From positions 1 to 42,115 of the IMG/VR virus record IMGVR_UViG_3300032136_000009: 42,115 nt of DNA, one strand, 5' to 3'. The position numbers were made by a program, and so were the translations under genes. This DNA comes from a virus (Duplodnaviria > Caudoviricetes). A model generated the notes under the pieces. That model saw only the letters and a program-made list of their open reading frames with translations, did no database searches and had not been told where the DNA came from. Below are positions 1 to 42,115 of this stretch, piece by piece. Within the stretch, counting starts at the first letter, position 1; each line of letters begins with the position of its first letter.

Positions 1-855
1 GTAGTAGCAAGCGGCTACGCCAACGGATGAACCTTTCATGTTGTTATTATTGCCGATTAAATGCACTCCAACACAATCACCGCGCTGCACGCTAATACCG
101 GCAAAGCTGACGGTGACTGTTCCGGGGCCACCAGTCAACTGCGACGTAAGATTTTCCGACTCGGCTACAAGGTCATAGGTGGTGCCGTTTTTTCGCCAAA
201 TCTTGATAGTAAACCCCGCGTATCCGTCCGCATCTGCGGCATCCCAGTGAAATTTTGCTTGTGTGATAATGCCCGTTTGTCTAATGCGCTCCTTGGGGTA
301 AACATTGACAATATCACGCCCTGGGGTTGATGCTCCGGCAACCGTTCCCCCGGACACAATAGCCGTATATCCACCCGTTACCACAGGCCCTGTATCTGCC
401 GTAAAGGGTAGATTGTAGGCCCGTTGCGTTGTTTCCCCGATCCACGCATGAGCCTTCACGCTGCTAAAGTCGTCGTCAAATTCCAAATAATCCGGCGGCG
501 TGTACTTGCCGTCATCGTCGATGCTGCCTGTCAGACTGCCTTCCAAATCCGGCGCATTCCTACGCCAAGCCCAGTGGGCCTTATTGCCTTGTCCTCTGGC
601 ATACCGTAACGGCGGGCATATCAGGTGCGTGACCCGCTTGGACAGGTGCGGGACACCGGCACGTTTGAAGATAATGTCGTATGGCTTGGAGTCACCCTGA
701 AGGGAAGTGGTGGTGGGGGCTAGCGTAACCCCTACCGTGGAAGCATCCCCAACCGAACCACCTGCAGAGCGCCCGTCCATACCGGACGATAGCGCCCAAC
801 CGATTGCAACGGCTAGAATGACGCCAAAGAGTTTCCAGCTAGAAGCTTTCCACAT
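1..855 (-). CDS. Partial (runs off left end) virion/tail-fibre-like protein with N-terminal signal peptide or TM segment
   Basis: ATG at 855, just after the stop of 859..1341. Translated by hand, the frame is open to base 1: MWKASSWKLFGVILAVAIGWALSSG...AGFTIKIWRKNGTTYDLVAES. Absent from the ORF track because no stop lies in the window. Confidence 0.75.
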   Translation of the reverse strand, partial: MWKASSWKLFGVILAVAIGWALSSGMDGRSAGGSVGDASTVGVTLAPTTTSLQGDSKPYDIIFKRAGVPHLSKRVTHLICPPLRYARGQGNKAHWAWRRNAPDLEGSLTGSIDDDGKYTPPDYLEFDDDFSSVKAHAWIGETTQRAYNLPFTADTGPVVTGGYTAIVSGGTVAGASTPGRDIVNVYPKERIRQTGIITQAKFHWDAADADGYAGFTIKIWRKNGTTYDLVAESENLTSQLTGGPGTVTVSFAGISVQRGDCVGVHLIGNNNNMKGSSVGVAACYY

Positions 856-858
856 GGT

Positions 859-1341
859 TTAGTAATCCTGATGAAGGACGTGGACTGGGTTCGTTGCCGT
901 CGTGCTCTCTGCGGAAATGTAGAGGCTGTACCCGCTAGGGATTTCGAGGAACTTGTTACCGTTGCTGTCAATCGGCAAGGTCAAGTTCTCGAACATGGAT
1001 TCGGGAACCACGTCTGCCGTGCTGTCACCCGCTACATCGATCAGGACCAACTGCCTAGCGTCCGATCCATTATGGATGTAAAGCGTGACCTCTCTGTCGC
1101 CGGAAGTGCCATCCGTGTCCGGATACACAAGCACGTCCAGAATCTTGCTACCGTTAGCACCCGCTGCGAGCAGGCTGGCAGGCGTAGTCTGATCGCCGGT
1201 AGCGATTTGGATCGTAGTGCATTTGGGCGTCTGAGGGAGTACCACGCTGTTCGGCGTAACAGCTCCAAACACGGCATGAGCCAACAGCCCAACCAGCAGC
1301 ACCCCACAAGCGACCAACCCACATCGTTGCAACGTCTTCAT
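859..1341 (-). CDS. Putative virion structural protein with Sec-type signal peptide
   Basis: SD AAGGAG. N-terminus MKTLQRCGLVACGVLLVGLLAHAVFG-AVTPNS; beta-rich body; lies in the structural operon. Confidence 0.75.
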   Translation of the reverse strand: MKTLQRCGLVACGVLLVGLLAHAVFGAVTPNSVVLPQTPKCTTIQIATGDQTTPASLLAAGANGSKILDVLVYPDTDGTSGDREVTLYIHNGSDARQLVLIDVAGDSTADVVPESMFENLTLPIDSNGNKFLEIPSGYSLYISAESTTATNPVHVLHQDY

Positions 1342-1354
1342 CCTTGGTTCTCCT

Positions 1355-2269
1355 TTAACGTAGGCAGCTCATGGCCGCGGCGAAGTCCAACTTGAAGTCT
1401 GTCATGGAAGGTGAGGTGTAGAGGATGCCACCTGAAGTACCGCGCTCTAAAGTAGTGAGCGTGTCCTCAAACGCTATACCCCCACATCCAGATTCAATGA
1501 ATAAATAAGAATAATCTTGATACCAAACGGCCAACGTGCCATCGCTTCGGTTAACAGCAAAACCAGATCTAGTTCCGGTTCCAGTTCGGCCACCCAGTTG
1601 AAACCAAAAACCACCACCGGCTTTATCGGTCCCGTTGCCGTCACGGGCGCGGAAATGAACGTCAACACCGCTTGTGTCCGTGACGCTGAATGCGGTTGGA
1701 GCTGAACCGTCTAGGGACAGGGATAGCACATCGTTTGTGCCGTCACCAAACGCAAGGGTGGAGGCTTCTTGGCGGTCTATGCGGATATCTTTAGTGCCGG
1801 TATAAACACCAGTAGAAGACCACTCTATCGTGCCTGCACTTTGCATTGTAAGCCCACCACTGTCTATAAGCGTAGAACTCACTGATAAAAAATTAGGACA
1901 ACTAACCGTTAATGCGACGTTTAATCTGCCCTGCGCATCCATAGAGCATCCTGTAGTATAGGCCGCTCCATCTATAGAATAATCAAAGGATAAATTACCA
2001 AGCGGAGCGATCCCGTCTTGCGGCTCATTCTGTATAACCCAATCAACTGTCCTACTAACCGCATCGTCCGTATCCCACGCCGTGCCGTGAAAACGGAGAC
2101 GTGGGCTATACTGCTCTGGAACACCGACCGTGGCTGCCGTACTATTCTGAATAACCACGCCGTCAGTAGAAGTGGTCTGGATGTCGTTCTTCGTGACGGT
2201 TAGTAGTGCCACCCCTGCCGCCAACGCAAGCGCGACGAAATGTCGCCCCCAACTATGCCTCTTGTTCAT
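1355..2269 (-). CDS. Tail-fibre/spike-like protein with N-terminal hydrophobic leader
   Basis: SD CAGGAGG. Gly/Ser/Thr/Asp-rich, beta-rich composition; leader MNKRHSWGRHFVALALAAGVALLTV. Confidence 0.7.
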   Translation of the reverse strand: MNKRHSWGRHFVALALAAGVALLTVTKNDIQTTSTDGVVIQNSTAATVGVPEQYSPRLRFHGTAWDTDDAVSRTVDWVIQNEPQDGIAPLGNLSFDYSIDGAAYTTGCSMDAQGRLNVALTVSCPNFLSVSSTLIDSGGLTMQSAGTIEWSSTGVYTGTKDIRIDRQEASTLAFGDGTNDVLSLSLDGSAPTAFSVTDTSGVDVHFRARDGNGTDKAGGGFWFQLGGRTGTGTRSGFAVNRSDGTLAVWYQDYSYLFIESGCGGIAFEDTLTTLERGTSGGILYTSPSMTDFKLDFAAAMSCLR

Positions 2270-2299
2270 CTATCTCTTCCTCCTGTGTCTTCTACGCGC

Positions 2300-2677
2300 T
2301 TAACTCGATAGGCGGAGTTTGTGCGCTCCATGCACAATCATCATCCGTGCTTGATTGCCAACCGCTCGCATATGAACCTCGTGCGGTCCGTCATCGCCTG
2401 CCACAATGAAGTTACTGTCAAACATCCAGCTCTCTCCGGGGAGGATAATGAGCTTCTTACCCGCAGCCATGTTAGCTGCCATGCTCGTCCCCTGTTCCAT
2501 TACCACTACAGCATCATTCGCTCCACTCGGCGTAGCGAATGCATCATCTTGGTACCCCAAGTGCTTCAACGAAATCATGCCCGAAGGCAGGATGATAGAG
2601 TAGTCCGCACCCGTCGCCACTGTGAACGTGTACCAAGGTATGCTTGCTGCTACTCGGAAGTCTAAGCTCGCTGCCAT
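2300..2677 (-). CDS. Hypothetical virion protein
   Basis: SD AAGGAGG; directly downstream of the major capsid gene. Confidence 0.75.
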   Translation of the reverse strand: MAASLDFRVAASIPWYTFTVATGADYSIILPSGMISLKHLGYQDDAFATPSGANDAVVVMEQGTSMAANMAAGKKLIILPGESWMFDSNFIVAGDDGPHEVHMRAVGNQARMMIVHGAHKLRLSS

Positions 2678-2704
2678 CTATCCGTCCTCCTTCAAGAACG
2701 CTAA

Positions 2705-2761
2705 CCAGCCATGACCTTTACCTTCCACGCTGGAGAAGAGGAAGGTAAGGGTCATGGCTGG
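2705..2761. repeat. 22-bp inverted repeat downstream of the major capsid gene (mRNA hairpin: processing, stability or termination)
   Basis: ccagccatgacctttaccttcc (2705-2726) / ggaaggtaagggtcatggctgg (2740-2761), one mismatch. Loop contains GCTGGAGAAG. Confidence 0.8.
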
Positions 2762-2808
2762 ATCGCTTGTTAAGGCGACCCAGCCGAACGACCCAGGCGT
2801 ACTGCTAT

Positions 2809-3792
2809 TTAGTTGTCGATCTTCTGACTGCATTCCGGACGGAGCATGCCCAAACCGAACCGGCGCTTACCGAGGATGAGCACTTCGTTGTACTTGTCGT
2901 AGTGCTCACTGCCCTTACCGAGGATGGTCACGTTGGCGGCTTCACGATCGAGGAAGACGAACGGTCGTTGCGCCTCCATCGGTCCGCCCGTGAAGTGCAT
3001 GTACCAATCATTGCCACTCAGGTGGGCATCCGGGATCCGGCTGGCCATGCCGCTCGCCTGACTCTTGCGGAAGGCACCCGCACTCCCGATTTCCATCGAG
3101 AACGGTTCACCGTTCTTCGCGCTACCGAACACAGCGTTCATCGCAGCGTTCAGTCCCACAGCGTGATGCACCACAACGTTCTCAGGATTCTCGAACGCTT
3201 GCTGGAACATCTTAGGCGCACCTCGGTCATCCTTCCATGCCTGCATCACGGCCAAGGCACCGAAGAAGTCCGCGTGGATAGCCTCTGCGGTTACGCCCGT
3301 TCCGGTGTACAGATTGCTCTGTCCGGTCGTGTACTCACCGTTCGGCCACACGTGACCCGTCGCGTAGAAGTACTGGCCGTCAAACGCGCTGAGCGATTCG
3401 CCATTGTTGATGAGATCCGTAACGATCAACTCATCCGGAGCCAGTACCAACCGTGCCATTACTTCCTTAGCGAGCGGAGCGTACAGTCCGATTTGATCAT
3501 CCGACCAGTCATCGCCCGAGATCGCCATGGAGATTTCGTAGGTGTCGTTTGTGATGGTCTGCTTGATGGTCGCGACCACGCCACCCGCGCGCTCCTCCGT
3601 CCACTTGCGAGCCTTAGGCACCGCATTCACATGGACGAAGTACTCCTCACCGCGAATACTTTTATAAGTATACGCGATGCGGTTGACAAGCCTTGGCGAA
3701 ACGATAGCAGGAAGACTGCGGATCGTCGCTACCAACGCTGTCAGATGAATGTTCGAGTCACCTTTAACTCGAACTGGAAGTGGACTTGCCAT
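2809..3792 (-). CDS. Major capsid protein, Mu gpT-like
   Basis: 327 aa downstream of protease/scaffold. Segments resemble the Mu-like gpT family: TITNDTYEISMAI, FDGQYFYATGH, LSGNDWYM, RPFVFLDRE. Confidence 0.8.
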   Translation of the reverse strand: MASPLPVRVKGDSNIHLTALVATIRSLPAIVSPRLVNRIAYTYKSIRGEEYFVHVNAVPKARKWTEERAGGVVATIKQTITNDTYEISMAISGDDWSDDQIGLYAPLAKEVMARLVLAPDELIVTDLINNGESLSAFDGQYFYATGHVWPNGEYTTGQSNLYTGTGVTAEAIHADFFGALAVMQAWKDDRGAPKMFQQAFENPENVVVHHAVGLNAAMNAVFGSAKNGEPFSMEIGSAGAFRKSQASGMASRIPDAHLSGNDWYMHFTGGPMEAQRPFVFLDREAANVTILGKGSEHYDKYNEVLILGKRRFGLGMLRPECSQKIDN

Positions 3793-3861
3793 TGTTCAAT
3801 CCTCTCGTCGTCTTGAGTTTAGTTCAGCCCAACACCAAAGAAGAAACCCTGTTTGACCCTT

Positions 3862-3900
3862 GCTCTGGGCGTCGGGGTAGGTGAGCCCAACGCCCAGAGC
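3862..3900. repeat. Intergenic hairpin upstream of the major capsid gene
   Basis: gctctgggcgt (3862-3872) / acgcccagagc (3890-3900); extendable to ~15 bp on the minus-strand RNA. Confidence 0.7.
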
Positions 3901-3913
3901 CCAAGTAGAACTA

Positions 3914-5056
3914 CTACACCCTCGTCAGCTGTCGTGCGAGAATGTAGTCAACCGTCATGGTCGCGACCGCAGCTGCCGCAGTCTCGATTTCGATCGTGGG
4001 CACGAGGTCCGTAGCGACCGGGATGTCGTCAGTATCGACGCTCGTTTCGACCAACGTCCCGTTCACGTAGAACTTCACGCTCACTCCCTGCTCGTACAGG
4101 ATCCCAACTACAACGTAGGTGTCGTCGACGAGGTCGACTCCGCTATCCGTCGCCTCTTCGCTCGTGGACTTCTCCGTGACGCAATCGAGGTTGTCGTCAT
4201 TATCCATCCGGAAGAACAAACCACCACCAGCGGCATTGTACCGGTCGCCACCTCGGGCGCACAGGCCAATGACGAAGTTGGCTTCAGACACGTCCGCGAC
4301 TTTGAACCGTGCCTCGAAGTACACAACCGCCGTCAGTCCTGGCGTGAAGTGCGCCCCATTGATCTGAAGCGAGTTCTGGTCTCCAGACTTGTCGTTGGTT
4401 GTGATGGTCAACGTACCATCAGGTTCGCCATCCGTGATCTTGATCACCTGTCCAGCGTCTGAGTCACCGTCCACCATCGTCAAGAGCCAAGCAGCGGCTC
4501 CCGCCGTCGCGGAAACGCTGGCATGAGCCGGATCGACAAAGTCGTTCCAGTACTCAATGCCACCATTGATATGACGCAGACCGTCCGGTTGCCCTCGGGG
4601 GAGTGCTCGCAAGCCCACAGGCTCACGTACGTCAAACCGGACCCAACACTTACCACTGATAGCAGTACCTTGGCTATCGTACTCCAACGCAGCGACGCGA
4701 CCCACGAGGTAATACCCCGCAGCGTAAGTGAGCGTGCAGTCGGCCGGATTGTCCGTGTTACACCACACAGGCTTATCCAGATCAGTAGCTGCAACGCCAC
4801 TGATGCTCGCCTTGAACGCACCCTTACGAGCCAACTCCACCATTCGCGCCTTGCCGGTATCCGTGCTGGCGACTTCACCACCAATGATACCGCAGAATTC
4901 ACCGGCATGACTTGTCGAGAGGGGGCGGACATTCCCATCCTCATCCTGCATACCGAAACAGTTATTGTACACTGTCACGGATGCAGTCGCGAGGCGCGAG
5001 ACTTTGTCCCCATCTCGTACGATCAGTGCCGCGTTATTGCTCGTCAATGCGGACAT
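3914..5056 (-). CDS. Head decoration/cement protein with extra C-terminal beta-sandwich-like domain
   Basis: Lies between scaffold and capsid. The N-terminal ~140 aa resemble Mu-like cement proteins (FCGI, RKGAF, ATDLDKPVWC, LVGRV). Confidence 0.65.
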   Translation of the reverse strand: MSALTSNNAALIVRDGDKVSRLATASVTVYNNCFGMQDEDGNVRPLSTSHAGEFCGIIGGEVASTDTGKARMVELARKGAFKASISGVAATDLDKPVWCNTDNPADCTLTYAAGYYLVGRVAALEYDSQGTAISGKCWVRFDVREPVGLRALPRGQPDGLRHINGGIEYWNDFVDPAHASVSATAGAAAWLLTMVDGDSDAGQVIKITDGEPDGTLTITTNDKSGDQNSLQINGAHFTPGLTAVVYFEARFKVADVSEANFVIGLCARGGDRYNAAGGGLFFRMDNDDNLDCVTEKSTSEEATDSGVDLVDDTYVVVGILYEQGVSVKFYVNGTLVETSVDTDDIPVATDLVPTIEIETAAAAVATMTVDYILARQLTRV

Positions 5057-5123
5057 CTTTGATCTCTCCTTCTCTTTACGTTAACGAACTGATCGCCAAC
5101 TCAGCGATCAAACCACACGGCAC

Positions 5124-5987
5124 CTACTCAGGTTGTGCCAAGTCAGGGCAAGCCTTGGCGAGTTTCTCTTCTGAGACGTCCATTCCTGCCTGAGACAATC
5201 CGGCCAGCACGAAGTCTTTCTCGGACATGCTGGCATAGCTTTCTTTGACCTGCTCGTATTCACCGCGCAGACCCTTGATCTTGGCACCGAGCTCTGCATC
5301 GACTGAACCTTCAGTCACCGCAGCATCCGGAGGGACAGCGACTGTTTCGGCCTGTTTGTTCTCCGCTTTGAGCTTCTTCTCGACGAAGCTCCGGATGTAG
5401 CTGATGGACGCATTGATGCCCATGCTTTCCACATCCGCGCGTAGCGCTTCACAGTCACCGTCGTTAAGGAGACCCGGATGCATGCTTCCCAGCTGGAGAG
5501 CGGCTTCGATGCTGCTCGCTCGCTGGATAGCGGACGTCGCGTCCTTAACGGACGCATCGGTCAGGCTGCTCTGTAACTGAGCGGCGACCGTGGCCGGGAG
5601 ACCTGCACCTTTGATCAGACTTCCGATGCGAGCACGCCTTCGCTTGTCGCGATAGGTCGACTCAGCCACGACCTGTCGGACCAAGTCCGGTCGTGCGGCC
5701 ATCAGCTGTTCCGGGGTGGCCTGACCAAGACTGACGTTCTTGCGAAGCATACGAGCGTGAGCCTTGTCTTTCTTGGACTCCTCCTCGTCCTCCTCGTCCT
5801 CCTCGTCGTCCTCGCCCTCAGCCGCATCCGGCTCGTCTTCCTCGTCTTCCTCATCTTCGGCTGCGTCGGCATCCTTCTTCTTCTTGTCGTCTTCCGACTC
5901 AGCGGCATCCTGCTTACCAACCAAGATGCTGCTCAGTCCGGCAAGGCCACCGTCAACCTTTTTCCCTTTCTTACCCAAAGTTGCCAT
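5124..5987 (-). CDS. Nested in-frame scaffolding protein (lambda Nu3-like)
   Basis: Internal ATG (MATLGKKGKK) at 5987, preceded by GGAGGAAGGAACG at the protease domain boundary; same arrangement as lambda C/Nu3. Confidence 0.6.
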   Translation of the reverse strand: MATLGKKGKKVDGGLAGLSSILVGKQDAAESEDDKKKKDADAAEDEEDEEDEPDAAEGEDDEEDEEDEEESKKDKAHARMLRKNVSLGQATPEQLMAARPDLVRQVVAESTYRDKRRRARIGSLIKGAGLPATVAAQLQSSLTDASVKDATSAIQRASSIEAALQLGSMHPGLLNDGDCEALRADVESMGINASISYIRSFVEKKLKAENKQAETVAVPPDAAVTEGSVDAELGAKIKGLRGEYEQVKESYASMSEKDFVLAGLSQAGMDVSEEKLAKACPDLAQPE

Positions 5988-6794
5988 CGTTCCTTCCTCC
6001 TCGTCGTCGTCTTCCTGCTCCATCGCCAACGCAGCGATGACACTGTCGAGCGTGCCTACTCCGTCAGCTAGGCCGAGCTCGACAGCGGCCTTGCCAACAA
6101 AAACCCTTCCATCGGCTAACTTCTGCACCTCCGCGAGGTCCATATCGCGATAGGTGCTAACCTTGTTCACGAACAACGTGTAGAAGCTATCGACCAAATA
6201 CTGCGCTTGCTCGCGCTGCTCCTTGCTGATCGGCGTAACGGGAACGTCCGCTCCCTTGTACTTGCCGGTCCGAATGAGCTCAAACTTGATGCCGTAGTTC
6301 TCGGCCATTTTGGAGTAGTCCATCAGTACAGTGTAAACGCCAATGGACCCAACGATTGCATCTTGACTAACAACGATAGCATCACACGCACAACCCAACC
6401 AATAAGCGGCGCTCGCCATCATCCCGCTTGCGAAAGCGACGACGTGTTTGTTCTTGCATGCTGCGTGGAGTGCATCGCTCAAGTCGCTAATGCCATCCAC
6501 GGTTCCACCCGGACTGTCTACGTACAAGCAGATGTTCTTAACATCACTGTCGACCACAGCAAGATCCAACGCACGGCGAACCGTGTTCACATCGGTCCCA
6601 CCCCAAGTTGGGTACTTACTGACCACGCCCCTCAGCGGGATAACTGCCGTATTCCCTGCCAACCCGTACATCTTCCCTAACGCCTTATCTTCCTTTTCCG
6701 ATAGGTCGCCTCGGACCACTTGCATGCAGAACTTCTCTAACGCGTTCCGCTCCATTGCCCATGCTGCCGTAGAGATAGCGGTCTTAGGATCCAT
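5124..6794 (-). CDS. S49-family (SppA/lambda gpC-like) prohead protease fused to scaffold
   Basis: Motifs VDSPGGTV, MASAAYWLG, VGSIGV, TGKYK, ADGRVFVG-AVELGLAD; acidic C-terminal half. Confidence 0.9.
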   Translation of the reverse strand: MDPKTAISTAAWAMERNALEKFCMQVVRGDLSEKEDKALGKMYGLAGNTAVIPLRGVVSKYPTWGGTDVNTVRRALDLAVVDSDVKNICLYVDSPGGTVDGISDLSDALHAACKNKHVVAFASGMMASAAYWLGCACDAIVVSQDAIVGSIGVYTVLMDYSKMAENYGIKFELIRTGKYKGADVPVTPISKEQREQAQYLVDSFYTLFVNKVSTYRDMDLAEVQKLADGRVFVGKAAVELGLADGVGTLDSVIAALAMEQEDDDEEEGTMATLGKKGKKVDGGLAGLSSILVGKQDAAESEDDKKKKDADAAEDEEDEEDEPDAAEGEDDEEDEEDEEESKKDKAHARMLRKNVSLGQATPEQLMAARPDLVRQVVAESTYRDKRRRARIGSLIKGAGLPATVAAQLQSSLTDASVKDATSAIQRASSIEAALQLGSMHPGLLNDGDCEALRADVESMGINASISYIRSFVEKKLKAENKQAETVAVPPDAAVTEGSVDAELGAKIKGLRGEYEQVKESYASMSEKDFVLAGLSQAGMDVSEEKLAKACPDLAQPE

Positions 6795-8416
6795 CAGGCA
6801 ACTCCTCTATCTTCATCTTCGTCTTGTTGGCTCTCGCCTTCTTCCTTACTATCCTTCTCAGCGGGGACGCCTGTCTGTGCACGCACGTCGTCAAGCGCGA
6901 GCTTGAGCGCATCTTCTTCACTCATCCCAAACTCAGTGTACAAGTCGCGGCGAGTAGTGATCATCTCGCGCATCTCATTCACAAGATCAGAGTTAATCTC
7001 TCCCCACTCCAACCCCAAAGAACTACAGATGCGCTTGCGACTGTTCGTCTTGTTCTGCAGGGACAGCACGTTGGCCTTCTCGAATTTCTCTTCGTCTACT
7101 GGCGGTCGTGCTGGGAACACGAACTTTACCTTACGGCTAAGCTCGTTCAGCGCAACCAGCCTGTCCGTAGTAGCGAACTGATTCTCCAACGCCATCTGGA
7201 ACAAGATCCGTCGGTTGGTTAGAATGCACTCGCCGAGCGTGTAGTCCTGTTGCTCGCGGACGGTGATCTTGTCGTCACGATCGCCGAACTTTGTAGAGGA
7301 GTAGTTGGTCTTGGAAAGATCATAAGTCAATCGTTCGAAGCTCACGCCTAATGCGCGTGCCGTCATACGAAGCGACCAAATAATGAAGTCCCCGAGTTGT
7401 GGAGTCTGTGTTTGGAGGAGCTTCATATCTCCTTGCGCAGGGAACAACATAAACCGATGCTTCCGTGCCCAGTTCAATAGCTTACGATCGTTCTGCGTGA
7501 TCTCTTCACTTGCGCTACTGACAGTCGACCCGCTCGCTAACGTGCTGCTCAATGCTTTTGTGCTTTGTCCACCTGACTTCGCCATGCCGACAAAATACGC
7601 ATGAAGCTCCATTGTCTGTAGCAACGCATCCATCCACCGACTGAGCATCTCTAATCGACTGATGGCAGGTGCGTACCAGCTGAGCCCACGCGTTTGTCCT
7701 GCCAGGCAAGCTGTTCGCGGATGGTAGAACAGAGGCAGCTCTTTGTATCTGCCGGTAGGCATACGGTTCTCGAAGATACCAACCTCTTCAACAACGAAGA
7801 AGCTCTGCTGTCGATCTTTCTTGTCATATCGGAATCCATCTCGAATGAACTCAGCGTCTCTGGACTTATCATCGTAGGGATTCTGGATAAGACGGTAGGG
7901 AATAACCTGCGCCTCGAACGGCTCCCACATGTTGCTAAGTGGGTTGGTCACTGCACCACCATCAATCAGCACATGACGCAGACTCTTCTTCAGATGTGTA
8001 AGACCATCTCGGTCAAAGAGGTAGGTCTTCCATGCATAGTCAATCTTGTTATCGAGCTGCGGACTACCAGTATCTGCCTGTACGCTGAGGGTGTTAACGA
8101 CTTGCCTTATCTGACTTTCTACAATGCCCTTAACAAGCGTTACATTGTAGTAGGCCAGTGTGCACCTTCGCCGCTGTTCTGGCGTGTCGGGTGCGAGGTC
8201 CATGTCGGGGTGCTGCTCATTGTCCATTCCGGGGAGGTATTCAGTTTTCTCACTATCTAGCTTACCTCCTCCGATTGCAGCTTGCACATCGCTCCCGTAA
8301 CGCGTTAACCGCGTCTGAGGGCGGATGACATTCCAAGCCGCTCGTCCTACTCCTAAGAGTCGCGCGCCTAACGACTCAGTAGGAACTCTATGTAGCCTGT
8401 CCTGGGTAGAGGACAT
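6794..8416 (-). CDS. Portal protein, lambda family
   Basis: AGQTRGLSWYAP, ARALGVSFERLTYDLSKTNYSS, VDEEKFEKA motifs. Start placed at the ATG after GAGGGG; the ORF track extends to 8464. Confidence 0.88.
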   Translation of the reverse strand: MSSTQDRLHRVPTESLGARLLGVGRAAWNVIRPQTRLTRYGSDVQAAIGGGKLDSEKTEYLPGMDNEQHPDMDLAPDTPEQRRRCTLAYYNVTLVKGIVESQIRQVVNTLSVQADTGSPQLDNKIDYAWKTYLFDRDGLTHLKKSLRHVLIDGGAVTNPLSNMWEPFEAQVIPYRLIQNPYDDKSRDAEFIRDGFRYDKKDRQQSFFVVEEVGIFENRMPTGRYKELPLFYHPRTACLAGQTRGLSWYAPAISRLEMLSRWMDALLQTMELHAYFVGMAKSGGQSTKALSSTLASGSTVSSASEEITQNDRKLLNWARKHRFMLFPAQGDMKLLQTQTPQLGDFIIWSLRMTARALGVSFERLTYDLSKTNYSSTKFGDRDDKITVREQQDYTLGECILTNRRILFQMALENQFATTDRLVALNELSRKVKFVFPARPPVDEEKFEKANVLSLQNKTNSRKRICSSLGLEWGEINSDLVNEMREMITTRRDLYTEFGMSEEDALKLALDDVRAQTGVPAEKDSKEEGESQQDEDEDRGVA

Positions 8417-8669
8417 CGAACCCCTCTTCTGCTCCATGCTCATTGAGCCAAACACGCGCTTCACGGAGCTCTTGGGCTATCGCGTCCATGTTCGTGAGGA
8501 CGCTAATGCCTGCTCCTGATGTGGACTTGAACTCTCTGCGTAGGAGGATACGACACGCCGTGATGAACGCCTTACACTCACTCACGCTATCGTTCTCCGC
8601 GTACGACGCATTGTCATCGTATGCGTTGCGTACTTGTTCATCGGTAGAACTAGAGTTAAGTGTTGACAT
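8388..8669 (-). CDS. Head-completion (gpW-position) protein
   Basis: Small gene directly upstream of portal; MSTLNSSSTDEQVRNAYDDNASY...FITACRILLRR. Function inferred from synteny. Confidence 0.6.
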   Translation of the reverse strand: MSTLNSSSTDEQVRNAYDDNASYAENDSVSECKAFITACRILLRREFKSTSGAGISVLTNMDAIAQELREARVWLNEHGAEEGFDVLYPGQAT

Positions 8670-8717
8670 GTACCCTCGGATCTCCAAGGGCATTATGCAA
8701 TGGAATGGATGGGGGTA

Positions 8718-8781
8718 GCAAGGTCCGCGAAGGACCGATTTCCCTTATGCGTACGGAAAATCGGTCCCCGCAGGACCGTGC
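8718..8781. repeat. Long imperfect intergenic hairpin upstream of the head operon
   Basis: Core ggaccgattt (8732-8741) / aaatcggtcc (8758-8767), with flanking ggtcc/ggacc and gca/tgc. Confidence 0.65.
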
Positions 8782-8802
8782 TGGAGGAAGGGCTAAGAAA
8801 GT

Positions 8803-9261
8803 CTAGAGGTTGGTGTCCGTCGCGCGGCGACGCATCCTGCCTTTACCTTGGGGTGTTCCTTTCTTCCGTTTCTTCGCGCGTAGGTGCGGCTCAGGGGATT
8901 CCTCCTTTGAGGGTTCATCCTCTGTGATTGTAGTGGGGATGCTGATGCTAGGTGTGTCCTCGACATACACCGGAGGGGTTTCTAGCTTCCCCACCTGATC
9001 AAGGACAACAGATCTGACATCCTGCACGGACTTCGATTCCCAACCTGTAATGTCCATCTGCAGCTTGATACCTAGTTCAACGAGGAACGTCTTCTCGATT
9101 CGATCTCGCGCTGACATGGCTTGCTGTACGTCCAACCGTAGGTCACTTGGTTTGTCCCTTGTTTTCTCCGCTGGTAAGTGTCTCCCGAGCCGAATGTCCT
9201 TCCCCTTCGCGAAGGGCGTCATGTGTGCGGGGATTGGGATGTGTCTTCCTTCTGCCATCAT
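8803..9261 (-). CDS. Hypothetical protein with basic C-terminus
   Basis: SD AAGGAG; overlaps the stop of the upstream gene. Confidence 0.7.
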   Translation of the reverse strand: MMAEGRHIPIPAHMTPFAKGKDIRLGRHLPAEKTRDKPSDLRLDVQQAMSARDRIEKTFLVELGIKLQMDITGWESKSVQDVRSVVLDQVGKLETPPVYVEDTPSISIPTTITEDEPSKEESPEPHLRAKKRKKGTPQGKGRMRRRATDTNL

Positions 9262-9491
9262 GCTTCTCCTTTCAGATGAATGCTACACAGGAACACAGTC
9301 TTCATGTATGCAAAGTCAAGCTCGAACTCCTCGGCCACACGACCGCGCTCGTCCAAGCTCAAGTACCAAAGCACTTCTCCCAACTCATACTGCCCCTTAT
9401 ACGGCTTAGGTAACGTGCTTCCATTCCGCTTCCTCAAAGCACGTTCTGAAATGCCGAGCACCTTAGACAGTCTGCGTTGGGATACTTTCAT
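9258..9491 (-). CDS. Small winged-HTH protein (Nu1/excisionase-like)
   Basis: VSQRRLSKVLGISERALRK...GQYELGEVLWY resembles MerR/Nu1-type wHTH spacing. Confidence 0.6.
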   Translation of the reverse strand: MKVSQRRLSKVLGISERALRKRNGSTLPKPYKGQYELGEVLWYLSLDERGRVAEEFELDFAYMKTVFLCSIHLKGEA

Positions 9492-10009
9492 TGGTGGTCC
9501 TTGATAAACCCTTGCAGCTGTTCAGGAACCTTCGGAAGACTCTCCGGTAATACACGGATGACATTAGTAGGTCGCGTTAACACGCCTCCGGGGGGTTCCT
9601 CCCACTGCACAGCGAACGTCTTGCCTTCTATCTTCATGTGCAGCTCGCCCTTCTTGCTGCGAGGGAGTAACGGCGCGGAGAAGTTCCAGACCTTGTATCC
9701 GGGTTTGACGCTCGGCGCAACCTCCACACCGTGCTTGAGCATCTGGATGATCACCGTACTCATCTTCTGCAGGTTCTGGGTCCGTTGTCCGCCTTGATCG
9801 TTCATGCTACTAATGGTCACGAGTAGCTTTCGGATCAACGAGGTAGCCTCTTCCACGGTTAAGTCTACGGGGTCTGCTTTGTCGTGGTAGATGCGTATGA
9901 GGTTATTGTAGTCGCCAACCTTCAACGGTTCTGCGGTTATCCGCAACGCGAGATCCTCCGGTGTTGGCTCCGGACTCACCTTCTCGGGACCTTTCGGTTC
10001 CTCTGTCAT
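9488..10009 (-). CDS. Hypothetical protein
   Basis: SD GAGGAGG; in operon after TerL. Confidence 0.75.
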   Translation of the reverse strand: MTEEPKGPEKVSPEPTPEDLALRITAEPLKVGDYNNLIRIYHDKADPVDLTVEEATSLIRKLLVTISSMNDQGGQRTQNLQKMSTVIIQMLKHGVEVAPSVKPGYKVWNFSAPLLPRSKKGELHMKIEGKTFAVQWEEPPGGVLTRPTNVIRVLPESLPKVPEQLQGFIKDHQ

Positions 10010-10021
10010 GAATGTTCCTCC

Positions 10022-12016
10022 TCACAAGGTTAACAACGGGTCCACGTCACTATCTTCGGGGATGTGCCCCCCCAACTCTCCCGCTCCAGCTGCGGAAGGC
10101 TGCATGTCGAGTAACGGTTCTTGGTTCAACGCACAAGCGTAAGCGTAAACCGCTGTATCCAGCCAGTGATTCGCTCGTTGCTGCTTCCAGACCATTACCT
10201 CTTGGCCGCGTACCAACTCCATTAACAGTTTCTCTGAGCTTAACTGCTTAAACAGGTCCTCGCTAGCATCTATGGGCATTGCGAGTACGGGGACCGGTTC
10301 TTTCCGGCCGAACAACTCTAACCTCTTAGTCGCGTATGTGAAGAGCTCCAGCTTAAGCTGGAAGGTGTTCAGTATCGCAGGACGGATCCTGCTACGTACC
10401 ATCTCACCGTTCCAGTTGTAAGTGACAGGCTTGCCCCATTGGAAGGTCTTCGTTGCATTCTGGTAGTCAAGACCTCTTACGGCTCCACCTTTCACTGGAA
10501 CTGCCCTGTCCGGCCAGTTTCTGCAGTACTGATATACTGCCGTAGTCTGCCAGCCACTATCCATCCCAGCCATGCCTATCTGCAAGACAGAACCCTTCTC
10601 TGTAGTGAACCGTTTCTCGAAAAAGAGTTGGTCGAAAATACTCAAGTCCTGCGGAGTGAGCATATCAAGATCACCCACACCTCCCGGACCTAACCGACGC
10701 TTGTACGTGCCATAGTCGAGCAGCCAACCACGAAGGTATCGCTTTCCATCCCTACTCACTGGCTTTGCCCAACCCCAAACACTCCAGTAGAGTAGATGCT
10801 TGTGACTATCCTGCCCTGCCGTAATCAAGGTTACGCCTTCAGGTATCTGCCCCCGTCGGTAGGCTTCTCCGCTTTCATCCTCGGGACCTGTCGGGTGGAT
10901 AACACACTTCTCCCACACCTCCGCGCTGAACTGTTTGAGCGTAGTCTCATAAGGCTCGCCTAAATCTTTGTTGTAGAAGGTACGTAGCTTTGTTTCATCA
11001 TCTCCGCAGGCGAGGAAGTCTTCGACGATGCTCTGTATGCTCTTATGCGGATAGTACAGCTCGTTGAAGTGCATCCCGATCCAAGTCCGCTTGAGCTGCT
11101 CTTCCTTATCAAGTTCAGACTTGAACTTCACATTGCGCAGCATCATTACGCGGTCGCTGTCTAACACCTCCACCTTACAGTGTGGGCAGGCAAGGTAGTA
11201 GTTCTCAGCGTTGGCCTTTGCCTGTTCCTTAGTCACGCCTTTTGGCACATGAAGTTCAAGATGCTCCCAACTGAACCAGAACTCCTTATCACACTGCCTA
11301 CACTTCACGTACCCACGACGCTGATCGGATTCCTTGTAGTACAGCCTCCCCGCTCCACGCGTCTTCACGCTTGGATGCCCAAAGGCTACGATGAGCGTTT
11401 CACCTACGTAGCTGTTGGTGCGTTTACGCGCAAGCTCGATTGGGTCGGAATCATCCAGTACATCTAACAAGCTATCTACCTCATCAATAAACATATATCG
11501 ATAAGGGATAGACTGTAAGTTCAACACACTCCGTCCGCCGAAGATGCTTAAGTACCCATCGGTGAAGACCTTCTCTTGCATCCGCGTTCCGCTCCCCCGC
11601 TGGAGAAGAGCCTTGCGCATGAGTGGTTGGCAGTTACGGATCATTGGGTCGAACCGCATTCGGCCGAACTTCTTTGCCATGTCATCCTTGCTGATTAGGT
11701 AACCTGCCGGACCCGGATGAAACGTTTCGCACCAACCCCACATGTTCTTTACGGCCTGACTGCACCCACCCTGTGCAGCCTTCATGATGACCAGCCCCCT
11801 CCAGTGTCCCATCATCGTTTCTTCAGCGGCGTCTTGAATGGGCGCTAACGTTGGGAATACCTCATTCCTCCACGGTCCGTACTGTTCGGCTTCGGCTTCG
11901 TCCAGCACACGGTACTCTTCTGCCCATTCGCTAGGACTTAGCTGCGGGAGGGGTGTAACGGTGTCCGTGTACGTCTGGACAAGGGTGCTGATCTGTTGCT
12001 GGTCTACAGCTAGAAT
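10022..12016 (-). CDS. Terminase large subunit, lambda GpA family; probable ATT start at 12016 (first canonical start 11908)
   Basis: IMKAAQGGCS (Walker A-like), YMFIDEVD (Walker B), SDQRRGYVKC, ITAGQD, ANHWLDTAVYAYA. The family-typical PQLSPSEWAEEYRVL lies upstream of the GTG at 11908. Confidence 0.92.
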   Translation of the reverse strand: MLAVDQQQISTLVQTYTDTVTPLPQLSPSEWAEEYRVLDEAEAEQYGPWRNEVFPTLAPIQDAAEETMMGHWRGLVIMKAAQGGCSQAVKNMWGWCETFHPGPAGYLISKDDMAKKFGRMRFDPMIRNCQPLMRKALLQRGSGTRMQEKVFTDGYLSIFGGRSVLNLQSIPYRYMFIDEVDSLLDVLDDSDPIELARKRTNSYVGETLIVAFGHPSVKTRGAGRLYYKESDQRRGYVKCRQCDKEFWFSWEHLELHVPKGVTKEQAKANAENYYLACPHCKVEVLDSDRVMMLRNVKFKSELDKEEQLKRTWIGMHFNELYYPHKSIQSIVEDFLACGDDETKLRTFYNKDLGEPYETTLKQFSAEVWEKCVIHPTGPEDESGEAYRRGQIPEGVTLITAGQDSHKHLLYWSVWGWAKPVSRDGKRYLRGWLLDYGTYKRRLGPGGVGDLDMLTPQDLSIFDQLFFEKRFTTEKGSVLQIGMAGMDSGWQTTAVYQYCRNWPDRAVPVKGGAVRGLDYQNATKTFQWGKPVTYNWNGEMVRSRIRPAILNTFQLKLELFTYATKRLELFGRKEPVPVLAMPIDASEDLFKQLSSEKLLMELVRGQEVMVWKQQRANHWLDTAVYAYACALNQEPLLDMQPSAAGAGELGGHIPEDSDVDPLLTL

Positions 12017-12717
12017 GGGAGCACCTCCTCTACTTGCACAACCGGGAATTCGTTCGTCTGGAACCGCTTGCCGTAGATTTCGGCTTCGCTTACTACCTCA
12101 CGAGTCCGTACGCGAAAGAACTCTCGTTGCAGCCCAAGTGTGGTTAGATACCCTAAAGGGTATTCCAACAACGGACCGAACTGTTTCCTGGCTATCCGGT
12201 AGTACCCTACGTACTCGCCGTTTCCGCATCCTCCTTGCCGTCCACGAATATAATACTTCTTTCCGCAACGCTCAATTAGTTTGTCGATGATCTTTAGGTC
12301 TACTAGTATCAGGAACCTAACGTTCGCGGTGGCAGCACGAAGAACGTCGTGTAGTATCGAACCTTGTATGGGCCTTATCCCCTCTCCGTAACCCCAAAGT
12401 GCGTAGCACGTATCGATGAACCTTTCCTTCTTTAAGTAAGCGTACCTCTCGTACTGTCGGCTATGAGTAACAAAACATTCTCGCTTACTCGCCTTACACT
12501 CTACCTGCTTGAAGGGGCTAATAACCACATCTGGGCAGATGTCACTACTCCCATCACAGCTTAGTCGGCACCCCCCAAACAGATTAGCCGTTAGTTCCTC
12601 AAACAATCCACCGATGGTGCTCGTGACTGAGTGTGCATCCTCAACCGTAGCGTCCAGCCAATGCTCCGGAAAGAGTAAGGGTGGAAGGTGCTTCTTCCGT
12701 TTACGGTTGACGCGCAT
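12010..12717 (-). CDS. PD-(D/E)XK restriction-endonuclease-like protein
   Basis: GGLFEE...CPDV...VECKASK pattern. Confidence 0.55.
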   Translation of the reverse strand: MRVNRKRKKHLPPLLFPEHWLDATVEDAHSVTSTIGGLFEELTANLFGGCRLSCDGSSDICPDVVISPFKQVECKASKRECFVTHSRQYERYAYLKKERFIDTCYALWGYGEGIRPIQGSILHDVLRAATANVRFLILVDLKIIDKLIERCGKKYYIRGRQGGCGNGEYVGYYRIARKQFGPLLEYPLGYLTTLGLQREFFRVRTREVVSEAEIYGKRFQTNEFPVVQVEEVLPF

Positions 12718-12731
12718 GCCTAAGCCTCCCG

Positions 12732-13199
12732 TTAGCTGTCAGCGGAGATCACGTTCCACTTCACAGTCCGTATGTAACTCCGGCTCTTGCCGAAGTACCT
12801 CACCCTCTGTGCTCCGTACATAGAACGTTCTCGTAACACATCGACCGTCAGAACGTGTTCTACCTTTGCCTTTAGTAACCATGCTGGGCACTCCCCCATC
12901 TGCATCCGATACATGAATCGTTTGTGACCATCCAGTAGCACGAAGTCCACGAGCGTCCCCGGATAACCCGGAGTCTTAGCTTCGATCCGCGCGTAGAACT
13001 TGGGAAGGATGCGGATGGTCCGTGCCTCCGCTGAGGCAAGCTCTGTAGCTTCTATCAGTAGCAAAGGCTCCTTGATGTTGGAGTAGAACTCTACTGCATT
13101 GAGGTTTCGCGTGTCAATGCTCCACACCTTTCCGTCTGGCCAAACTTGGATAACGCTATGAGGCCTATCCGGATGGGCATACCACTTAGTCTTTCCCAT
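12732..13199 (-). CDS. Hypothetical protein
   Basis: 155 aa, coupled to TerS, same strand. Confidence 0.7.
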   Translation of the reverse strand: MGKTKWYAHPDRPHSVIQVWPDGKVWSIDTRNLNAVEFYSNIKEPLLLIEATELASAEARTIRILPKFYARIEAKTPGYPGTLVDFVLLDGHKRFMYRMQMGECPAWLLKAKVEHVLTVDVLRERSMYGAQRVRYFGKSRSYIRTVKWNVISADS

Positions 13200-14136
13200 G
13201 AGTACGCTTCCCTTTCATCTCCTCGCGTCGTTGCTCTACGCGGTTGATTAACGTGCCGAGTATCTCTGTGCCCTGTTTGCCTTCCAGCGTTTTAATCTCG
13301 TGCATCTGTGCAAACAACCAAGCCCTTATCTTCCGCTTCCGCTCATTACTTTTAACGTCCTCGGCCATCCACACTTCTATCTCCGTGGATAATAGCGCGA
13401 CCAAACGGTTACAGACGTCGTTAAGTCTACGGACGAGTTCTCCAACGACTTCCTGGCACAGATCCAATGGAATCAGCAGACCCCTCCGCTCCTCAATCTG
13501 CATGTACCCCTCTTCGGCTCGTCGCAGCTCTTGCAGCGTTTTACTAATGTCCCCGAGCATGTTTCCACTGACTGCACCTTGCCGAGCCATCTGACTCAAC
13601 CGCAACGTAGAGAGGTTATACGTAGCTCGCGCCTTATCCACAGGGGTCGCGAAAGGATCCGCAAGCACGTCGATGAACGTGACCTCCCCTTTCGAGACGG
13701 CGGTTTGCTGCTCGCTCCCAGCAGCCTCCCCGCTGGAGAGAGATGTTTGCAGGAGCCCACCGGTCTTGCGATTGTGTGCTGCCTTGCGTTGCTCATCGAA
13801 CCATGCGCCCAGTTCGGACAGGTTAAACCGCACGTCCCCCTTACCATCCTTCTTCGCGGGGAATCCTTGTTCCGCGTCCTCCCGGAACCCCCCGTACAGC
13901 CGATTACGTGCCGTCCGATAAGCCGCTCCGTACCGCTTGCGGTACCAGCTGACGGCGTCCTTGATCCCGACCCAGCTGCCGTCCGGCTTGTCGGCCTTTT
14001 TGGAGACCTTGCGCTTGGGCGTCTGTGCTGCCCTTGCAGGCTTGCGGACAGGCTTGCGGGGAGCTGCCGCTTGGGCTGGGGGCTCGCTGGTGCGGTTTTT
14101 GCGTCCCGCAGGGGGTGACTTCACTCGCCGTGCCAT
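13186..14136 (-). CDS. Terminase small subunit (Nu1-like), with basic N-terminal extension
   Basis: Upstream of TerL. wHTH-like GFPAKKDGKGDVRFNLSELGAWF; C-terminal helical ERRGLLIPLD as in Nu1-like TerS. Start taken as MARRVKS (14136); the track extends to 14226. Confidence 0.65.
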   Translation of the reverse strand: MARRVKSPPAGRKNRTSEPPAQAAAPRKPVRKPARAAQTPKRKVSKKADKPDGSWVGIKDAVSWYRKRYGAAYRTARNRLYGGFREDAEQGFPAKKDGKGDVRFNLSELGAWFDEQRKAAHNRKTGGLLQTSLSSGEAAGSEQQTAVSKGEVTFIDVLADPFATPVDKARATYNLSTLRLSQMARQGAVSGNMLGDISKTLQELRRAEEGYMQIEERRGLLIPLDLCQEVVGELVRRLNDVCNRLVALLSTEIEVWMAEDVKSNERKRKIRAWLFAQMHEIKTLEGKQGTEILGTLINRVEQRREEMKGKRTHGKD

Positions 14137-14211
14137 GTGGACCCCCCCAGCGAGCTGCATTTGACGTTCTGCCTCTCTCCCAAATTCCCCGAGACCCCCC
14201 AGACGCTGCGA

Positions 14212-14260
14212 CCTCCCCCCGCGCAATGCGAGGAGGGTGGGGGGGCCATGACAAGGACCC
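14212..14260 (-). other. Candidate cos site: cosQ-identical GGGTCCT, 17-bp spacer, imperfect dyad
   Basis: GGGTCCT at 14260-14254, then 17 nt, then CCTCCTCGCATTGCGCGGGGGGAGG; immediately upstream of TerS as in lambda. Confidence 0.5.
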
Positions 14261-14397
14261 GCGACGAGTCATCGTGGCACAAAAAGGTACAAGAACATGC
14301 AAGTCGTTCCGACACTCTCGGTTCCCTCGGGATGTACCGCAGCATTATCTCACCTGAGAGCTGCGTCATCGGACGACAAATCGTAGTGTACCGCACT

Positions 14398-14631
14398 TCA
14401 GTCCTCCTTGATCCATTCGCACTTGACGAGTCGCATTTCAGTTAGCGATCCTGCGATACAATGGTCCTCCTCCGATTCTTGTCGCCAATGTTCACACCAA
14501 CGGCAAGGACACTTATCAAACCTACCCAGATTAGCGCGAATAATATCCCGCAGTGCATCACACTCTGCTTCTAGTTGTCCTGGTGTCGCGGGATTACGCT
14601 CTGCTGAATCCGCTACGGTTACATCCGCCAT
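14398..14631 (-). CDS. Hypothetical protein (CxCxxC)
   Basis: SD AAGGAG; operon context. Confidence 0.6.
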   Translation of the reverse strand: MADVTVADSAERNPATPGQLEAECDALRDIIRANLGRFDKCPCRWCEHWRQESEEDHCIAGSLTEMRLVKCEWIKED

Positions 14632-14653
14632 CAGTTAGCTCCTTCCTTATCAC

Positions 14654-15145
14654 CTACTCCTTAAACAGAGGAATCCCAACTTCAACGCTCCTCGTTCCGT
14701 CCAACAGTAACCTAACGAGCACATGGGTCGCCTCCTCGGCGTCCTCCACATCCTCATAGCCCTTGGGCCCAAAGCATACCTCTTCAAACTTTAGCCCCTC
14801 TGCTTTGCACAGCTCAGCCTCCACCCCTTCCACACTCCGATGCACCGCACCCCCTTCCCACCAATAACAAACCTCCCCCACTTCAGGCGCACCAACCTCA
14901 TCAAGGTTAGCGCGCAAGGTTAGGCTCTGCGTGTAGATTATGGCGCTGTCCTTAATGCTGTTGCCCAAGTCTTTCTCCAACAGATTGAACACCAGCCTAG
15001 CGTTCGCGTTCTGTCTGATTCGGGTTTTAGTATGCTCATGGGTTTCCATTGCACGCACGAGGATCATCAACCCAATCCCCATAATCAGAATGCAAATCGC
15101 AGCGGCCATCATCAGTTCCACAATCGTAAATCCTTTCGTCCGCAT
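14654..15145 (-). CDS. Type IV prepilin/pseudopilin-like protein (N-terminal cleavage/methylation motif)
   Basis: SD GGAGG then MRTKG|FTIVELMMAAAICILIMGIGLMIL (G-1, F+1, E+5, hydrophobic helix), followed by NARLVFNLLEKDL, like PilW/GspJ-type proteins. Confidence 0.85.
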   Translation of the reverse strand: MRTKGFTIVELMMAAAICILIMGIGLMILVRAMETHEHTKTRIRQNANARLVFNLLEKDLGNSIKDSAIIYTQSLTLRANLDEVGAPEVGEVCYWWEGGAVHRSVEGVEAELCKAEGLKFEEVCFGPKGYEDVEDAEEATHVLVRLLLDGTRSVEVGIPLFKE

Positions 15146-15174
15146 GGTCCTACCCTCCGAAACTGGAAAGAGGT

Positions 15175-15435
15175 TTAGTACGGCTCCCAGTTCAGTTCCT
15201 TCAGCTTGACCCATTTCAAGCTGCCCGTTCCACCCACCTGTGCAAGTCCGACGAAGTCCCGTTTGATCTCGCGGACTTGCGCGTGCTCAAAGGCTCCGGG
15301 TTGGTTCTTAAAGCGCCAGAGGATGTAACTTTCTTTATCGGGTACACCCCGGACCACAGCCCTCAGCGCAGCGACGTCGTTCTCAATCTCCGCTTGAGAG
15401 CGCATTGGTTGCGGTTTGGTATTTAAGCTCTCCAT
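15175..15435 (-). CDS. Hypothetical protein
   Basis: SD AAGGAGG. Confidence 0.65.
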   Translation of the reverse strand: MESLNTKPQPMRSQAEIENDVAALRAVVRGVPDKESYILWRFKNQPGAFEHAQVREIKRDFVGLAQVGGTGSLKWVKLKELNWEPY

Positions 15436-15694
15436 CGGTTCCTCCTTCTAGCCCAAAGTATCGGGCTTGTTCAAACTCGATGAACCCCACAGGTTCTTTC
15501 CCCGCATCCTTGCGTCTACGGTTAAAGATGTAGAACGCTTTACGGTCCTTATCACTCCAATGAACCGGCTCGTTCAGTGCTAGCGTTGCCCGATCCTCCA
15601 AATGCGCAATCGCCCTCTTCCAGCTCTCCTGGGGGAGTTTGCGGAGCATCTTCCACAAGTTCTCCAGCACTAACCCCTCGTTCTGCTCCTTCAT
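15383..15694 (-). CDS. Hypothetical protein
   Basis: SD AAGGAGG; overlaps neighbours. Confidence 0.6.
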   Translation of the reverse strand: MKEQNEGLVLENLWKMLRKLPQESWKRAIAHLEDRATLALNEPVHWSDKDRKAFYIFNRRRKDAGKEPVGFIEFEQARYFGLEGGTDGELKYQTATNALSSGD

Positions 15695-15908
15695 TGGACC
15701 CCTCCTTCCATTCTAAATTAGCCTGCGCCTGCTCAGCGATGCTCCCCCGACTCATACTCTCTACAATCTTCCAACAGGCATACACAAAGCAGACCAACGC
15801 CAAGTACACGCACGCACAACTCACTCCGAACATCAGCCCAAGGCTCACCGCCAGCAAAATAAGCCCCACGCAAGCGGCGACTTTAGCCTGCTTAATGCAG
15901 TCATCCAC
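15552..15908 (-). CDS. Small membrane protein (two TM helices)
   Basis: SD GAGGAGG; hydrophobic VAACVGLILLAVSLGLMFGV and ACVYLALVCFVYACW. Confidence 0.6.
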   Translation of the reverse strand: MDDCIKQAKVAACVGLILLAVSLGLMFGVSCACVYLALVCFVYACWKIVESMSRGSIAEQAQANLEWKEGSNEGAERGVSAGELVEDAPQTPPGELEEGDCAFGGSGNASTERAGSLE

Positions 15909-16197
15909 GTTTGGCTATCCTCCTCTTACTAACACGTCGGACTACCTTTCGTTTCTTCACCACCCTAGACTTAGGCTCAGAACGCTCAGCATGCTCGGAC
16001 CCAAAACGCGCTGCATACGCCCTCACCTGCTCCGCCAACTCGACCACCCACCATTGCCCCTCATGGTAGTAATAAGCGTACTTCGGCAGCACAGGAATGC
16101 TCTCTCCGGGCTGCTCCACACGTATCCGCTGAAGCCGATGCATGTGCAGCGTAACGACTAACGTGTCCTGCTCGTCTTCCTTAAGATGATATGCCAT
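15901..16197 (-). CDS. Hypothetical protein with K/R/V-rich C-terminus
   Basis: SD GGAGG before MAYHLKE; ends VVKKRKVVRRVSKRRIAKRG. Confidence 0.65.
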   Translation of the reverse strand: MAYHLKEDEQDTLVVTLHMHRLQRIRVEQPGESIPVLPKYAYYYHEGQWWVVELAEQVRAYAARFGSEHAERSEPKSRVVKKRKVVRRVSKRRIAKRG

Positions 16198-16501
16198 TAG
16201 GCAGGACCTCCGTGTCTCCAAAGCGCATGGACCTAATCTCCGTCCCAACGGGCATGGAAGGATCTGTGCTTTGTACAACCCTATGCATTCCGTCCACCGT
16301 TTCGATGCAGACGGTCCGCATAACCAACATTTCCTCCTTCTGGGTCCAATCCGGATCTAAATGCTTGAACGTGGTTAGTCTTACAGGGAGGACCGCTCGT
16401 AGCCTACCCGCTACCGAAACACGAAGTAAAGAATCGTCTGCACCCTCAATGCCTGCGAAAGGCACACAGGCGACAAGCTGGAAGAAGGTTCTACGGTTCA
16501 T
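16181..16501 (-). CDS. Hypothetical protein with twin-arginine-like N-terminus
   Basis: SD AAAGGAGG; MNRRTFFQLVACVPFAG. Confidence 0.6.
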   Translation of the reverse strand: MNRRTFFQLVACVPFAGIEGADDSLLRVSVAGRLRAVLPVRLTTFKHLDPDWTQKEEMLVMRTVCIETVDGMHRVVQSTDPSMPVGTEIRSMRFGDTEVLPNGISS

Positions 16502-16530
16502 TATTCCTCCTTTGTGGTAATAGGCTCGCT

Positions 16531-16824
16531 CTAATGCTGCCGTAGTTCGCCTAAGGTCTTCAGACAGTCGAACTTCTCTGCTTGGACTAACTTGAGTTCG
16601 CCTTCAAGCTTCTGCCGTGCCGCTTGTTCAGTGGCTAATGCTGCATCACGAGCCTCTAGTTCCGCACGGAGCGTGCTAATCTCAGCTTGTAGCTTGCGGC
16701 TCTGTCCTTGCAGAGCGGGTCCACGTAGCTTGGCTTTGAAACGTTTTGCCTTCTCGCGGAACTCGTTACGCTCCTTTGTTAGAGCCTTGAGCTGTTGCTT
16801 GAGCTTAAAGGTAGTGCTGTCCAT
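16531..16824 (-). CDS. Coiled-coil protein
   Basis: Heptad-like Leu/Lys/Glu-rich sequence. Confidence 0.65.
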   Translation of the reverse strand: MDSTTFKLKQQLKALTKERNEFREKAKRFKAKLRGPALQGQSRKLQAEISTLRAELEARDAALATEQAARQKLEGELKLVQAEKFDCLKTLGELRQH

Positions 16825-16825
16825 G

Positions 16826-17545
16826 CTACTTTCTCCTCACCTTTCGGACCACTCGTCTGACTGTGTCGTCTACTGCCTTGGCTACACGCAAAGCGGCTTG
16901 GACCCAGTCATTGTCTTGGAGCCATCGACCGTCTGTGTTCAACGGCATAATGAACCCTACGGACTGTTGACCAGTCTCGTAGTTCTGGCAACGGAGCACT
17001 AACCCGTCTAGTTCTCCACCGAACTCGATGAACAAGGGAGTCTCACCAGGATCAGGGCAGGCTTGGTCCATTGCGTCCAACAGCTGCATGAGATCCCGAC
17101 GGTTAATGCACAAGCGGCCAGCGGTCGCCTTACTTCGCGCTTGGCGGAGGATGGTCTTCCACTGCGGAAACTCCTCTTTCACTGGTGCGCTTGCAACGCG
17201 TTGTTCCTTGCGTAGGTCAACAGTCGTAAACTCCACCTTACGCGTACCGCAAGCCGTCATGGCAACGTGCTGAAGGCTTGTACGCTTGTCACGCGGAAGG
17301 TTCTTGATCGCTTGCTGAATGGTCTCCAGCTCAACGCTCACGCCTTCCGCAAAAGGTTCAGACTGTTCACCATCAAAGGGGACGTGCACATTACTCTCAT
17401 CCACAGGACTGACGATCATAACGCACTTACCGTTACTGGCTACGGTCGCACCGTCGCCCGTGAAGTGCACACAGTTGAGTGCAGGATCACGGGCGTCGGT
17501 GCTCGCAACCTTAGTAACGGCTAAGTTAGCTCGACTGAAGAGCAT
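16826..17545 (-). CDS. DNA polymerase III beta-clamp-like protein
   Basis: ASTDARDPALNCVHF...VASNGKCV and EEFPQWKTIL resemble the beta-clamp central-domain pattern. Confidence 0.6.
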   Translation of the reverse strand: MLFSRANLAVTKVASTDARDPALNCVHFTGDGATVASNGKCVMIVSPVDESNVHVPFDGEQSEPFAEGVSVELETIQQAIKNLPRDKRTSLQHVAMTACGTRKVEFTTVDLRKEQRVASAPVKEEFPQWKTILRQARSKATAGRLCINRRDLMQLLDAMDQACPDPGETPLFIEFGGELDGLVLRCQNYETGQQSVGFIMPLNTDGRWLQDNDWVQAALRVAKAVDDTVRRVVRKVRRK

Positions 17546-17554
17546 AACGGTAGC

Positions 17555-17860
17555 CTAGCCTCCTTTCTTCTTTTTCTTGGCGGTTTTCTTGGGCGCAGGC
17601 TTGGGCGCAGGCTTGGGCGCAGGCTCCTCGGTAGCACACATCCTTTTCTGCACTTCCTCGGGTTGCGCCTCGATTGGGAGCAGCTCCACGCCAGTTTTCT
17701 TGACGAAGTAGTGCGCTCCACATGCAAAGCACTTCGCTACGCCGAAGTTCGTCGTCCAACGCATGCTCATTTCGGGTGCTTTGCACACAGCACACCCAAC
17801 CACCACGACTGGTCCTTGTGCCTCCGGTTCCAGCTTCTCTTCCTTACTTTGGTCTGGCAT
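17555..17860 (-). CDS. Zn-ribbon protein with PAPK repeats and Lys tail
   Basis: CAVC...CFAC; ends PAPKPAPKPAPKKTAKKKKKGG. Confidence 0.7.
   Translation of the reverse strand: MPDQSKEEKLEPEAQGPVVVVGCAVCKAPEMSMRWTTNFGVAKCFACGAHYFVKKTGVELLPIEAQPEEVQKRMCATEEPAPKPAPKPAPKKTAKKKKKGG
17588..17623. repeat. 12-bp tandem repeat x3 encoding PAPK
   Basis: cttgggcgcagg x3. Confidence 0.85.
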
Positions 17861-17876
17861 CCTCGTTCTCCTTGCC

Positions 17877-18152
17877 CTAACGGGTCAACCTACGGAAACT
17901 CCGCACTTCCCTTACGTCGTACTCGGACCTCCACCGGTCCACACAAGCATCAACCTTATCTGGCGCAAAATGTAAGAACAAACTAAATCGTCCTTTGCTC
18001 ACCCTCACATCTGTAGTGCTGTCCAGTTCAGGGAACAGGAGCTCTAGCATGCTGAGTGCACCTGTTGGTCCTGCGATCAGCAGACCCTCAGGATCCACCC
18101 GCACACCAACAGCTCTTCCGCTAGCCTCGCGGATGATGTATTTCTTGCGCAT
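17877..18152 (-). CDS. Hypothetical protein
   Basis: ATG (MRKKYII) after purine-rich GAAGGGAAGGAAGG. Confidence 0.6.
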   Translation of the reverse strand: MRKKYIIREASGRAVGVRVDPEGLLIAGPTGALSMLELLFPELDSTTDVRVSKGRFSLFLHFAPDKVDACVDRWRSEYDVREVRSFRRLTR

Positions 18153-18170
18153 CCTTCCTTCCCTTCCTTC

Positions 18171-18305
18171 AAAATGACCGGAACTGCCCCCCCAGTGAGG
18201 GTGCCTGCACTTCCGGTCATTATCATAAACCATTTAACCCACCAGCTTTTGGGTTTTAAATTAACCACTGGGCACACCCATGGGGGGGTGTGTTCCGGTC
18301 ATTTT
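18171..18305. repeat. Inverted-repeat-bounded element, copy A
   Basis: AAAATGACCGGAA (18171-18183) / TTCCGGTCATTTT (18293-18305); third partial copy at 18211-18221; AT-rich centre; homologous to 40776-40888. Confidence 0.9.
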
Positions 18306-18753
18306 CCCCAAAGCACCCCTTACACAACACTCCATCATCGCCATCACGGACATAAACCGGATCGTCAACGTCCGCTTTGATCACACGACCGCACTGCTTA
18401 CAGCGGAACACGCGCTTACATGTATCCGTTTCTTCTCGTCGCTTGCGTTCAAGGATGAGAAACGCATTCTTACCTAACATCAACCCTTCCATGGTCAGGT
18501 AAATGCGTCCGTCCAACGCAATGGTAATCAACCCTTTGGTCTCTGCCGCGCGCACCAGCTGGAGAGGATCTTCTACTCGCGGAAACACCGTACAGACCGC
18601 GCGCATAGCCTGTCCTTCTGTGGTTTGTTTGGACTGCCGCACCTCACGCTCGTACAGCGTGCCGAGCAGCATAATGTAAATACCCTTTAACGTCTCTGCA
18701 TCAGTCATGGGTTCTCCAGCGGGGAGTCTTGCTCTAGGCGAAGAAGCCATCAC
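18256..18753 (-). CDS. Hypothetical protein (wHTH-like segment plus CxxC...CxxC Zn finger)
   Basis: AETKGLITIALDGRIYLTMEG; CKQC...CKGC. Confidence 0.6.
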   Translation of the reverse strand: MMASSPRARLPAGEPMTDAETLKGIYIMLLGTLYEREVRQSKQTTEGQAMRAVCTVFPRVEDPLQLVRAAETKGLITIALDGRIYLTMEGLMLGKNAFLILERKRREETDTCKRVFRCKQCGRVIKADVDDPVYVRDGDDGVLCKGCFGENDRNTPPHGCAQWLI

Positions 18754-19081
18754 TCACCCCTTTCCCTAGTGTCCGTAACGAGCACATCACTTTATGCCTG
18801 TGCTTGACGGCTTTCTGAATAGCCTTAGCTAGTGTTTTTCCAACGAAACGCTTCTCCTTCCAACCTGTCCAAGCCGCGTCTACACCAATACAGTCCGGTG
18901 TGTGAATAGTAACCGCTGCTCCCGGATATTTGGTGAGTTGCTCAAGTCCCTTAAGTCCCTCCAGTGCGGCTTCCAGCGCCGCGATGCGTTGCTCTACGCA
19001 CGGTATACACCAGTAACGGTCACGCATGTAGATCAGGCCCCACACCATGCTACCACATTCACATTTTGGTCGCTCCATCAC
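18734..19081 (-). CDS. Hypothetical Zn-finger protein
   Basis: CECG...CIPC; SD GAGGGG. Confidence 0.6.
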   Translation of the reverse strand: MMERPKCECGSMVWGLIYMRDRYWCIPCVEQRIAALEAALEGLKGLEQLTKYPGAAVTIHTPDCIGVDAAWTGWKEKRFVGKTLAKAIQKAVKHRHKVMCSLRTLGKGVSDGFFA

Positions 19082-19337
19082 TCACCCCCTCTCGTCCGAA
19101 AGTCCTCACCAATATTTCACCTATTGCCTGCGTCTCGTTGTTCGTGATGAGATCGTAGTCTTGTACATACAACTTGGAAATGATGGCCTCCAGTTCCGCG
19201 ATGCGCTCGAACGGGCACGGCCCGTCGTGCGTGCAGATATACTGGACCGGTTCTCCGTCGTACACCGCTCGTATCTGTTTCTCGCAAGGCATCACTCTTT
19301 CTCCCATTCGCGCCATGCGTCGGCGTTGCGTTTGCAT
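19059..19337 (-). CDS. Hypothetical protein
   Basis: Operon context; ERIAELEA motif echoes QRIAALEA in the neighbour. Start uncertain. Confidence 0.55.
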   Translation of the reverse strand: MQTQRRRMARMGERVMPCEKQIRAVYDGEPVQYICTHDGPCPFERIAELEAIISKLYVQDYDLITNNETQAIGEILVRTFGREGVSDGATKM

Positions 19338-19356
19338 TCCCTGTACGGATCAATGT

Positions 19357-20889
19357 TCACACCTTCAAGAAAGGTATCTCGATACTCTTGTCTCGGCTCT
19401 TCGGGGGTCGGTACTCGTAGAGCACGTTACCATCCTTATCCCGTCCAACTGGCCAGAGTGCGCCTTCAAAGTATTGTAACGGACCTCTCGGCCCACTGAC
19501 ATCATTCCACGTTGTACGGAGCTTGTCTGCCCATGTGGTGTGAGTCCGTCGGTACACGTTCCGTGGACCGCTAATACACACCATCTGGTCTAACAGCACA
19601 TCCTCAGCCCAAAGCGGCACACCATCTACCGCACTAATGGTCCGGTCTTTGAGCTTACGCTCGTACATCTTCCTGGCGCGGACAAGTGCGTTTGTCGCGT
19701 TGTTCCGTTGCCAACCACCGAACATTGGATCGTTAGGCAGGATGCCGCAACAGCATCCGCTATCGTTGAGCTCTTTGAAGTGCGGATCACTAATGCCGAA
19801 GGTCCAGCCGAGCTTCTTGCACTCCTCGTAGATAGCGAGCGTAAGGTCTTCCTTCCATGCTCGACTGCTCCGCAGGCACTCACCCTTAATGCTGGTGGTG
19901 TCTTCATAGTGCTCGACAATCGGTATGCCACTACACTTCTCAATCTCTTTCCACATCCCTGCAATATGCGCAGGTCGACTCCCCGGAACAAACGCAAACT
20001 CCATGCTAATAGCCTGAGCACCCGCATCGGCCGCAGCACGGATAAGGTCCCTCCATGCCTTAGGGTGCTTACGCGTGCTATCAGACACACCCGGAAGAAT
20101 AGGACGGAAACGCAAACTCGCCTTACACCCCATGCGCGTAAGAGCACGCATAGCCGCGAGGCGTTCCTTAGGGGTCGGAGCGTCTTTGTCCACCTTGCTG
20201 AGGACCGAGCCGTCAATGCTAATCGTGCTGAACGCGAACCAATACAGCTCCGGCTTGACCCCGATGGCCTTGAGGTAACGCGGGTCCTGCAACAGAACCC
20301 CACCTTTGGTACTCACCCGAACAGGCTGATCGTACTTGTTGAAGATAGGCAACGCCTGCAACGCCCACCCCTGATGCCGCTCGATGTTGTCGAAGGGGTC
20401 TCCCAGCGCGCCGAACTGGATAGGGCAACGGTTGGGGGCCTTCTCACCACCGACCTCCAGTAGCGCACGATGCATGCGACCGGTCCAACCGTTCGGGTCA
20501 CACTTACCGCTGACCAAGCGTTCCACCTCAGCAAGACTCGTCTGCCCTACGGCATAGGCGCTCTCTGTGCCATGCGCGTAGGCTTCTCGCCTGCACGGAT
20601 CACGCATGAGGTAGTTACTGAAGCAGTACATGCACCGAAAGCTACACGTACTATGACTGTCCATTGCAACCGGCAAGGCACAGTCAAAGCCGTCCGCCGT
20701 GTAGCGGATGCCGCTGTAGTCCCGGAGCTTCCCTTTAAACGGCTTACAGAAGCTCCGCTTGTCACACTTCAGCGTGCAGTTACCACACCCTTCACTCTTC
20801 CCAACGCGCTCTCTCCAACCGTTACTGAGCATGTCCACGGTCTTGGCCTTGACTGCACGATTCTTCTTTCTCTTGGCTACTCGCGGCAT
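19357..20889 (-). CDS. Radical SAM protein (spore-photoproduct-lyase-like clade)
   Basis: CSFRCMYC (CxxxCxxC), GALGDPF, VSTKG, DAPTPKERL, RFRPILPGV; extra Cys clusters CGNCTLKC and GCCCG. Confidence 0.85.
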   Translation of the reverse strand: MPRVAKRKKNRAVKAKTVDMLSNGWRERVGKSEGCGNCTLKCDKRSFCKPFKGKLRDYSGIRYTADGFDCALPVAMDSHSTCSFRCMYCFSNYLMRDPCRREAYAHGTESAYAVGQTSLAEVERLVSGKCDPNGWTGRMHRALLEVGGEKAPNRCPIQFGALGDPFDNIERHQGWALQALPIFNKYDQPVRVSTKGGVLLQDPRYLKAIGVKPELYWFAFSTISIDGSVLSKVDKDAPTPKERLAAMRALTRMGCKASLRFRPILPGVSDSTRKHPKAWRDLIRAAADAGAQAISMEFAFVPGSRPAHIAGMWKEIEKCSGIPIVEHYEDTTSIKGECLRSSRAWKEDLTLAIYEECKKLGWTFGISDPHFKELNDSGCCCGILPNDPMFGGWQRNNATNALVRARKMYERKLKDRTISAVDGVPLWAEDVLLDQMVCISGPRNVYRRTHTTWADKLRTTWNDVSGPRGPLQYFEGALWPVGRDKDGNVLYEYRPPKSRDKSIEIPFLKV

Positions 20890-20914
20890 CGTTCTCTCCT
20901 TATCTAATTTAGTG

Positions 20915-21003
20915 GCCTACCTACCTAGGACAGACATACCATCATCGCTGCCTCGCATTTCGCCAGCATGTCGTCACCCACATCGGCAGAGGCGTAGGTA
21001 GGC
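20915..21003 (-). promoter_or_regulatory. Structured intergenic RNA upstream of the radical SAM RBS
   Basis: 10-bp closing stem GCCTACCTAC/GTAGGTAGGC with inner GCCTC/GAGGC, GCC/GGC and ATGT/ACAT helices. Confidence 0.5.
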
Positions 21004-21009
21004 GTCTCC

Positions 21010-21885
21010 TTACTTCCTTACCTTCTTGACCTTCCTCTTGACCTTCTTCCCCGCTGGAGAGGAGGGCAGTGGGAGGATTCCGCTTCCTGTGCAACGGTCA
21101 CAGCGAAGCCGACCCTTTAGACCGGTTTCGCGTCGATGCCCGTTACCACCACAGTCAGGACATGTGGGCCCATGTTTCACATCAAGCGCGTCCAAGAACT
21201 TTGCGGTCTCCAGCTCGCGACCCGTGGGTTCGCCTTTGCCGTTATACTTACGACTGAACTTCTGCATAACCTCTCTCAACGTTACGTCGTCGGGGAGCAT
21301 CATCCATGCCCATGCTTCCTGTTTGACCTTATCCGGATTATCACGGTTGAAGGTCTCCACTGCATCGGCGAAGGTCTGACTGGCTAGGTTGGCGTGCCGC
21401 TTGCGGAGGCCTTCAATCTCCACCTGCGAGAACCCACTCATCCGCTCAACCGTGCTCACCCCCACCTTACCGGTGTTCTTGAAGATCTCGCTCAGTCGTT
21501 CGCGATTCCACTGCGCCCATTCACTGGCCTTGTTATCTGAGATGGAGTACATCTCAGCTTCCTGTTCGCTGGCGAACGGCACGTAAATAACTGGTACATC
21601 GGCATAGCCTTCCATCTGCGCGGCTTTGATGCGTGTATGCCCTGCACGGATGACCCCGTCCGGCGTAGCAACGACCGGGTTGATGAAGCCGTTCTTGTCG
21701 AGTAGCTTACAGAGCTTCTCGGCTGCCTCATCGTTATGCCGAGGGTTCTTCTCCCACTCCGTCAGCTTGTCGATCGGCTCGTAGACGATCTGAAGCTTCC
21801 ACTTGTGCTTCTTCGCTGCCTTCTTCACAGATCGAGAGCTCTTCTTTGCTGCCTTCTTGACTGCACGTTTCTTCACCTTCGCCAT
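21010..21885 (-). CDS. ParB/Srx-domain protein with C-terminal DnaJ-type Zn finger
   Basis: NPRHND, GFINPVV, IRAGHTRIKAA, SDNK; CPDCGGNG...CDRCTGSG. Confidence 0.85.
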   Translation of the reverse strand: MAKVKKRAVKKAAKKSSRSVKKAAKKHKWKLQIVYEPIDKLTEWEKNPRHNDEAAEKLCKLLDKNGFINPVVATPDGVIRAGHTRIKAAQMEGYADVPVIYVPFASEQEAEMYSISDNKASEWAQWNRERLSEIFKNTGKVGVSTVERMSGFSQVEIEGLRKRHANLASQTFADAVETFNRDNPDKVKQEAWAWMMLPDDVTLREVMQKFSRKYNGKGEPTGRELETAKFLDALDVKHGPTCPDCGGNGHRRETGLKGRLRCDRCTGSGILPLPSSPAGKKVKRKVKKVRK

Positions 21886-22147
21886 GACCTACCTCCTGTT
21901 CTATGATTTCCCTGCACCTTAACTCATCATTGGACACGTAATACATCTTTCCACCATGCCCAAACGCAGCTTCGTTGCCTAACAGCTGTCTGAGCTTGTC
22001 CTCCGCTTGCTCGAACTCCCCTTCAGCCTCTTGGACTTGCGCGTTGATCCTCTGCCAATCCTCGTAGAGCTTATCACGCTTCCGGCGTGCAACGTTCATA
22101 CGCTCAACCACTTCCACAAGGTTGACTAGCTCAGATTGTTGGCTCAT
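21734..22147 (-). CDS. Hypothetical coiled-coil protein
   Basis: ATGA overlap with primase; its 3' part overlaps the ParB gene. Confidence 0.55.
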   Translation of the reverse strand: MSQQSELVNLVEVVERMNVARRKRDKLYEDWQRINAQVQEAEGEFEQAEDKLRQLLGNEAAFGHGGKMYYVSNDELRCREIIEQEVGHGEGEETCSQEGSKEELSICEEGSEEAQVEASDRLRADRQADGVGEEPSA

Positions 22148-24282
22148 CGCACTTTCCTCCTCACCTTAACCTTACGCTTCTTCTTTGCTACCTTACGCGG
22201 CGCACCAACCTTTACGCTCTTCTTTTGGTGTGCTTGCACCCAACGGCTCTCTCGCAAGTATAGCTGGAGATCCTCCATCAGGTCAACAAGAATTGCACTC
22301 AACCTCCACTCACCCGCCATGCCTCCGGGCTTCCGCTGCACAATGCCCAACAGGTCAAGGTCTTGTAACAGATATAGTACCGTGTTCTGTGGGAACCTTA
22401 CGAGGTCACTAACGGCACGCGTACTCATCCACCCACCCGACCGCTGAAGGTAAAGCGTCCGCACGACCATTTCAACACGGTCAGGCGCAGTATCGCACGC
22501 AACCTTGACGAGCGTTTGATACGTTTCTTGACTCAGTTCCTTTTCACGTTTGAACACACTAATACCCATGCCTAATTTTAGTAACTGTTTGCTCAGACGC
22601 GTAGGTACTTCAGGTGTAGGCTTGAATGTTACGTGCCCAGTGTACTTCTCTCTGCTGACCACGGCTCTCAGCCGTGCAACAAAATGAGCCAAGCCTGCAA
22701 TGCGTTCCAGCATACGCTCCGTGATCTTTGGCTGGTCTGCCATAGTTACCTTCCGGTTCAGGCAGTCAGAAGCCGCTTGGCACAGATTCTCTCTCATCTT
22801 ACCTTCACGAGTTACGTTTCGTAACGCGCGCATAACCGTTTCAAAATTACTGTTCTTGAAAGTCACTCCCATCACCTGCCCAGAGGGGATTTGATACTTC
22901 AAGAACCGTTCCCCTAACACAGACGAGTTAGCGAATGCTTCGATCGCAGGAGTGACTCCTGCAATAATACCGAACTTACTTACATACCTACGCACTACTC
23001 CGTTCCCGAAGTGCTTTTCAGTGCGTCCGTCGTATGCATCGCGCAGCACGCCGAACACCTCATCCCTTGCGAGTTGGTTCATACTAAGGATTGTAGTGAA
23101 GTCCTTGACTGCAAGAACCTTCCCGTTGAGGCGAGGTATCAGGCTTGGGTCGCCCTGACCGAAGCTCGCTCCGCTAACCAATGCATGCGGCGTAAGGCTG
23201 GTGGTCGTGTAGATGAGTGGCGCATCCGCCAACGGCATGATGAGTTCGCTCTTTGCACCTCCCGGCGGAGCAACGAGAAAAAGCCACAACGGGTCGCCAT
23301 CAAAGCGATTAGCGAAGATCGAACCAAAGAGCACGTACAGCGGTTCGACGTCCGGCAAGTGTAACCAGTCTCGGTAGGCTTTGACGACGACTTCCGGAGC
23401 AAGCCCTTCCCCATCCGGTTGCTCCGCGTTGACCTGTCCTTGCTCGGTATCATCATCCTCTGTCACCTTTGGCTGCTCGCTGGAGAGGAGCTTTTGGAGG
23501 GCGTCCCAGCATGTACGCGCGCTCTTTTTGCTATCGAGGTACAGGTCGCGAAGATCGTAGCCTTCACGGAACTTAACCGGCCACTGAATGTACTTGATGC
23601 GCTTGCATACGCTCCCAAACAGCTTAGTAAATCGCGTAGCCCCTTGCTCGCCTGCGGGGTCATTGTCGAAAGGCAACATGACTTCTTTATCATCGAACAC
23701 GAAGCCGAGCTTTTGGTGAAAGCCGTTCGCTCCTGCCAACCCTTTAATAGAATCCTCAATGCCCACCTTACTGAACACGTCCCGCAATACGCAAGCGTCC
23801 CACAAGCCTTCCGTCAACCAGATGCGGTTAGTCTTATTTTCCCCATTGACTTGGATGCAGCCGAAGTCTCGTCCGGTTGTGCTTAGAGCTTGTTTGCCTA
23901 TTCGATAACGCTGAATGTCTACAACGTTCCCTTTCGGGTCGTACAACGGGATAGCGTACCAACCCATCGCAGGGTTGTACCCTGTCCCGAACGCTCGAAG
24001 GCTCTTAACGCTTACGCCTCTATCTTTCGCGAGCTTCACGGCGACTGGTCCCCTAAAGAACCCCTGATACACCTCCATCCGTTGTACCAAAAAGCTATGA
24101 AACCCTCCTTGCTTTCCGCATACCTTACAGTCCCAACCCTTGCTCTTCGGGTTAACGAAGAACTTACGTTCACGGTCGCAGAACGGACAGCGTCCGCGAG
24201 CCTGCTCATCGTCAGCTTGGTCAAACTGGACTCCATGCTGCGTGAACCCTGCGAGTTGCTTTTTGACGCGCTCTTCTATCAC
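22144..24282 (-). CDS. Primase-helicase: Zn ribbon + TOPRIM + AAA+ ATPase + C-terminal wHTH
   Basis: CPFC...CKVC; LTEGLWD, FDNDPAG, DLRD; VAPPGGAKS, VLAVKDF, LRDAYDG; wHTH-like STRAVSDLVRFPQNTVLYLLQDLDLLGIV. Confidence 0.88.
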   Translation of the reverse strand: MIEERVKKQLAGFTQHGVQFDQADDEQARGRCPFCDRERKFFVNPKSKGWDCKVCGKQGGFHSFLVQRMEVYQGFFRGPVAVKLAKDRGVSVKSLRAFGTGYNPAMGWYAIPLYDPKGNVVDIQRYRIGKQALSTTGRDFGCIQVNGENKTNRIWLTEGLWDACVLRDVFSKVGIEDSIKGLAGANGFHQKLGFVFDDKEVMLPFDNDPAGEQGATRFTKLFGSVCKRIKYIQWPVKFREGYDLRDLYLDSKKSARTCWDALQKLLSSEQPKVTEDDDTEQGQVNAEQPDGEGLAPEVVVKAYRDWLHLPDVEPLYVLFGSIFANRFDGDPLWLFLVAPPGGAKSELIMPLADAPLIYTTTSLTPHALVSGASFGQGDPSLIPRLNGKVLAVKDFTTILSMNQLARDEVFGVLRDAYDGRTEKHFGNGVVRRYVSKFGIIAGVTPAIEAFANSSVLGERFLKYQIPSGQVMGVTFKNSNFETVMRALRNVTREGKMRENLCQAASDCLNRKVTMADQPKITERMLERIAGLAHFVARLRAVVSREKYTGHVTFKPTPEVPTRLSKQLLKLGMGISVFKREKELSQETYQTLVKVACDTAPDRVEMVVRTLYLQRSGGWMSTRAVSDLVRFPQNTVLYLLQDLDLLGIVQRKPGGMAGEWRLSAILVDLMEDLQLYLRESRWVQAHQKKSVKVGAPRKVAKKKRKVKVRRKVR

Positions 24283-24312
24283 CCCTCACTCCTTCATCCG
24301 CTTGAGTCAGTA

Positions 24313-24480
24313 CTAACCGCTGTTCTGCTGCGACTCTTTGTCCTTGCGTTCCTGCATCCAAGTCAACAGCTTGAGCAGCTCCAAGCGAGTGAAGTATTGG
24401 CTCGCCTTCCGTCTGCTAATGCCTGCAATAGCGCAGATACGATCCGCTAGTGCAGGTCGGTTAAACCTCTGCTTTGACAT
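24313..24480 (-). CDS. 55-aa basic protein (below track cutoff)
   Basis: SD AAGGAG; MSKQRFNRPALADRICAIAGISRRKASQYF...; fills the gap between polymerase and primase. Confidence 0.55.
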   Translation of the reverse strand: MSKQRFNRPALADRICAIAGISRRKASQYFTRLELLKLLTWMQERKDKESQQNSG

Positions 24481-26287
24481 TTAGCTTGTACTCCTTAGTC
24501 TCGGCCCAGGTGACTATCGCGTACTCGACTTCTACCTCCAGCGGGACTTCCATCTGCGGACAGTAGCACATCTGCTCTCTGATTCCCATCATCAACCGGT
24601 GTAACGCTTCTTCCTCTAACAACCGATGCGGCACCTCAAATACGATTTCATCATGGATCGGCAGGATCATGAATACATCGGGGTACTCATGCATCAACCA
24701 AGGGTGCAGTTGGGCTTGGCCCCTCTTGCAGATCTCCGCCGCTGTGCCTTGCGTCTTGTAGTTCATACCTTTGAAGGCATGGTTTTTCGGTACGTAGATT
24801 GGCCGACCGAAGAGCGTCGTGGCGTAGCCGGTTTCGTGGATCTCCTCCGCAACGTTACGGCTCAAACTGCTATGCGCAGGCCAACGAGCAGCATAACGAT
24901 CGAACGCGCGTTTCCCTTCCACAGCGTCCAGCCCTAACGTTGCCATTACCTTCTTCCATCCTGCTCCGTAAGGGATAGCAAAGTTCGCGTTCTTGCTGGC
25001 CTTGCGGAGCGTCTTGCGCTTCTTCGGATCCTTCTCATGTGTGTAACGTTTACCGAAGAACGCTTCGGCCGCTAGAGCATGCACATCGTCATCCGGTACT
25101 GCACGGATGAGTCGATCCATTAGCTCCGGTTCCTGTGAGTACTGAATGAGGATGCGTGCCTCAATACCTTTGTAATCTACGTGAAAGTTCACCCGCTTCC
25201 GACGTGGACGGAAACACCGTCTCGCTGGGATGGGGTAAGGGTTGAGTAGCACGCCTTCCTGCTCTACGTTCTGTAGGTTGGGTCGGCTACAGCTCTCACG
25301 ACCCGTCTGCGCTCCGCAAGTCTTGATGTCCGGGTGAATGACCCCGAACGCGTCCGCAAGGTCAAGGTAGCTAGCGATGATAGACTGCCCCCTCACCCAA
25401 CTACGGTACGCTTGGATCAATCCTAACAGAGGGTTGTCTCGGAGTTCCTTCAGCGCTGCGAGCGTATGCTTGTCAACAGCTCGCTTACCAGTCCGCGTCT
25501 TCTTGATCAAGGGGTACTTAAGCTCATCGTATATTACATGGGCCACCTGATCTGCATTCCCTGGCTTAAAACTCGGATAGGTTCGATAACGAATCTTCTC
25601 GAGCGTGTCCTGCTCCTTTGCGCGGAGCTCTTGGATGAGCTTTCGGCAGTTGTTCCGGTTGAGCATTACACCGCGTCGCTCGATGCGAATGGTTGCCCAA
25701 ATGAGTTTGAGCTCGAATGTGTAGATGTCCAGTAACAGCGGATCCGACTGAATCTTTGGCCAGAAGAACAGGAATAAAAGCATCGTCCGGTCCACGTCCG
25801 CAGCTTGATACGCGTCCATTAAATGTTCAGGCACGCGCTCGAATCCCTTGCCACCTACAATGTAAGGCTTAATCGCCTTGTCCGCCTTCCGGCTATACCC
25901 TGCAAGGTCCCACGCTAAATCATCGAGAGCGTGTGAGTAATGATCAGTGATGAGGAGCTTCGCCATGATGTAAGTATCATGTATCACGTTACCTTCCAAG
26001 CTCTCCAGCTGGAGGCAACTCTCCGTGAACGCAATGTCGAACTTAGCGTTATGCATGACCTTTGGGGTGAGCCGTCCATCTCCGGTCCACAGGTTCTTCA
26101 AGTGATGGGTGTTCGCTGCTTGGGTACACTTGCGGTCCAAGCGGCGCACATCCACCTCCTGCTTTGCTGTGCATGTAGCGTAAGAGAACACACTATCTCC
26201 ACCATGATAGTTCAGTCCGGTTGTCTCTACGTCGTAGGAGAGCGCTGGTCGGTTGTTGCCGCTCCAGTTGTAAGGGTCCATCCGCAC
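24461..26287 (-). CDS. polA: DNA polymerase family A with 3'-5' exonuclease
   Basis: YDVETTGL, HNAKFD, TGRESCSRPNLQN, VDYKGIEARIL, RKASKNANFAIPYG, QGTAAEI, IHDEI. Confidence 0.95.
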   Translation of the reverse strand: MRMDPYNWSGNNRPALSYDVETTGLNYHGGDSVFSYATCTAKQEVDVRRLDRKCTQAANTHHLKNLWTGDGRLTPKVMHNAKFDIAFTESCLQLESLEGNVIHDTYIMAKLLITDHYSHALDDLAWDLAGYSRKADKAIKPYIVGGKGFERVPEHLMDAYQAADVDRTMLLFLFFWPKIQSDPLLLDIYTFELKLIWATIRIERRGVMLNRNNCRKLIQELRAKEQDTLEKIRYRTYPSFKPGNADQVAHVIYDELKYPLIKKTRTGKRAVDKHTLAALKELRDNPLLGLIQAYRSWVRGQSIIASYLDLADAFGVIHPDIKTCGAQTGRESCSRPNLQNVEQEGVLLNPYPIPARRCFRPRRKRVNFHVDYKGIEARILIQYSQEPELMDRLIRAVPDDDVHALAAEAFFGKRYTHEKDPKKRKTLRKASKNANFAIPYGAGWKKVMATLGLDAVEGKRAFDRYAARWPAHSSLSRNVAEEIHETGYATTLFGRPIYVPKNHAFKGMNYKTQGTAAEICKRGQAQLHPWLMHEYPDVFMILPIHDEIVFEVPHRLLEEEALHRLMMGIREQMCYCPQMEVPLEVEVEYAIVTWAETKEYKLNVKAEV

Positions 26288-26334
26288 CAGCGCTCTCCTT
26301 TCCTCTATCCTCTTTCTATCCGCTCGCTAGTGGC

Positions 26335-27138
26335 CTAGCGCTTGCCGCGTTTGACGGTCTTCTTTTTGCTTGCCGCAGGTTTCTTCGCGGCAGGCTTCGC
26401 CGCCTTCTTTGCGGCAGGCTTCTTGACGGCCTTCTTCGGCGGAGGCACAGGGTCCGGCTCTTCTTCCTGTACTTCAACCGGTTCGCATCCTTCGATTGGG
26501 ACGGTCCATTCCTCACCGTCCACGTCAACCTTGGCCATCTCTTCGTCTTCCGGGTCGACCTTAGTAAACGTGCCGATGTGCTCGTTCTCTTCGTCATCTT
26601 TGAAAGCGACGGTGTCGCCTTCGGCGAGCAGTGCATTGTCGTCGCCGTCCTCACCCTCGGCTTCGGCTTCGGCTTCGGCTTCGGGTTCAGCTTCCGCTTC
26701 GCCTTCCTCCTCTCCATCATCCTGCAAGTCGACCAGCTCCTGAACGCGAACGTTCTTGAAGTCGCCACTGGTCTTGACTTGGCCGATGTAGGTCGGATGC
26801 TCTTGGCTGATCTGCGCAACAACATCCGGCAGATCTTCGGCACGCGCGGGGATGTCGTACCCCATCTGCTCGATCCATTGGCCGACGAAGTAAGGTCCCT
26901 TCTCCGTTTCGAGGCTCATGAAGTCAGTGATGGTCTCACCCTTCAATTCACCATCAGCCACTGTATGTACGCGTTTGATACGCAGCTTACCACTCGTCTG
27001 CGCTTCGCCCAGCTCGGCTTCTTGTAGCTGGAAGATGTGCTCACCATCGGGCACCTTGCTCATCACCTCTTCGCGGTTCTTCCATTCCTTGTTCATGGCC
27101 GAGAGGCGATTCTTGTACGGGCTACCTGCCATCTTCAT
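26335..27138 (-). CDS. SSB-like (DUF669-like) protein with acidic linker and Lys/Ala/Pro tail
   Basis: VPDGEHIFQLQEAEL...SGK...GELKGETITD; position between AAA ATPase and polymerase. Confidence 0.6.
   Translation of the reverse strand: MKMAGSPYKNRLSAMNKEWKNREEVMSKVPDGEHIFQLQEAELGEAQTSGKLRIKRVHTVADGELKGETITDFMSLETEKGPYFVGQWIEQMGYDIPARAEDLPDVVAQISQEHPTYIGQVKTSGDFKNVRVQELVDLQDDGEEEGEAEAEPEAEAEAEAEGEDGDDNALLAEGDTVAFKDDEENEHIGTFTKVDPEDEEMAKVDVDGEEWTVPIEGCEPVEVQEEEPDPVPPPKKAVKKPAAKKAAKPAAKKPAASKKKTVKRGKR
26657..26703. repeat. 6-bp tandem repeat encoding (Glu-Ala)n
   Basis: (ttcggc)n. Confidence 0.8.
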
Positions 27139-27164
27139 GTCTCCTTGTTCTGTGTGGGTTCTTC

Positions 27165-28103
27165 CTACTGTTTAACGACGCGTCTCACTACCTTCTTTCC
27201 GCTTTTCACTCCCTCCTTTCCTCGTTCTTTGCGTTGTCCGATTAGGAACTCTTGCGTAGCTGGGTCTGACTCACGCGCCTTGCCCAGCTGGAGAGCGTTG
27301 TAACCCTTCACCGTACCCTTGAAAGCGCCGAGCAACGTCTCGTACCCAACGCCTTCCTTGATCTGGATGAACTGCGGGAGCTTGCCAAATCCTGCGATTG
27401 GACGATGTCCTGCCCAGATCATCTCGTCACCTTCTGTCACTATACAACGGACGGTCCGGTTCTGTTCGTCCTTGAAGTATTCCCCGTAGAAGAACATGTC
27501 CACCAATGCCTGCACAACCGAGCGACACTGCCCCGACATGTCCGGGTACACCCGATCGTACTCTTCGCCGGTTCGGCTCTTGTGATGTTCGCTCTTGCTG
27601 TGTCCCGTGAAGCACACTCCTCTACCCGTCCGCTTGAGCCGATGAATCTGATCCATGAACTCCCGCTTGATGAACTTCCAGCTCTTGCCTCGGTCCTGTA
27701 CGCCGTACTCATCCGTTCCGGGATAGCTGATGTTCAACTCCTCGCAGACCCAATCCATGCACATGTCATAGGCTCGAGCCGCTGTGTCGATGACCACGTT
27801 CTTGAACCGCTTGCTCTGTTCCAGTAGGTCCACAGCGGCACGGAAGTCATTCCAGTTCCGTATGCCTCCTTGCTCATGGTTGAACTCAAAAATGCTCAGC
27901 CCCTGTGCTCCGGGTTCCGTCATCAGGAAAATCGTCTCGGGGTAGCTGGAGAAGAACGTAGTCTTGCCCCATTTCTCTCTACCATAGACGAGCGTTGTGT
28001 AGTGCTGAAGGTTGGTGTCTACAGGCTTGGGAGCTTCTGGCAGAGTAAACTCCTCACCGGTCGCTGCCTTGGACTTGATGGTCCGTTTGATCTTACGCGC
28101 CAT
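27165..28103 (-). CDS. AAA_24/Sak4-like ATPase (recombination)
   Basis: LVYGREKWGKTT, VVIDT, FTGH; adjacent to nuclease and SSB. Confidence 0.85.
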   Translation of the reverse strand: MARKIKRTIKSKAATGEEFTLPEAPKPVDTNLQHYTTLVYGREKWGKTTFFSSYPETIFLMTEPGAQGLSIFEFNHEQGGIRNWNDFRAAVDLLEQSKRFKNVVIDTAARAYDMCMDWVCEELNISYPGTDEYGVQDRGKSWKFIKREFMDQIHRLKRTGRGVCFTGHSKSEHHKSRTGEEYDRVYPDMSGQCRSVVQALVDMFFYGEYFKDEQNRTVRCIVTEGDEMIWAGHRPIAGFGKLPQFIQIKEGVGYETLLGAFKGTVKGYNALQLGKARESDPATQEFLIGQRKERGKEGVKSGKKVVRRVVKQ

Positions 28104-28106
28104 TGC

Positions 28107-29096
28107 CTACTTCCTCCTGTCGTAGCCGAGGAACGATCCCGTCGCACACACGCGTATGAACGGGCAGCTCCACTTCGTTATGCAGGCTCCTTCGTTGCGG
28201 TACGTTGGGAGCTCGCCGTTTAACCATGCTTGGAAGTCGATGAGCTTCTGTTCAAGCTCGTGTTTGAACCGGATGAGGTTCTTACGACGAATGACGACGG
28301 GGTAACGCACGAAGAATCCTTTAGGATCCTTGCTGCTTTCCTTGAGCGCGCGTTGTTCGATCTGCGCATCGGTGAGCTTGTCCATTCTCCATTGTGGTTT
28401 GCGGATAACATTATAGAGAACCTGATGTACGCGCCTTGGGTGCAATTCGATCTCAGTAGCGAGTGCGTACATCAGGTTCTGTGCATCAAAGCCGACTGCG
28501 TCGTTAAGGTCAACGCTGATGGCTGCTTTAGTTTTAGTCTCCAGCACGTCGAGCTTACCATCCTCCTCAAACATGCCATCCCGATACCCGAACAGCCAGA
28601 ACCCCTTGAAGTTCACGCGGAACTCTTTCTCCGCGCCTATCCACTTGCGTCGGGTGAAGTCTGTGCTGTGGAACCGCACGTAAGCAGGCATGAACCCCGC
28701 GACCAACGCTTCGCAACGTTCGATCATCTTGCCGTCACCACCACGCTTGAACGCATCGGCTCGGGCGTCTTCGAGCCAACCCTCTAGCAGATCTGGTAGG
28801 TTCTTGACCATCTGTTGGTGAAGGCGTTGGCTGGGTCGTTCGCCTTTAACGTGCTCGTAGAGCTGCTCAAGGACAAAGTGGAACAGTCCGCCGAAGGTCA
28901 GGCTCTCCTTACTCTCAATCCTCTTCCAGCCTTGGCACTCGTACTTACACTTCTGTCGGCAGGCGAGGAAGCTTTGTAACCGACTATAGCTCACTCCGCG
29001 TTGCATGTCGTAGCTCATCTCATTGGTTGGTTCGGGTGGCTGTTCTACCCGTTTGACCTTCCGCAGCTTGAGCCGGACAATACGCTTCTTACTCAT
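28107..29096 (-). CDS. PD-(D/E)XK exonuclease (RecB/Cas4-like)
   Basis: SYSRLQSFLAC, FGGLFH, GYRDG, VLETKT, QNLMYA, C-terminal C..WSCPF..VC. Confidence 0.85.
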   Translation of the reverse strand: MSKKRIVRLKLRKVKRVEQPPEPTNEMSYDMQRGVSYSRLQSFLACRQKCKYECQGWKRIESKESLTFGGLFHFVLEQLYEHVKGERPSQRLHQQMVKNLPDLLEGWLEDARADAFKRGGDGKMIERCEALVAGFMPAYVRFHSTDFTRRKWIGAEKEFRVNFKGFWLFGYRDGMFEEDGKLDVLETKTKAAISVDLNDAVGFDAQNLMYALATEIELHPRRVHQVLYNVIRKPQWRMDKLTDAQIEQRALKESSKDPKGFFVRYPVVIRRKNLIRFKHELEQKLIDFQAWLNGELPTYRNEGACITKWSCPFIRVCATGSFLGYDRRK

Positions 29097-29313
29097 CGTT
29101 AAGATCTCCCGGAGGGTTATGACTCGCTTGCTCCTCGTAGAGCTGTTCTAGCATGCCTGCCGCCTTCCAAAGCTCATGACACCGAGGACAGTAGAATGGA
29201 CCCTTATCGCAAATCTGCATATGGCAGATTAGAGCTTTGAGGTGTGAGGAACGCTTTTCTAGCGCCTCGACTCGGTTGTTGTAGTCCGATAGTATTTCGT
29301 TAACGCTATCCAT
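29089..29313 (-). CDS. Hypothetical small Cys/His protein
   Basis: MDSVNE...CHMQIC...CPRCH; overlaps the UDG stop. Confidence 0.55.
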   Translation of the reverse strand: MDSVNEILSDYNNRVEALEKRSSHLKALICHMQICDKGPFYCPRCHELWKAAGMLEQLYEEQASHNPPGDLNDE

Positions 29314-29848
29314 GTGATCTCTTCCTTGCCGCAATCTTGAACACCGTAGCCAACCCACGAACGAACGTTCTGTACGCGCTACTCGTTGTTCCTCCGCACC
29401 GCAGCACAAACGCCGGATGTACCAAGCTCACTGCATTAGGCCAAGCTCGTTTGCAATGCTTCTCGGCAACCTTACCTAAGAAGACTACGAAGTCAGGCTG
29501 CACCCTATCATACGTGAACTTGAGTCTCGGCCAACAGGCTAATGCTTCCTCAGCTGTTGGTTCGCGGTTTGGGCCTGCATGAGCATCGCAAGGACGGCAC
29601 GCTACTACGTTCGTTATGTAGTAGCTTGGTGCGCTTGCGCCGCTCATGCGTTCTGCGTCCTGTATTCCACGCTGGAGAAGCTTGCCGTTAGGACCGACGA
29701 AGGCTTCGCCGAGGATGTCTTCGGTCTTCCCCGGAGCTTCGCCAATGAAGAGGACTTCGGCAGGCCATTGGCCGCGTCCGGGTACACGCTTGGTCCGCGT
29801 GCTCTTAAGGTCGCAGCCCTTACACCGGAAACCCTTGAGGATGTGCAT
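29306..29848 (-). CDS. Uracil-DNA glycosylase, family 4 (Fe-S type)
   Basis: CKGC, FIGEAPG, AFVG, NVVACRP, NREP, LVHPA. Confidence 0.9.
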   Translation of the reverse strand: MHILKGFRCKGCDLKSTRTKRVPGRGQWPAEVLFIGEAPGKTEDILGEAFVGPNGKLLQRGIQDAERMSGASAPSYYITNVVACRPCDAHAGPNREPTAEEALACWPRLKFTYDRVQPDFVVFLGKVAEKHCKRAWPNAVSLVHPAFVLRCGGTTSSAYRTFVRGLATVFKIAARKRSHG

Positions 29849-29868
29849 GCTACTCCTAGGAGAAAATT

Positions 29869-29974
29869 GGGGTGCGTGCTACCATTACACTAAAGCCTAT
29901 CCAGTAGCTTGCTGGATTTATTAGGGCGCTACCCATGCGGCCTCCGGGAATCGAACCCAGTCTACACCCACCCC
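29869..29974 (-). ncRNA. Circularly permuted tRNA-like element (3' half precedes 5' half)
   Basis: GGGTG-TAGA-CTGGG TTCGATT CCCGG-AGGCC (29969-29939); linker with two hairpins; then GGCTT-TA-GTGT AATGGTA GCAC-G-CACCC(C) (29897-29869). Confidence 0.7.
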
Positions 29975-30466
29975 TTACAACAGACCCTGTGCAGCAAGCC
30001 CCATGCCCACTGCATCTGAAACATGATCCGGGTACGTCTGTCCCCATGTGCGTCGAATGCGTTGATCCACCACGCGTTTAGGGAGCTGCCCCTTCCACTC
30101 GTTAGGGCTGACGAGTCGCGGGAGTACACCCGTAGTCTGCTCATAACTGACTAACATGTACATCCCGCATAACGCGTAAAGCTTCCCAAGGTCCCCACGC
30201 TCCACGCATGCATGGCTCTTGGCGCTCTGGAACTGTTCGGGGTACTCTATCACAACTTCATTCGGCTGCCATATCGACAAAGACTCAGCGAACCACAGTG
30301 CTAGCCGGAACTGCCGTTCTCGCCAGTCTCCGCGCCCACCTGCACGCTGACGCACGGCATCGGGCGGTCCGTCGAGCTTACGAAAGAAGGCAAGGCCCGT
30401 CCCGCCCAGTCCGGGATCAACGAAGACGACGTTGGTGTGGAGACCTACCATCCAATCCTTATTCAT
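29975..30466 (-). CDS. RuvC-like Holliday junction resolvase
   Basis: FVDPGLGGTG, VIEYP, SPNEWK, DHVSDAVGMG. Confidence 0.8.
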   Translation of the reverse strand: MNKDWMVGLHTNVVFVDPGLGGTGLAFFRKLDGPPDAVRQRAGGRGDWRERQFRLALWFAESLSIWQPNEVVIEYPEQFQSAKSHACVERGDLGKLYALCGMYMLVSYEQTTGVLPRLVSPNEWKGQLPKRVVDQRIRRTWGQTYPDHVSDAVGMGLAAQGLL

Positions 30467-30942
30467 AGCCGCGTCCCCTCTCCACTTGGTTCACCGATGT
30501 AGCACCAATTCATCTCTTCTTCTACAGTCGTCCCGCGTTCTAACGCGCGGAAGATGGCGTCGTGCTGTTCGCGTAAGCCTATGTCAACTGGCTTGCGTGG
30601 AATTGGAACTAAGCAGCCCGACAGGAAGAGGAGCACGACTAAGACTGCAAAACTGGAACCCGTCGGAGGAGTCGAACCTCCTTGCCCCGTCCGTGGACAG
30701 TGGGTGCGTACGACGCACTGAACATCGACTGGCGGACTAACCTTTGGCCTCCTCGGATTAGCGTACTTGGCGTCCCAAGACTCTTTGCAACCGAGGCGCT
30801 CTCCCTGAGCTATGCGGGTACTGGAGTGGCCTTCGGGAATCGAACCCGAACCTCGCCGTGGTGGCTTCCCCTTACAGGAAAGGTGCACCCTTCTTGACAG
30901 GGGGCGTGCTACCATTACACCAAAGCCACTCTTCTTCATCAA
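30463..30942 (-). CDS. Small lipoprotein gene whose signal peptide is interrupted in frame by two tRNA-like units
   Basis: Lipobox LSGC after FAVLVVLLF; MKKS lies 276 nt upstream in the same frame; GGAG SD upstream; TGA overlaps the RuvC ATG. Confidence 0.55.
   Translation of the reverse strand: MMKKSGFGVMVARPLSRRVHLSCKGKPPRRGSGSIPEGHSSTRIAQGERLGCKESWDAKYANPRRPKVSPPVDVQCVVRTHCPRTGQGGSTPPTGSSFAVLVVLLFLSGCLVPIPRKPVDIGLREQHDAIFRALERGTTVEEEMNWCYIGEPSGEGTRL
30654..30819 (-). tRNA. Atypical 166-nt tRNA-like RNA (34-nt anticodon-loop region beginning TTGCAA, 69-nt variable region, encoded CCA)
   Basis: D arm TA-GCTC AGGGA GAGC; anticodon stem CCTCGG/CCGAGG; T arm GGAGG TTCGACT CCTCC; acceptor ACCCG/CGGGT (only 5 bp), then T-CCA. 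Confidence 0.7.
30822..30929 (-). tRNA. Atypical 108-nt tRNA-like RNA (hairpin inserted in anticodon loop, long variable arm, encoded CCA)
   Basis: Acceptor GTGGCTT/AGGCCAC + T-CCA; D arm GTGT AATGGTA GCAC; CCCC/GGGG stem enclosing CTGTCAA-GAAGGGTGCACCTTTC-CTGTAA; T arm TCGGG TTCGATT CCCGA. Confidence 0.75.
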
Positions 30943-30943
30943 T

Positions 30944-32302
30944 TTAACGTCTCCGCCTTGCGTTGAACTGTTGCCGGAGGATGGCGTCCATGGTTCCTGT
31001 GCTGCCTAAGGACTTCATCCTCAGCCCTTTGCTAATGTCTTCATCTATTGTGCCTTTGGTAATCATCTCGATGACCGTTAGCTCACGTTCCAGCTTGCTG
31101 AGATGCACGTTCCGGTCTTCCGTTTGGGTGCGCATCAGGTTTCCGAGTGGGTTGCTGTAGTAGATGCTCACATCCGCCCTGCTCAGTCGCATACCCATCT
31201 CGCCTACTGCGTGCTGAATGACCAGCGTGTCCAGCTTACCTTTATTGAACTGGTCCACGGCTTTCATCCGTAGAACCTTCTCCACCTTGCCTGTGAGCCT
31301 CTGCACGCGTCGACCTGCTTGTGCAAGTCTGCGGGTGATGTGATCTATCTCCAGCAAGAAACCCGCCCACACCACGACAGCATCTCCGTGGTATTCACCG
31401 TCGAGCAGGTGAACGAGGTCGTTGACCTTATCCTCGCAGACGAGTTCTTTGTCGAACCATCCTCCTGCTAGTCGGCGCATCCACGTATAGCGCGTTCCTG
31501 CCCAAACGGTCGTATCTAGCACACTACCGTTGAGCTGGAGTTCAAAATCATGCTCCATCTTGCGGTAAGCCTTCTTCAGATCCGCAGGGAGCTCAAAGCT
31601 CCGCGTAACGTAATGCTTGGTCGGCTCGAGGTTCCAGTCCTTCCGGCGCATCACACATGCCCGACCCGCAACGTACTTCTCCACGCGCTTACGCGTTCCG
31701 GGTAACGGGCACCACTTGTTATCCACAACCGTAAAGAGCTTCTTCCTACAAACCCACCAATCGGTGAACCCAAAAGCAAACCCATCGCAGAAGGCAAGCT
31801 GCGGCCAGAACTCTAAAAGGTGTTCGGGGTTTGGCGTACCGGTCATTACCCACCGATGCCGTACGTGGTCTAGTCTGTTCAACCAGAACCGTGCTCGTCG
31901 GGTGCGGAAGTTCTTAATGCAGGTGCTCTCGTCGATACACACACAGTCCCAGTCTACATGATCTTGACGTGCTATCTCAGGGATGTGTAAGTGGATGTCA
32001 GGGTGTGCAATGTTCCATTTCCGCGCGGCTCCCAGCTGGAGAAGACGTTCTGTTCGTGTGCCGTCGAGCGTCTGCCAGCTTGGCTCACCTTCTAGTTCAA
32101 GCTCTTCGATCCAGCTGCCATGCGCGCTCGTCGGTGCAATGATGAGGACGCGCAACTCTTCGGCTCGTGGTTTGTAGGCTTTGGCCCTGCGGATGAACAC
32201 GGTACTCTTCCCCATCCGTGGATCCACGAACAGAACCGGATGCTGCGTTTCGTAAGCGTAACGGAGCATCTGTTGCTGATGAGGCCAGAGTTGGCGTGCC
32301 AT
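30944..32302 (-). CDS. SNF2-like (SF2) helicase
   Basis: LWPHQ, DPRMGKS, CIDESTCIKN, MTGTP, GEMGMRL, QTEDR. Confidence 0.9.
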   Translation of the reverse strand: MARQLWPHQQQMLRYAYETQHPVLFVDPRMGKSTVFIRRAKAYKPRAEELRVLIIAPTSAHGSWIEELELEGEPSWQTLDGTRTERLLQLGAARKWNIAHPDIHLHIPEIARQDHVDWDCVCIDESTCIKNFRTRRARFWLNRLDHVRHRWVMTGTPNPEHLLEFWPQLAFCDGFAFGFTDWWVCRKKLFTVVDNKWCPLPGTRKRVEKYVAGRACVMRRKDWNLEPTKHYVTRSFELPADLKKAYRKMEHDFELQLNGSVLDTTVWAGTRYTWMRRLAGGWFDKELVCEDKVNDLVHLLDGEYHGDAVVVWAGFLLEIDHITRRLAQAGRRVQRLTGKVEKVLRMKAVDQFNKGKLDTLVIQHAVGEMGMRLSRADVSIYYSNPLGNLMRTQTEDRNVHLSKLERELTVIEMITKGTIDEDISKGLRMKSLGSTGTMDAILRQQFNARRRR

Positions 32303-32417
32303 GTCTCACTCCTAATAACGAGCTGCTCTGAGGAAGGGTGCGGGAAAGTGCGTAATCTACCCTTGCATGCCCCCAGAGCGAGCTCGCTGCCGCTGCACTT
32401 GCAGTCGGCTTCCACTT

Positions 32418-32457
32418 AAAAAGAAACCCCCCGAGCGGGAGTGAGTCGCTCGGGGGG
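32418..32457 (-). terminator. Rho-independent terminator
   Basis: Minus strand CCCCCCGAGCG-loop-CGCTCGGGGGG followed by TTTCTTTTT; a second hairpin (32467-32492) precedes it. Confidence 0.85.
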
Positions 32458-32512
32458 CTTTGCGGTCCGAACAGGCTGGGCAGACTGTTCGGTCCGGGGA
32501 TGCAGGGAAGGG

Positions 32513-33565
32513 TTAGCTAGCCTTGCTCACCTTACGGACGACACGGCGAGGTGCAGCCTTCGCTTGGGGGGTCTGCCCCTTGGCACCAGTAGGAGCTGGG
32601 GGCGTCTTTGCCTTGCGGGTCGCCTGCTTGGGCGTTTTACCCTTTTTGGGAGCCTGTTTCGGCTTGCTTGCCCCCTTCTGGGCTTTCACCTTTTTGCGAC
32701 TCTTTTTCTCCTTTTTGGGGCCGTCCCCCATCGCCACAACCTTCAGCTCCGGTCCCTTGTACTGGATGCCCCCATCCGGCGTCAAGGTGAACATCTCGGG
32801 ATGCATACCGAGCGTCCTGCGCCAGTAGTTCTTTCCTGGGACGTTGTCCTTCATCCACGCCTTGAGTTCCTTAACGCTCTTCCCCTTCTTGACGAGGCCG
32901 ACGATTTTCGCCATCACCTCATAGCGACGGGTCCCGAGCTTGAACCGCACCTTACTGTCGGGGTCGATGGGGTTCTTGCTTCCGGGAAGTACCGTAAAGG
33001 TAGTCTTCGCTGCCTTCAGGGTCTTCGCCTTGTTACTTTTCGGCTCCTTCTTCTTGCTGGCCATGGTAATGATGACCTCCTGATCTGGCTGTGCCCGACG
33101 ATCCGCTTCACGGCACTCTGCCGTAGCTGGATTGGGCGAGGTTAAGTGGGCGTGAACGCACTTGTCATTACAGAAGATGCCGTAGCCGTAGTCGACGGCG
33201 TTTGGGCCGACCTTCTTCTTGCACTTGTCATGAGTGCATCGTGCCCCTCTCTTGACCTTGCGTACAGGCATGGTCACTTCCTCCAACGCTCGTGCCCTTC
33301 GCTCCAAGAAGGGGGGAGAGAAGCTGTAGAGTAGCCCCTCAGCTTCTCTGGACCCCCTCAATTGGAGTTCGTAAGCAGTCGCACGTTCAATCTGGTCCAT
33401 GCGCCCACTCAACTTGCATCCTGAGAACACAACCTGAACGACCGAACGGACGAACCTCCCCCGCGTATCCTCATCCATCCGTGCACACGTATTCAGGAAC
33501 CAGAGAGCCTTCTCTCTGGGACTGATAGCTGGACGATCGAGAATTGCAAGTGCGCCTTCCGGCAT
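32513..33565 (-). CDS. Multi-start ORF: N-terminal helical domain + Cys/His Zn-like domain + Lys-rich histone-like C-terminal unit (starts 33565, 33271, 33064)
   Basis: Three in-frame ATGs, each after a strong SD (AAGGAG, GGAGG, CAGGAGG); the C-terminal 183 aa are very Lys/Ala/Pro-rich. Confidence 0.7.
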   Translation of the reverse strand: MPEGALAILDRPAISPREKALWFLNTCARMDEDTRGRFVRSVVQVVFSGCKLSGRMDQIERATAYELQLRGSREAEGLLYSFSPPFLERRARALEEVTMPVRKVKRGARCTHDKCKKKVGPNAVDYGYGIFCNDKCVHAHLTSPNPATAECREADRRAQPDQEVIITMASKKKEPKSNKAKTLKAAKTTFTVLPGSKNPIDPDSKVRFKLGTRRYEVMAKIVGLVKKGKSVKELKAWMKDNVPGKNYWRRTLGMHPEMFTLTPDGGIQYKGPELKVVAMGDGPKKEKKSRKKVKAQKGASKPKQAPKKGKTPKQATRKAKTPPAPTGAKGQTPQAKAAPRRVVRKVSKAS

Positions 33566-33592
33566 GCTGCTCACTCCTTTGCAGGGGCAACC

Positions 33593-33621
33593 ATTGTCGC
33601 TTGCACTTTCCCGCGTGCAAG
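33593..33621 (-). promoter_or_regulatory. Candidate sigma70 promoter overlapped by a 7-bp inverted repeat
   Basis: TTGCAC-16 nt-GACAAT with A-rich upstream sequence; CTTGCAC-N8-GTGCAAG at 33600-33621. Confidence 0.5.
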
Positions 33622-33652
33622 TTCTTTTTGACAGAAACGCAAAAGTAACCAC

Positions 33653-34093
33653 TCAACTGCCTTCCTTTACTTGGGGTTGGCTGTCCGCAGAATTTTTCGT
33701 TTCGCGCAAGTCCGTTAGAATCTTACGCGTGAACTTCTGCGCTTCCCGACGTTTGTCTTTCAAGCGGTTGAGCTTGCGGCGTGCAGCATCGATCTCCTTA
33801 TCTATGCTAGCCTTGATGTGTTCTTCTTCCTCCTGTGCTTTGAGAGCCTCAATCTTCTCACTCAGCGAACGGCAGAGGCTCTCAGCCTCTGTAATACGAA
33901 CAGGGAGGTTATCTAGCTCGGCTTGTGCTTCCTCTAACTCCTTCCTCGCAGCTTCCACCCGAGCAACGGTACGTTCGAAGATGACGCCTGAACGAGCGTT
34001 CTGAATAAACGCCCTCTCCGCATCCAAGCGTTCGCGCAGGGTACGGATAGCCCCCGCGCGAACGCCCTCCACTCTTTGCCTAAGTCGCTTCAT
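33653..34093 (-). CDS. Coiled-coil protein
   Basis: SD AAGGAG; heptad-rich. Confidence 0.7.
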   Translation of the reverse strand: MKRLRQRVEGVRAGAIRTLRERLDAERAFIQNARSGVIFERTVARVEAARKELEEAQAELDNLPVRITEAESLCRSLSEKIEALKAQEEEEHIKASIDKEIDAARRKLNRLKDKRREAQKFTRKILTDLRETKNSADSQPQVKEGS

Positions 34094-34109
34094 GCTATCT
34101 CAGGCTCCT

Positions 34110-34466
34110 TTACTTAGTGTCGGCCTTCTCTGTCTCTGCCTTCTTCTCCTTGAGAGCCTTGAGCTTGGCTTCCATTTCCTCGATCTGCTTGTTGAGCTTA
34201 GCAGTTCCATCTCCTTGAGCGATGAGGTACTCTTTACGGGTCGCCCAGTACTTCTCATTGTAGTCGCAGAACAGGAGGTCGCCTTTGTACCCAACGATGA
34301 AGCTCTGCCGCTTGAGTCGGCGGGTGGGGTGCTTGATCTCCGGGACGGCAGTCAGGTTAGTAGGTACTGCTTTCTTCTTCGTTCCCCCTTCCTCAGTTTG
34401 GGCTTGGCCTTGCGCCGAAGCCTTCTGTTGCCCAGACGTCTTTCCGTTCTTCTTATCCTTCGACAT
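34110..34466 (-). CDS. Hypothetical Lys-rich protein
   Basis: SD AAGGAG before MSKDKK. Confidence 0.7.
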   Translation of the reverse strand: MSKDKKNGKTSGQQKASAQGQAQTEEGGTKKKAVPTNLTAVPEIKHPTRRLKRQSFIVGYKGDLLFCDYNEKYWATRKEYLIAQGDGTAKLNKQIEEMEAKLKALKEKKAETEKADTK

Positions 34467-34514
34467 GTCCAACTCCTTTGCCCTCTTGGGCAGCTCGGTC
34501 CGCCGTCTGCGGAC

Positions 34515-34560
34515 CACACCCCCGAGCCTGCATCCACACTGGAGAAGGCTCGGGCGTGTG
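34515..34560. repeat. Intergenic hairpin with TCCACACTGGAGAAG in its loop region
   Basis: cccgagcct (34521-34529) / aggctcggg (34546-34554) plus flanking cacac/gtgtg. Confidence 0.65.
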
Positions 34561-34565
34561 GTTCG

Positions 34566-34814
34566 TTACCCTTCCATCTGTGCAGATGTACGCCAGTTTT
34601 CCAGTTCTACCTTGGCCGAGTCAATGTCCGCCGCCAAGTGCGACGTGTCAATGCCGTGCAGGTCCAGCTTCTCGAGATACTCGAACGTCCGGATGACGGT
34701 CCGGACCTCATCTCGGTCTTCCTTGTCCCATGGCCCCCAGCTCAAGTAGTGCTTGAGCTTGAAGCCTACCGCGTCCAACAGCATGAGCATTACCTTTTCG
34801 TTTGGTCGTCTCAT
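34566..34814 (-). CDS. Hypothetical protein
   Basis: SD AGGAGG. Confidence 0.65.
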   Translation of the reverse strand: MRRPNEKVMLMLLDAVGFKLKHYLSWGPWDKEDRDEVRTVIRTFEYLEKLDLHGIDTSHLAADIDSAKVELENWRTSAQMEG

Positions 34815-34822
34815 CGTTCCTC

Positions 34823-35188
34823 CTAGTGGCTTATCAGGAAACCATTAATGAAAGCGAGCGCTTCTCCGTAGCCAACTCCATTGGCTACTAATACCGTTAA
34901 GTGCTCGGAACATGTATGGAAATCTACTCCCACTCCCCCGTAATGCTCCATAGCACATTTCATGGCTCTGCGGATTTTAGGTAAGGGATAACCCGTCACG
35001 TCAAGCGACTTCAGTGGGTGTGGCAGTGCCACCTCCTTATCTGATCTTAGCTGCACGTACAATCCGCTCACCATGAACCCCCTCTCGTAGCAGACGTTAC
35101 ACCAGTTGAACCTCCGTATAATCCCACCTCTTAGTGGTGCTTCCGCATCGTACTCCGCACCACACCCTTGGCAATGTGCCTTGTCCAC
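34823..35188 (-). CDS. Hypothetical Zn-finger protein
   Basis: CQGC...CNVC; abuts the UvrD stop. Confidence 0.6.
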   Translation of the reverse strand: MDKAHCQGCGAEYDAEAPLRGGIIRRFNWCNVCYERGFMVSGLYVQLRSDKEVALPHPLKSLDVTGYPLPKIRRAMKCAMEHYGGVGVDFHTCSEHLTVLVANGVGYGEALAFINGFLISH

Positions 35189-36952
35189 TTAACACCCCGC
35201 TTTCTGAATGAAACCTAAAAAGTTCTTGCTGCGTGTCAGCGCAACGTATTCGACGTTCTTCTCTTGCTGAATGTCCTCCTCTGTCTTGGCGAAACTAGAA
35301 GGCATGAGATGAGGGTGCAGAATGAACACTGTCTCCGCTTCCAACCCCTTAGCTCTATGCACTGAACTACAGATGATGCCCTCCTTCTCATCATCAGCAA
35401 ACAGGTTCTGAATGTAATCTACAACGCTCCCTATCGTTTCCATCTCCGGTCGGCTGGCGATAGTCTGGATTACGCCACACCTGTCGTCCACCAGCTGCGC
35501 TGCGCTGTCCTGCCCTTTGTTGATGAGCTTGCTTACCTCACGTGTTCGGTAGGCGTCGAGCGCATCTAGCAATTCGGGCAACGTGCTCACACGGAACATC
35601 TCGATCAAGCTCACCAAGCTTGCGCCGATGTCCCTGCCCTTTATGGTCGCTTTCCGACCAGAACGAATCAGGTCCAAGCAAAGCGAGACGAGAGGCGCGT
35701 TCGTGCGGCAGAGCACCATGTCGCCGTCCTTGAGTTGCTTCTTTGCTTCGGCTTCGGTGTAGTGTTCGACCACTCCGGGCTTCGCCTGTTCCCACGGTTC
35801 AATCTCGGGGACCAGTCGTTGCGCTAGCTCCACGTGCTTCCGTGGGCATCGGTAGCAGATGTTCAGCGGCAACCGTTCGCTCTTCAAGCATGCGATGAGC
35901 AGGGGGATCGCCTGTGTATGCGCTCCACGGAACCCGTAGATGCTCTGGTACCGATCACCCACGACCAACGCGCGTCCCGCGCTGGAGGCAGCCACTAGGT
36001 TCTCTTTGCTGTTGCCCTTACAGAGGAACCGCTGTACGACCTCCATCTGCAACCGATTCAGGTCCTGTGCTTCGTCCACTACCACCCACTTATACTGTTC
36101 TGTCGGGTAGTCGTGGACATAGATGTGCCAGATCATGTCATCAAAGTCGATAACCTCTTTCATGTTCTTCGCGTACTCCAGCACCTCGGGGAGATACCGG
36201 AATACGGCTTCTTCATGTTCTTCGCTCGTGAATACAATGCCGTACTGACCGAGAAGATTTTCCATGGCAGACTTGTCGTTTGGTTCCGTTAACGTTGCTT
36301 TGCACAGACTGCCCAAGCGCATGAGCGTCTTGCTAACCTCGGGTCGTATCTTTAGGGGTAGTTCGCCGTCTGCGTCCATGAACCCTTTAATAATCGTGCG
36401 CATCTTCCCTTGGTCGATCTGCACTCCGGGGACCTGCTTTTTGATCGCGCGCAAGCAAACGCTGTGGAACGTGCCGCAGCTGAACCCAATCGGCAGCTTG
36501 CCGCGTAGCTCGTCAGCGATGTGCTTGTTAAACGCCACGAATAACGCCTCCATCGGGTTAGGGATCAACGTGGCAACGTGCACGGCAGTCGTCGTCTTGC
36601 CACTTCCGGGGACGGCTTCCACGGTTGCATTCCCCTTGCCGTACTGCACCCAATCGAAGATCGCCTGCTGGTACTTGCTCGGGTGCTTGATCTTGGAACC
36701 GGAACCCCCACCTCCTCCTCCTCCTCCTCCACTGTAGGGTCGGTAGCCTTTGCAACGTGGGTACCGACTGCATCCCCAAAAGCTACGACCCGTCTTGCGA
36801 TTACTGCGCTGACGCATCGGGCTACCGCAGGTTGGGCAGCTTGGTACCTTTGCTGCGGTCGCTCCGGTTTCGCGGAGCGTCTTGATCTGCACGCGACTGA
36901 GTCCACGCGCTCCGGTCTTCTTAACCTTGGGCTTCTTGCTTACTCGTGGCAT
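35189..36952 (-). CDS. UvrD/Rep (SF1) helicase with N-terminal topoisomerase-type C4 Zn ribbon
   Basis: CPTCGSPM...FWGCSRYPRC; poly-Gly linker; AVPGSGKTT, VDEAQD, VGDRYQSIYGFRGA, VHRAKGLE, YVALTR. SD AAGGAG before MPRVSKK. Confidence 0.93.
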   Translation of the reverse strand: MPRVSKKPKVKKTGARGLSRVQIKTLRETGATAAKVPSCPTCGSPMRQRSNRKTGRSFWGCSRYPRCKGYRPYSGGGGGGGGGSGSKIKHPSKYQQAIFDWVQYGKGNATVEAVPGSGKTTTAVHVATLIPNPMEALFVAFNKHIADELRGKLPIGFSCGTFHSVCLRAIKKQVPGVQIDQGKMRTIIKGFMDADGELPLKIRPEVSKTLMRLGSLCKATLTEPNDKSAMENLLGQYGIVFTSEEHEEAVFRYLPEVLEYAKNMKEVIDFDDMIWHIYVHDYPTEQYKWVVVDEAQDLNRLQMEVVQRFLCKGNSKENLVAASSAGRALVVGDRYQSIYGFRGAHTQAIPLLIACLKSERLPLNICYRCPRKHVELAQRLVPEIEPWEQAKPGVVEHYTEAEAKKQLKDGDMVLCRTNAPLVSLCLDLIRSGRKATIKGRDIGASLVSLIEMFRVSTLPELLDALDAYRTREVSKLINKGQDSAAQLVDDRCGVIQTIASRPEMETIGSVVDYIQNLFADDEKEGIICSSVHRAKGLEAETVFILHPHLMPSSFAKTEEDIQQEKNVEYVALTRSKNFLGFIQKAGC

Positions 36953-36962
36953 TGCTCTCTCC

Positions 36963-38495
36963 TTAGTTATCATGCTTAGGGTTGATGCGGAAGCAGTCGA
37001 TCAGGGCTTTAGTATGCCCGAGGAGTTCGCCTGCCATGTCTGTGAGTTTGTTGGAGTAGTCTTCGTCATGATCGCTGTACCCGAGTCCGTGGACTACCTC
37101 ATGTAAGGCTGAGACAACGATCTGATTCAAGTCACCCCTCGCCTTGTTCTTGCTGTAGTTGAACCGCTTGGTCCACTTGGAGCCGTCCATGCACACAGGG
37201 TTGATGAAGTACACCCTTCCATACTGCTGGCTCCATTCGTGCTGCGCAATGACGCCACCATCATTGAAAATGAACCCTACGGAGAACGTATCCTCGATTC
37301 CGTAGATCGCATGTATCTTCAGTAGTACCTTAGTCCAGATCATTAGTAACCGATAAGCGTACCGGCAGAACTTCGGGCTATCCGGTCGGTAGTCAGGCTT
37401 GACCGTTAGGCTGGTTTCGTTCTTGATGATAAGGTCTGTGGCAATCTGGTAAGCAGCATCCTCCAGCTGGGCAGCTTGCGCGCGCTCCTGCTCGTCTTGT
37501 GAGGAGTAACTTGCTGCGAGGTTCACTTGTAAGTCGATCGTTGGATGTACCTCTAAGTCTACCGCTGCTTCTGTTGGCTGCTCCACGACCTTCCCCTGCG
37601 TAAGCGTTGCTCCTTGCTGTGCAATGCGCTTGGCCTGTTTCTCCATGCCCTTTGCCTTGCAGCGTTCTCCGGGATAGTGGAGGTACTGCGTTCTGTGCTG
37701 CTTAAGTGCCTTGCGCTTGTTCACCAACAGGTCGGCCATGAACTCTTCCAGCTGCACTCGGGGTTCGTGCTGGAGAGAATCTCTGTTGGCTGTTAGCGTT
37801 GCTGCGCTGTCACCGGTGAGCTCCAGCACAACACAACCCGGATGACGCGTGTACGCGGTGAACATCGGCGTCCCGTCAATGCGGACGACGAGTGCGTTGC
37901 TGAGCTGCCGATTGGTATAGGCTTTAGCAAACAGTAGGTCGCGCCGGAAGTAACCCTTGTGGAGTCGCTCCTCGACTAGCGTATTGTTGAGGACGAAAGC
38001 ACACTTCACATTACTCATCACAATAAACCGCGCGAACGCGCGGAGTAGGTCGTCTTCTACGTTACCCTTAATCCATACGTCGCTCAGCGTACCATGCAGG
38101 GGCTCCTTTGCTCGCCGAGCGTTAATCTCATACTCTGCGCCGGAACCTTTGACCTCCCACTCGCCGCTCTCAATGCTGTAGCGTTCCCAGCAGAAGTACA
38201 GTAGCTCCTTCGCCTTCCCAAAACCACCTACGCTACCATGGAACCTCTTGCCGCTCTCACCGAGACTGAGCAGCTTGTCTTCGAGGATCTCGCGCGTCAT
38301 CGGTGAACCATCGTTACCGACGATAAGCTGAGTAGCTCCCTTATCTTCATGGTACGTAACGTTCACGCCGATGTTCTTGCTTCCGCAGTCGATGGAGTTC
38401 TGCATGAACTCTCGCGCGAGCGCCCACTTCCAGTTACTGTAGTCGAGCTTTGCATTCTGGAAGAACGAAGGACCGATCTTGACTTGCTTCTTCAT
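36963..38495 (-). CDS. GHKL (HATPase_c) ATPase with C-terminal HEXXH zincin-like motif
   Basis: REFMQNSID, NDGSPM, GGFGKAK, HGT; ALHEVVHGLG...HDEDY. Confidence 0.8.
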   Translation of the reverse strand: MKKQVKIGPSFFQNAKLDYSNWKWALAREFMQNSIDCGSKNIGVNVTYHEDKGATQLIVGNDGSPMTREILEDKLLSLGESGKRFHGSVGGFGKAKELLYFCWERYSIESGEWEVKGSGAEYEINARRAKEPLHGTLSDVWIKGNVEDDLLRAFARFIVMSNVKCAFVLNNTLVEERLHKGYFRRDLLFAKAYTNRQLSNALVVRIDGTPMFTAYTRHPGCVVLELTGDSAATLTANRDSLQHEPRVQLEEFMADLLVNKRKALKQHRTQYLHYPGERCKAKGMEKQAKRIAQQGATLTQGKVVEQPTEAAVDLEVHPTIDLQVNLAASYSSQDEQERAQAAQLEDAAYQIATDLIIKNETSLTVKPDYRPDSPKFCRYAYRLLMIWTKVLLKIHAIYGIEDTFSVGFIFNDGGVIAQHEWSQQYGRVYFINPVCMDGSKWTKRFNYSKNKARGDLNQIVVSALHEVVHGLGYSDHDEDYSNKLTDMAGELLGHTKALIDCFRINPKHDN

Positions 38496-38505
38496 GGTTA
38501 GCTCC

Positions 38506-39429
38506 TTAGTAACTCAGCCGGATGTAAACTTCGCCGCTCTCATTGTCAACGAGAGCAACCTCTCTACCTTCATCCTCGGTGGTCACGAGGTCGATCTTGC
38601 TCTGCGCGACTTCATCCAGTCTCTGCAGAGCTTTTCGCGCTTGCTGGATGGAGTGCATATCCTTAGCTTCCTTGATGGACACGCGTTGTTCCAGCTGCAT
38701 AAGGACATCACGTAACGCTTCCGCAATGTCTACCGTAACGCGTCCCCTCTTCTTTGTCTTGGTGGACTTAAACATGGCGCGAGCGGTTTCAACCGCATCT
38801 TGGAGGTTATCCGTGTAGTAGCGCTCCGCTTCCGACGAACCCTTACGTCCTACGCGGTATTCGCCATCCTTACGCGTCATCGTGTAGCCTTCAGGAAGAA
38901 GCATTCGTGCCTTCGCGAAGGTCAACGGATCCGACGGTTGAGGCGGAGCAACGGGGACCTCCTTCTTTGTGCTGAGGACGGACCAATCGTTCTCGTTCTG
39001 TCCCATGCGGAAAGCCGTACCGTTCTCATGGTAGATATGTGCGTCGCAGCCTTCGGGCCAGCGTTCGTCACGTTCCAACGCGAGGTAACACTGCGTCGCA
39101 TGCTGGAGAGAAGACACACGATGTATTGCGTTCTTGCTGAAGTGTCCGGGGGTTGTCTCGCGGACTGCGTAGAGCGTTCCTGCGGTGTCCATCTTGCGTT
39201 CTAGCTTCACGACCTTCGCGAGGACCTGCTTGTCACGGACCTCGGCATCGTGGGTCCAGTCCAGTCGGAAGGCTGTTCCTTCTTCATCTACGAAAGCAAC
39301 CGTCTTCCCGTCTTCGTGGAGTGCAACCCCAACGTCCCAAACCTCATCGTACTGGAACACGCCGATAGCTTCCATCGGCCCGTTCTCGGGGATCACGAAC
39401 ATCCGGACTACCTTTTCATTGCTAAACAT
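38506..39429 (-). CDS. Hypothetical early protein (two similar internal E(E/N)GTAFR motifs)
   Basis: SD AAGGAG before MFSNEK; DEEGTAFRL and HENGTAFRM. Confidence 0.7.
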   Translation of the reverse strand: MFSNEKVVRMFVIPENGPMEAIGVFQYDEVWDVGVALHEDGKTVAFVDEEGTAFRLDWTHDAEVRDKQVLAKVVKLERKMDTAGTLYAVRETTPGHFSKNAIHRVSSLQHATQCYLALERDERWPEGCDAHIYHENGTAFRMGQNENDWSVLSTKKEVPVAPPQPSDPLTFAKARMLLPEGYTMTRKDGEYRVGRKGSSEAERYYTDNLQDAVETARAMFKSTKTKKRGRVTVDIAEALRDVLMQLEQRVSIKEAKDMHSIQQARKALQRLDEVAQSKIDLVTTEDEGREVALVDNESGEVYIRLSY

Positions 39430-39460
39430 TGTGTTCACTCCTTGTTCAGGGTTTAGGTTA

Positions 39461-39483
39461 GGGGCTTGCACTTCGCAAGCCCC
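39461..39483. repeat. 9-bp intergenic inverted repeat
   Basis: ggggcttgc-acttc-gcaagcccc. Confidence 0.65.
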
Positions 39484-39495
39484 CTGAGTTCAGGT

Positions 39496-39798
39496 TCAGC
39501 ATGCAGAAGACATAAAGCCCATGCCCTTCAGCTCCTCCAAGGAGCAGTCCGGTGTGAGCATGCAACAGAACCGCATCGCGGCTTCCTTGCTGGAGAAGGC
39601 GATTCCGTGCGGGGACATCAGACAGAAGTACTCCTCGTCGATCTCGTAGAACACGCTGACGCCTTCCGGGTCGGCGATGACGAGCACATCCAGTCCGCGC
39701 ATCTGCCCTGACCCGATCAGCGGTCGGTCGCCGTTTGCCCAGCACGTTGCTCCGGCGAAGCCGTCCCAATCCCTGTCCTTGAATGCGTGCATCTCCAT
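39496..39798 (-). CDS. Hypothetical early protein
   Basis: SD AAGGAGG. Confidence 0.7.
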   Translation of the reverse strand: MEMHAFKDRDWDGFAGATCWANGDRPLIGSGQMRGLDVLVIADPEGVSVFYEIDEEYFCLMSPHGIAFSSKEAAMRFCCMLTPDCSLEELKGMGFMSSAC

Positions 39799-39868
39799 CG
39801 TTCACTCCTCCTTGCTTGCGGGGATCATGCGCGGACCGATTGCCCGTGCTGCCCAGTCCCCGACTTGA

Positions 39869-40066
39869 TTAACCGTTCATCGCCTTCTTGACTGTGTCCA
39901 ATCCACGTTTGATGATCTTCGCATCTCCGGGGAACCCGATTGCCTTCGCAGCTGCGTAACCGATCTCAAGCGTCTTCAGCGCGCGGCTCGGGGTGTAGTA
40001 CTGACCGATTCGCACCTTGCGTGCGACTGCGTTCGCCTTGCGGATCTGCCGTGTCGTGTGCTTCAT
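39869..40066 (-). CDS. First early gene, small basic protein
   Basis: SD AAGGAG before MKHTTRQIRK. Confidence 0.65.
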   Translation of the reverse strand: MKHTTRQIRKANAVARKVRIGQYYTPSRALKTLEIGYAAAKAIGFPGDAKIIKRGLDTVKKAMNG

Positions 40067-40106
40067 TGTTCTGCTCCTTTTGTTTGCGTTCTGTCTCATG
40101 ATCACT

Positions 40107-40199
40107 CCCTCCACCATTGGGGCGTCTGCCGTCACCCCCTGCGGAGGGGGGTCCTTTTTGACCCGTTGCCGGTCACACGCCGGAAACACCAATAGAGGG
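40107..40199 (-). ncRNA. Candidate structured leader RNA (three-way junction)
   Basis: Outer CCCTC-TATTGG-TGTTT-CCG / CGG-C-AGACG-CC-CCAATG-GTG-GAGGG, with inner TGACCG-GCAA-CGGGTCA and CCCCCT-CCGC-AGGGGG hairpins. Confidence 0.45.
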
Positions 40200-40228
40200 T
40201 GGGTTTGCTTTTCCCGACGAATCTGCCC

Positions 40229-40600
40229 AACCCTTGTGGGCACAAGGATTTAGTCCCACGACTCGTCCCTGTGCTGCACAAAGTGCAGGACTGTTCCAAC
40301 ATGCAAGGACTTACATCACCGAGCAAGGTTCCGATTTTGGAACCCCCCCTCACCCCCCTCCCCCCAAACGACCTGCAAGAACTAAAGGGGGTACTCGCAA
40401 AGACCTGCAAGGAGGGAGCTAAGCTTAGTCGTGGTAACGACTTGCAAGCGTTTTGACGGACTTCGCTGGGTACTCAAAACGGGAGACAAAATCGGCGTCG
40501 TGGCTGCAAGTCCTTACAGGTCTCGTATTTACAAAAGGTGCAAGCGACTCGCGCTTAGGTCGCGATTCCCATGGTCCAAAAGATGCAAGCAGTCGCAAGG
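40229..40600. promoter_or_regulatory. Non-coding control region with seven co-oriented TGCAAG motifs and short palindromes
   Basis: TGCAAG at 40302, 40374, 40406, 40443, 40505, 40539, 40584; palindromes ccttgtg-gg-cacaagg, ctgcac-aaa-gtgcag, cgttttga...tcaaaacg. Confidence 0.6.
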
Positions 40601-40775
40601 GGCCACAAATCGGGAACGACCGGAACAGCCCCCCACGCGGACGCAGGGGCTACGATTTTCGTCCGCCGGTGACAACATCCTCCCCGTACCGCAAACAGCC
40701 CCCCAGCTCTCTGCATTTAGTCCCTGCGGCATCCCCTGTGCTGCCCGTGCAGCCCTGTCCAGCCCTGCCGCAAAG

Positions 40776-40888
40776 CAAAATGACCGGAATGCACCCCCCA
40801 GTGAGGGACCCCCTTTAACAGGTGAAAGCTGGTGGTTCTAAAAGGGTAAAAGGACTCCCCCTCTCAGGGGGGTGTTCCGGTCATTTTG
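40776..40888. repeat. Inverted-repeat-bounded element, copy B
   Basis: Perfect 14-bp IR CAAAATGACCGGAA / TTCCGGTCATTTTG; abuts the stop of the last tail-like gene. Confidence 0.9.
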
Positions 40889-41455
40889 TTAACTGCCCGG
40901 AACGGTGGATTCGTCGGGTTCTCCACTCGCAGCTTGCTTAGGAATAGGACCGAAGACGCGCCTGACTCTTGGGGTAATCACATTGTAATACCCAACTCCA
41001 ACTCCGAACAGTGGACCCGTGTAGGTGTGCTTTACAGGGACGACGTTCTGATACGTGTTGAACTGTTGGAAGAACCCCCATACATGAAAGACGGTATTGT
41101 TATTCAAAGTAACTGGAAACTCTAGTATCTTCTGCGGAGTGCCTTCAATAGAGATTTGGTTAAGGTCAGAGTCTAACGGTACTACTTCTATCGTCTGACT
41201 AAAGTTAGTTACATCAGTCTGTGGGCCAATATCTACCTCCCCTCCGTAATCAGGTACAGCTGCATTGATTGTTAGGAACAGTAAGTTCTTTCCGAACTCC
41301 CATGCCTGCGACGGCACCTCTCCTCCATCAATGCTGTACCGGTAGCGAGTTATATTACCTCCTATCGCTACTTGATTGGTATAAATAACTTCCTTCCACT
41401 CACCTTCTTGGAGAATGAACACCGCACCCGGAGGATCAGTTAACCTATCACCCAT
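40889..41455 (-). CDS. Putative tail/virion protein
   Basis: 188 aa, beta-rich, visibly lower GC; TAATG coupling with the upstream gene. Confidence 0.65.
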   Translation of the reverse strand: MGDRLTDPPGAVFILQEGEWKEVIYTNQVAIGGNITRYRYSIDGGEVPSQAWEFGKNLLFLTINAAVPDYGGEVDIGPQTDVTNFSQTIEVVPLDSDLNQISIEGTPQKILEFPVTLNNNTVFHVWGFFQQFNTYQNVVPVKHTYTGPLFGVGVGYYNVITPRVRRVFGPIPKQAASGEPDESTVPGS

Positions 41456-42114
41456 TACGCGCTAACCTCTAGTAGCACTAAGTCGAACTCCGCATCCCAC
41501 ACAAGAGAACAAGTATCAGCAGAGTTAAAGTTCCACGCGTCCGTCCGCAGCCTGAGTCCGCAGGCTAAGTCAGGTATCGTTGCTTGAGCGTTTATTAGTC
41601 CGTAGCACCGATTGTACCCGCTTACACCCGTACCGACTGGTCTGCCTTCGTAAATGCTAGCTGAACCTATCACTGATGCAGTAGAATCTACCCATTCAAT
41701 CTTATAAAGCACCTTCGGACCGGTAGCCATCCCCAAGCCCCAAGTCCTAAAGCCGTTCGCGGTTAGTTCATGCTTGACCAACCCAACATGAGAAAGACGA
41801 TTTGCAATCAGCGTAACTGTATGATCAAGTGTGTTCTGCCAGAGAATACTATCGTAAGAGGTTCCGCTCCATCCGGGAGTGGTGTTAGAGCCTGAAGAAA
41901 CCAACCCACTTGCCTTATGGATGCTCACTCCGCCTTCAGACGATATAAGTGCAATGCGTCCGTCATACACCCGACGCGCGCGGTACATCTCCTCTTTCAT
42001 TACCTTACGACGCTGTAGTTCGTTTGCTGCTTCCTCTCGCGCGTTGCTAGAGGGTTCTCTCCAGTCAAGACGCTGAGTCCCATGTAGCCCGTCAACCGCT
42101 CTCCAAGCAACCTT
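41455..42114 (-). CDS. Partial (runs off right end) putative tail protein, C-terminal part
   Basis: The frame of the track ORF 41455..42000 stays open to the window end (KVAWRAVDGLHGTQRLDWREPSS...). Confidence 0.65.
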   Translation of the reverse strand, partial: KVAWRAVDGLHGTQRLDWREPSSNAREEAANELQRRKVMKEEMYRARRVYDGRIALISSEGGVSIHKASGLVSSGSNTTPGWSGTSYDSILWQNTLDHTVTLIANRLSHVGLVKHELTANGFRTWGLGMATGPKVLYKIEWVDSTASVIGSASIYEGRPVGTGVSGYNRCYGLINAQATIPDLACGLRLRTDAWNFNSADTCSLVWDAEFDLVLLEVSA

Positions 42115-42115
42115 C

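Follow-up and report, generated by a model that had tools for sequence, protein, structure and literature searches.

The window analysed here, a stretch of 42,115 nt, is an IMG/VR virus record that is 51% complete and belongs to an uncultured phage; the record is found in a sediment metagenome run. Profile matches in the window include a lambda-type terminase and portal, a Mu-like capsid protein, DNA polymerase A and a primase, together with Sak4, an exonuclease, a uracil-DNA glycosylase (UDG) and the SNF2 and UvrD helicases, and this gene set suggests a bacterial host. The host was also sought via a related provirus, whose ends carried phage genes and identified no host. Two further minus-strand ORFs gave weak matches, one of 510 aa at 19357-20889 to the PA0069-family radical SAM proteins (E 1e-15, below the cut-off) and one of 186 aa at 14654-15214 to pseudopilin-like proteins at its N-terminus.

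A small gene that contains two tRNA-shaped units is placed on the minus strand between the gene of an SNF2-type helicase (30944..32302; PF00176, PF00271 and phrog_62, with relatives of similar length) and that of a RuvC-like resolvase (29975..30466), which has 1390 relatives whose profile matches RuvC structures weakly (best E 0.013). The UDG gene (29306..29848, minus strand; PF03167) lies further downstream. No promoter-like site was found in 29700-32600. One Logan contig, which may come from the source sample, spans the region without any difference from the window, and the arrangement is unlikely to have arisen through misassembly.

A small lipoprotein-type gene in an accessory slot

Four nt separate the helicase stop codon from the ATG of the small gene (30939-30937), and an SD-like GGAG (30951..30954, minus strand) lies within the helicase 3' end, 11 nt ahead of this ATG and 8 nt ahead of a TTG at the alternative start position 30942. 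The start codon and two Lys codons (30930..30939) begin an n-region, and beyond the units lie a hydrophobic h-region and the lipobox L-S-G-C (30613..30651), the sole such match in the three minus-strand frames of the window. The mature part consists of the 49 codons after the Cys and a stop (30463..30612) that overlaps the ATG of the RuvC-like gene. The 62 codons downstream of the insert score 0.14 bits/codon on the phage's own codon model, inside the range of 616 true-gene windows and above all 79 of 79 stop-free off-frame windows; the insert itself scores -0.21 bits/codon and is hence not coding-like. Given the coding-like downstream codons, the unique lipobox match and the M-K-K type start nearby, the locus is a genuine small lipoprotein-type gene with RNA genes interrupting it. 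The first-pass annotation had read the locus in the same way, and that part of its reading stands; the intron excision with re-ligation and the bypass that it offered as options are not supported.

If the protein instead began inside or after the second unit, for example at the GTG at 30636, the upstream ATG would be incidental, and in-frame GTG codons are indeed present both in the insert and in the h-region. However, the GTG at 30636 has no SD and leaves 7 residues ahead of the Cys, whereas the upstream ATG has one, closely follows the helicase stop and is succeeded by two Lys, and such a start (an ATG no more than 5 codons away, with at least 2 K/R behind it) occurs by chance at 165 of 42,072 positions. 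An internal start is therefore decidedly improbable.

Relatives of the small protein, in which the first-pass annotation proposed to look for uninterrupted alleles, were not recovered: database searches with the 62-aa part and with the 158-aa ORF, which are insensitive for short proteins, each returned only the query itself. There was no family match in Pfam, PHROGs or NCBIfam, which are likewise insensitive at such a short length, and the best score in the ESM Atlas was 0.82, under its lead threshold. Contigs of two DNA runs included neither a joined nor an empty allele, which is not evidence of absence.

Close relatives of the phage are known as proteins (55-61% identity in the helicase and 53-54% in the resolvase). 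A search for their DNA found none in the viral scans, this contig only in the metagenome scan and two chance matches in the genome scan, and GenBank phages reach about 25% identity. The comparison set is therefore made up of 79 distant loci with 24-44% identity in the RuvC-like gene. The helicase precedes the RuvC-like gene in 51 of the 79, with the match ends less than 200 nt apart in 26 of these, and the frequency of this order and of such short distances marks the whole cassette as accessory. Unrelated small ORFs occupy the slots of the 32 loci that were read. Three slots (L025, L034 and L068) show a small-lipoprotein look, while three other flags seemed spurious. L025 carries an uninterrupted 70-aa ORF of similar build in the same slot, but it has no detectable homology (E 1.2) and a non-standard lipobox, with an Asn at -2 that falls outside the lipoprotein pattern; its value is limited to showing that a gene of this kind can occupy the slot. 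A T-arm motif on the gene strand was found in neither slot of the 79 distant loci. Between helicase and resolvase, relaxed ARAGORN called intron-type tRNAs in L045 and L059, RF00005 matched nothing in those two records, and it detected tRNAs in 6 of the 50 records searched.

The two tRNA-shaped units and a permuted paralogue

The ATG, both units, the GT between them and the two CCA ends were re-read from the sequence and lie where they had been annotated. Unit 1 (30822..30929, minus strand; 108 nt) has a 7-bp acceptor stem, U73, CCA, a long variable arm and a hairpin insert in the anticodon loop at about 30892-30874. It matches the Rfam tRNA model RF00005 with 41.9 bits (E 1.1e-5), and relaxed ARAGORN calls it Leu(CAA) with a 19-nt intron; without the insert it scores 119.1, with other anticodons within 3 points. 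After the GT spacer (30820..30821) follows unit 2 (30654..30819, minus strand; 166 nt), which has a short D loop, a 6-bp anticodon stem, a T arm, U73 and CCA, as well as a hairpin insert at about 30786-30760 and a variable region of 69 nt (30750-30682). Unit 2 has no Rfam match at E<=1 and passes an ARAGORN score of 100 only when the anticodon insert and most of the 69-nt variable region are removed (123-126). Both units fold as cloverleafs of unremarkable stability (z -1.85 and -0.70). The tRNA-likeness claimed for them is borne out by their folds and by the Rfam match of unit 1, but neither is detected by standard ARAGORN and unit 2 is not recognized by Rfam.

A GT after the CCA, which had been singled out as notable, is a common trailer of phage tRNAs (28 of the 359 tRNA genes in the fetched loci), and GTTTT follows in 12 of the 359. 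Because these bases recur there, those behind unit 2 may be a tRNA trailer as well, and the ancestral junction is then not fixed. Spacers of at most 2 nt separate 12 of 211 tRNA pairs.

A third element was absent from the first-pass annotation. It lies about 700 nt downstream of the units (29869-29974, minus strand), between the RuvC-like stop and the UDG start and directly ahead of the UDG gene. Its 3' half is written first (29936..29974: anticodon-stem strand, T arm and acceptor strand, no CCA) and its 5' half second (29869..29899: acceptor strand, D arm and anticodon-stem strand), and the two anticodon-stem strands pair over 6 bp, that of the 5' half with 29974-29969. The element is thus opened at the anticodon loop, with a 5-bp acceptor stem and two hairpins in the linker. 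It is identical to unit 1 at 26 of 28 nt in the 5' half and at 19 of 20 nt over the T arm, and when un-permuted it scores 112.0 in ARAGORN, compared with at most 95.2 at 100 random places. Judged by this sequence comparison, element 3 is a circularly permuted paralogue of unit 1. A T arm, a closed acceptor stem and a D arm follow one another in permuted order, which we take to be the order in YrlA RNAs as well. Rfam gave no YrlA match for the element, and no Ro60 gene was detected in the window, including the rescanned ORFs, of this 51%-complete record.

All three elements are without a normal anticodon loop and keep the elbow and acceptor side. As encoded, units 1 and 2 offer no 7-nt anticodon loop for decoding. 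With no normal loop in any of the three, the most likely role of the units and of their permuted paralogue is that of a tRNA mimic or a processing signal and not of a decoder. A tmRNA, including the two-piece forms, was considered and rejected: there was no Rfam match and no call by standard ARAGORN, and G3-U70 is missing from all three elements, each of which has a D stem.

RNAs of tRNA shape with enlarged anticodon regions are common as stand-alone phage genes, with 90 distinct ones in 120 loci found by one D-arm pattern. The middle parts of units 1 and 2 gave 0 nhmmer matches in the 232 fetched loci, and seven loci that matched a D-arm pattern used in the search for homologues of unit 2 were rejected, none being homologous by eye. 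Several other arrangements were also seen. One family of tRNA-shaped RNAs in phage tRNA arrays carries a rod-like anticodon-arm insert ending in a conserved ACAGCA motif (L004-L007, L009, L011, L013, L116, L124, L126, L129, L133, L134 and others). In a second tRNA-shaped family, mostly without CCA, a conserved internal-loop module replaces the anticodon loop (L114, L115, L117, L118, L122, L148, L152, L169, L190, L196, L203 and L215). Phage cloverleafs in 13 loci appear, by eye, to have two tandem anticodon hairpins with UCA-like and CCA loops (opal and Trp readings) (L123, L125, L128, L139, L142, L160, L170, L180, L188, L205, L217, L222 and L226). Tandem tRNA-shaped elements that share the short D loop of unit 2 and have inserts of about 90 nt occur around 1194-1340 in L237, L239, L240 and L241, and a related phage has two atypical tandem tRNA-like genes, one of them 110 nt long (L100; G025:C1:55754-55962).

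Reading the open frame

The two units and their spacer make up a 276-nt block that is in frame and stop-free between M-K-K-S and the hydrophobic segment, with 0 stops in the frame of the gene and 3 in each of the others. With the block, the ORF has 158 aa from the ATG and its lipobox Cys is residue 109; without it, the joined form has 66 aa and the Cys is residue 17. Each of the three junctions carries an in-frame AGT. The stop-free 276-nt block, the 66-aa joined form and the AGT junctions, like the SD and the overlapping stop, had been annotated before and were all found in the sequence. Shuffles of the insert are stop-free in frame in 278 of 5000 cases, and together with the 1-in-3 condition on length this amounts to about 2% by chance, a coincidence figure that is post hoc. 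Translation through the insert needs a length that is a multiple of three and no stop, whereas splicing or hopping needs neither; hence the open frame counts for read-through.

In our estimate there is about an even chance that the two nested tRNA-like genes are translated as a lengthened leader and that tRNA-processing enzymes cleave the message. Besides the open frame and the coding-like downstream codons, the accessory nature of the slot, a second nested tRNA gene in another phage (L110) and the frequency of tRNA-shaped RNAs with enlarged anticodon regions among phages speak for this reading. Ribosomes would then pass straight through both units and add a basic N-terminal extension of 96 residues (18 K/R, 5 D/E), and signal peptidase II would discard this leader, provided that the lipobox is still used. 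The pair may have come as a piece of a tRNA array and may have been retained because the protein can dispose of its n-region and because no stop or frameshift arose, so that ribosomes could also continue from the helicase gene into the resolvase gene. The cloverleafs would be excised by RNase P and a 3' nuclease of the host, the remaining message would lack a start, and release of the RNAs and synthesis of the protein would be mutually exclusive on one transcript. In this respect the switch mentioned in the first-pass annotation, in which tRNA-processing enzymes cut the mRNA, is a possible one. The acceptor stem 10 nt behind the ATG probably holds expression low. The AGT at all three junctions is not explained by read-through, and may stem from microhomology at insertion.

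The signal peptide itself is less easily accommodated. An h-region followed by a lipobox Cys is present, but a short basic n-region with the Cys near residue 15-35 is seen in the joined forms and not in the read-through form, whose last K/R is residue 83 and which falls outside the standard lipoprotein pattern (taken from a published survey, with one character class supplemented). Since Cys109 lies so far from the usual positions, the protein may stay in the membrane without being processed, or the gene may no longer be functional. For comparison, the mean position of the lipoprotein Cys is 21.4 in one genome of the survey (PMC13068155). Moreover, no homologue was found that shows conservation of the frame, which also counts against read-through.

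A dead or dying gene, in which a recent insertion of the tRNA-like pair inactivated a dispensable accessory gene and the frame is open by chance, would agree with the variable content of the accessory slot, with the misfit of the read-through form to the lipoprotein pattern, with a structure of -104.8 kcal/mol that starts 10 nt behind the ATG and with the missing homologues. It nevertheless requires the coincidence of about 2%, and no damage is seen in the start, the h-region, the lipobox, the codon use or the overlapping stop, so that we regard this explanation as unlikely, though deserving serious weight.

The misfit of the extended leader could also suggest that the units are removed from the message as an intron punctuated by tRNAs, with RNase P cutting at 30929, a 3' nuclease cutting after the CCA at 30654 and a ligase rejoining the ends to encode a 66-aa preprolipoprotein. 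The cut sites coincide with the cloverleaf ends, the joined form has a normal type II signal, and only joined forms fit the lipoprotein pattern. However, the exactness of the join, which had been put forward as special, is not so, since a lipoprotein signal likewise results from 355 of the 476 in-frame deletions around the junctions. Nor does splicing account for the open frame. No bulge-helix-bulge yields the 276-nt cut. One strict bulge-helix-bulge cutting after the CCA of unit 2 would remove 272 nt and shift the frame, and it is one of 20 matches at chance level; allowing one mismatch at most, none is seen at the canonical anticodon position, as an EndA-type intron would have it. RNase P leaves 3'-OH and 5'-P ends, which RtcB is not known to join. 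Neither the 49 ORFs scanned nor the 21 rescanned in the 51%-complete record include an RNA ligase, and the literature searches gave no precedent. Removal and re-ligation, as first proposed, is hence unsupported and appears improbable to us, and we hold the same view of a variant in which such splicing is the rule, read-through is a fallback only and the permuted paralogue is a second processing cassette of the same operon.

The matched in-frame AGT codons at the three junctions would, on the other hand, suit a translational bypass with take-off at the AGT of codon 4 and landing on the AGT behind unit 1 or unit 2. Yet the codon after the take-off site is GGC (2.1% of codons, rank 19), the nascent peptide is just 4 aa long, and the gap of 276 nt with 60% GC contains 10 further AGT/AGC triplets. 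T4-type bypass uses a stop codon or a rare one behind the take-off site, contacts made by the nascent peptide and an AU-rich gap, and the hop covers 50 nt (10.1101/2022.08.31.505936). The T4 gene 60 cassettes and the yeast mitochondrial byps described there resemble the present insert in being bounded by matched codons, but here there is no stop or rare codon and no nascent-peptide signal, and the gap is GC-rich, 276 nt long and open in frame. With these signals absent, the bypass offered in the first-pass annotation finds no support and is very improbable.

Comparison with nested and tRNA-like genes elsewhere

Nested tRNA genes are already in print for selBC, and the placement in a phage signal peptide comes from a single genome here. 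In the literature search, which left most subscription papers outside, neither tRNA-like genes in a phage signal peptide nor permuted phage tRNA genes were found. With this locus, the small and itself predicted group of protein genes that contain a tRNA gene would gain a phage member, and the nesting would affect just that portion of a secreted protein which is removed in any case. What phage tRNA mimics do becomes a question here, as a replication operon carries three tRNA-shaped RNAs that are paralogous or adjacent and have no normal anticodon loop, and one of the three is permuted. Rejoining, if true, would mean that bacterial mRNA can be spliced in a novel way, and the cassette of 480 nt is small enough for a direct test of read-through, processing switch or splicing.

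An independent second case of nesting was found in a phage that shares the RuvC-like gene (L110), where a 74-nt tRNA-Gln(CUG) forms part of the open reading frame of a 720-aa portal gene and falls in the linker that connects PF04860 with PF04233 (portal/Mu-F). This tRNA (G010:C1:23714-23784, minus strand; ORF L110:689-2851, minus strand) has a CCA, and 11 nt of its 3' end are repeated directly behind it.

Enlargement of a tRNA by an insert in the anticodon region, with no known splicing route, is shared by the units and the tRNAs of Lak megaphages (10.1101/356790). In the portion of that report available, the Lak tRNAs are near-identical across cohorts and are not described within protein genes, whereas the inserts here are unmatched in 232 loci and unit 2 adds a variable region of 69 nt. 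Element 3 resembles in its topology the YrlA Y RNAs of bacteria and phages, whose tRNA-like domain likewise mimics a D arm, a T arm and a loop-closed acceptor stem (PMC4201824). One YrlA is cut by RNase P, and a 7-bp acceptor stem is needed for this cleavage (same source); element 3 differs in its acceptor stem of 5 bp instead of 7 bp, in having no match to the family model and in the lack of a detected Ro60.

The closest parallel to the nesting is selC, the tRNA-Sec gene nested in the selB ORF of Alphaproteobacteria, with a usual length of 96 or 93 nt (Mukai 2021, PMC8124441). Our locus differs from selBC in having two tandem units with anticodon-arm inserts in a phage, placed at the N-terminus in a signal peptide, and in having no functional tie to the gene around them; only for selBC has conservation been demonstrated. 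In both cases, however, a complete tRNA gene, here a tRNA-shaped one, lies on the same strand inside an open frame, its length is mostly a multiple of three, the stop of the ORF overlaps the next start, and processing is predicted to repress translation, as in the model proposed for selC in selB.
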